Shown here: one piece after another, positions 1 through 13,193 of the stretch | How positions within the stretch are numbered: the stretch's first letter is position 1 | Layout: each line of letters opens with the position of its first letter | IMG/VR virus record: IMGVR_UViG_2737471845_000021 | Source: a virus | Taxonomy: Duplodnaviria; Heunggongvirae; Uroviricota; Caudoviricetes | DNA length: 13,193 nucleotides | Reading direction: 5' to 3' (one strand) | Program-made: the position numbers and the translations under genes | The notes under the pieces: generated by a model | What the model was told of the DNA's origin: nothing | Database searches by the model: none | The model's input: the letters and a program-made list of their open reading frames with translations, nothing else

Positions 1-379
1 TGAGCTGTGCTTCTTCATCCGGACCAATGCCATCCTGGTCTGCAATATCCAGACACAGGCACAGCACATCAACCGCTTCAGCGGTTCCTGCCACATCAGC
101 CAGTTCACGCAAAGCCTGAGCATTCGCACTACGAGGCGACGCTTCATAACGGGCGCGGATATTTGCACTAATTTGTGCAATCTCACCGGAGAACGGCGCA
201 AAAGCAGGAAGTGCTGCAATGGTTTTCTCCAGTACCGCGATTTCTTTCGCGTCGCAGGTACCGTCAGCATATGCAATGGAGTATGCGCCCCAGATGGTCG
301 CTTCCACTGCGTCGCGGTTCTACATCTTCTTCACTTCAGTAATGGCCTTGCGGGTTTTCTTTTTGAAAATACCTAACAT
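1..379 (-). pseudogene. TerB-like (tellurite-resistance / DjlA-N-like) domain protein, 5' part only; in-frame amber codon at codon 20 (320..322); 3' end beyond window start
   Basis: ATG at 379..377 with AAAGGA 10 nt upstream. The frame reads MLGIFKKKTRKAITEVKKM, then TAG, then stays open to position 1 (more than 100 codons) with two D-G-x-x-D/E-x-E-x-x-L repeats. Family assignment is weak (motif recall only). Confidence 0.4.
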
Positions 380-546
380 CGTGACTTGTCCTTTTAGTGG
401 GTGAGCCTCGCCCCGGGATGAGCAGCCCACAGAGAAAGTCACACCGACAATCCCGTAAGCTCCCCCTGAAGGGCTCTGTGATTTTTGATGTGCGCCGGCT
501 TGGAGCGAAATGAAAAGCCCCTCAACAGCAGCCTAAGACTATGAAT

Positions 547-573
547 AAAAAAATACCCGTCCGGAGACGGGCT
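547..573 (-). terminator. Rho-independent terminator (minus strand)
   Basis: Minus-strand hairpin CCCGTC-UCCG-GACGGG (plus 556..571) followed by UAUUUUUUU (plus A-run 547..553). Lies downstream of the tRNA genes on the same strand. Confidence 0.6.
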
Positions 574-844
574 AACGCATTCATCATGTAAGAGTGGAAC
601 AGCGATTATTGTAAGTATGGCCGCTGCCAGAATGAGTCGTCAGCCTGCAACGCAATTCTGGCAAATCACAGGCACCAAAACAGGCAACGACTCATTCTGG
701 TAACAACTTTTTCCAATAACGCAACTTCATGAGAAAAAAACAGCACTGTATCCGCTATTGCAGAATGAAGAACAATAAAAACCTGAACTATTATTCAACG
801 CGGAAAACCGCCAGTGCTGCAAACGCCGTCAGAAATAAAACAAT

Positions 845-880
845 GAAGTTGCGGAGAACAGGAATCGAACCGGCATTACC
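845..880 (-). other. tRNA-like 3' fragment (degenerate tRNA-Arg(CCU)-like T-arm); not a complete tRNA
   Basis: Minus strand reads ...CCTTAGG..GCCGGTTCGATTCCTGTTCTCCGCA, which resembles the 3' half of an argW-type tRNA (GGTTCGATTCC T-loop). The T-stem has mismatches and no complementary 5' acceptor strand is present upstream. Confidence 0.3.
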
Positions 881-1437
881 AACCTAAGGCTGATGTAATA
901 ATCACTATACGATACCTGCATATAGAGCAGGCCTCCGTAACCACAATAATGACACTGATACTGATAACAGCCCTTCATTATGATTAAACGGATGCCAGCA
1001 ATGACCCGCTAGACAGCGGATAACACCCTGTGAACAGAAACTTGCTGCCTTTCGGATCGGGATTAATATTACCGATAATTTATATGACATCAAAAACTAA
1101 TTAGTTTTCATATTTAAACATATGTATAAATATGTATCAGGCGCATACAATTTATGTTATTTCATCCAGACTTCTGATTTCTCACAGGACATTGCGTAAA
1201 AACCAATATGAATATGATCCATTTGGGAATACGCTAATTACGTTGTTGCGACAAATAACAGGAAACACTCAGGAAATAACAGATTGCAAGACTTACATCA
1301 GCAGTAGTTTTTGTAACTTTTAACGTTAATTGTATCGTTTATAGAAAAGCTATGATGCCATATGGTGAACTAACAGAACTTAACGAATAACCCAATGACT
1401 CCGGGCTAATAACGCTGCCAGCTAAACTTGCATGGAA

Positions 1438-1514
1438 TGGTCCGCCACCGAGGACTCGAACCTCGCACAATCAACTTAGAAGGTTGATGCTCTATCCTGA
1501 TGAGCTAGTGGCGG
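1438..1514 (-). tRNA. tRNA-Arg (anticodon UCU)
   Basis: Minus-strand 77-nt sequence folds as a cloverleaf by hand: acceptor CCGCCAC/GTGGCGG, D-stem GCTC/GAGC, anticodon stem TCAAC/GTTGA with loop CTTCTAA (anticodon TCT), T-arm CGAGG-TTCGAGT-CCTCG, discriminator A, CCA encoded. Confidence 0.85.
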
Positions 1515-1516
1515 AA

Positions 1517-1592
1517 TGGTGGCCCTTGCTGGATTTGAACCAGCGACCTGGCGATTATGAGTCGCTCGCTCTAACCACTGAGCTAAAGGGCC
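1517..1592 (-). tRNA. tRNA-Ile2 (anticodon CAU, lysidine type; formally could be Met)
   Basis: Minus-strand 76-nt cloverleaf GGCCCTTTAGCTCAGTGGTTAGAGCGAGCGACTCATAATCGCCAGGTCGCTGGTTCAAATCCAGCAAGGGCCACCA. Anticodon loop is CTCATAA. Overall sequence is close to E. coli ileX/ileY-type tRNA rather than elongator tRNA-Met. Separated from tRNA-Arg by 2 nt. Confidence 0.8.
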
Positions 1593-1601
1593 ACATGTGA
1601 A

Positions 1602-1631
1602 ATATTAATTATTGAAAACCAGCCCCTGCAA
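1602..1631 (-). promoter_or_regulatory. Candidate sigma70 promoter for the tRNA pair
   Basis: Minus strand TTGCAG (plus 1626..1631), 18-nt spacer, TAATAT (plus 1602..1607), ending about 9 nt upstream of the tRNA-Ile 5' end. Confidence 0.35.
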
Positions 1632-2589
1632 AATTTATTCACTTATAAAAAAGGCTCAACAGTATTACCAGTGAGCCAAAGTAAAGGAATAAAACGATGA
1701 AAAGGCCAATAGACAGCATAGTAACTACACCATCAGGATAAGGCATGAATATCTGTAATTATAACATCAGCATTGCACAGAGTTTATAACTGATATCATG
1801 CCCTATCCTGATGAGGCATAAAAACACAGAAAATATCCTTTCTTATCTATATCATTCCCTACCCAGCCACTTTTTCCACAAAGAGAAACATTGAGTGTGG
1901 CACTCTGTTGTACATCATAACATTACATCCGGAAATTAACACGTCCTTCAACAGAATGCCACACTCAATATTGCCATGATATTAAGCTCCAACAAAAAAA
2001 AATAAAATGCACCGAATCCGTAACACGAAATCACAAATTGAAGAGAAACTCCCCCCCACGCAAACAAGCGCCGATGCTATACAATTTAACAGTATACAAA
2101 TCCATTAAAAGATAGAACGGGATAATGCATTGCAAGATAAAAGATGCAAAACTTTCCATTAACTCACACTACAAACACCACCGACACCCCCAACAGCGAG
2201 CTGCCTGTGGTGGAATTAAATATCACTTAAATAAGCAAGAAGCACAACCACAATCATGTAAAATTTTATTAAAAACCTTAACACAAAAAACATTTAATGA
2301 GTGGTAATGTTAGATATTTATCACTAGCTTATCAGCAATATTAGGTGAAAACACAAAAATCTTAGCTTTATGTGCACACCAACATATCAATAACTCTTGA
2401 GACTTATATGCCCAAACGGATAACAATTAACTGTATAAAAACCGCTTAAAGAATGTCTTGAAGGAATGCAGATCAATCACTCTTATCACAATACCAAAAA
2501 ATTTACGTACGTAAATCTTTCTCTATATGTTTTTTAATATATCCCGGCACTAACTCTCGGTTACTCAGAGCAAGGAAAGTTAACTAAAA

Positions 2590-3408
2590 TCAATGGTGTT
2601 TTAATAACGGATAAGTAAAAAACAACAAATGGCAAAGATTTAAACCAAAATGAAAAAGGGTGGATACCCACACCCGACCACTCCACAACCACGCCAAACC
2701 ATAAATAAAACCAGCAAGCGTAGAAAAGAGAACCAGTAATAAACCACCAGATAAATGATAAAGACCAAAAAGACATGAAGATATAAACAATGCAGTTAAT
2801 GGATGTATAATAAATGACAGACGCTGCTGAAGATATCCTCTAAAAAAAGCCTCTTCAGCAAGTGAAACAAAAAATAGGTTACTCAATATAAATTGAGGTA
2901 ACCAATCAGGAAAATGCAACTCTGGTTTCAACCCACCAACAAAAACACCTGACATTAAAAGTAAAGGAACAGAGAGTAAAAGCATACCCCAAAAACTGTA
3001 AGGCACATTTCGTCTGCCCCCATCGTTGAATAAAGAAGGAAATCCAAGCAATAACAAAAATGGTATTAGTGCCTTGTCAAAATTAAAATACATAATGTAT
3101 GGAGTACTCAGTGGGCCTGCAACTACAGAATTTAAAATCAATGGATTATGAAACCCAGGCCAAATGTGAATAAGCAATCCTGCAGATGACAGAACAAAAC
3201 CAATCTCAATGATTATTCTACACAAATACTTATGTGGCCATTTTATTTTCAATAAAAAACACACACTTACTGTTATGAGAAGAAAAATCGCCTGCCACTT
3301 AATCACACCATTGAGCCCCCCCAAAACAATAGCAATTAACAACAATAATGAAGACAACAACCTATACGAACTTAAGCTAACCAATGACAGAGCCAGAATA
3401 CCCCACAT
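2590..3408 (-). CDS. CPBP family intramembrane metalloprotease (CAAX protease / Abi domain), polytopic membrane protein; cargo gene in AT-rich island
   Basis: 272-aa ORF, ATG at 3408 with AAGGAGG 5 nt upstream. Hydrophobic N-terminal half. All three CPBP motifs in order: EEAFFRGY (EExxxR), FGLYH (FxxxH), HFGLN (HxxxN). Local GC content is much lower than the flanking phage genes. Confidence 0.85.
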   Translation of the reverse strand: MWGILALSLVSLSSYRLLSSLLLLIAIVLGGLNGVIKWQAIFLLITVSVCFLLKIKWPHKYLCRIIIEIGFVLSSAGLLIHIWPGFHNPLILNSVVAGPLSTPYIMYFNFDKALIPFLLLLGFPSLFNDGGRRNVPYSFWGMLLLSVPLLLMSGVFVGGLKPELHFPDWLPQFILSNLFFVSLAEEAFFRGYLQQRLSFIIHPLTALFISSCLFGLYHLSGGLLLVLFSTLAGFIYGLAWLWSGRVWVSTLFHFGLNLCHLLFFTYPLLKHH

Positions 3409-3451
3409 TCGTTCCTCCTTAATTATAATAATACAATATAACCATCATAAC

Positions 3452-3490
3452 GTTCTTTTATTATACAAACATCACAATATTCAATGTCAA
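3452..3490 (-). promoter_or_regulatory. Near-consensus sigma70 promoter immediately downstream of Q (candidate late promoter PR')
   Basis: Minus strand TTGACA (plus 3485..3490), 19-nt spacer, TATAAT (plus 3460..3465) preceded by TG. Begins about 40 nt after the Q stop. Its transcript would enter the CPBP gene about 45 nt downstream with no intervening terminator seen. Confidence 0.5.
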
Positions 3491-3530
3491 TACAAACATA
3501 TACATTTAACATCTTCATGATGTGCATAAA

Positions 3531-3899
3531 CTAATAGACATCCATTTCTAATGAAACGTTTAGTATCATTAGCATTCCTTCAATAACCCCTTCAGCCTTC
3601 TTAAGTTTTTTACCAATATAACCATCAGAACAACCATGTTTTTTTGCCAGAGACATAAATGTCATACCCAAAACGTAATAATCCACGAGCAGATCATGCA
3701 AGTCACTGTTGTTCTTTTTCAAGCGAGCCATACACCCACAAATGATCATCGCGTCATCGTCACAACATTGCGGGCGGGATTTTACTTTTGAATGGATTAG
3801 TCCTTTAAATCCTGCAGCAATAGACGACCAGGTGACATCCTCATGATTATTTGCCACCCATGCACCCCAACGTTCAAGAACCATTTGAATATCACGCAT
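3531..3899 (-). CDS. Phage antitermination protein Q (phage-82 / QuuD-like family)
   Basis: ATG at 3899 preceded by GGAGAAAGG; the track ORF begins 5 codons earlier at a TTG. N-terminus [14 protein letters not shown] and a Cys-rich [16 protein letters not shown] region resemble DLP12 QuuD-type Q proteins. Position is last gene before the late promoter. Confidence 0.75.
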
Positions 3900-3916
3900 C
3901 ACCTTTCTCCACAAAA

Positions 3917-4906
3917 TCAGGCCAGCACACCAATTGCCAGCGCGCGATCGATAAAACGAAATATCAGCTCCAGTTGGGAGCCATACTTCTCTTCAAATGC
4001 CACGGTATCCATATGCAGCTCGTCGTGATGCTTTCTGCACAAAGGCAACACAAAGAGGTCATGCGCTTTAGTCCCCATTCCCCCCTGACCGTGGCCTATA
4101 AGATGGTGGGGATCATCAGCAGGCTTTCCACAACATGCACACGGCTGTGTCTTAACCCAGCGCGTGTACTTTTCGTGAACCCAGCGGCGACGTTTTGGGC
4201 GTAACATAAAAGACTCTGGCGACTCCGGATGCACTTTCAGCGTCAGCACCTTTTTCGCTTTATCCTGGATGATGCTGGTGGCAGGAACCGAAGGCACAAG
4301 GTCACTTTCCCGGGTGGCAGACGGCACAACAGGCTTCGGTAATCTCAGTACCATACGGGCTGCACTTTCAGGTAAGGCATCCGCCAGGTCATTACGAACC
4401 AGCCACCAGCACAGTTCCGGCATTGTCACAACGTGACTATCATCAAAACCGAGATCCCGACGCACAACAGACAACACCCAGCGGGCACAGTTATCCGTTG
4501 CCATTGATTCCAGCCGTTCCGTGAACTGATCGCGCAGCTGGTTATCGCAGTGCCAGCACAGACGGATTGCGCCAGGCGCGTGTCGCATTGTGGTCATGTT
4601 CTCGCTGTGCCAGTCGGAATGAGGCCACTGGCAGCCTTTTTCACGAAGTAACCAGCTTTCAAGACATTCCACGCCACCAGCACGACGGATCACTGCCACA
4701 TTGCGGAACACGGCTCGAACGGCAGGATCATCCGCCAGCGGTTGTGATGCCGCCGGAACGGCACCACTGGCAAAAGATGAATAACGTTCCGGCTCAGGCT
4801 CCAGCAGGACACGCCCCTGCATAAACAGGGGCATCAGCTCTGAACCTGGTCTGAACAATACGATCCCCATACGTGGGGCAATTTCAGGGGTCAGTAGTGC
4901 TCTCAA
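3917..4906 (-). CDS. DUF968 (YdfU-like) prophage protein with C-terminal HNH-like Cys/His motif
   Basis: 329-codon ORF. C-terminus [43 protein letters not shown]. First codon is TTG with GAGG 7 nt upstream; an alternative ATG lies at 4870, so the start is uncertain. Confidence 0.6.
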
Positions 4907-4915
4907 CGTAGAACC

Positions 4916-5431
4916 TCACAGCGCAATCTGTTTCAGTTTCTGTACCGCCTTCCCCATATCCGCCATAGCATCAACAAACTCATCAAATTTACGACTTGCC
5001 ATTCCATACGCCTGGAGGATTTCCAGTTTCAGAGGATCCAGTTGCTTTTTAATTTCCGCACGATCATTAAATTTCTTCTCTGCTTCTTCCGCAGCCCTGA
5101 TCAGCTCCTCAGCGTGCCTGCGTAATTCATCCGGAGTAACGGTCTTTTTAATCACAACGGGTTCCTCTGTTTTTACTGGTATTTCACTATTTACTACCTG
5201 ATGTCCAAATTTAGGATGATGTAACGTTGTAGTTCTTCCATCATTCGCAACGACCAGAAGTCCACTGTCGCGGATAATGCCAATGAGTATCTCCTTATCC
5301 CTTTTATTCAGCAGACTGTACGCCTGCACTTTCTGTGATATCTGGGTCAGTGTTGCGCCTTCCGGCATTCGTTCAACAAAACGTTTAACCCTGGATAAAA
5401 CTGGCTGCAGATGAGGTGGTGTAATTCTCAT
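4916..5431 (-). CDS. Hypothetical phage protein (possible winged-helix N-terminus, Lys/Glu-rich helical C-terminus)
   Basis: ATG at 5431 with GGAGG 8 nt upstream (track ORF starts at an upstream TTG). 171 aa, tightly packed between KilA-N and DUF968. No family recognised. Confidence 0.5.
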   Translation of the reverse strand: MRITPPHLQPVLSRVKRFVERMPEGATLTQISQKVQAYSLLNKRDKEILIGIIRDSGLLVVANDGRTTTLHHPKFGHQVVNSEIPVKTEEPVVIKKTVTPDELRRHAEELIRAAEEAEKKFNDRAEIKKQLDPLKLEILQAYGMASRKFDEFVDAMADMGKAVQKLKQIAL

Positions 5432-5446
5432 GCTCCACGCCTCCAA

Positions 5447-6262
5447 TCAGTGAACAGTATCGAGCAGCTTTAACAGCTCAGGGAATCGGGATTCGAAGAA
5501 ATGCGGCTGCGTCTCGCGCGGATTTGCAGGACTGGTGATGTTCTTGCCGAACATGCAGCCTTTCGCCGTCAACGACCAGAATTTTTTTATGTTGTTAATC
5601 GCGGTACGGCTGTATCGTTCGCGTTGTTCAACGATCCCCAGCTTCGCCATCTGGTGATATGCCTGATTAGCCGTCAGGCGGATGCCATACTGCTTCAGCA
5701 GTGCACTCAGCGACAGCGTAGGGCGGCTTGAACCATCTGGAGCATCAGCAGGTGCATCAATGGCATAGATCGGCATAAGTTCAGGAAGCCCAGCTACCTT
5801 TGATAATTTCTTGTATGCACCAAGTTTCGAGGAGTTTGACAGATTTAGAGTCTTTGCTGCTGATTCAAGCAGAATGACCCCGGATTTAATTTTATCGGAT
5901 GTGGTTTCTTCTGGTGATGAATTATGAAGCGCATCAAAAGTACGTATCACTTTTAAGCTGAATGCCGGGCTGATCCACATTGCATATGCATAGACCAGCT
6001 CTTTACAGACATACGTCCCACCATTGCGCCCCTGAATGGTGATGACAGGAATACTACGGGAATCTCCCGTAGTTTCTTCTTCCAGTAATTCCACAAGAGC
6101 CTTCGTTTCAGGACGACGCATAAACTCGTGAACTTCCAGCGAACGGGAGGAGCGATTCTCACCAGCGGCAAGAAGAGCAGCTTTCTGAAGGTCGTTAAGA
6201 CAGTAGTTAGATTCAAAGTACTGGCGCACAGAAACGCCATCAATTACAAGCAACTGATTCAT
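5447..6262 (-). CDS. KilA-N domain protein (putative antirepressor)
   Basis: ATG at 6262 with GGAGAAA 4 nt upstream (track ORF extends 32 codons further). Region MNQLLVIDGVSVRQYF...ITIQGRNGGTYVCKELVYAYAMWISPAFSLKVIRTFDAL matches KilA-N domain features. A LexA box lies upstream. Confidence 0.7.
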   Translation of the reverse strand: MNQLLVIDGVSVRQYFESNYCLNDLQKAALLAAGENRSSRSLEVHEFMRRPETKALVELLEEETTGDSRSIPVITIQGRNGGTYVCKELVYAYAMWISPAFSLKVIRTFDALHNSSPEETTSDKIKSGVILLESAAKTLNLSNSSKLGAYKKLSKVAGLPELMPIYAIDAPADAPDGSSRPTLSLSALLKQYGIRLTANQAYHQMAKLGIVEQRERYSRTAINNIKKFWSLTAKGCMFGKNITSPANPRETQPHFFESRFPELLKLLDTVH

Positions 6263-6348
6263 TGGTTTCTCCACAAATTTCGGGACTGCACTCCCTTTTC
6301 GTTGATGCAAGATGAACTTACTGCGATTTTTAATAGTTATCAAGGATA

Positions 6349-6368
6349 TACTGTTCATAAATACAGTA
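6349..6368. promoter_or_regulatory. LexA (SOS) box upstream of the KilA-N gene
   Basis: TACTGTTCATAAATACAGTA: exact CTGT-N8-ACAG with AT-rich spacer and flanking TA/TA, in the 151-bp gap between rusA and the KilA-N gene. A candidate promoter lies immediately downstream on the minus strand (-35 TTGATA at 6338..6343, -10 TAAGTT at 6315..6320). Confidence 0.6.
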
Positions 6369-6413
6369 TCCTTAACGAGGTAATACCCAAATTTAGGGTG
6401 TTGCTCAATTCCG

Positions 6414-6809
6414 TTACCGGGTTGCTAATTTGCAACTCACTTTTTCGTACTTACTGATTGTGATCTCGACCTTCCCTTCCGGGATAACCGGTCCCCACTC
6501 CACCAACATTCTTTTCACCTGGCTGTCGTCTTCCCACACACCCGCGTGGGTCAGGGCGTCAAACAGCGCCTTGTTATAGTTGTCCAGATCGCGGATCCGG
6601 TTATCTGGAGGAAACAACACGATCTCCACTGAAGCAGGTGCCGACGTTGGTTTTGGCAGACGACGTAACTGCTCAACTATTGCTGCACACGCCGCGCTCT
6701 GGAATTTGCGCCCCGTTGCGCTTATCAGGCTCTTACCAGCAAACACCCCTTTGTTGGGGTGTCGCCAGTACGTGTTCACGCTGGGCGGAAAAGGCAGTAT
6801 TAGCTTCAT
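6414..6809 (-). CDS. rusA: RusA-family Holliday junction resolvase
   Basis: 131 aa with the RusA motifs LPFPPSVNTYWRH and RDLDNYNKALFDALTHAGVWEDDSQV. Start ATG overlaps the upstream stop (ATGA). Confidence 0.85.
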   Translation of the reverse strand: MKLILPFPPSVNTYWRHPNKGVFAGKSLISATGRKFQSAACAAIVEQLRRLPKPTSAPASVEIVLFPPDNRIRDLDNYNKALFDALTHAGVWEDDSQVKRMLVEWGPVIPEGKVEITISKYEKVSCKLATR

Positions 6810-7132
6810 ACTTTCAGGCCCCTCTCATGTAACCAGTGGGCTGCACGCAGCCTGGCGTTTGCCTCACCGGCAAGCAGTGCGCGGATAATCCCGACCGCCT
6901 CGCTGTCGTCGTCCTTCACCGCCGTATGAAGAGTGATACCCCGGGCCACGCCACGCTTTATCGTGATGACGCCTTTTTTCTCCAGTGCGCGAAGATGCTC
7001 CACCGCTGCATTCACCGAACGGTATCCCAGCATGGTTGCCACCTCCTGATTGGTTGGAGGAAAGCCACGCTCTTTCTGATAAGAAATCAGCATATCCAGC
7101 ACCTGCTGCTGGCATTGAGTTAACGTCATCAT
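6806..7132 (-). CDS. LexA-like DNA-binding domain protein without the S24 peptidase domain
   Basis: ATG at 7132 overlaps the upstream TAA (TAATG). About 108 aa. LTQCQQQVLDMLISYQKERGFPPTNQEVATMLGYRSVNAAVEHLRALEKKGVITIKRGVARGITL aligns motif-for-motif with the LexA N-terminal winged-helix domain. No Ala-Gly cleavage site or GDSM serine region follows. Confidence 0.65.
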   Translation of the reverse strand: MMTLTQCQQQVLDMLISYQKERGFPPTNQEVATMLGYRSVNAAVEHLRALEKKGVITIKRGVARGITLHTAVKDDDSEAVGIIRALLAGEANARLRAAHWLHERGLKV

Positions 7133-7620
7133 TACGCCCCCACGTAATTCCCTGACAGATACCACTCTTCACCCGATGCAGCGCGCTTGCTGCTTTTCCG
7201 TAAGCACCGCTCACGACGCGCCAGAAAATTGTTTCGTTCTGGCTGGGAGTGGCTTTCACGGAATGCCGCCATCCACACGGTTGCAGCACGACGGTATAAG
7301 CCCCTCGACTCCAGTTCTTCAGCCTGGCGGGTCAGGCACAAAATCACCCGGGGATCGTTAGTGCCGACATAGAAATTGCGCACAGGTCTGGTTTCACGAA
7401 CTGGTTGTGGTTCCGGCTCCTGCGCTCTCTCAGTCAGGCGCGGGAAATGTCTGCGTGTATCTCCTTCACAACGGTGAGCCACACGCCCACTCTGACGTAA
7501 CTTGCTTGCTGACTGCAGAACGCGCTGCCGTGAGTAACCTGCAAAAGCCTCCGCAATGTCTCCGGAAGTACAGCCCGGATGGGCTTCAATGAATTTCTGA
7601 ACGTCATTCAAAAGACTCAT
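7132..7620 (-). CDS. PerC-family-like transcriptional regulator
   Basis: ATG at 7620, 2 nt after the upstream stop, preceded by a G-run. C-terminal segment LESRGLYRRAATVWMAAF resembles the PerC/Pch signature (GLWRRAAxxW). Family call is from motif recall only. Confidence 0.45.
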   Translation of the reverse strand: MSLLNDVQKFIEAHPGCTSGDIAEAFAGYSRQRVLQSASKLRQSGRVAHRCEGDTRRHFPRLTERAQEPEPQPVRETRPVRNFYVGTNDPRVILCLTRQAEELESRGLYRRAATVWMAAFRESHSQPERNNFLARRERCLRKSSKRAASGEEWYLSGNYVGA

Positions 7621-7622
7621 GA

Positions 7623-8441
7623 TCACCCCCTGAATCCTGCCGGGATCTGGCTGTAGTCCACATTGTCGTAACTGGCTTTGAAGTACGGGTCCTCGCGTCT
7701 GGCTGCAGATACCGCAGGAACTTCCCAGGATTCTTCGAAATGACGATCCGGACCAAAGAACGTGACAGCCTGTTTCACAAATTGTGTGCCGCTGTTACCC
7801 ATCGCAGATACCCAGCCCGCGTAGCGTTTCACACCTTCCAGCATGGTTTCGGGGTTTACCCCCTCATTCAAACGGGCTTTCCAGGCTTTGAAGGCTGCAG
7901 ATTTTGAATTGCCACCAGCACGTTTGGGATATGCCAGCCATGCCTGCTCAAACTCCGGAGAGTATTCCGGTCGGTTTGAACGAACTCGCACGGACTCATC
8001 AACTGATGCACCAACAGCTATTGGTTCATTGACTGGTTCATTGACTGGTTCAAAAGAGTGACTGGTTCTGGGTGAATCTCCTGCACTACCCCCTGGTGCA
8101 ACTCCTGCACTACCTGGTGAATTTGCTGCACCAGATAGTGAATTATTTGCACTACCCCCTGGTGAATCTCCTGCACCATCCAGATGAAGGAGATAGATAT
8201 TACTTGAGTTACCTTTTTCACCTTTCCGGGTGACTTTTTTTACCAGCCCGGACTCACAAAGGGCCGCAATATGATTCATCACAGAACGTTTGCTAATCTC
8301 GCACTGGTCAGCAATATGCTGGTAGCTGGGCCAGCACTCACCCTGATCGCTGGCATTATCAGCCAGCTTGATCAGAACCAGTTTTCGCAATGGATTACCC
8401 ACTCGAATTTTCATCGCTTTAACCATCAGCTCCATACTCAT
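7623..8441 (-). CDS. Replication initiator / replisome organiser (lambda O-like; N-terminal HTH, C-terminal Phg_2220_C-like domain)
   Basis: ATG at 8441 with GGAGGTG 6 nt upstream. Internal low-complexity repeats (PVNEPVNEP, GDSPGG) are encoded by the iteron array. C-terminal FEQAWLAYPKRAGGNSKSAAFKAWKARL resembles the conserved phage C-terminus of replisome organisers. Confidence 0.7.
   Translation of the reverse strand: MSMELMVKAMKIRVGNPLRKLVLIKLADNASDQGECWPSYQHIADQCEISKRSVMNHIAALCESGLVKKVTRKGEKGNSSNIYLLHLDGAGDSPGGSANNSLSGAANSPGSAGVAPGGSAGDSPRTSHSFEPVNEPVNEPIAVGASVDESVRVRSNRPEYSPEFEQAWLAYPKRAGGNSKSAAFKAWKARLNEGVNPETMLEGVKRYAGWVSAMGNSGTQFVKQAVTFFGPDRHFEESWEVPAVSAARREDPYFKASYDNVDYSQIPAGFRG
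8010..8180. repeat. Iteron-like direct repeats inside the initiator gene (candidate replication origin)
   Basis: ttcattgactgg occurs twice in tandem (8013..8036); cctggtgaatctcctgcac and ctcctgcactacc recur several times over 8058..8175. Arrangement is analogous to lambda ori inside gene O. Confidence 0.55.
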
Positions 8442-8545
8442 GCTGCACCTCCGAGATGCTTCATGTTTTTTCCGGAGCGAAAGGCTATAAGCGGCATACT
8501 GACGCGGTAATTACGGCCCAACGGTTCACAAATCACTTTCTGACA

Positions 8546-8606
8546 TTCACGGTCAACCAGGCTAACACGTAGAACATGCCCTGCAGGTGTGGTGTACCAC
8601 TGGCCC
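8546..8606. repeat. Core repeat, copy 3 (61 bp), upstream of the replication gene
   Basis: Near-identical to 9475..9534 (two differences). Minus-strand orientation contains the palindrome CCTGCAGG and ends in TTGACC. Confidence 0.8.
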
Positions 8607-8658
8607 GGACGAGGACAACGGAAAGTCTGATTGGTAAACCGTTTGAAAATATTCCGGA

Positions 8659-9204
8659 TCATTTGCCCCCCCTTACCTCTGAAGGGTTCAGTGACAGATT
8701 TATGAGACTGGCCAGTACCGCCGCGTCGTTGATGCGGTCATACAGACTTATAGCCAGCGGGGATTCGGCTTTTGCCAACATGGGATAAAGCTGCTGCAGC
8801 CAGACTTTGTGGATTACCGACAAGTGGGAGTAAAGCACGCTGGCGTTATGTGCGGCATCGCTCAGCGTGGATGGCCTTGAAAGCTGCTTTTCCATCTGGT
8901 TAAAGGCATTGATGTATGCCTCTTTGAACTGGGCAGCACGTTTCCCCGTGAAACCCATAGCAAGAAACGCAAAGCCGTCGCGGGTTATTTGATAGCAAGG
9001 TAGTTTGCGGCCTGTGCAATCGGTGTAATCACTCACCGAAAAATTGCGGGCAGTGAATGATGCGGAACATTCAAGCGTGCGGATCTTTTTCAGTACATCG
9101 TCATGACGTTTGGAGAAGAAGTTGGCAACAGCTAGGGATGAAGTAACAGCCTGACCATCAACGATGGCAATTTCAGGTTGAGTGAGGGTTGGGATCGTAG
9201 CCAT
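8659..9204 (-). CDS. Rha-family phage regulatory protein
   Basis: ATG at 9204 with AGAGG upstream. MATIPTLTQPEIAIVDGQAVTSSLAVANFFSKRHDDVLKKIRTL...ITRDGFAFLAMGFTGKRAAQFKEAYINAFNQME matches the Rha N-terminal domain. The track ORF continues 133 codons upstream through the repeat module; that extension is judged non-coding. Confidence 0.7.
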   Translation of the reverse strand: MATIPTLTQPEIAIVDGQAVTSSLAVANFFSKRHDDVLKKIRTLECSASFTARNFSVSDYTDCTGRKLPCYQITRDGFAFLAMGFTGKRAAQFKEAYINAFNQMEKQLSRPSTLSDAAHNASVLYSHLSVIHKVWLQQLYPMLAKAESPLAISLYDRINDAAVLASLINLSLNPSEVRGGK

Positions 9205-9474
9205 GATGGCAGCCTCTTTGGTGATTTTTAATAACTCACCACCAAGGCTTTCCACGACCTTATTGGTGGTGAGACGTACAGGGGTGGAAATACCGGTCAC
9301 CAAAGAACCCGGCCCAACCGAAGTTGGCCCTGCACGCCCCACCATAATTTGGGCGTAATGCTGCTCATGACACAAAAAAACCGCAAGAGCGCGGTTGTGC
9401 GCTTTGGTGAATTCCGGGTTTCCACGCCCGGCACCCGCTTTATAAGGTGCCTGAACAGTGTAACCTCCCGGAAT
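9184..9474. repeat. Leader module D, copy 1 (about 290 bp), upstream of and overlapping the rha start
   Basis: Homologous to 9809..10096 with conserved blocks: cccaccataatttggg, cccgctttataaggtgcctgaacagtgtaac, gtagccatgatggcagcctc. Hairpins differ in sequence between copies but still pair. Confidence 0.75.
9374..9396 (-). terminator. Intrinsic terminator inside leader module copy 1
   Basis: Minus strand AACCGC-GCUCUU-GCGGUU followed by UUUUU. A predicted promoter lies about 75 nt upstream on the same strand (-35 TTGACC at plus 9480..9485, -10 TACACT at plus 9457..9462). Confidence 0.5.
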
Positions 9475-9534
9475 TTCACGGTCAACCAAGCTAACACGTA
9501 GAACATGCCCTGCAGGTGTGGTGTACCACTGCCC
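9475..9534. repeat. Core repeat, copy 1 (60 bp)
   Basis: Near-identical to 8546..8606. Confidence 0.8.
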
Positions 9535-9595
9535 AACTGTAGGAATTGATGTTTTTTTACGCTGAAGAAAACGGCAAATATTGAGGATCAACGGA

Positions 9596-9829
9596 TTAAG
9601 CATGACGATGCCCTCCGCTGATATTCAGGAGACGGTGAATATGAAAATTAGCCTTATCCGCCAGACGAATACGTTCAGCCTGCAAGTTAAGAAGGGTTTC
9701 TACCAGAACTTCATGCGCCTGCGGATCCGAAAGAGTTACCTTGCGCAGAGCACGTAGTGCAGTTGTTACATAACTGAGTTTATGTAAGTCTTCATCATTC
9801 AGACGAGAGAGGGCTGGGACAGTAGCCAT
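9596..9829 (-). CDS. Hypothetical 77-aa protein; first 8 codons homologous to the rha start
   Basis: ATG at 9829 in the same conserved context as the rha start (gtagccatgatggcagcctc). N-terminus MATVPAL compares with Rha MATIPTL. Function unknown. The track ORF extends 201 codons upstream through leader module copy 2. Confidence 0.4.
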   Translation of the reverse strand: MATVPALSRLNDEDLHKLSYVTTALRALRKVTLSDPQAHEVLVETLLNLQAERIRLADKANFHIHRLLNISGGHRHA

Positions 9830-10096
9830 GATGGCAGCCTCCGTATGCAATGGATAACTTCCACCACCGGAAACGCCAATTTCGCTGGTGGTGAACTGAG
9901 CAGGGTTGGCGTAACCGGCGCATACGGAAACCGGCGCACCTTTCGGTGCCCCCACCCAGCCCACCATAATTTGGGTATAGCTGAGTTGTAGCAACAAAAA
10001 AGACGCTAACGCGCCAATTGTCGCCGTATGCAATTCCAGGACGCCAATCCCGACACCCGCTTTATAAGGTGCCTGAACAGTGTAACGTCCCGGAAT
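9809..10096. repeat. Leader module D, copy 2
   Basis: See copy 1. Lacks the 60-bp core but has its own promoter-like element (-35 TTGATT at plus 10102..10107, 17-nt spacer, -10 TACACT at plus 10079..10084). Confidence 0.75.
9996..10015 (-). terminator. Intrinsic terminator inside leader module copy 2
   Basis: Minus strand GGCGC-GUUA-GCGUC followed by UUUUUU. Different stem sequence from copy 1 at the equivalent position, but still a hairpin plus U-tract. Confidence 0.45.
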
Positions 10097-10428
10097 GGCA
10101 GAATCAATGTGCTGGTGGTCCTTCACACTCAACAAAATCACGCCTGAATTTCCACAAAGGACTAAAGCACTCATGCGGGTAGTCTTTGCGAAGATAGATA
10201 ACGCGCTGTGTTTCTGGCTCCCAACGAATAACATGAACATAAAGTCCTCTTCCGTCACGAAACCAGCGGTTAAGTTCCTGCACAACTCGCCCCCCACAGT
10301 CAGGTAAAGTTCTCTGTGGTTACTTACAGCCAGGTGATTTGGTAATCTGCATTCATGCCGTAACAACAGGTGTTCAGCGACGCTGACCACCAACTGTTGC
10401 GACAAACGGTTATTTGCCGTTAAACTGT

Positions 10429-10980
10429 TCATGCGTTAGTTTCTCCACGGACACAAAACGCCACGACGCCCGGAGCTGCACACTCGCGGGCGTCACTCTT
10501 TTCTGGAGCGCAGAAAATTTTGTAGACCAGCGCCGCATGTTCCTGGAGCTTCGAAATCGACAGATACAACTCATCATTAATTGCTGTCTGTTCATGTGGC
10601 TCCACTAGCCCATCTTCGATTGCCGAACGAATCTGCTTTGAGTAACTCCCGATCTGTTCAATGACTTCCAGTAGACGTTGGTTGATATCAGCGTTCTCTA
10701 CTTCCTCAATTTCAGGAAGTGATACAAACACCCCACCAGCAGACTGTGCGACAGCATCCGCAATGTGATGAGTACTAGCCGCACGCTGTAAAACCATTGC
10801 CCATCCCAACGGAAAAAACTGATCACCATCGGCACGAAGGCGGTTGAATAAAGCGTTCTCTGTTACATCCAGCCACTCAGCAGCTTCAGCGTAACCACCT
10901 GGCAATGCCGCGATAGTTTTTCTGACAGCTTTCACATACCAGTCAGGTTGTTTTTCCACTTTCCAGTGATGCTTACCCAC
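10429..10980 (-). CDS. CII-like / YdaT-family early regulatory protein
   Basis: GTG start with AGGAGG 7 nt upstream. 183 aa. Sits immediately downstream of the Cro/YdaS-like gene, as ydaT follows ydaS in Rac-type prophages. Family call rests on position and recall, not a search. Confidence 0.55.
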   Translation of the reverse strand: MGKHHWKVEKQPDWYVKAVRKTIAALPGGYAEAAEWLDVTENALFNRLRADGDQFFPLGWAMVLQRAASTHHIADAVAQSAGGVFVSLPEIEEVENADINQRLLEVIEQIGSYSKQIRSAIEDGLVEPHEQTAINDELYLSISKLQEHAALVYKIFCAPEKSDARECAAPGVVAFCVRGETNA

Positions 10981-11023
10981 GGCTTACCTCCTGTTCCTGT
11001 GGTTAAAAATTGAAGATTTTCTG

Positions 11024-11224
11024 CTAATCTTTCGGATAGATATCCGGTCTTAAGTCAGATTTCGTAATTGCACCTGATGTGCATTGCTCAAGTTTTTTAG
11101 CCAGTCCAAAGCTGGCTTTTTTATAGCCATTGAAAACCAGCCGTAAGTAGCCAGGTGTTGAGCAAACTTTTCCGGCTAACTCGCCCTGCTGTTCTTTGGT
11201 TAAAGAGTCCCAATACGCTTTCAT
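11024..11224 (-). CDS. Cro-like repressor (YdaS-type HTH)
   Basis: ATG at 11224 with GGAGGT 9 nt upstream (track ORF starts 35 codons earlier, overlapping cI). 66 aa. Divergent from cI. C-terminal LRPDI motif as in YdaS-type Cro proteins. Confidence 0.7.
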   Translation of the reverse strand: MKAYWDSLTKEQQGELAGKVCSTPGYLRLVFNGYKKASFGLAKKLEQCTSGAITKSDLRPDIYPKD

Positions 11225-11314
11225 ACAACATGTACCTCCAGTATACATATTACATGATTGAGATGAACCTTCAAGATACTTGTACCTTATCGGTACAAAG
11301 GTTTTAATTTCGTT
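11225..11314. promoter_or_regulatory. OR-like immunity region: two 17-bp operators plus candidate PR and PRM
   Basis: Dyads TGTACCTCCAGTATACA (11231..11247) and TGTACCTTATCGGTACA (11281..11297). Minus-strand PR candidate TTGAAG, 16-nt spacer, TAATAT. Plus-strand PRM candidate TTGTAC (11280..11285), 17-nt spacer, TTTAAT (11303..11308), placing the start at the cI ATG (leaderless, as in lambda). Confidence 0.5.
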
Positions 11315-11989
11315 ATGAAAACAATCCATGACATCCGGCGGTCTAACGCCAGAAAACTGAGAGATGGTGTTGGCGGAAATTCATCCTTTGCCACCATGAT
11401 TGATCGCGAGCCTACCCAGACCAGCAGGTTTATGGGGGATGGCGCTACTAAAAATATCGGTGACAGCATGGCACGGCACATCGAAAAATGTTTCGACCTG
11501 CCTGTCGGATGGCTTGATCAAGAACACCAGACAACGAACATCACAAAAAAACCTGATGTTTCAATCACTAATAAAAAAATAACGTTAGTCCCTGTCATAT
11601 CATGGGTACAGGCCGGAGCATGGAAAGAAGTTGGCTATTCTGAGGTTGATTTGAGCACAACAGAAACGTATCCCTGCCCTGTACCCTGTGGCGAAATGAC
11701 TTATATATTGAGGGTGATTGGTGATTCAATGATTGATGAGTACCGTCCGGGAGACATGATTTTTGTCGATCCAGAAGTACCAGCCTGCCACGGCGATGAC
11801 GTTATTGCATTGATGCACGATACAGGTGAAACCACCTTCAAAAGGTTGATAGAAGACGGGACACAGCGTTATCTCAAAGCATTAAACCCCAACTGGCCTG
11901 AGCCTTACATTAAGATAAACGGTAATTGCTCTATCATTGGTACAGTTATTTTCTCAGGAAAACCAAGAAGATACAAAATTAAAGCCTGA
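11315..11989 (+). CDS. cI: CI-type prophage repressor (N-terminal HTH, C-terminal S24 LexA-like autopeptidase)
   Basis: 224 aa. C-terminal domain is closely lambda-CI-like: VIGDSM (Ser nucleophile), TFKRL (Lys), LNPNWPEPYIKINGNCSIIGTVIFS. Candidate Ala-Gly cleavage site in VQAGAW. Confidence 0.9.
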   Translation: MKTIHDIRRSNARKLRDGVGGNSSFATMIDREPTQTSRFMGDGATKNIGDSMARHIEKCFDLPVGWLDQEHQTTNITKKPDVSITNKKITLVPVISWVQAGAWKEVGYSEVDLSTTETYPCPVPCGEMTYILRVIGDSMIDEYRPGDMIFVDPEVPACHGDDVIALMHDTGETTFKRLIEDGTQRYLKALNPNWPEPYIKINGNCSIIGTVIFSGKPRRYKIKA

Positions 11990-12002
11990 TCAATGTCTAT
12001 GA

Positions 12003-12024
12003 ACCTGCTTCGGCAGGTTTTTTT
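12003..12024 (+). terminator. Rho-independent terminator after cI
   Basis: ACCTGC-TTCG-GCAGGT stem with UUCG tetraloop followed by seven T (12018..12024), 14 nt after the cI stop. Confidence 0.7.
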
Positions 12025-12028
12025 ATAC

Positions 12029-12057
12029 TTGACAATGTACCCTACAGATACATAATG
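12029..12057 (+). promoter_or_regulatory. PL/OL-like promoter with a third operator copy
   Basis: TTGACA (12029..12034), 16-nt spacer, CATAAT (12051..12056). The spacer contains TGTACCCTACAGATACA (12036..12052), matching the dyad pattern of the two OR sites. Confidence 0.45.
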
Positions 12058-12138
12058 TACCTACATAAGATATCGAACAGGCAGGACGCCCACGAAGTAG
12101 CCGTCCGGGGCATACGAAGACCGGAATGATTCGTAAAT

Positions 12139-12170
12139 AAAAAAGCGCCCAAATGGACGCTTCACTTTTG
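12139..12170 (-). terminator. Rho-independent terminator for the convergent small gene
   Basis: Minus strand AAGCGUCC-AUUU-GGGCGCUU (8-bp stem with one G-U) followed by UUUUUU. Weaker on the plus strand (C-A mismatch, short U-run). Confidence 0.55.
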
Positions 12171-12184
12171 AACTGGATTTATAA

Positions 12185-12394
12185 TCAATTATTTTCTTCA
12201 TAAATGTTTTGTAATGTTTTTATGAGATTTGGTATTTCTTTTATGGGAAAAGAATATATTGGACTTTCGATAATTTTATCAGATTCAAATGGTGGTTGTT
12301 TGCAGGACAGTTGAACTATAACTGAATTATGATCTTTAACTGGCACACAGTACCAACCACATACATCAAAAACAGGAGTATTTTGATTATCCAT
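12185..12394 (-). CDS. Hypothetical small protein (69 aa) in AT-rich context; possible cargo gene
   Basis: ATG at 12394 with GAGGA 5 nt upstream (track ORF starts at an upstream TTG). Followed by a strong terminator. Low GC content. No family recognised. Confidence 0.4.
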   Translation of the reverse strand: MDNQNTPVFDVCGWYCVPVKDHNSVIVQLSCKQPPFESDKIIESPIYSFPIKEIPNLIKTLQNIYEENN

Positions 12395-13055
12395 TATGTC
12401 CTCGACAACTAAAAACACTGCGTACAAAACTCAAAAGCAGGGAGTTATTTATAAAATTTCATAAAGAATAATTACCGATAGCGACAATTCATTGTTCTTG
12501 AATTTTGAAAAATAGCAAGATAAAACAATGTAAACTTATTTAAGAAAACTTCTTATTATGTAAATAAAACAACCAATTCGTTATATAGGAAAAACAAATA
12601 GTACGCAAGAAAATATTCAACAGGGGTATTACATTCAACCATAAGAGTAATCGTCTCTTTGGTAACTAATACCGAACATTTTATTGTAACACGGCGTATG
12701 GCACATGCGTCGTTAGCGGTCTGGGGACGTTAAAGGGGACAATCCACTCCTTGCTCGGGCAAACAAACCAGGTAGCCGGAATGTGCAAGTCAATGATGAT
12801 GCTGATAAGACGCCTAACCAGCGTGGCGATTCGGTTTGACGCCAGGGAAGAGACCAGGGTGCAACGATGAGGGCATTTATGGAACCGCGACAAAGTGTGG
12901 TGCCGTAACTGGCTAAGTGCTCTCAGCGTTGTGGTAATCCGCGAAATGGCGCGGCGGTAAGTATGGCGGGGTTACTCTTTCCCCGTTGAGGACACCGGAT
13001 TGTCAGGTTGACCATACGCCTGAGTGACAACCCCACCACAACAGCCACTGCTTTG

Positions 13056-13101
13056 GCGGTACCAGTTTGTACACTTGCTTCCGGCTGGTACCGCTCTTTT
13101 T
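13056..13101 (+). terminator. Candidate intrinsic terminator (plus strand)
   Basis: Perfect 10-bp stem GCGGTACCAG / CTGGTACCGC (13056..13065 and 13085..13094) with a 19-nt loop, followed by TCTTTTT. Confidence 0.4.
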
Positions 13102-13193
13102 ACAAAACAGAGAAGAGCATCACCGGACGACGGGCTCATAACCCAATCCATCCGGGCGGCAGTCACCGCAGGCGTTCTTCTCTGTTTTGTGGA

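Follow-up and report, generated by a model that had tools for sequence, protein, structure and literature searches.

The late promoter pR' is constitutive in lysogens, where its transcript ends at the terminator tR', and short pR' transcripts can be Hfq-dependent regulators (PMC7547250). StxS, of the lambda 6S type, is a short pR'-to-tR' transcript of this kind, and the relatives of the phage described here have a similar unit of ~50–60 nt. Cargo such as stx, ArtAB, and the anti-sRNAs lies 3' of pR', and its expression is therefore coupled to the antiterminator Q; the anti-sRNAs cluster at this moron site (PMC4104026). A different placement is seen for the nmpC/lc porin gene in DLP12-type phages (mEp332, and also Kati), which is inserted in the gap separating Q from the pR' unit of a Q21-family module, on the strand opposite to Q.

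The gene of a CPBP intramembrane protease occupies the same gap in enterohemorrhagic E. coli (EHEC) prophages and in the window, i.e., the whole 13,193-nt stretch of DNA analyzed here (IMG/VR record IMGVR_UViG_2737471845_000021), and it is oriented in the same direction as Q, in contrast to nmpC. Like the window protein, the EHEC prophage proteins (WP_000265265.1 from E. coli O157:H7 FRIK2455 and WP_021499255.1 from OkiPb01678) are 272 aa long and carry the same motifs, and their genes, which are likewise AT-rich, directly follow a PF06530 Q gene of 122–123 aa and lie 75–100 nt ahead of pR'/tR'. However, the protein identity between the window CPBP and the EHEC prophage CPBP is just 57–66% (DNA, ~70–74%), and, unlike in the EHEC relatives, the pR' unit in the window has no terminator, and a unique 0.9 kb comes after it.

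The window belongs to a lambdoid prophage of E. coli/Shigella, and its genes are read from the minus strand. The features of the region, in the order of transcription, are as follows:

3531..3914, minus strand: antiterminator Q gene of the Q21/933W family (PF06530, E = 1.1e-52; gene callers)
3460..3490, minus strand: sigma-70-type promoter of the CPBP gene, read from the sequence, with TTGACA (3490–3485), a 19-nt spacer, and TATAAT (3465–3460)
3414..3420, minus strand: Shine-Dalgarno sequence AAGGAGG, 5 nt ahead of the CPBP ATG, read from the sequence
2590..3408, minus strand: gene of a polytopic, 272-aa CPBP (Rce1-like, 'Abi') intramembrane glutamic protease (ORF and PF02517)
2469..2515, minus strand: homologue of the pR' unit, with the −35 TTTACG (2515–2510), a 16-nt spacer, the −10 TATTGT (2493–2488), and the leader GATAAGAGTGATTGATCTG (alignment with mEp332, Kati, and three E. 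coli prophages)
2436..2468, minus strand: decayed proximal terminator tR', of which the 3' arm and the U-run (AAGCGGTTTTTAT) are left and the 5' arm is lost (alignment with relatives)
1593..2435, minus strand: non-coding, AT-rich stretch found in this lineage only, from pR' to the tRNA genes (no homologue, no coding signal), hereafter the orphan stretch
1887..1972, minus strand: long RNA/DNA hairpin 1, with a 24-bp stem and a 38-nt loop (inverted repeat, 92% complementary)
1728..1815, minus strand: long hairpin 2, with arms similar to the D-arm region of the neighboring tRNA-Arg (repeat analysis and fold)
1647..1677, minus strand: canonical intrinsic terminator GGCTCA...TGAGCC + T6, the first intact one 3' of pR' (fold and sequence)
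1517–1592, minus strand: tRNA with a CAT anticodon, ileZ-like, whose homologues PGAP calls tRNA-Ile (ARAGORN, Rfam, homologous loci)
1438–1514, minus strand: tRNA-Arg(TCT) (ARAGORN, Rfam, homologous loci)
549..572, minus strand: second strong intrinsic terminator, ahead of a TerB-like gene and the lysis genes (terminator scan; fold z = −3.4)

The Q gene probably starts at the ATG at 3899, giving the 122-aa product that the gene callers also report, and the product matches the Q21 structures 6P18/6JNX (E = 3e-7). Directly after Q, as stated in a preliminary description of this DNA, lies the AT-rich cargo gene for CPBP, which is the sole long ORF of the region and is preceded by the strong ribosome-binding site described there. 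The PF02517 profile, which that description had proposed to search, matched the protein at 69.4 bits (E = 3.2e-19) against a curated cutoff of 22.4 bits. In an alignment of 25 homologous sequences, the residues of the EExxxR motif (E185, E186, and R190) and of the FxxxH and HxxxN motifs (F214, H218, H253, and N257) were invariant, and the N-terminal half carries the family-specific motifs PGFHN and MYFNFDKA. The structure model is confident, with ten predicted helices, and its polytopic fold matches the solved structures of Staphylococcus aureus SpdC/LyrA (PDB 6U0O) and Methanococcus Rce1 (PDB 4CAD). The sequence identity to these two proteins is 12–17%, a phmmer search of the PDB gave no match, and no counterpart of the SpdC and Rce1 substrates or partners was identified in the window.

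In four of the five prophage lineages compared, CPBP keeps its full 272 codons and shows a dN/dS of 0.12–0.30, with dS saturated. Three of these four lineages are included in the motif alignment, in which the catalytic motifs are intact in every sequence. In addition, no variant site was found in CPBP or Q among eight near-identical copies of the window allele. These codon comparisons indicate that CPBP is under purifying selection. The gene is real and apparently functional, and it encodes a predicted Rce1-like intramembrane protease with an intact active site.

The position of this gene relative to the late promoter is given by a conserved unit, consisting of TTTACGTACGTAAA, a spacer, TATnnT, GTTAAGAGTGGTTAC, a GC hairpin, and a T-run, which mEp332, Kati, L002, L091, and L100 have in the interval from Q to the late genes, and which in L100 stands directly 3' of Q. 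The window unit, on the Q strand and between Q and the late genes, has sequence homology to the −35/−10/leader block. In a position weight matrix (PWM) built from seven family leaders, its leader scored 11.2, the second best score across the whole window. The unit lies 75 nt 3' of the CPBP stop in the window, and units at 75–100 nt past the stop are seen in all five CPBP lineages examined (the window, L001/L092, L094/95, L096/97, and the O157:H7 locus L110). The Stx1 phage L094 has Q first, then CPBP, pR'/tR', and stx1AB. The preliminary description had assigned CPBP to the position that Stx phages use for toxin genes. Since in each of the five lineages the pR' unit comes after the CPBP stop, however, CPBP lies in the gap between Q and pR' and not in the stx slot.

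On the basis of comparative position and architecture, the TTTACG unit is probably the pR' of this Q family, and the window copy is predicted to be, probably, a Q-responsive late promoter. A literature search returned nothing relevant showing the sequence of the pR' unit. The window copy is the most diverged one, with its −10 TATTGT, a weaker leader match, and the terminator gone, and it could therefore be inactive. At tR', the relatives retain CCCGCC...GCGGG and a T-run, and tR' is intact in L002, L091, L096, L099, and L110. In the window, which has lost the 5' hairpin arm, no hairpin was found in the fold ahead of the U-run (z = −0.2), and the pR' unit has no terminator within ~60 nt of the start. 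Because the proximal terminator has decayed, the predicted pR' transcript is ~0.8 kb long, in contrast to StxS. With the usual terminator ~50 nt past pR' decayed in this lineage, constitutive pR' transcripts would extend through the two very stable hairpins to the terminator at 1677–1647, which, together with the terminator at 572–549, would hold the lysis genes silent until Q acts.

We consider it reasonably probable that CPBP is a self-contained moron in the Q–pR' gap and that the orphan stretch is a late-operon leader separate from this cassette. The preliminary description had instead proposed a possible CPBP partner, a small peptide or RNA, in the ~1 kb downstream of the gene, where it saw no convincing ORF of 60 aa or more. 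The latter observation held: the gene callers found no gene in 1620–2590 in eight assemblies, and the largest candidates there are an ORF of 60 aa on the plus strand and short, T-rich hydrophobic ORFs. The partner did not: the stretch is on the other side of pR' from CPBP and shows no detectable coding or RNA-family signal. The orphan stretch gave no blastn match among 5426 E. coli genomes and 50,697 phage records, and no match in translated comparisons with the flanks of the CPBP homologues, an ETEC prophage, and an O157 prophage. The six-frame Pfam scan was empty save for one sub-threshold chance match, the small ORFs, including 1639–1746, had no Pfam or NCBIfam match, and Rfam gave no family at threshold, with only sub-threshold microRNA-type chance matches on the hairpins. 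Since no other CPBP lineage carries the stretch, it is not a partner of CPBP.

Two further origins of the orphan stretch were considered and rejected. A decayed gene was rejected, as the six-frame Pfam and translated comparisons found no remnant, and so was a mobile repeat: when IMG/VR was scanned for exact words from both hairpin arms, the sole matches were the same phage (L107, 99.99% identical) and two unrelated contigs, which lack tRNAs. The stretch takes the place of genes found in other prophages from pR' to the ileZ/argN-type tRNAs. The ~0.9 kb stretch (1593–2468) is specific to the window lineage and is probably a transcribed leader of the late operon.

It is possible, though in our estimate unlikely, that the orphan stretch yields a product of its own, either a StxS-like RNA from the 3' end of the long pR' transcript or a type I toxin-like peptide (1639–1746, or an internal 26-aa version) with its ribosome-binding site buried in hairpin 2. 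Both hairpins are very stable: hairpin 1 folds at −41.8 kcal/mol (z = −5.1), a value matched by 0 of 200 shuffles, and hairpin 2 at −43 kcal/mol (z = −5.2). The canonical terminator at 1647..1677 overlaps the end of the 35-aa hydrophobic ORF (1639–1746), just ahead of the tRNA genes, and an extended −10-like sequence, TGTTATAAT, lies in the loop of hairpin 2, just upstream of the same ORF. The Hfq-dependent short pR' transcripts and the anti-sRNAs at the moron site also count in favor of such a product (PMC7547250, PMC4104026). However, the stretch has no homologue, no RNA family at threshold, and no peptide family match, no homologous locus was found for 1639–1746 as a type I toxin-antitoxin or small membrane peptide, and a T-rich strand yields hydrophobic ORFs by chance. 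Furthermore, five of the variable sites among the eight near-identical copies fall in 1957–2459 (site 2459 being just outside 1593–2435), whereas none falls in Q or CPBP.

The promoter ahead of CPBP bears on a second alternative. The near-consensus character attributed to it earlier is borne out by the two hexamers, both of which are perfect, yet the spacer is 19 nt, and the promoter was not called by a consensus scan with 16–18 nt spacers. A promoter of the form TTGnCn/(T/G)ATAAn is also found 30–50 nt 5' of the CPBP ATG in L001, L094, L096, and L110, and promoter hexamers thus precede CPBP in five of five lineages. The terminator scan found none between Q and CPBP. From these features, CPBP probably has its own sigma-70 promoter. 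Repressor control of this promoter was considered and rejected, as the CI-operator-like palindrome TTGTACC-N5-GGTACAA has no copy near 3400–3530 or 2470–2520. The CPBP leader also has a repeat resembling a Q-binding element (GTTATGATGGTTATATTG with three −10-like hexamers), which was attributed to chance. The 19-nt spacer is suboptimal and the surroundings are very AT-rich; very AT-rich E. coli DNA is often silenced by H-NS.

According to the preliminary description, the promoter at 3460–3490 is the late promoter. In that case, it would be pR' and CPBP the first late gene, made constitutively or highly on induction, like stx. The promoter does directly follow Q, as pR' does in lambda and L100, and its hexamers are perfect; in its leader, three −10-like hexamers come after a direct repeat (GTTATGAT/GTTATATT), superficially like the Q21 two-subsite Q-binding element and sigma-dependent pause element; and the downstream pR'-like unit is degenerate in the window lineage. 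Conversely, this leader resembles the family leader only at chance level, with a PWM score of 3.1 that 25% of shuffles also attain, the spacer measures 19 nt, and the other four CPBP lineages have a plain, short leader ahead of CPBP and an intact pR'/tR' after it. The pR'-leader-terminator unit lies 3' of CPBP instead, and we regard the assignment of the late promoter to 3460–3490 as improbable.

A similarly low probability attaches to two more far-reaching readings of the locus. In the first, Q-CPBP-pR' would be a conserved EHEC-type module in which an active protease is made independently of Q in the lysogen, as an exclusion/immunity or envelope-conversion factor. In the second, the loss of tR' would make pR' the source of a structured RNA of ~0.8 kb, with a StxS-like regulator or the mRNA of a type I toxin-like peptide as its 3' end.

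Of 5426 complete E. coli genomes, 574 have an annotated CPBP homologue, and the Q-CPBP-pR' arrangement probably occurs in ~10% of the complete genomes, including O157:H7, O145, O111, and O55:H7. The window allele itself was found in draft E. coli/Shigella genomes only (65 contigs), and in 0 of the 5426 complete genomes. A tblastn search of 50,697 deposited phage genomes with CPBP gave no match; its match to phrog_13291 presumably comes from prophages. The chromosomal homologues of ~50% identity are solitary genes in varied contexts: the Hafnia homologue lies between the ABC-ATPase gene of a molybdate-transport cluster and the gal operon, the Pantoea and Salmonella-island homologues have other neighbors again, and no conserved neighbor was found. 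The link to defense or immunity that had been drawn from the CPBP/Abi family found no support here, as the PADLOC defense models gave 0 families at E ≤ 1 and, with regard to bacteriocin self-immunity of the PlnI/SkkI type, the flanks of CPBP contain no bacteriocin-like ORF or family.

The GC content is 0.36 in CPBP, 0.35 in the orphan stretch, and 0.25 in the Q–CPBP spacer, compared with 0.49 in the remaining window. The low GC content noted in the preliminary description is thus present, but the tract reaches beyond the island: it extends from ~3750 to ~900 and takes in DNA that is 88–89% identical to other E. coli prophages. The separate acquisition deduced from the low GC content holds only in part as a recent event, since the divergence of Q and that of CPBP have both reached saturated dS between the lineages, and their linkage is therefore old. 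That CPBP simply rides along with the Q module, as a decaying or neutral gene of no gain to the lysogen, is very unlikely: it would fit the absence of a partner, a defense-model match, and literature, and an AT-rich setting of the kind that tends to be silenced, but not the full-length frame, intact motifs, and low dN/dS despite saturated dS, the retention in 574 of 5426 complete genomes, or the absence of variants in eight copies.

In the favored arrangement, with CPBP as a self-contained moron in the Q–pR' gap, its own promoter, which has no repressor operator, would drive the transcription of CPBP in the lysogen, and during lytic growth CPBP would be read through from the early-right operon via Q. 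Its expression should be independent of Q-mediated antitermination, unlike that of the cargo 3' of pR'. The product would be an inner-membrane protease that most likely cleaves or binds a membrane-embedded peptide or protein in the lysogen envelope, and its role may be protective (immunity or exclusion) or that of an envelope-modifying lysogenic conversion.

Overall, CPBP is an ordinary, uncharacterized cargo gene, relatives of which are already annotated in about one-tenth of complete E. coli genomes, and the window allele, as a rare and diverged variant, adds little beyond the placement. The gene lies beside the switch for Shiga toxin and lysis, yet a literature search for CPBP/CAAX in E. 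coli prophages returned no relevant paper in the open-access literature. Because CPBP lies upstream of pR', its product is predicted to appear in the lysogen and soon after induction, rather than with the late genes, which shifts the attention to phenotypes of the lysogen, among them the exclusion of phages, resistance to colicins, microcins, or other peptides, and changes in the envelope.

All genes of the region are encoded on the minus strand, in the order given below.

Features in minus-strand order
upstream of Q, minus strand: DUF968/HNH gene, the first in the order
3531-3914, minus strand: antiterminator gene Q (PF06530, E=1e-52)
122 nt: Q-CPBP spacer
2590-3408, minus strand: CPBP ORF, 272 aa
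about 1 kb between CPBP and tRNA(CAT): stretch without a called gene
2515-2469, minus strand: copy of a conserved pR'-like block
1972-1887, minus strand: 24-bp hairpin (z -5.1)
1815-1728, minus strand: hairpin (z -5.2), arms resembling the D-arm of the adjacent tRNA-Arg
1677-1647, minus strand: canonical terminator, GGCTCA...TGAGCC and T6
1517-1592, minus strand: tRNA(CAT), called tRNA-Met(CAT) by ARAGORN
1438-1514, minus strand: tRNA-Arg(TCT)
a further interval of about 1 kb, between tRNA-Arg(TCT) and the TerB-like ORF
572-549, minus strand: second strong terminator
downstream end, minus strand: TerB-like ORF, followed by two holins and a GH108 endolysin

The CPBP product, recognised as such in the preliminary description, matched PF02517 with 69.4 bits (cutoff, 22.4), and its ORF is preceded by the AAGGAGG ribosome-binding site 5 nt ahead of the ATG that had been described. 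In an alignment with 24 homologues (48-66% identity), E185, E186, R190, F214, H218, H253, and N257 were invariant, and the AlphaFold model built on this alignment reached a pLDDT of 90.9. In four of four prophage lineages the gene is exactly 272 codons long with a GC content of 36-37.5%, and dN/dS among them was 0.12-0.30, with dS of at least 1 in most pairs. The protein matched a PHROG of unknown function along its full length, and no PADLOC defence model. These results establish the identity, fold, and motif integrity of CPBP, a real gene under purifying selection, and its sequence suggests a catalytically competent product.

The Q gene belongs to the Q21/933W family (PDB 6P18 match, E=3e-7), as defined in bioRxiv 651190. 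Phages mEp332 and Kati and three E. coli prophages, whose Q genes are 83-88% identical, share a conserved block that lies on the same strand as Q, between that gene and the late genes: TTTACG(T/A)(A/T)CGTAAA..., a spacer, TAT(G/A/T)(C/A/T)T, GTTAAGAGTGGTTAC..., a GC-rich hairpin, and a T-run. The block follows Q immediately in L100 (E. coli 20Ec-P-124), whereas an nmpC porin gene intervenes in mEp332 and Kati, and a small reverse-strand gene in the E. coli prophage locus L002. Judged by its sequence, this architecture is that of a pR'/short-leader/tR' unit, a type of unit transcribed constitutively in lysogens (PMC7547250), and the block is probably a functional pR'. In L100, the pR'-like unit seemingly lacks the usual terminator hairpin and is immediately followed by an ArtAB-like toxin pair made up of a subtilase-family B subunit and a scabin-related ADP-ribosyltransferase (L100 locus coordinates 974-2317).

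The block lies 75-100 nt 3' of the CPBP stop codon in the window and likewise in all the other CPBP lineages compared, namely L001/L092 (66% amino acid identity), L094/95 (60%), L096/97 of E. albertii/E. coli (57%), and L110 of O157:H7 FRIK2455. In L094, Q is followed in turn by CPBP, the block, and stx1A-stx1B. With a PWM for the 20 nt after the -10 hexamer, the window's block copy scored 11.2, the second best site across the 13-kb window, and no site in the Q-CPBP spacer exceeded 3.1, a score that 25% of shuffles also reached. From the position of the block in all lineages, the PWM scores, and the L094 order, we conclude that CPBP lies upstream of pR', within the Q-to-pR' gap, with a promoter of its own. 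The earlier placement of CPBP behind the late promoter, in the slot of the stx genes, was therefore wrong, since in L094 stx1AB lies beyond the block.

L094 and L095 are two contigs of E. coli GCA_012267765.1; both carry the order Q, CPBP, pR'-like unit, stxAB of a Stx1-type phage (locus coordinates 4479-7833; Q 123 aa, stxA 315 aa, stxB 89 aa).

For the promoter ahead of CPBP, described earlier as near-consensus, both hexamers were indeed perfect (TTGACA, 3490-3485; TATAAT, 3465-3460), but their spacer is 19 nt, so that a promoter scan allowing 16-18 nt did not report the pair. Promoter-like hexamers precede CPBP in five of five lineages, those of the relatives being TTGCAT-18-TATAAA, TTGCCA-17-GATAAT, TTGTCA-17-GATAAT, and TTGCCT-17-GATAAT. 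The terminator scan found no terminator between Q and CPBP, and neither the CPBP promoter nor pR' carries a copy of the repressor-operator-like palindrome of the immunity region. On these grounds, CPBP would be transcribed in the lysogen from its own promoter, which the sequence suggests is active there, and also by read-through from the early-right operon. An exact 14-nt sequence, TGATGGTTATATTG, occurs twice on the minus strand, at 3627-3614 in Q (codons for SDGYIG) and at 3447-3434 in the CPBP leader; the duplication may be due to chance or a trace of recombination.

Between the block and the tRNA genes lies an orphan stretch (1593-2468). Homology to other prophages ends exactly at the tRNA 5' end (1592/1593) and returns at the pR' block; other prophages carry DNA methyltransferase or TrmB/HTH genes at this site. 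No match was found by blastn against E. coli genomes and phage records or by translated comparison with all fetched loci, no Rfam family reached threshold, the small ORFs matched no family, and a six-frame Pfam scan returned a single sub-threshold chance match; in IMG/VR, the stretch occurred in the same phage only. The stretch is thus without homologues. On the transcribed strand, the tR' remnant AAGCGGTTTTTAT has lost its 5' arm and folds without a hairpin, and the two hairpins and the terminator at 1677-1647 follow. The homology breaks, the absent homologues, and these transcribed-strand structures indicate that the stretch is a late-operon leader outside the CPBP cassette, and pR' transcripts of this lineage would run about 0.8 kb to that terminator. 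The analysis confirmed that 1620-2590 contains no credible ORF. A CPBP partner encoded in this AT-rich 1 kb, as had been proposed, is unsupported, because the stretch is absent from all other CPBP lineages and has no coding or RNA-family match. Among eight near-identical copies, five variable sites fell at 1957-2459, almost all orphan stretch, and none in Q or CPBP, counts too small for heavy weight.

The low GC content of the proposed island was borne out (CPBP, 0.36; orphan stretch, 0.35; Q-CPBP spacer, 0.25; remainder of the window, 0.49), but the tract is not confined to it, reaching about position 900 and including DNA 88-89% identical to ETEC prophages. Homologues of the tRNA at 1517-1592 in E. 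coli prophages are named tRNA-Ile by PGAP, in contrast to the ARAGORN call; we take this to be the lysidine-modified ileZ type familiar from Stx phages. A tRNA-like sequence at 850-919 (minus strand; 28.7 bits against an Rfam tRNA threshold of 29), uncalled by ARAGORN, is possibly the decayed remnant of a third tRNA in a cluster of the ileZ-argN-argO type. Parts of 537-1239 match, at about 76%, a plasmid region adjoining an IS200/IS605 tnpA gene. A perfect 14-nt inverted repeat, CCAGAATGAGTCGT (627-640) and ACGACTCATTCTGG (687-700), with a 46-nt loop, is located in the spacer that separates the tRNA genes from the TerB-like gene. In the TerB-like ORF (1-378, minus strand), which precedes the holins, a TAG interrupts the window's reading frame after 19 codons (about 341-339); the copies L087, L089, and L090 read TGG there, with G for A, and keep the 141-aa ORF intact.

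In its early region, the window shares about 95% identity with Stx2c phages. Two adjacent ORFs of the Phage_ASH/pRha type (8659-9603 and 9596-10432) contain, at 9262-10072 on the minus strand, two tandem C4 antisense RNA copies (83.6 and 80.7 bits), each with an isrK-like partner RNA (67 and 58.9 bits); the arrangement resembles a duplicated c4-ant/isrK immunity module of the P1/P7 or Gifsy type.

Draft genomes of E. coli and Shigella flexneri carry the identical CPBP protein on 65 contigs, where its existing name is CPBP family intramembrane metalloprotease/glutamic endopeptidase, and eight fetched copies were at least 99.7% identical to the window across 1-4000. The island as a whole was found in none of 5426 complete E. 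coli genomes. By blastn, 574 of these genomes, including O157:H7, O145, O111:H8, and O55:H7 strains, carry a homologue with about 70% identity across the 3' 570 nt, and nearly all matches listed bear the annotation CPBP family intramembrane glutamic endopeptidase. A search of the open-access literature found nothing on these prophage genes. The cargo gene itself is common in EHEC prophages and already annotated there; the allele in the window is rare and diverged. Chromosomal homologues (about 50% identity) in Yersinia, Pantoea, Erwinia, Hafnia, Providencia, Dickeya, Serratia, and others are solitary, in unrelated contexts, with no conserved partner hinting at a substrate. Drawing on the parallel with SpdC and with immunity proteins of the Abi type, we favour, speculatively, a lysogen-expressed protease that would be protective or envelope-modifying. 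Of all these results, the conserved order Q, CPBP, pR' is the most useful, and it is easily testable.

Follow-up and report, generated by a model that had tools for sequence, protein, structure and literature searches.

A predicted SOS box and a LexA N-terminal-domain paralogue lacking the S24 protease in the early operon of an SfIV/SfV-type lambdoid prophage

Phage genes controlled by the LexA repressor of the host have been described in the dinI-gfoA/gftA-irsA operons of the Gifsy prophages, for tum of phage 186 and for antC of N15 (Lemire et al., 2011, PMC3121763). In these operons the SOS box lies in the nin region, outside the immunity region, and places a prophage gene directly under SOS control, a feature shared by the locus described here. 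From a different direction, the Bacillus thuringiensis tectivirus GIL01 encodes gp6, a truncated homologue of LexA. It activates transcription from the late promoter P3 through a palindromic operator of its own that overlaps the -35 element, and is the only such phage protein to have been characterised (Fornelos et al., 2018, PMC6182141). The locus that we analysed has features in common with both.

The stretch of DNA under study, hereafter the window, is 13,193 nt long and is the segment from the immunity region to gene Q of an SfIV/SfV-type lambdoid prophage of E. coli. On its plus strand it encodes a CI-type repressor with an S24 autopeptidase domain (11315–11989; Pfam Peptidase_S24, 1.3e-26), as anticipated by an earlier, sequence-only reading of this DNA, which had credited the phage with a cleavable lambda-type CI. 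The genes discussed below all lie on the minus strand. In the direction of transcription they are a PerC-like (yfdN-type) gene, annotated yfdN in E. coli relatives (7132–7626; Pfam PerC, 7.7e-9); the gene for a 108-amino-acid paralogue of the LexA N-terminal domain (6806–7132; Pfam LexA_DNA_bind, 8e-19); rusA, for a Holliday-junction resolvase in whose translation the D-L-D...K...DD motif is visible (6414–6809; Pfam RusA, 6.5e-15); the gene for a 271-amino-acid KilA-N domain protein (5447–6262; Pfam KilA-N, 1.6e-15; PHROG 129); a gene for a DUF968/HNH-type nuclease (3917–4906; Pfam DUF968, 1e-78, and HNHc_6); and the antiterminator gene Q at the end of the early-right operon (3531–3914; Pfam Phage_antitermQ, 1e-52).

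These genes are tightly packed around the LexA-like gene. The PerC-like gene lies directly 5' of it and is translationally coupled to it, the stop codon of the one overlapping the start codon of the other (TAATG), and the rusA start codon overlaps the LexA-like stop codon in turn (ATGA), again a translational coupling. The LexA-like and KilA-N genes lie in one operon, as the sequence-only reading had placed them; the distance that it gave, three genes, is in fact two, with rusA alone between them. The LexA-like gene sits in the CI-repressed early-right operon, and no promoter-like site for it was found in the stretch scanned (minus strand, 5900–7400). Because it lies inside an operon that CI represses, its product should act after induction and not in the lysogen.

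Between rusA and the KilA-N gene is a 151-bp intergenic region (6263–6413) with a palindrome, TACTGTTCATAAATACAGTA on the plus strand and TACTGTATTTATGAACAGTA on the gene strand (6349–6368), that is a strong predicted operator for host LexA in front of the KilA-N gene. This is the 20-mer that had been proposed as a LexA box; it lies 87 nt upstream of the start codon at 6262, has the CTGT-N8-ACAG core, TA flanks and AT-rich spacer of gammaproteobacterial SOS boxes, and agrees with the E. coli consensus at 17 of 20 positions. With a LexA weight matrix built from 28 E. coli boxes, which gives approximate bit scores, the site scores 22.0 bits, compared with a median of 19.4 for the 28 source boxes themselves, 14.65 for the second-best site in the window and a mean maximum of 9.5 over 200 shuffles. 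For the extended pattern TACTGT-N8-ACAGTA, in which 12 bases are fixed, about 8e-4 occurrences would be expected in 13.2 kb. The shorter CTGT-N8-ACAG occurs twice in the window (0.17 expected); we take the second copy (10314–10329) as a chance match, with its 7 bits, GC-rich spacer and position inside an ORF, and its retention in SfV and Stx2a_1447 reflects only the homology of that region. SfIV and E. coli relatives conserve the intergenic region (97%), and the CTGT-N8-ACAG core of the box is retained in E. coli variants.

Two candidate sigma-70 promoters are found at the box. The first (-35 TTGATA, 6343–6338; 17-nt spacer; -10 TAAGTT, 6320–6315) lies just downstream, with the box just upstream of its -35 element, and the second (-35 TTGAGC, 6408–6403; 17-nt spacer; -10 TATTAC, 6385–6380) would place the box at about +4 to +24. 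Both are weak and neither assignment is convincing; a generic scan yielded no promoter reaching 9/12, and no minus-strand terminator was found between rusA and the box.

The start codon of the KilA-N gene at 6262 is the one used by RefSeq; a longer reading frame starting at 6358 is broken in relatives by an 11-nt indel. The protein (Pfam PF04383, 57.3 bits against a gathering cutoff of 23.8) comprises an N-terminal KilA-N domain, a helical linker, a disordered stretch and a small alpha/beta C-terminal domain (AF2 model, pLDDT 74), and has two DNA-binding-like domains. The sequence-only reading had called it an antirepressor like those of 186 (tum) and the Gifsy prophages, a description that the searches do not support: the KilA-N domain is all that is detectable, and Pfam, NCBIfam and PDB fold searches revealed no homology to Tum, to the Gifsy antirepressors (GfoA family) or to ANT/KilAC. 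Specifically, Pfam gave no ANT/KilAC match, the C-terminal 147 residues matched nothing in Pfam even at E<=5 and nothing in NCBIfam, and the model matched no PDB fold at E<0.1. We know of no killing or antirepressor activity for this protein. Like the genes of LexA-controlled antirepressors, the KilA-N gene has a LexA box directly before it, outside the immunity region; the cognate repressors of those proteins, however, are non-cleavable and are inactivated when bound, whereas CI here carries Peptidase_S24. Predicted RusA::KilA-N fusions of 401–405 amino acids are singletons, probably read-through or frameshift artefacts, and were set aside.

The resemblance of the 108-amino-acid protein to the N-terminal domain of LexA, pointed out in the sequence-only reading, is confirmed at the level of profile, sequence and fold. 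The protein matches PF01726 (LexA_DNA_bind) over the whole model (positions 1–65 of 65; E 8e-19) and the E. coli LexA N-terminal domain 1lea with E 6e-16, and its structural model superposes on LexA–DNA structures (Foldseek, 3jso) at 1.0 Å rmsd and 51% identity. Residues 1–68 form a winged helix-turn-helix, followed by an acidic linker and two conserved helices (75–87 and 93–102). The alignment with LexA stops near residue 90, the lexA equivalog model TIGR00498 scores 69.8 bits against a cutoff of 110.95 and is matched only at positions 1–91 of 203, and Pfam finds no Peptidase_S24 (PF00717), again as had been supposed. With the S24 protease/dimerisation domain replaced by a two-helix tail, RecA cannot inactivate the protein. 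LexA dimerises through its C-terminal domain, and its N-terminal domain, when isolated, shows weak operator binding.

The tail, predicted to form two helices, is conserved down to 40% identity, and a fold search that included it returned mostly winged helix-turn-helix matches, other regulators of this fold differing by more than 8 Å rmsd. Mimicry of the LexA cleavage site by the tail was considered and rejected: an LAGE that aligns to LexA AAGE is not conserved in the family, which has ERE, TRK, SGG, DDQ or AEE at the Ala-Gly position, and the tail is predicted to be helical.

LexA contacts its operator through S39, N41, A42, E44 and E45 of helix III (PMC3091678). Across 148 unique sequences of the phage family, S39 and N41 are kept in all 148 and A42 in 145, so that three of the five contacts are invariant or nearly so; E45 is kept in 111 (75%) and varies in some clades, and E44 is kept in none (A, V or F instead). 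H46 and K53 (148/148 each) and R64 and G65 (147/148 each) are likewise conserved. Since E44 is never kept and R28 is lost, specificity or affinity may differ from that of LexA. Among CTGT/ACAG palindromes in 1.5 Mb of related loci, N8 is the sole enriched spacing, which is the true SOS-box spacing, and no non-SOS palindrome or other spacing was found enriched; a seeming enrichment of CTGT-N15-ACAG (= CTGTT-N13-AACAG) was traced, in one clade, to the LexA-like gene itself, where it is part of the coding sequence near the 3' end.

The gene is far more widespread than the box. Of 5426 complete E. coli genomes, 2233 (about 40%) carry it, and it is also present in Stx2a and Stx2c phages and, as relatives, in Klebsiella, Enterobacter, Citrobacter and Salmonella, whereas the box-bearing intergenic region is present in only 186 of the 5426 genomes. 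The box accompanies about 7% of the E. coli gene copies, the other 93% or so being without such an adjoining box. It goes with one KilA-N allele only, being present at 42 of 42 loci where that allele is at least 95% identical and at none of 38 with 65–80% alleles. SfV and Stx2a_1447 have the LexA-like gene with a rusA-kilA gap of only 19 nt, and no box there. In two other clades none of 95 loci has a box within 1.5 kb; in five of them a box is located inside cI, about 3.5 kb upstream, and a few carry a more distant one. The pairing of gene and box is not general, and the two, 440 nt apart in one operon here, are close together yet evolutionarily separable.

A different arrangement is found in a Klebsiella/Enterobacter clade, in which the LexA-like gene is the third gene of an operon laid out as terminator, promoter, SOS box and dinI, with other SOS paralogues (DinI-like, UmuD'-like) among its neighbours. 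In that setting the paralogue would come under SOS induction itself, in keeping with a feedback design. A scan of genome contigs with the Klebsiella-type protein returned mostly true LexA genes of Vibrionaceae and only three prophage loci.

The joint reading that we prefer, tentatively, is that the host-LexA box makes expression of the KilA-N gene SOS-inducible and that the LexA paralogue re-occupies SOS boxes. In a lysogen, host LexA would occupy the 6349–6368 box; upon DNA damage, self-cleavage of LexA would give the KilA-N gene expression that is SOS-inducible and independent of CI. Since no terminator insulates this gene, it would also be read through from the early operon. Expression of the paralogue, which depends on the early operon and hence on relief from CI, would begin only with induction or infection. 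The protein would presumably dimerise through its tail and, after the loss of host LexA, could re-occupy operators of the LexA type, both the box of the phage itself and SOS promoters of the host or of rival prophages. The outcome would be SOS shut-off or a feedback that limits the SOS pulse. This reading draws on the near-invariant helix-III contacts, the conserved tail, the enrichment of the N8 spacing and the Klebsiella/Enterobacter operon. Against it count the replacement of E44 and loss of R28, the roughly 93% of E. coli copies without an adjoining box, the distance or lack of boxes in the two other clades, the weak operator binding of an isolated LexA N-terminal domain, and the failure to place a convincing sigma-70 promoter at the box. 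In its broadest form, that a RecA-proof LexA mimic is encoded by lambdoid prophages which about 40% of E. coli carry and by relatives in Klebsiella, Enterobacter, Citrobacter and Salmonella, that it re-represses SOS promoters and that in some lineages it is tethered to RusA, the proposal is one we consider rather unlikely. If true, such a mimic would silence SOS functions of the host together with SOS-inducible genes of the phage itself and the antirepressors that LexA controls in rival prophages, and a reading head tethered to RusA would link SOS-box recognition to recombination.

The gene neighbourhood suggests a serious rival to SOS-box re-occupation. The closest associations of the LexA-like gene, all missed by the sequence-only reading, are with rusA and DUF968. 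DUF968/HNH is its most consistent nearby gene (127 of 132 loci of the wider family), and RusA lies within 4 kb in 103 of the 132. Among 30 rows sampled across the ranked E. coli matches, rusA is annotated beside the gene in 29, the thirtieth being a partial match that covers 22% of the LexA-like gene. Moreover, in-frame fusions of 202–212 amino acids join the LexA winged helix-turn-helix (residues 1–68) through a short linker to a complete RusA with its catalytic motif intact; they form many clusters (37, 27 and 18 members) and occupy the same syntenic slot as the LexA-like gene. These partners and fusions point to recombination, not transcription. On this view the LexA-like protein would be a DNA-binding accessory or targeting subunit of a recombination module of RusA, perhaps with DUF968/HNH, its tail docking RusA, and would not primarily be a transcription factor. 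The ATGA coupling to rusA is in keeping with such a role, to which we give a limited chance. Against it, 29 of the 132 loci have the LexA-like gene without a nearby rusA, and rusA occurs without the LexA-like gene in 11 of 80 loci, DLP12 being a further case. A helper that binds junctions non-specifically would have no need of near-invariant base-reading residues (S39, N41, A42), and the fusions drop the tail, which is equally compatible with a tail that serves as a dimerisation module and is replaced by the dimeric RusA.

A second rival likens the protein to GIL01 gp6, as a truncated LexA homologue that has drifted to an operator of its own and serves the phage alone as a transcription factor, activating or repressing a phage promoter, for example near Q or the late region, and leaving SOS boxes untouched. 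The sole characterised phage truncated LexA homologue works in this way (PMC6182141), the synteny around the LexA-like gene just upstream of Q is conserved, and the absence of E44, the loss of R28 and the variability of E45 in some clades would suit a changed specificity. We nevertheless think it unlikely: no other palindrome or spacing is enriched in related loci, a Q antiterminator already serves late transcription in these phages, and three of the five residues with which LexA contacts DNA show little or no variation.

Much less probable is the proposal of the sequence-only reading itself, in which the LexA-like protein represses the KilA-N 'antirepressor' in the lysogen during damage or poisons host LexA as a dominant-negative heterodimer. 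Box and paralogue are indeed only 440 nt apart in one operon, and the reading head is conserved. The gene, however, belongs to a CI-repressed operon in which its start and stop codons each overlap a neighbouring gene, and no promoter-like site was found in the minus-strand stretch scanned (5900–7400), which would put any such role after induction. The heterodimer is unlikely because LexA dimerises via its C-terminal domain, which is missing here. Moreover, only about 7% of the E. coli gene copies come with the box, and the protein to be repressed has no antirepressor homology. That the box itself arose by chance, or survives as a relic without regulatory function, is scarcely credible: no strong sigma-70 promoter can be placed on it, and its restriction to one recently spread allele means that its conservation says little, but it has 12 fixed palindromic bases and an AT-rich spacer (about 8e-4 expected per window), scores above the median of the matrix-source E. 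coli boxes, and is intergenic at the right distance from a start codon.

The ordinary part of this locus is the SOS box before the KilA-N gene, which adds one more SOS-controlled accessory gene of the nin region. If the paralogue binds SOS boxes, it would constitute an unstudied layer of SOS control in which a very common prophage gene switches host SOS off during lytic growth; it could also limit the pulse of the phage's own SOS-induced genes, and would bear on competition among the prophages of polylysogens, on the induction of Stx phages and on mutagenesis driven by SOS during antibiotic exposure. As a partner of RusA it would instead provide the first known case of a Holliday-junction resolvase with a sequence-reading domain attached, and so a resolvase of a new type. 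Either reading can be checked at little cost, the protein being small and the operators known.

Compared with the described systems, the KilA-N protein shares its N-terminal domain with the P1 KilA/Bro-N/KilA-N family (Pfam 1.6e-15), whereas its C-terminal half matches no described family. Nor is this 271-amino-acid protein, encoded behind the box, similar to GfoA, Tum or ANT, and the locus differs further from the Gifsy, 186 and N15 operons in having no insulating terminator and a CI of the cleavable type. The Gifsy layout of terminator, promoter, box, dinI and small ORF is matched in the Klebsiella-type clade, where the LexA-like gene takes the irsA slot. It is not an irsA homologue: IrsA of Gifsy-2 (STM1020) is a DUF1367 protein (E 4e-98) and unrelated to the LexA-like protein (BLASTP E 2.2). 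IrsA is never mentioned in the cluster names of the LexA-like family, and literature searches added nothing.

With E. coli LexA (1lea, 3jso) the LexA-like protein shares 51% identity over the N-terminal 68 residues, the same fold and a near-identical recognition helix (SVNAAVEHLRAL versus SPNAAEEHLKAL). It differs in having no S24 protease/dimerisation domain, and with it no Ser119/Lys156, in the replacement of E44 and loss of R28, and in an Ala-Gly position that is not family-conserved. With GIL01 gp6 it shares being phage-encoded, consisting essentially of the LexA winged helix-turn-helix without S24, and occurring alongside host LexA boxes in the same phage; it is, like gp6, a phage truncated LexA homologue. 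Whereas gp6 uses K38 and recognises a palindrome different from the SOS box (GaCACAn nTGTGaC), the 108-amino-acid protein keeps S39, N41, A42 and E45, adds a conserved 40-amino-acid two-helix tail, and belongs to lambdoid phages of Gram-negative hosts, in which it is encoded beside rusA and DUF968 and is sometimes fused to RusA.

The region from 5400 to 7700 is that of an SfIV/SfV-type lambdoid prophage: in BLAST searches of E. coli and phage collections it is 96–97% identical to Shigella phage SfIV and to E. coli phage PhiR49_1, and Stx2a and Stx2c phages share parts of it. The early-right operon lies on the minus strand and opens with cro-like and cII-like (CP76) genes, two tandem isrK and C4 antisense-RNA modules (9262–9450 and 9884–10072, minus strand; Rfam, 59–84 bits), and a Rha-type gene. 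These are followed by an O-like replication gene (7623–8441), a PerC/YfdN-like gene (7132–7626), the LexA-like gene (6806–7132), rusA (6414–6809), a 151-bp gap, the KilA-N gene (5447–6262), a 176-aa gene without an assigned family, a DUF968/HNH gene (3917–4906), and finally Q (3531–3914). The LexA-like gene, which overlaps both neighbors (TAATG and ATGA), thus stands two genes upstream of the KilA-N gene rather than three, as a sequence-only reading had counted. That reading was right to give the phage a cleavable-type CI (11315–11989, plus strand), which carries a Peptidase_S24 domain.

Other features of the window can be noted here. Pfam Phage_ASH matches of the ORFs at 9596–10432 and 8659–9603 coincide exactly, and in strand too, with the isrK/C4 RNA genes; what matches as an 'Ash' protein may therefore be a translated RNA locus, or a case of dual coding like that of P1 c4-icd-ant. 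Downstream of Q are tRNA-Arg(tct) and tRNA-Met(cat) (1438–1592, minus strand), an arrangement shared with many lambdoid and Stx-type phages, and between Q and the tRNAs, at the cargo site of Stx phages, is an ORF for a 272-aa Rce1-like/CPBP intramembrane protease (2590–3408, minus strand). The C-terminal HNH region of the DUF968/HNH protein weakly matches the P1 Ref RecA-dependent nuclease family (E 0.056).

The LexA-like gene encodes a 108-aa protein that matches LexA_DNA_bind over its full length (8e-19) and the N-terminal domain of E. coli LexA (6e-16). The S24 domain is absent, so the proposal of a phage LexA DNA-binding domain without its protease stands; the score falls under the lexA equivalog cutoff. 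An AlphaFold model (pLDDT 82) predicts a winged helix-turn-helix followed by helices at 75–87 and 93–102, and superposes at 1.0 Å rmsd on chains of LexA–DNA complexes. When 1.8 billion representatives were searched with a profile, full-length relatives of 105–135 aa were recovered at 40–48% identity, with the two-helix tail in common. Their sources are Klebsiella, Enterobacter, Cedecea, Kosakonia, Citrobacter, and Salmonella, and their annotations go no further than 'LexA family transcriptional regulator' or 'DNA-binding protein'. Among the helix-III residues with which LexA contacts DNA (S39, N41, A42, E44, and E45; PMC3091678), S39 and N41 are present in all 148 unique family sequences (LexA numbering), A42 in 145, and E45 in 111, while E44 is found in none and is replaced by A, V, or F. 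H46 and K53 are also invariant (148/148), R64 and G65 are each kept in 147 of the 148, and R28 is lost. By this pattern, the DNA-reading domain is strongly constrained yet not identical to that of LexA. The window protein has an Ala-Gly opposite the cleavage site of LexA in the alignment, but its relatives do not conserve it.

The SOS box reported at 6349–6368 was confirmed in the sequence. The window has two copies of CTGT-N8-ACAG where 0.17 would be expected, and the box, TACTGTATTTATGAACAGTA on the gene strand, agrees with 17 of the 20 consensus positions. With a LexA weight matrix built on 28 E. coli SOS boxes, whose scores are approximate, it reaches 22.0 bits, compared with a median of 19.4 for the matrix boxes, 14.65 for the next site in the window, and a mean shuffle maximum of 9.5. 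Judged by sequence, a strong LexA-type operator lies at 6349. The other copy of CTGT-N8-ACAG (10314) scores 7 bits and was dismissed. The second-best matrix site (12171–12190, AACTGGATTTATAATCAATT, 14.7 bits), left of cI, has a degenerate right half and a score within reach of the shuffles.

The KilA-N start codon at 6262 lies 87 nt downstream of the box and has a GGAG ribosome-binding site. A longer ORF from an ATG inside the box was rejected because an 11-nt indel breaks it in SfIV and in the majority of E. coli relatives; 6262 is therefore the real start. No strong sigma-70 promoter could be assigned to the KilA-N gene at the box region: the best candidate, TTGATA-17-TAAGTT, lies directly downstream of the box, an alternative, TTGAGC-17-TATTAC, would put the box at about +4 to +24, and a generic promoter scan recovers neither. 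Nor does that scan detect a terminator on the minus strand from rusA to the box, so the KilA-N gene is probably also transcribed by read-through from the early operon, unlike the LexA-controlled promoter of Gifsy, which a terminator precedes (PMC3121763). On the plus strand, a terminator-like hairpin and T-run (6419–6438), antisense to the rusA 3′ end and about 50 nt from the box, could stop a short transcript from that strand, but does not exceed what chance would give in this region.

The protein downstream of the box had been called a KilA-N antirepressor. An N-terminal KilA-N domain is indeed its only recognizable domain; the antirepressor role is conjecture, as the C-terminal 147 residues match nothing in Pfam even at E≤5 or in NCBIfam, and a comparison of the model with PDB folds gives no significant hit. 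A Rha+ANT protein fills the corresponding position, between rusA and DUF968, of a related locus; the slot therefore hosts Bro/KilA/Ant-type proteins.

Box and LexA-like gene are not linked in general. Of 5426 complete E. coli genomes, 2233 carry the gene, in 2855 places altogether, whereas only 186 carry the intergenic region with the box. In a sample of 30 rows drawn from across the E. coli ranking, 29 have an annotated rusA next to the gene (the 30th is a partial match). SfV and Stx2a_1447 have the same LexA-like gene and rusA, but 19 nt further on comes a KilA-N gene whose N-terminal allele differs, and the box is absent there. Of 80 viral contigs with a KilA-N relative, all 42 that have an allele of at least 95% identity have the box upstream of it, and none of the 38 with 65–80% alleles does. 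The box therefore belongs to one mosaic cassette (the gap and the KilA-N 5′ end) rather than to the LexA-like gene, and its pairing with that gene is a coincidence of mosaic neighbors in one phage lineage.

What the gene does keep is other company. Within 4 kb of it, across 132 loci of the wider family, DUF968/HNH is the most consistent companion (127 loci), and RusA is present in 103. With a Klebsiella-type member as query, many in-frame fusions were recovered (202–212 aa; P0404–P0429, in clusters that include ones of 37, 27, and 18 members) in which the LexA winged helix-turn-helix (residues 1–68) is joined by a short linker to a complete RusA with its catalytic motif intact, the two-helix tail being replaced; in Klebsiella-type prophages they hold the syntenic position of the separate genes (e.g., L262:5001–5627). 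In one clade of related loci, of Klebsiella type (L099–L125 and L132), the LexA-like gene is the third gene of an SOS-box–dinI-like unit, ordered strong terminator, promoter/SOS box, dinI-like gene, 101-aa ORF, LexA-like gene, 67-aa ORF, DUF968, and Q (e.g., L108:3209–4527; L121:2837–3206). Its promoter (−35 TTGACC, −10 TATACT) overlaps an SOS box of 17.5–29 bits, mostly 25–27. A second SOS box sometimes precedes a UmuD′-like gene, as in L121, where a by-eye reading of the motif GFPSPAKDY suggests a 109-aa UmuD′/HumD-like product. Strong SOS-type boxes of 24–26 bits (e.g., CACTGTTTATATATACAGTA) also lie at L018:203, L026:430, L032:499, L063:218, L064:218, and L095:1121; that of L032, the one inspected, falls inside a gene for a CI-like S24 repressor, where it encodes ...KSTVYINSG....

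The paralogue, then, lacks the cleavage and dimerization domain, conserves base-contact residues, and is embedded in a CI-controlled operon. Repression by it in the lysogen, as had been suggested, fits poorly with that position, and a heterodimer with host LexA fits poorly with the missing dimer interface. We infer instead that in the lysogen host LexA would repress a promoter at the box until DNA damage lifts repression, and that the paralogue would be produced only once the early operon is derepressed or, in the Klebsiella-type clade, from the SOS promoter. It might then dimerize via its tail and re-occupy LexA-type operators, acting as a RecA-proof LexA. Among CTGT/ACAG palindromes in 1.5 Mb of related loci, N8 is the sole enriched spacing, which is consistent with there being no separate operator class but is not proof that the protein binds. 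In the main rival reading, the protein would be a helper of RusA and DUF968; this draws on the fusions and on synteny, and has against it that the base-reading residues are invariant and co-occurrence is incomplete. A third option is a private regulator like gp6 (PMC6182141). An SOS-related role remains plausible because the family recurs among SOS-box, dinI, and umuD′-like genes.

The family is extremely common, yet no experimental study of it turned up in the literature searched. The unit of L099–L125 and L132 has the same layout as the LexA-controlled dinI–antirepressor–irsA operon of Gifsy (PMC3121763); an identity of IrsA with the LexA-like protein was rejected, since Gifsy-2 STM1020 is DUF1367. 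LexA-controlled phage accessory genes are already well known, as is a truncated phage LexA homologue, from GIL01. The present family is a distinct variant, with a LexA-like reading head, a tail of its own, residence in the nin regions of Gram-negative lambdoid phages, and both linkage and fusion to RusA.

Follow-up and report, generated by a model that had tools for sequence, protein, structure and literature searches.

Two tandem leader modules of a lambdoid prophage correspond to the IsrK/C4 RNA switch of P1, P4 and Gifsy-1

Results

Genes and leader modules at the locus

Two repeated leader modules lie on the minus strand of the DNA analysed here (the window, the whole stretch of 13,193 nucleotides), module 2 in front of a 77-aa gene and module 1 in front of rha; their parts and the neighbouring genes are collected in Table 1. 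In a full-length alignment the modules are 62.8% identical over 298 positions, and direct repeats in the region reach 83% (9410-9485 versus 10032-10107), 89% (9180-9216 versus 9805-9841) and 97% identity (8546-8605 versus 9475-9534). The 77-aa protein had no match in Pfam or NCBIfam, and PDB sequences gave no more than two weakly matching entries (E 0.015 and 0.11); a relationship to Icd was considered and discarded, as it gave no alignment with P1 Icd. The DUF4222 gene, whose TGA stop falls within the -35 of module 2, normally precedes a module, and this gene order is repeated in loci L001 and L125. Among 87 genes downstream of related modules, 32 encode Rha, 13 Bro-N and 8 Derepression proteins (the P4 epsilon family). 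Judged by their sequences, the genes downstream of the modules are of anti-repressor or derepression types, with Rha as the probable effector of module 1.

Table 1. Features of the two leader modules and of the genes around them
Feature	Coordinates	Strand	Evidence or remark
Intact 74-aa phrog_1153 gene	8438..8662	-	PHROG E 1.3e-45, full length; holds first 60-bp copy, 8605-8546
rha, 181 aa, Rha-family regulator or anti-repressor-type	8659..9204	-	Pfam PF09669 E 5e-31; predicted module 1 control
314-codon eta-like frame	8659..9603	-	Truncated phrog_1153 start, translated module 1 and Rha, all in frame
Module 1 target region	9215..9255	-	Complementarity; covariation over 112 modules
Module 1 b2 TCACCAAAGA	9224-9215	-	Overlaps Shine-Dalgarno AGAGG of rha
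Module 1 a2 GTGGAAA	9255-9249	-	Loop of CUCACCACCAA/UUGGUGGUGAG hairpin
Module 1 C4/CI-type antisense RNA	9262..9349	-	RF01695, 83.6 bits
Module 1 a' UUUCCAC	9290-9284	-	In C4
Module 1 b' UCUUUGGUGA	9306-9297	-	In C4
Module 1 IsrK/seqA-type RNA	9374..9450	-	RF01394, 67.0 bits; terminator scan
Module 1 terminator, predicted	9396-9374	-	Terminator scan
Module 1 b1 TCACCAAAG	9410-9402	-	In IsrK
Module 1 a1 GTGGAAA	9425-9419	-	In IsrK
Module 1 promoter	9457..9485	-	-35 TTGACC 9485-9480, 17 nt, -10 TACACT 9462-9457; scan; aligns with P1 P51b
Truncated phrog_1153 5' fragment, 43 codons	9475..9603	-	PHROG E 4.6e-17, profile positions 1-39 of 74; holds second 60-bp copy, 9534-9475
77-aa gene	9596..9829	-	phrog_4908/3960; predicted module 2 control
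278-codon eta-like frame	9596..10432	-	Crosses module 2, in frame with 77-aa gene
Module 2 target region	9840..9879	-	Exact complements of a' and b'; covariation over 112 modules
Module 2 b2 GCATACGGA	9848-9840	-	Overlaps Shine-Dalgarno GGAGG of 77-aa gene
Module 2 a2 TTGGCGT	9879-9873	-	Loop of CACCACC/GGTGGTG hairpin
Module 2 C4/CI-type antisense RNA	9884..9971	-	RF01695, 80.7 bits
Module 2 a' ACGCCAA	9912-9906	-	C4 junction
Module 2 b' UCCGUAUGC	9928-9920	-	Loop of C4 hairpin 2
Module 2 IsrK/seqA-type RNA, 77 nt	9996..10072	-	RF01394, 58.9 bits; terminator scan
Module 2 intrinsic terminator, predicted	10015-9996	-	Terminator scan
Module 2 b1 GCATACGG	10031-10024	-	Single-stranded linker in IsrK
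Module 2 a1 TTGGCGT	10047-10041	-	Loop of IsrK hairpin 2
Module 2 promoter	10079..10107	-	-35 TTGATT 10107-10102, 17-nt spacer, -10 TACACT 10084-10079; aligns with P1 promoter P1c4/P51b
DUF4222 gene	10104..10283	-	Pfam PF13973 E 9.5e-14

Identity of the modules

An earlier note on this DNA had described repeated modules with promoters, hairpins and terminators, and repeat search, scans and Rfam all place these elements where it had put them. The module 1 promoter was picked up by the promoter scan; that of module 2 is visible in the sequence, one match under the scan threshold, and is identical in more than 25 related loci. Terminator-like hairpins with T-runs were found by sequence scan at 9396-9379 and 10015-10002, with the same ends (9374 and 9996) as had been predicted, and the UUCG and GAAA tetraloop hairpins and the CACCACC/GGUGGUG stems are present in the sequence. 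All these promoters and terminators are sequence-based consensus matches. Over the window the promoter scan gave no excess over shuffles (1 promoter-like site versus 3.6 expected) and the terminator scan at most a weak one (7 terminator-like sites versus 3.4 expected). Since the consensus scans alone do not rise above chance, it is the four Rfam matches that lift the observation above it.

Each module of about 300 nt consists of an isrK RNA (RF01394) followed by a C4 antisense RNA (RF01695), found by Rfam as adjacent pairs on the minus strand. All four matches are well over the gathering scores, with E-values of 1e-10 to 1e-15: isrK is matched over model positions 1-77 of 77 (gathering score 50) and C4 over positions 1-87 of 87 (gathering score 45; E 1e-15 and 6e-15 in modules 1 and 2). 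An isrK directly upstream of C4 was found in 17 of 20 diverse loci. The whole module also aligns end to end with the P1 leader, through P51b, a1, b1, the terminator-like hairpin, c4, a2, b2 and the start of icd. The earlier statement that no described element matched the modules does not hold, as both parts are curated Rfam families and the whole module has homologues in the immI leader of P1 and the seqA-CI region of P4. On these alignments, the two repeated leaders can be taken as copies of a described phage RNA switch, composed of an IsrK/seqA decoy and a C4/CI antisense RNA. The small minus-strand RNA that the note had expected would correspond to IsrK, with a predicted length of about 77 nt. 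The RNA families over threshold in the window were isrK, C4 and tRNA; no other was found, in an Rfam library for which the presence of a put model is unconfirmed.

Pairing between the RNAs and the ribosome-binding sites

Each C4 RNA carries two short addresses, a' and b', and each of these has two complements in its own module. In module 1, a' is complementary to GTGGAAA both in IsrK (a1) and upstream of rha (a2), and b' is complementary to TCACCAAAG(A) at b1 and at b2, on the Shine-Dalgarno sequence. In module 2, a' is likewise complementary to TTGGCGT at a1 and a2, and b' to GCATACGG(A) at b1 and b2. The three-way match of IsrK, C4 and ribosome-binding site thus holds in both modules despite their different sequences, and in both of them a2 (7 nt) and b2 (9-10 nt, over the ribosome-binding site) are exact complements of a' and b'. 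Viral contigs supplied 118 unique modules, and in these the longest exact complement was longer in cognate than in non-cognate comparisons at all four sites: 8.3 versus 4.6 nt for b2, 6.9 versus 4.5 for a2, 7.0 versus 4.8 for a1 and 7.1 versus 4.8 for b1, which is the weakest of the four (complement of at least 7 nt in 75 of 118 loci). The address sites occupy fixed positions in the related modules.

In 112 aligned modules, 92.7% of the a1:a' and b1:b' cells were paired, versus 58.7% after shuffling and 32-48% when the partners were slid, and the covariation score was 0.685 versus 0.169, a value that none of 500 shuffles attained; each of the 15 pairs varies on both sides. For a':a2 and b':b2 the paired share was 83.4% (57.0% shuffled), and the score of 0.631 versus 0.193 was again reached by none of 500 shuffles, with 16 of 16 pairs changing on both sides. 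The related modules are not phylogenetically independent, so that these counts overstate the number of independent events. Selection on the RNA acts mainly on this long-range pairing of C4 b'/a' with IsrK a1/b1 and with a2/b2. The earlier reading of the modules as selected for RNA structure was sound, whereas the covariation within hairpins on which it laid stress is secondary; specificity is set by covariation among IsrK, C4 and the ribosome-binding site. Whole-molecule duplex energies of C4 with IsrK or target segments were of no use here: they ranged from -44 to -58 kcal/mol for all pairs, the same for cognate and non-cognate ones, and for this reason the exact-complement and covariation tests were used instead. 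Two further candidate targets were considered: the cro-like gene contains 10 nt complementary to module 1 b' (11200-11191), and the DUF4222 gene contains 8 nt complementary to a' (10155-10148). Both are compatible with chance.

The modules might alternatively be purely cis-acting attenuators, in which the terminator and alternative leader structures set the read-through and no RNA acts in trans. A predicted intrinsic terminator does lie inside each leader, and the C4 closing stem has an alternative partner for its 3' strand (CACCACC) in the downstream GGUGGUG arm. However, the c4 RNA of P1, that of P7 and the CI RNA of P4 are processed from the leader (the P1 5' end by RNase P), repress in trans and define immunity specificity. 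The addresses in the related modules, moreover, vary freely yet stay matched, and a' and b' reassort among phages (84 combinations in 119 modules), as is expected of specificity determinants acting in trans. In Gifsy-1 the long transcript has alternative intramolecular structures A and B, but IsrK acts in trans from a plasmid (PMC4825925). An attenuator working only in cis is accordingly an unlikely explanation.

Open reading frames across the leaders

Both modules are crossed by a long open frame. The ATG of the 278-codon frame overlaps the stop of the cII-like gene (ATGA, 10432-10429), and that of the 314-codon frame at 9603, which is the ATG of the truncated phrog_1153 fragment, overlaps the end of the 77-aa gene, 2 nt before its TAA. 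Pfam PF10554 (Phage_ASH) matches both translated leaders above its gathering score, with E-values of 1.7e-15 and 1.6e-16; the matched residues are 117-209 in the 278-codon frame and 48-144 in the 314-codon frame. The frames could therefore be read as genuine longer proteins, with the leader forming an 'Ash' domain fused to Rha or to the 77-aa protein and conserved for protein function. Both copies, and 54 of 95 related modules, have this frame open from end to end, annotation pipelines name such products 'ash family protein', 'immunity region' or PHROGs 821, 995, 3960 and 4908, and Rha/Ash domain proteins are named in papers on Stx phages. The substitutions speak against this reading. They are spread evenly over codon positions in the leaders, with a position-3 share of 0.31 as opposed to 0.59 in the adjacent genes of the same loci, and the variability of C4 columns had no 3-nt periodicity (p = 0.40). 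A search for synonymous-biased substitution over the 314- and 278-aa ORFs, which the earlier note had proposed, was thus negative for coding. The frame is broken by a stop in 22 of 95 modules and is out of frame with the gene in 20 of the 95. In P4, the Phage_ASH model matches an obsolete 'cI protein' ORF over the CI RNA, the real epsilon protein belonging to another family, and in Gifsy-1 orf45 the nucleotide sequence is conserved but the amino acid sequence is variable (PMC4825925). Nor does a protein account for the three-way RNA complementarity. Phage_ASH does not evolve in the manner of a coding sequence; the Pfam 'Ash' family models translated RNA, and the longer proteins are a very unlikely explanation of the leaders.

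The openness of the frame is nevertheless not an artefact of composition, as it is enriched in a single frame fixed relative to the RNA: 73 of 95 modules reach the gene ATG in this frame, versus 26 and 17 in the other two. Given this enrichment without a codon signal, the frame is read as being kept open and not as coding for a conserved peptide. Of 65 related cases that are in frame, 57 have their first in-frame ATG at least 290 nt upstream, before the promoter. In 37 of the 65 this ATG shares bases with the stop of a preceding ORF of 50 codons or more, and 36 of these 37 overlaps are ATGA.

Origin of the 60-bp repeat

The 60-bp core of the 97% repeat had been regarded as a leader element in front of the replication gene. 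It is instead coding sequence inside the intact phrog_1153 gene, for which E. coli genomes and phage Ayreon carry a CDS annotation. The second copy lies in the truncated phrog_1153 fragment, which also supplies the -35 TTGACC of module 1. The core is therefore no RNA leader but a recombination scar in which the 5' part of a small protein gene was duplicated, and of the three consecutive genes that had been thought to carry a module only two do so. The junction of the phrog_1153 fragment with module 1 was confined to the window and to a near-identical twin, viral contig L127, which is 99.99% identical to the window and so not independent. An exact search of GTDB species genomes found no such junction, and complete E. 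coli genomes gave only non-collinear single-module matches. In this arrangement the module 1 cassette is the second one, added by recombination within the small downstream gene.

It had also been proposed, by analogy with the put RNA of HK022, that the leaders modify RNA polymerase for processive antitermination into rha and the replication genes. The resemblance, which is the note's analogy only, lies in their being structured leaders in an early operon that has no obvious N gene close by. The isrK and C4 models account for every structured element, however, and no module precedes the replication gene. The long-range feature that is conserved is antisense pairing with the Shine-Dalgarno region, an indication of translational control, and not an RNA-polymerase-binding structure. 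We consider antitermination of this type extremely improbable.

Discussion

With a probability of roughly 0.85, each module is an RNA immunity cassette of the P1 immI/P4 type, and the lambdoid prophage that carries both has them in its early right operon. Experiments on P1, P4 and Gifsy-1 suggest how such a cassette would be transcribed, terminated and processed, how it would repress in trans and act as a decoy, and how translation would override it. The leader transcript would start at a promoter located where the upstream ORF ends, the counterpart of the constitutive P51b in P1 and of PLE in P4, and the intrinsic terminator would stop most transcripts to give the 77-nt IsrK (seqA, or a1b1) RNA. 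In read-through transcripts the C4 (CI) RNA would be excised as a stable antisense RNA, presumably exposing b' in the loop of hairpin 2 and a' in the junction before the closing stem. By pairing with a2 in its hairpin loop and with b2 over the Shine-Dalgarno sequence, these addresses would block translation of the gene, and the loss of translation would favour Rho-dependent polarity. As IsrK carries both target sequences, a1 and b1, it may compete for C4, either free or within the long transcript, a competition that in Gifsy-1 switches translation on. IsrK could be either a decoy relieving repression or a partner needed for termination, as the models for P1, P4 and Gifsy-1 differ. When transcription comes from the upstream early promoter, ribosomes might enter the long frame that crosses the leader in frame with the gene; being coupled to the stop of the upstream gene, this frame would override the RNA block as P4 eta does. 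The stops in 22 of 95 modules and the overlap of the module 2 frame with the real DUF4222 gene in another frame mean that the override may not apply everywhere. The two cassettes of the window have non-complementary addresses, one probably gating the 77-aa gene and the other rha, in keeping with the earlier suggestion that the leaders gate the genes behind them.

Since the switch has been described before, the modules are ordinary except that two differently addressed copies stand in tandem. They belong to two curated RNA families that have been studied genetically for decades (P1 c4, P4 CI/seqA, Gifsy-1 IsrK) and form no new class. Only two points are unusual, namely the mutually non-complementary tandem cassettes and the modelling of translated RNA by the Pfam 'Ash' family. 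Annotations of lambdoid and Stx prophages routinely mistake such RNA cassettes for N-terminal extensions of proteins ('Ash domain', 'immunity region', 'peptidase' and the four PHROGs given above), with the result that papers discuss 'Rha/Ash' proteins. In about 110 distinct modules IsrK, C4 and the ribosome-binding site share one address code, which ties P1, P4 and Gifsy-1 into one mechanism. The window has two cassettes in tandem and other viral contigs have two or three; within one genome their a'/b' are always different, suggesting that phages stack independent RNA immunity channels. We offer only tentatively the idea that such tandems are a multi-channel RNA immunity, each channel gating its own anti-repressor-type effector under a combinatorial a'/b' code, and that the fusion of phrog_1153, leader and Rha is an eta-like bypass. 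If this were true, the fusion of the truncated gene, the leader and Rha could tie Rha synthesis to early transcription, and stacked channels could matter for prophage cross-induction among relatives of Shiga-toxin phages.

Comparison with known systems

Among the closest counterparts of the modules is immI of P1 and P7. Citron and Schuster reportedly described in 1990 the P1/P7 c4 antisense RNA, its a1/b1 and a2/b2 sites and its control of icd-ant. As in the window, immI has a promoter, a1, b1, a terminator-like hairpin with a T-run, C4, a2 and b2 in front of the first gene of an anti-repressor operon; b' lies in the loop of hairpin 2, a' in the 3' junction and b2 over the Shine-Dalgarno sequence. 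P1 and P7 differ in specificity through their address sequences, as the two modules would. By contrast, immI controls icd-ant, whereas rha and the 77-aa gene are the predicted targets of the modules; these reside in a lambdoid prophage and not in P1, two cassettes stand in tandem, and the upstream part scores as isrK and not as c4-a1b1 (RF03163).

P4 has a seqA-CI(seqB)-seqC immunity region with the nested genes eta and kil, as summarised in one source (Sabbattini 1995; Forti 1999, via PMC10111431). An isrK and C4 pair also lies upstream of kil, with the start context aggaggctgccatcATGGCTAC common to P4 and the window. Like the 278- and 314-codon frames, eta, which was confirmed in the P4 sequence itself, crosses the RNA region in frame with a short gene (kil) and starts at an ATGA overlap on the stop of the upstream gene. 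The outcome differs: in P4, Rho-dependent termination at timm protects the replication genes of a satellite, whereas the genes concerned here are rha and a small gene in a lambdoid early operon. Unlike in P4, the module 2 frame also overlaps a real gene, that of DUF4222.

In Gifsy-1 a read-through mRNA is made from the IsrK promoter, IsrK is followed by the processed stable RNA STnc1160, and IsrK, which associates with Hfq, activates translation of the read-through mRNA in trans (Hershko-Shalev 2016, PMC4825925). The window resembles it in having a 77-nt IsrK with its own promoter and terminator and read-through into an anti-repressor gene (all predicted in the window); STnc1160 sits in the position of C4, and the mutationally proven pairs G28:C162 and G31:C159 map onto a1:a' of the window (PMC4825925). 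The first AUG of orf45 is at position 107, and the window has a conserved AUG at 9345, at the 5' end of C4, at position 106. Yet orf45 ends on the start of anrP (AUGA), whereas the frames of the window continue into rha or the 77-aa gene without a stop, and no AntQ-type gene adjoins the modules, a Q gene lying about 5 kb downstream (3531-3914).

HK022 put is also a structured early-operon RNA affecting the expression of downstream genes, but it suppresses termination through a cis effect on RNA polymerase and lacks antisense targets, unlike the window with its trans-type addresses matched to a ribosome-binding site and to a decoy RNA. P22 sar, like C4, is a small phage RNA that blocks translation of an anti-repressor (ant) by pairing at the start region. 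It is, however, a cis-antisense RNA from the opposite strand, whereas the C4 sequence precedes its target on one and the same strand, and C4 pairs by two short loops.

Anatomy of the modules

Read along the minus strand, the window corresponds to the early region of a lambdoid prophage; its genes and RNA features are collected in the table. All three families of repeats described in the earlier note were recovered. The two leader modules, module 1 before rha and module 2 before the 77-aa gene, are 62.8% identical in a full-length alignment. At the curated thresholds of Rfam each carries a match to isrK (67 bits in module 1 and 58.9 bits in module 2, gathering score 50), and about 25 nt downstream of it lies a full-length Rfam match to C4 antisense RNA (83.6 and 80.7 bits, gathering score 45). 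The ends of the short transcripts predicted in the earlier note, 9374 and 9996, are exactly the 3' ends of the isrK matches, an agreement at the level of sequence. The GGCACC...GGUGCC hairpin described there is IsrK hairpin 1, the hairpin with the U-tract is the IsrK terminator, the hairpins with UUCG and GAAA tetraloops are C4 hairpin 1, and the a2 site is presented by the hairpin noted as a long stem before the RBS. Consensus scans picked up the TTGACC-17-TACACT promoter and both T-run terminator hairpins; the module 2 promoter, TTGATT-17-TACACT, fell one match below the scan cut-off but does not vary across more than 25 related loci. By themselves, the consensus promoter and terminator scans of the window were not above chance.

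Features of the window and of the compared loci
Feature	Coordinates	Strand	Remark
cI-like S24 repressor gene	11315-11989	plus	followed by cro-like gene
cro-like gene			
Complement of module 1 b', ACCAAAGAAC	11191-11200	minus	inside cro-like gene
cII-like CP76 gene	10429-10980	minus	
278-codon frame	9596-10432	minus	called as protein
5' third of 278-codon frame	10104-10432	minus	
DUF4222 gene	10104-10283	minus	followed by module 2
PF10554 match, module 2	9805-10084	minus	
isrK, module 2	10072-9996	minus	
a1, module 2	10047-10041	minus	TTGGCGT
b1, module 2	10031-10024	minus	GCATACGG
C4, module 2	9971-9884	minus	a' ACGCCAA; b' UCCGUAUGC
a2, module 2	9879-9873	minus	TTGGCGT
b2, module 2	9848-9840	minus	GCATACGGA
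77-aa gene	9596-9829	minus	followed by truncated small gene, module 1
314-codon frame	8659-9603	minus	called as protein
60-bp core, one copy	9475-9534		
Left junction	9457-9490	minus	
PF10554 match, module 1	9172-9462	minus	
isrK, module 1	9450-9374	minus	
a1, module 1	9425-9419	minus	GTGGAAA; IsrK hairpin-2 loop
b1, module 1	9410-9402	minus	TCACCAAAG; IsrK linker
C4, module 1	9349-9262	minus	a' UUUCCAC; b' UCUUUGGUGA
a2, module 1	9255-9249	minus	GTGGAAA; downstream hairpin loop
b2, module 1	9224-9215	minus	TCACCAAAGA; over rha Shine-Dalgarno
rha	8659-9204	minus	
74-aa gene	8438-8662	minus	
60-bp core, other copy	8546-8605		
HTH/DnaD-like replication gene	7623-8441	minus	
PerC-like gene	7132-7626	minus	
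LexA-DNA-binding-domain gene	6806-7165	minus	
RusA, KilA-N, DUF968 genes			in this order
Q antiterminator gene	3531-3914		
Rce1-like membrane protease gene	2590-3408	minus	
tRNA-Met(CAT), tRNA-Arg(TCT)	1438-1592	minus	
Tandem cassettes, L055	9292-11209		three cassettes
Tandem cassettes, L008	6535-7985		two cassettes
Tandem cassettes, L028	4574-6039		two cassettes
Tandem cassettes, L030			two cassettes
Leader called as protein, L123	1869-2705		
Leader called as protein, L125	1423-2001		
PF10554 match, P4 (L126)	8330-8521		over CI RNA

Other genes of the region were recorded as well. Downstream of the replication gene, the early operon encodes a stand-alone LexA DNA-binding-domain protein (119 aa, lacking an S24 protease domain) and a PerC-like protein, both of them possible extra regulators of induction. 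The two tRNA genes are neighbours downstream of the Q antiterminator gene, as is typical for lambdoid phages of the Stx type. The interval separating them from Q, a position often held by cargo genes in lambdoid phages, contains the gene of a 272-aa membrane protein whose protease domain is Rce1-like/CPBP (PF02517, E 3e-19).

Address codes and covariation

In P1, the b' segment of c4 (hairpin-2 loop) and the a' segment (3' junction) pair with a2/b2 before icd and with putative upstream a1/b1 sites. The window repeats this pairing layout with two different address codes, and no cross-complements of 7 nt or more were found, either way, between the address of one cassette and the a/b sites of the other. 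For comparison, 120 viral contigs with a C4 pattern were sampled, giving 119 unique modules, among which b' and a' occur in 84 different combinations. In the viral-contig modules the cognate complements were much longer than the non-cognate ones at all four sites, and the distances between sites were fixed. In an alignment of 112 sequences, a1:a' and b1:b' together were 92.7% paired, against 58.7% in shuffled and 32-48% in slid controls, with a covariation score of 0.685 against 0.169, and a':a2 and b':b2 were 83.4% paired against 57.0% (score 0.631 against 0.193); since the module sequences are related these pair counts are not probabilities, and the slid controls, which preserve the relatedness, were far lower. 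The observed values were reached by none of 500 shuffles, and all pairs had changed on both sides.

A 10-nt exact complement of the C4 b' loop of module 1 occurs within the cro-like gene; chance alone would give about 0.07 such complements in the window. The site could be either an additional C4 target or a coincidence.

Tandem cassettes and origin of the arrangement

Tandem IsrK-C4 cassettes spaced about 656 bp apart were found in four other viral contigs (L008, L028, L030 and L055), each cassette standing before a Rha-type gene of 120 to 187 aa, and in a further contig (L085) some 2.6 kb separate two copies of C4. The tandem arrangement is uncommon but not unique. In every one of these contigs a'/b' differ within the contig, and a' and b' reassort between contigs, the b' sequence TTTCCGTATGCG being paired with at least four different a' sequences.

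The 60-bp core had been taken in the earlier note for a leader of the replication gene. It turned out to be coding sequence: one copy lies inside the 74-aa gene (phrog_1153, E 1e-45) and the other in a 5' fragment, 43 codons long, of a gene of that family, and the replication gene has no leader module. In phage Ayreon (98.9% identity) a single module is present, in the order cII, DUF4222, module 2, 77-aa gene, small gene, replication gene; in typical E. coli prophages the order is DUF4222, module, rha, small gene, replication gene. Taken together, these gene orders indicate that the window is an Ayreon-like backbone into which a segment carrying module 1, rha and the small gene has recombined. 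At the left junction the small gene and the -35 of module 1 share a TTGA microhomology; the junction falls between the -35 and the spacer, so that the usual TTGATT is replaced by TTGACC, nearer to consensus, with the 17-nt spacing kept. This junction was found in only one other viral contig, 99.99% identical to the window, and none of the GTDB species representatives has it. The best hits in complete E. coli genomes included no collinear match to both modules.

Long open frames and their annotation

The earlier note had named as an alternative that the 314- and 278-codon frames crossing the leaders encode true longer proteins. This was not borne out, as substitutions between related modules were equal over the three codon positions; position 3 took a share of 0.31 in the leaders and of 0.59 over the initial 300 nt of the genes next to them. 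No 3-nt periodicity was found in the variability of the C4 columns. Stops interrupted the frame in 22 of 95 modules, and in 20 of 95 the open frame did not share the gene's reading frame. Of the three frames, one that is fixed with respect to the RNA stayed open as far as the gene start in 73 of the 95, the other two in 26 and 17. Among 65 in-frame cases the first ATG lay upstream of the internal promoter in 57 and overlapped the stop of a substantial upstream ORF in 37, nearly always as ATGA. In P4, eta runs across seqA-CI-seqC in the reading frame of kil and is coupled to an upstream alpA homologue, and its translation from the upstream promoter prevents immunity-dependent termination (PMC10111431); the eta/kil layout was checked on the P4 sequence itself. 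The long frames of the window follow this design, with ATG 10432 on the cII-like stop and ATG 9603 on the end of the 77-aa gene. We infer that the frames are probably kept open to let ribosomes pass, and not to encode a conserved peptide.

In its 5' third, the 278-codon frame covers all of the DUF4222 gene, which is read in a different frame. Its start codon overlaps the cII-like stop as ATGA, and the same open frame of 603-606 nt occurs in many related loci.

Pfam PF10554 ('Phage_ASH') matches the translated isrK-C4 leader of both modules (E 1e-15 to 1e-16). Its P4 match is to the obsolete 'cI gene product' ORF, which lies over the CI RNA, and the real epsilon protein is PF25738. Since the leader lacks a coding-type substitution pattern, PF10554 appears to describe an RNA region in translated form, which makes up the N-terminal part of eta-like ORFs. 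Some papers use it under the name 'Ash/epsilon', or as an 'Ash domain' belonging to Rha proteins. Databases and gene callers likewise treat the leader as protein, in the window and in two comparison loci (L123, L125). The phage Ayreon record carries a CDS of 278 aa named 'immunity region', RefSeq an 'ash family protein' of 192 aa that overlaps DUF4222, and other records read 'peptidase' or 'transcriptional regulator'. PHROG profiles 821, 995, 3960 and 4908 include 46-143 leader-derived residues ahead of the true start.

Comparison with known systems

In the annotated P1 genome the order promoters, a1, b1, c4, a2, b2, icd, ant is the same as in the window modules, and the P1 leader can be aligned with both from the -35 through the start codon. 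P4 likewise has isrK and C4, and isrK stands directly upstream of C4 in 17 of 20 diverse C4-containing viral loci. Together with the isrK and C4 matches, this makes the statement in the earlier note that no described element matches wrong. The element behind the modules is already known; what had been observed there is confirmed, and its interpretation was partly right. The residual interest lies in the stacked orthogonal cassettes and in the annotation artefact by which PF10554 and the leader pass for protein. In 87 related loci the genes after the module were mostly Rha (32), Bro-N (13) and derepression proteins of the P4 epsilon type (8), which fits a control of anti-repressor-type functions.

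In Gifsy-1, the isrK promoter gives a read-through isrK-orf45-anrP mRNA that is untranslated, translation is activated by IsrK in trans, and STnc1160, a stable RNA produced by processing, is located downstream of IsrK; a helix was defined by the IsrK mutations G28A and G31A and the downstream mutations C162U and C159U (PMC4825925). In window numbering, positions 28-31 fall within a1 and 159-162 within a', and the first AUG of orf45 (Gifsy-1 position 107) is at most 1 nt from the conserved AUG at the C4 5' end (position 106, window). These agreements in position indicate that Gifsy-1 'orf45' is the reading frame through C4. The likeness of the Gifsy-1 locus to P4 seqA and CI was remarked by its authors (PMC4825925).

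What the first reader, a model, noticed from the sequence alone, without database searches (positions are those of the whole stretch)
12029..13193. PL-like promoter followed by paired hairpins and a GC-rich structured region with no N-type ORF
Downstream of cI, a near-consensus promoter with an operator copy (12029..12057) points away from cI, as lambda PL does. No plus-strand ORF of 60 aa or more follows within about 1.1 kb. Instead there are two adjacent, partly overlapping hairpins whose loops both contain ACGAAG (about 12084..12125), then a convergent small gene, then a GC-rich segment (about 12690..13100) ending in a perfect 10-bp-stem terminator, and a 15-bp inverted repeat at the window edge (13102..13116 and 13174..13188). 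This could be an RNA-based antitermination leader or an uncharacterised non-coding RNA.
Basis: inference. Interest (0 to 1): 0.5.

Follow-up and report, generated by a model that had tools for sequence, protein, structure and literature searches.

The report
Structured RNA leader after prophage PL
The 1.1 kb after the repressor gene of this E. coli prophage is a protein-free early-transcript leader built from two widespread, conserved and so far unannotated structured-RNA elements, which are the best current candidates for how N-less lambda-like phages get past their early terminators.

Summary
A repressor-controlled PL promoter (12029..12056) points away from cI. No plus-strand ORF of 60 aa or more follows before yfdP, which starts just beyond the window.

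The interval is a mosaic:
- A 64-nt 5' leader motif (12072..12135).
- An AT-rich moron with a convergent orphan ORF.
- A 181-nt conserved RNA, "module A" (12685..12865): four covarying helices and a probable pseudoknot. Two variable modules follow it.
- A strong terminator and a long covarying hairpin.

Neither the leader nor module A is in Rfam 15 or in the searched literature. Each occurs in about a quarter of complete E. coli genomes and in many enterobacterial phages.

Both usually sit at the very 5' end of repressor-controlled early transcripts. Module A replaces putL behind an HK022-type PL. It also lies next to tRNA-Arg(UCU) in Uetakeviruses and tRNA-Ile2 in P1.

Best reading, inferred and not shown: cis-acting, put-like antitermination leaders. 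The main rival is a tRNA-like cassette of stable, trans-acting RNAs.

The parts
12001..12020 (+). Intrinsic terminator of the cI (ymfK-type) repressor gene
   Evidence: 8-bp stem followed by a T-run. The same element is annotated as a terminator in phages Ayreon and SfV.
12029..12056 (+). PL-type early-left promoter, TTGACA-16-CATAAT
   Evidence: 11 of 12 matches to consensus. The equivalent site is annotated as a promoter in Ayreon and is conserved in e14, SfV and Ayreon.
12035..12073 (.). Operators OL: exact 19-mer ATGTACCCTACAGATACAT at 12035..12053 and a degenerate copy at 12055..12073
   Evidence: The same 19-mer pattern occurs at OR (11230..11248). 10 matches against 1.1 expected; 0 of 200 shuffles reach 10.
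12072..12135 (+). 5' leader RNA motif. Outer helix P0 is 12072..12077 with 12130..12135 (only 4 of 6 pairs form in this copy). An invariant 26-nt segment CAGGCAGGACGCCCACGAAGUAGCCG follows. Hairpin S1 is 12104..12108 with 12121..12125, loop GGCAUACGAAGA. An AUGA linker closes the motif.
   Evidence: Alignment A6 of 96 distinct homologues: 94.5% paired against 18-46% in slid controls; covariation score 0.665 against 0.169 in shuffles (0 of 500 as high); up to 4 pair types per position. Covariance model R2 scores the window at 90.9 bits. In 63 of 108 unique loci the motif begins 10-20 nt after a promoter -10 element.
12142..12163 (-). Terminator of the convergent moron gene. It is a weaker hairpin with an interrupted U-run on the plus strand.
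   Evidence: 9-bp stem plus TTTTTTATTT on the minus strand. The plus-strand reading comes directly from the sequence.
12185..12427 (-). Orphan small ORF (69 aa from the ATG at 12394, 80 aa from the TTG) within an AT-rich island from about 12140 to 12683. This is a moron inserted into the leader.
   Evidence: ORF list. RefSeq hypothetical protein WP_021559686.1. No Pfam or PHROG hit. GC 20-36%. The segment is absent from Ayreon-type phages.
12685..12865 (+). Module A, a conserved ~170-180-nt structured RNA. P1 is 12692..12700 with 12704..12712. P2 is a 4-bp long-range helix: CUGG in GGUCUGG just after P1, paired with CCAG immediately 5' of the invariant 19-mer. The invariant 19-mer GGUAGCCGGAAUGUGCAAG is at 12771..12789. 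P4 is 12810..12813 with 12821..12824, with a 7-nt loop. A candidate pseudoknot pairs AACC (12816..12819) with GGUU (12833..12836). P5 is 12842..12846 with 12854..12858, loop GAAGAGA.
   Evidence: Alignment A3 holds representatives of 65 clusters at 90% identity (62 aligned), drawn from 248 IMG/VR and phage loci. 97% of cells are paired against 26-60% in slid controls; 12 pairs change on both sides; covariation score 0.220 against 0.104 (0 of 500). Covariance model R1 scores the window at 131 bits. Many G-U pairs make the structure specific to the plus strand.
12866..12928 (+). Module B, a variable domain closed by GAGGGCA (12869..12875) with UGCUCUC (12918..12924). It is followed by the junction motif AGCGUUGUGG.
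   Evidence: Shared with phiV10 and SPN1S-type phages, where the interior differs but the closing stem is kept (GAGAGCA/UGCUCUC). mEp390 has the analogous stem AAAGCGCA/UGCGCUUU. Fold z = -2.05.
12928..13047 (+). Module C1, a cloverleaf-like four-way junction closed by GUUGUGGU (12928..12935) with ACCACAAC (13035..13042), followed by AGCCA. It occupies the slot that holds tRNA-Arg(UCU) in Uetakeviruses.
   Evidence: Predicted fold (z = -0.1, so not significant on its own). Alternative cargos C2 (140 nt) and C3 share the same closing stem and AGCCA tail. In phiV10 the slot holds GUGGCAU..tRNA-Arg..AUGCCAC-GCCA. ARAGORN does not call C1 a tRNA.
13055..13101 (+). Strong intrinsic terminator (first half of module D)
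   Evidence: 10 Watson-Crick pairs plus one G-U and a CUUUUU tail; z = -4.1. Equivalent terminators with different stem sequences but the same CCUUUUUAC tail occur in ST64B, Kp4866-6 and phiV10.
13102..13190 (+). Long hairpin (second half of module D), about 50 nt upstream of the yfdP start codon, which lies beyond the window. It is a candidate RNase III or processing site.
   Evidence: z = -6.6. 93.8% paired against 41-65% in slid controls, with 3 compensatory pairs in 7 sequences. Also present in e14, SfV, ST64B and a Klebsiella phage. yfdP starts at about window position 13239, from L001 7250.

Best explanation
SHOWN
- The interval is the untranslated 5' leader of the early-left (PL) operon of an e14/SfV/CPS-53-type lambdoid prophage in which no N-type gene was found.
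- The leader is a recombinational mosaic of conserved structured-RNA modules, in this order:
  1. PL and its operators.
  2. A 64-nt leader motif at the transcript 5' end.
  3. A moron with a convergent gene.
  4. Module A (181 nt), then modules B and C1.
  5. A strong intrinsic terminator.
  6. A long hairpin.
  7. yfdP-yfdQ-yfdR and the rest of the operon, ending with int.

INFERRED
- The leader motif and module A are alternative promoter-proximal, cis-acting RNA elements.
- Once transcribed, they are proposed to make the RNA polymerase that made them resistant to the terminators that follow. These are the weak plus-strand face of 12142..12163 and the strong terminator at 13055..13101. Early-left genes would then be expressed without an N protein.
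- This would work like HK022 put RNA, but with unrelated sequence and fold.
- The long hairpin then probably serves as a processing or translation-control site for the yfdP mRNA.
For: Structure
- Both elements are real, conserved, strand-specific RNA structures.

Position
- In 63 of 108 unique loci the leader motif starts about 10-20 nt after a promoter -10 element.
- In representatives of at least 22 of the 65 module A clusters, module A lies 90-135 nt after the stop codon of a cI-type repressor gene on the same strand. Its start is typically 29-54 nt after a -10 element that carries operator palindromes.
- The other two contexts of module A are also repressor-controlled early transcripts. 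One is the P1 ban operon, controlled by the C1 operator Oban. The other is the Uetakevirus cassette, next to an annotated repressor site.

Replacement of put
- Behind an HK022-type OL/PL with near-identical operators, module A occupies the place that putL occupies in HK022.

Alternative use
- The leader and module A are largely alternative. 194 of 201 module A loci have no leader upstream. 90 of 95 leader loci have no module A downstream. When both occur, the order is always leader then A.

Terminators
- Representatives of 38 of the 65 clusters have a hairpin-plus-U-run site 160-800 nt after the invariant motif. Most of these are strong (-17 kcal/mol or lower), and often there are two about 100 nt apart.
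- The module D terminator is conserved in structure across phages whose stem sequences differ.

No N gene
- No N-type ORF was found in the window or in relatives.
- Phage specialists already speculate that N-less lambdoid phages use a put-like RNA (PMC12315714).
Against: - No experiment or transcript data was available. Antitermination is inferred from position alone.
- There is no sequence or covariance-model similarity to HK022 putL.
- Each locus examined carries one copy. No PR-side copy analogous to putR was found.
- In P1, module A sits 2.3 kb from Pban and directly before ban, with no terminator in between.
- 13 of 94 unique module-D loci have neither the leader nor module A upstream. 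In 10 of these, PL is followed directly by module C2 and then the same terminator. Read-through of that terminator therefore cannot depend strictly on either element.
- Module A's tight linkage to tRNA genes, and the fact that module C and a tRNA occupy the same slot, fit a stable-RNA cassette at least as well.
Confidence: 0.38

Rival explanations
1. Stable-RNA gene cassette. Module A (with B) and the slot module C1 are matured out of the PL transcript in the way tRNAs are: RNase P or RNase E cuts at the tRNA-like closing stem with its AGCCA tail, ending at the terminator. They then act in trans on a host target immediately after induction, for example as a decoy, sponge, or tRNA- or RNA-polymerase-directed RNA. 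Under this reading the terminator is simply the end of the RNA gene and leaks enough to express yfdP.
For: - Module A lies about 8 nt after tRNA-Ile2(CAU) in 26 of 248 loci (P1 type). It lies upstream of tRNA-Arg(UCU) in 45 of 248 loci (Uetakevirus type), always on the same strand.
- The slot closed by GUUGUGG/CCACAAC followed by (A)GCCA holds either a genuine tRNA-Arg or one of three unrelated structured cargos, C1, C2 or C3.
- Some module B versions contain T-arm-like hairpins such as GGUUCAAUUCC.
- The unit often ends in tandem terminators, as stable-RNA genes do.
- No protein gene co-occurs with it consistently. The downstream genes fall into 25 unrelated clusters, which suggests a host partner.
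- The 19-nt invariant block suggests a conserved host ligand.
- Phage-borne, tRNA-adjacent large RNAs have precedents in ROOL and GOLLD (PMC12286853, listed; the comparison itself is from general knowledge).
Against: - ARAGORN and the Rfam tRNA model do not recognise C1.
- The fold of C1 is no better than shuffled sequence (z = -0.1), and there is too little variation to test covariation.
- This reading does not explain the 64-nt leader motif, which has no link to tRNAs.
- In lysogens PL is repressed, so the RNA would be made only on induction or infection.
- No processed species has been observed.
Confidence: 0.3
2. Passive or host-factor-assisted insulating leader. The terminator and the long hairpin attenuate and time early-left expression (xis, int and toxic early genes). 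The structured modules mainly protect a very long untranslated RNA from Rho and RNases. This protection may work through rrn-type boxA/Nus-factor antitermination at the junction motif, rather than through a put-like RNA.
For: - Leaders reach about 0.5-1 kb with no ORF, as in mEp390 and L309. Untranslated RNA of that length needs protection from Rho (established knowledge; boxA upstream of rrn operons and CRISPR arrays, PMC7665894, listed).
- The recurring junction motif RGUGCKCUYYCAGNUGUGG resembles boxA UGCUCUUUAACA followed by boxC-like GUGUGG. It occurs at the 5' side of module A in Uetakeviruses and between modules elsewhere.
- The mEp phages that carry these elements come from a collection described as Nus-dependent (PMC11893012 abstract).
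- Module D is conserved even where neither the leader nor module A is present.
Against: - The boxA-like half of the motif is also the 3' strand of a covarying closing stem, so it may not be single-stranded.
- It matches the boxA core only partly.
- A passive role does not explain 19-26-nt invariant blocks or junction nucleotides conserved across very different phages.
Confidence: 0.15
3. Sensor RNA. Module A together with the terminator acts as a riboswitch-like or T-box-like attenuator. It would read a cellular signal, for example the state of the rare tRNA-Arg(UCU) or tRNA-Ile2, and decide whether early-left transcription continues.
For: - The architecture is riboswitch-like: conserved junctions, variable peripheral hairpins and a pseudoknot with one compensatory change (CACC:GGUG to AACC:GGUU).
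- The P5 loop GAAGAGA contains AGA. Variant loops CGAUA and GAAUAGA contain AUA. These are the codons of the two tRNAs linked to the element.
- An invariant UGGC could pair with a GCCA 3' end.
- A terminator lies downstream in many loci.
Against: - The codon-like loop does not track the neighbouring tRNA: the P1 type sits beside tRNA-Ile2 but has the AGA loop.
- UGGC does not vary.
- The terminator lies 190-600 nt away, with interchangeable modules in between, and no alternative antiterminator pairing was found.
- The P1 copy has no terminator at all.
Confidence: 0.07
4. No RNA function. The GC-rich segment would be decayed coding sequence, recombination scars between phage modules, or a DNA-level site.
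For: - Module boundaries coincide with mosaic recombination junctions.
- Some phage records annotate short hypothetical proteins over the region.
Against: - There are compensatory base-pair changes in at least nine helices, with frequent G-U pairs that would be C-A mismatches on the other strand.
- Orientation is constant relative to promoters and tRNAs in three unrelated phage groups.
- Stop codons occur in all frames.
- Blocks of 19-26 nt are invariant across 65 divergent clusters.
Confidence: 0.03

Closest known systems
HK022 put RNAs (putL and putR), cis-acting processive antiterminator RNAs
   Same: - An RNA of about 65-70 nt (leader motif) or a larger one (module A) at or near the 5' end of the PL transcript of a lambdoid phage with no N gene found, followed by terminators.
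- Module A sits exactly where putL sits behind a near-identical HK022-type OL/PL.
- The description of putL as '~70 nt, two stem-loops, just downstream of PL' comes from PMC9378689.
   Different: - No sequence or covariance-model similarity.
- The helix layout differs: an outer closing helix plus an inner hairpin for the leader, and four helices plus a pseudoknot for module A.
- One copy per locus examined instead of a PL plus PR pair.
- Module A also occurs in non-lambdoid phages next to tRNAs.
- Activity is untested.
Lambda nutL/N antitermination with the RNase III-sensitive N leader
   Same: - Same place in the genome map: cI, then PL with operators, then a leader, then early-left genes.
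- A long hairpin just upstream of the first gene is reminiscent of the RNase III site in the lambda N leader (established knowledge).
   Different: - No N-type ORF in the window or in relatives.
- No boxB-type 5-nt-loop hairpin paired with a consensus boxA.
- The first gene is yfdP, of unknown function.
ROOL and GOLLD large ornate RNAs of phages
   Same: Phage-borne, protein-free, highly structured RNAs of hundreds of nucleotides, frequently adjacent to or interleaved with tRNA genes. Their function is unknown (general knowledge; PMC12286853, listed).
   Different: - No Rfam match to either family.
- Much smaller conserved core (about 170 nt).
- Enterobacterial hosts.
- A defined position at the start of repressor-controlled early operons.
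rrn-type boxA (NusB/NusE) antitermination leaders, including those upstream of CRISPR arrays
   Same: They protect long untranslated structured transcripts. The junction motif partly resembles boxA plus boxC.
   Different: The match to boxA is only partial. The motif is predicted to be base-paired. The strongly conserved parts of the leader and of module A are unrelated to boxA.

Membership tests
HK022 put RNA | Located just downstream of an early promoter of a lambdoid phage that lacks N | tested here: met
   - The leader motif begins at about +9 of the predicted PL transcript.
- Module A lies 29-54 nt after PL -10 elements in relatives and replaces putL behind an HK022-type PL.
- No N-type ORF was found.
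HK022 put RNA | Sequence and structure related to putL/putR (two stem-loops of about 70 nt with a shared sequence) | tested here: not met
   - Alignment with HK022 putL shows only short chance-level matches.
- Covariance models R1 and R2 give no hit in the HK022 region fetched here (cI to gene O, including PL-putL).
HK022 put RNA | Two copies per phage, one in the PL operon and one in the PR operon | tested here: not met
   Only one R1 and one R2 hit in the 13-kb window and in every locus searched. The window covers the PR side up to late-region tRNAs, but complete genomes were not scanned.
HK022 put RNA | Terminator read-through in cis that depends on the RNA polymerase beta-prime zinc-binding domain | not testable with these tools
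   Requires reporter or in vitro transcription assays.
Lambda N/nut system | An N-type arginine-rich antiterminator gene as the first PL gene, with boxA and boxB nut sites | tested here: not met
   - No plus-strand ORF of 60 aa or more before yfdP.
- First genes in relatives (YmfJ, SfV orf33, the mEp390 119-aa protein, YfdP) match only PHROGs of unknown function.
- No boxB-like pentaloop hairpin with an adjacent consensus boxA was seen in the sequence.
Any Rfam 15 family | Covariance-model match at or near the gathering score | tested here: not met
   - No hit in 11950..13193 at gathering score; only chance-level hits at E <= 10.
- Homologous loci give only tRNA and an unrelated int-alpA hit.
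Intrinsic (Rho-independent) terminator | GC-rich stem followed directly by a U-run, more stable than shuffled sequence | tested here: met
   13055..13101: 10 Watson-Crick pairs plus one G-U, a CUUUUU tail, z = -4.1. Structurally equivalent terminators with different stems occur in relatives. It was missed by the consensus scan because its loop has 19 nt.
tRNA or tRNA-like element (module C1) | Cloverleaf with a 7-bp acceptor stem, a T-arm stacked on it, and a 3' NCCA | tested here: inconclusive
   - It has a 7-8-bp closing stem followed by AGCCA, and it occupies the slot that holds tRNA-Arg in phiV10.
- ARAGORN and the Rfam tRNA model do not call it.
- Four nucleotides separate the last hairpin from the closing stem, and the fold has z = -0.1.
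T-box leader | Specifier codon loop, a UGGN T-box bulge that covaries with the tRNA discriminator base, and competing terminator and antiterminator structures | tested here: inconclusive
   - AGA- or AUA-containing P5 loops and an invariant UGGC exist.
- They do not covary with the adjacent tRNA.
- No antiterminator alternative was found.
AgvB/AsxR prophage anti-sRNAs | A 51-60-nt sRNA at the PR' moron site with a conserved 3' 42 nt (RF02702, RF02703) | tested here: not met
   The CACAACA motif at 13036..13042 prompted this test. There is no Rfam hit, and AgvB maps downstream of PR', not PL (PMC4104026).

The most novel reading that the evidence does not exclude
Module A, with its tRNA-slot partners B and C, is the enterobacterial representative of a new class of phage-borne, tRNA-linked structured RNAs. 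These would be released from the first early transcript and act on a host machine, such as the tRNA pool or a tRNA-targeting defence, RNase P or RNA polymerase. Alternatively they could sense the rare tRNA-Arg(UCU) or tRNA-Ile2. On this reading module A is not merely a put-like leader. It would be a functional counterpart of ROOL and GOLLD in the best-studied host, carried by P1, epsilon15-like and lambdoid phages and present in about a quarter of E. coli genomes.
Probability: 0.25. Interest if true: 0.85.

Novelty: new variant of a known kind. Interest (0 to 1): 0.7.

Why it matters
How lambdoid phages without an N gene get past their early terminators has been answered only for HK022, through put RNA. 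For the many e14-, SfV-, ST64B- and Stx2c-type phages it is still a matter of speculation (PMC12315714).

This work delimits two concrete RNA elements that can be mutated and tested:
- Each has a covariation-supported secondary structure.
- Each is present in about 1,300-1,400 of 5,426 complete E. coli genomes.
- Both occur in Shigella, Salmonella, Klebsiella, Citrobacter, Yersinia and Pantoea phages.
- Carriers include Stx2-converting and serotype-converting phages.
- Both sit at the 5' end of the early-left transcript.

If they are antiterminators, they are new RNA folds that reprogram E. coli RNA polymerase. They would also be a new handle on prophage induction.

If instead module A is a trans-acting, tRNA-linked RNA, it is an unnoticed RNA gene in phage P1 and in a quarter of E. 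coli genomes.

Either way the elements are currently unannotated. In several phage records they are mis-annotated as hypothetical proteins.

Tried and rejected
1. **Rfam.** No family matches at gathering score or at E <= 10.
2. **AgvB-like GcvB sponge.** This was suggested by CACAACA next to the terminator. It was rejected: AgvB is in Rfam, does not hit, and maps to the PR' moron site.
3. **Homology to HK022 putL.** The shared ACGGCG...CAUGCGUCG is a short coincidence, and the models do not hit HK022.
4. **Resemblance of module A to the 3' part of RNase P RNA.** I recalled this from memory (CCGGGUAG..CACGACAG..GUUUCACC). cmscan does not support it and I dropped it.
Both were replaced by P0 plus S1.
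6. **RNAalifold's long-range pairing GCACAU:AUGUGC in module A.** All columns are invariant, so it is uninformative. The local P1 hairpin has 18 compensatory G-C to A-U cells.
7. **Genome-contig scan with a gapped pattern.** Of the 74 hits, the only enterobacterial one was an Escherichia sp. contig; nearly all the others were in unrelated, mostly GC-rich taxa and look like chance matches. The scan was wasted.
8. **Second copies near PR or elsewhere.** None were found in the window, P1 (45-94.8 kb) or 30 other loci.
9. **N-like function for the first downstream genes.** Only PHROGs of unknown function match.
10. **Literature search.** Searches by sequence string and by topic found no description. 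The supplements of the EHEC Hfq-CRAC paper do not contain the sequence.
11. **'Module D is always preceded by the leader or module A.'** This is true for about 86% of unique loci but not all: 13 of 94 have neither. The locus set is also biased by how it was collected.
Full report
**Setting**

The window is part of an e14/CPS-53/SfV-type lambdoid prophage of E. coli.
- It matches strain 377323_2f at 98.9% identity over the queried 11990..13193.
- RefSeq annotation of that strain reads, in order: ymfL, ymfT (cro), ymfK (cI), a small hypothetical gene, yfdP, yfdQ, yfdR, and eventually an integrase.
- cI (11315..11989) is an S24-peptidase repressor.

**Check of the observation**

- The promoter at 12029..12056 matches consensus at 11 of 12 positions.
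- A 19-bp operator (ATGTACC-N7-TACAT) lies exactly in its spacer and again at OR. There are 10 matches in the window against 1.1 expected.
- No plus-strand ORF of 60 aa or more follows. The first plus-strand gene, yfdP, starts about 46 nt beyond the window end.
- The GC profile shows a 20-36% GC island at 12150..12650 and 52-58% GC at 12700..13100.
- The terminator has 10 perfect pairs (z = -4.1). The terminal inverted repeat forms a hairpin stem of about 17-20 bp (z = -6.6).

**The interval is a mosaic**

Comparison with relatives shows several independent modules.
- Phage Ayreon has the same cI terminator, PL and operators. From about 12085 it continues directly into the GC-rich region, without 12085..12683.
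- K-12 e14 shares PL and the hairpin segment at 87% identity, followed by ymfJ. It shares the terminator and long hairpin elsewhere, upstream of xisE and under the doubtful ORF ymfH.
- Different stretches of the GC-rich region match different phage groups.

The window therefore carries two separate conserved elements, with a moron between them. The moron is the orphan ORF 12185..12427 on the minus strand, with its own strong terminator and no family match.

**Element 1: the 5' leader motif (12072..12135)**

The segment ACAGGCAGGACGCCCACGAAGUAGCC... recurs right after PL in e14, SfV and ST64B, although ST64B has different operators. With the loci already held, this gave 129 loci and 96 distinct aligned sequences.

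Covariation defines the structure:
- An outer helix, 12072..12077 with 12130..12135. Variants include AGCGAA/UUCGCU, ACCACC/GGUGG and GUCAUC/GAUGAC.
- An inner hairpin, 12104..12108 with 12121..12125. Variants include CCUGG/CCAGG, CCGAC/GUCGG, CCACC/GGUGG and CCCCA/UGGGG.
- 94.5% of cells are paired, against 18-46% in slid controls.
- 10 of 11 pairs change on both sides.
- The covariation score is 0.665 against 0.169 in shuffles (0 of 500 as high).

Position: in 63 of 108 unique loci a promoter-like site ends 15-25 nt before the motif. The motif therefore begins at roughly +3 to +12 of the transcript, and at about +9 in the window.

Distribution: about 1,329 of 5,426 complete E. coli genomes carry it. 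So do phages of Salmonella, Shigella, Klebsiella, Citrobacter, Yersinia, Pantoea and Pectobacterium, always without annotation.

**Element 2: module A (12685..12865)**

Three-way comparison with P7 and phiV10 first showed compensatory hairpins. Together they gave 248 loci, 186 distinct cores and 65 clusters at 90% identity.

On 62 representatives, four helices and a loop-to-linker pseudoknot are supported:
- 97% of cells are paired, against 26-60% in slid controls.
- 12 pairs change on both sides.
- The covariation score is 0.220 against 0.104 (0 of 500).
- One P1 pair is A-U in 44 sequences and G-C in 18, with no breaks.
- The pseudoknot CACC:GGUG becomes AACC:GGUU in the window's lineage. 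That is one evolutionary event, so it is only suggestive.

Frequent G-U pairs and a constant orientation make this an RNA of the plus strand. The 19-mer GGUAGCCGGAAUGUGCAAG is invariant in all 62.

Rfam 15 has no match. Neither the very detailed P1 reference annotation nor PGAP annotates it. No paper containing the sequence or describing it was found.

It is present in 1,375 of 5,426 complete E. coli genomes, with 256 places on plasmids.

**Contexts of module A**

There are three contexts, and all are early transcripts under repressor control.
1. *Lambdoid phages, right after cI and PL.* A cI-type gene ends 90-135 nt upstream on the same strand in representatives of at least 22 of the 65 clusters. 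Promoters with operator palindromes lie 10-54 nt upstream.
2. *Uetakeviruses (phiV10, SPN1S, Tyrion, epsilon15).* Module A lies in a cassette on the opposite strand between terminase and portal. It is followed by module B, tRNA-Arg(UCU) and one or two terminators. The epsilon15 record annotates a repressor site just upstream.
3. *P1 and P7.* Module A lies in the C1-controlled ban operon, about 8 nt after tRNA-Ile2(CAU) and directly before ban.

In three loci with near-identical HK022-type operators, module A begins where putL begins in HK022.

**The rest of the GC-rich region**

- *Module B* is a variable domain held by a covarying closing stem.
- *Module C1* is a cloverleaf-like junction closed by GUUGUGGU/ACCACAAC and followed by AGCCA. 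Two other cargos (C2 and C3) and, in Uetakeviruses, a genuine tRNA-Arg occupy the same slot. C1 itself cannot be validated: z = -0.1 and there is almost no variation.
- *Module D* (terminator plus long hairpin, then a small hairpin and the yfdP Shine-Dalgarno sequence) is conserved in architecture, with different stem sequences and some compensatory changes, in SfV, ST64B, a Klebsiella phage and phiV10.

In mEp390-type phages the untranslated leader reaches 0.6-0.9 kb.

**How the parts relate**

- The leader and module A are mostly alternatives. 194 of 201 module A loci lack the leader. 90 of 95 leader loci lack module A. The window belongs to the rare class with both, always in the order leader then A.
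- Of 94 unique module-D loci, 61 have module A, 22 have the leader (2 of these have both) and 13 have neither. Ten of the 13 are one type in which PL runs straight into module C2 and then D. This census is biased by how the loci were collected.

**Interpretation**

*What is shown.* This is a protein-free, repressor-controlled early leader made of conserved structured RNAs, ending in a strong terminator ahead of the early-left genes. No N-type gene was found.

*What is inferred.* I favour a put-like, cis-acting antitermination role for the leader motif and for module A, at confidence 0.38. The reasons are:
- their promoter-proximal position;
- the terminators that follow them;
- their mutual exclusivity;
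- the replacement of putL by module A.

Specialists already suspect put-like RNAs in N-less lambdoid phages.

*Against it.*
- There is no homology to put.
- There is a single copy per locus examined.
- The P1 context lacks a terminator.
- Some loci have module D with neither element upstream.

*Rivals.*
- The main rival (0.30) is that module A, B and C form a tRNA-like cassette of stable trans-acting RNAs. This explains the tRNA linkage and the shared slot, but not the leader motif.
- A passive or boxA/Nus-assisted anti-Rho leader: 0.15.
- A tRNA- or ligand-sensing attenuator: 0.07.
- No RNA function: 0.03.

**Verdict**

It leads to two widespread, well-supported and apparently undescribed RNA motifs. 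It also makes the question of N-independent early antitermination directly testable. Function remains unproven.

Noticed in passing
window 9262..9450 and 9884..10072, minus strand: There are two tandem copies of a P1-immI-like unit. C4 antisense RNA (RF01695, 83.6 and 80.7 bits) is each followed by isrK (RF01394). Both copies lie inside the long ORFs 8659..9603 and 9596..10432, whose N-terminal parts are therefore probably RNA genes and not coding sequence.
   Followed up: no
window 1438..1592, minus strand: tRNA-Arg(tct) and tRNA-Met/Ile2(cat) lie side by side in the late region. These are the same two rare-codon tRNA types that flank module A in Uetakeviruses and in P1.
   Followed up: partly
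window 12915..12934; L204 1866..1890 and 2030..2056; upstream of module A in L218, L203 and L232: A recurring junction motif RGUGCKCUYYCAGNUGUGG marks module boundaries. It resembles rrn boxA plus boxC. Its first half is also the 3' strand of the module-B closing stem.
   Followed up: partly
window 12847..12853 (P5 loop) and the homologous loops in L206, L219 and L281: The P5 loop is GAAGAGA, which contains AGA, in most family members. A replaced hairpin has the loop CGAUA, and two members have GAAUAGA, both containing AUA. These are the codons read by the two tRNAs linked to the element. The loop type does not track the adjacent tRNA.
   Followed up: partly
L325 26017..26204 (P1 NC_005856, about 71017..71204): The trnI-ban spacer of phage P1 contains a full-length module A (129 bits). 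It has no feature in the otherwise exhaustively annotated reference record.
   Followed up: yes
L202 about 1600..1725 (SPN1S) and L092: Some module-B versions contain two T-arm-like hairpins (CUGGUUCAAUUCCAG and GGUCAGUUCGAUUCGGAC) just upstream of tRNA-Arg. This suggests decayed or tRNA-like domains inside the leader.
   Followed up: no
L200 5070..5381 (E. coli K-12 e14, ymfH): The annotated ORF ymfH overlaps the conserved terminator and long hairpin (module D) upstream of xisE. It may not be a real gene.
   Followed up: no
L449 and nine near-identical IMG/VR loci: In this lambdoid type, PL is followed within about 15 nt by module C2 alone (140 nt, closed by GUUGUGGUG/CACCACAAC) and then the module D terminator. 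Module C can therefore itself be the promoter-proximal RNA.
   Followed up: partly
L447 1282..1509 (epsilon15 NC_004775): The epsilon15 record annotates a repressor-binding site, an IHF site and an 'RNaseIII' processing site immediately upstream of, and overlapping, its truncated module A (47 bits). A terminator is annotated about 55 nt downstream of it.
   Followed up: no
L203 2598..2662 (Enterobacter phage Tyrion): An int-alpA RNA (RF02996, 44 bits) lies about 1 kb downstream of module A in the same cassette.
   Followed up: no
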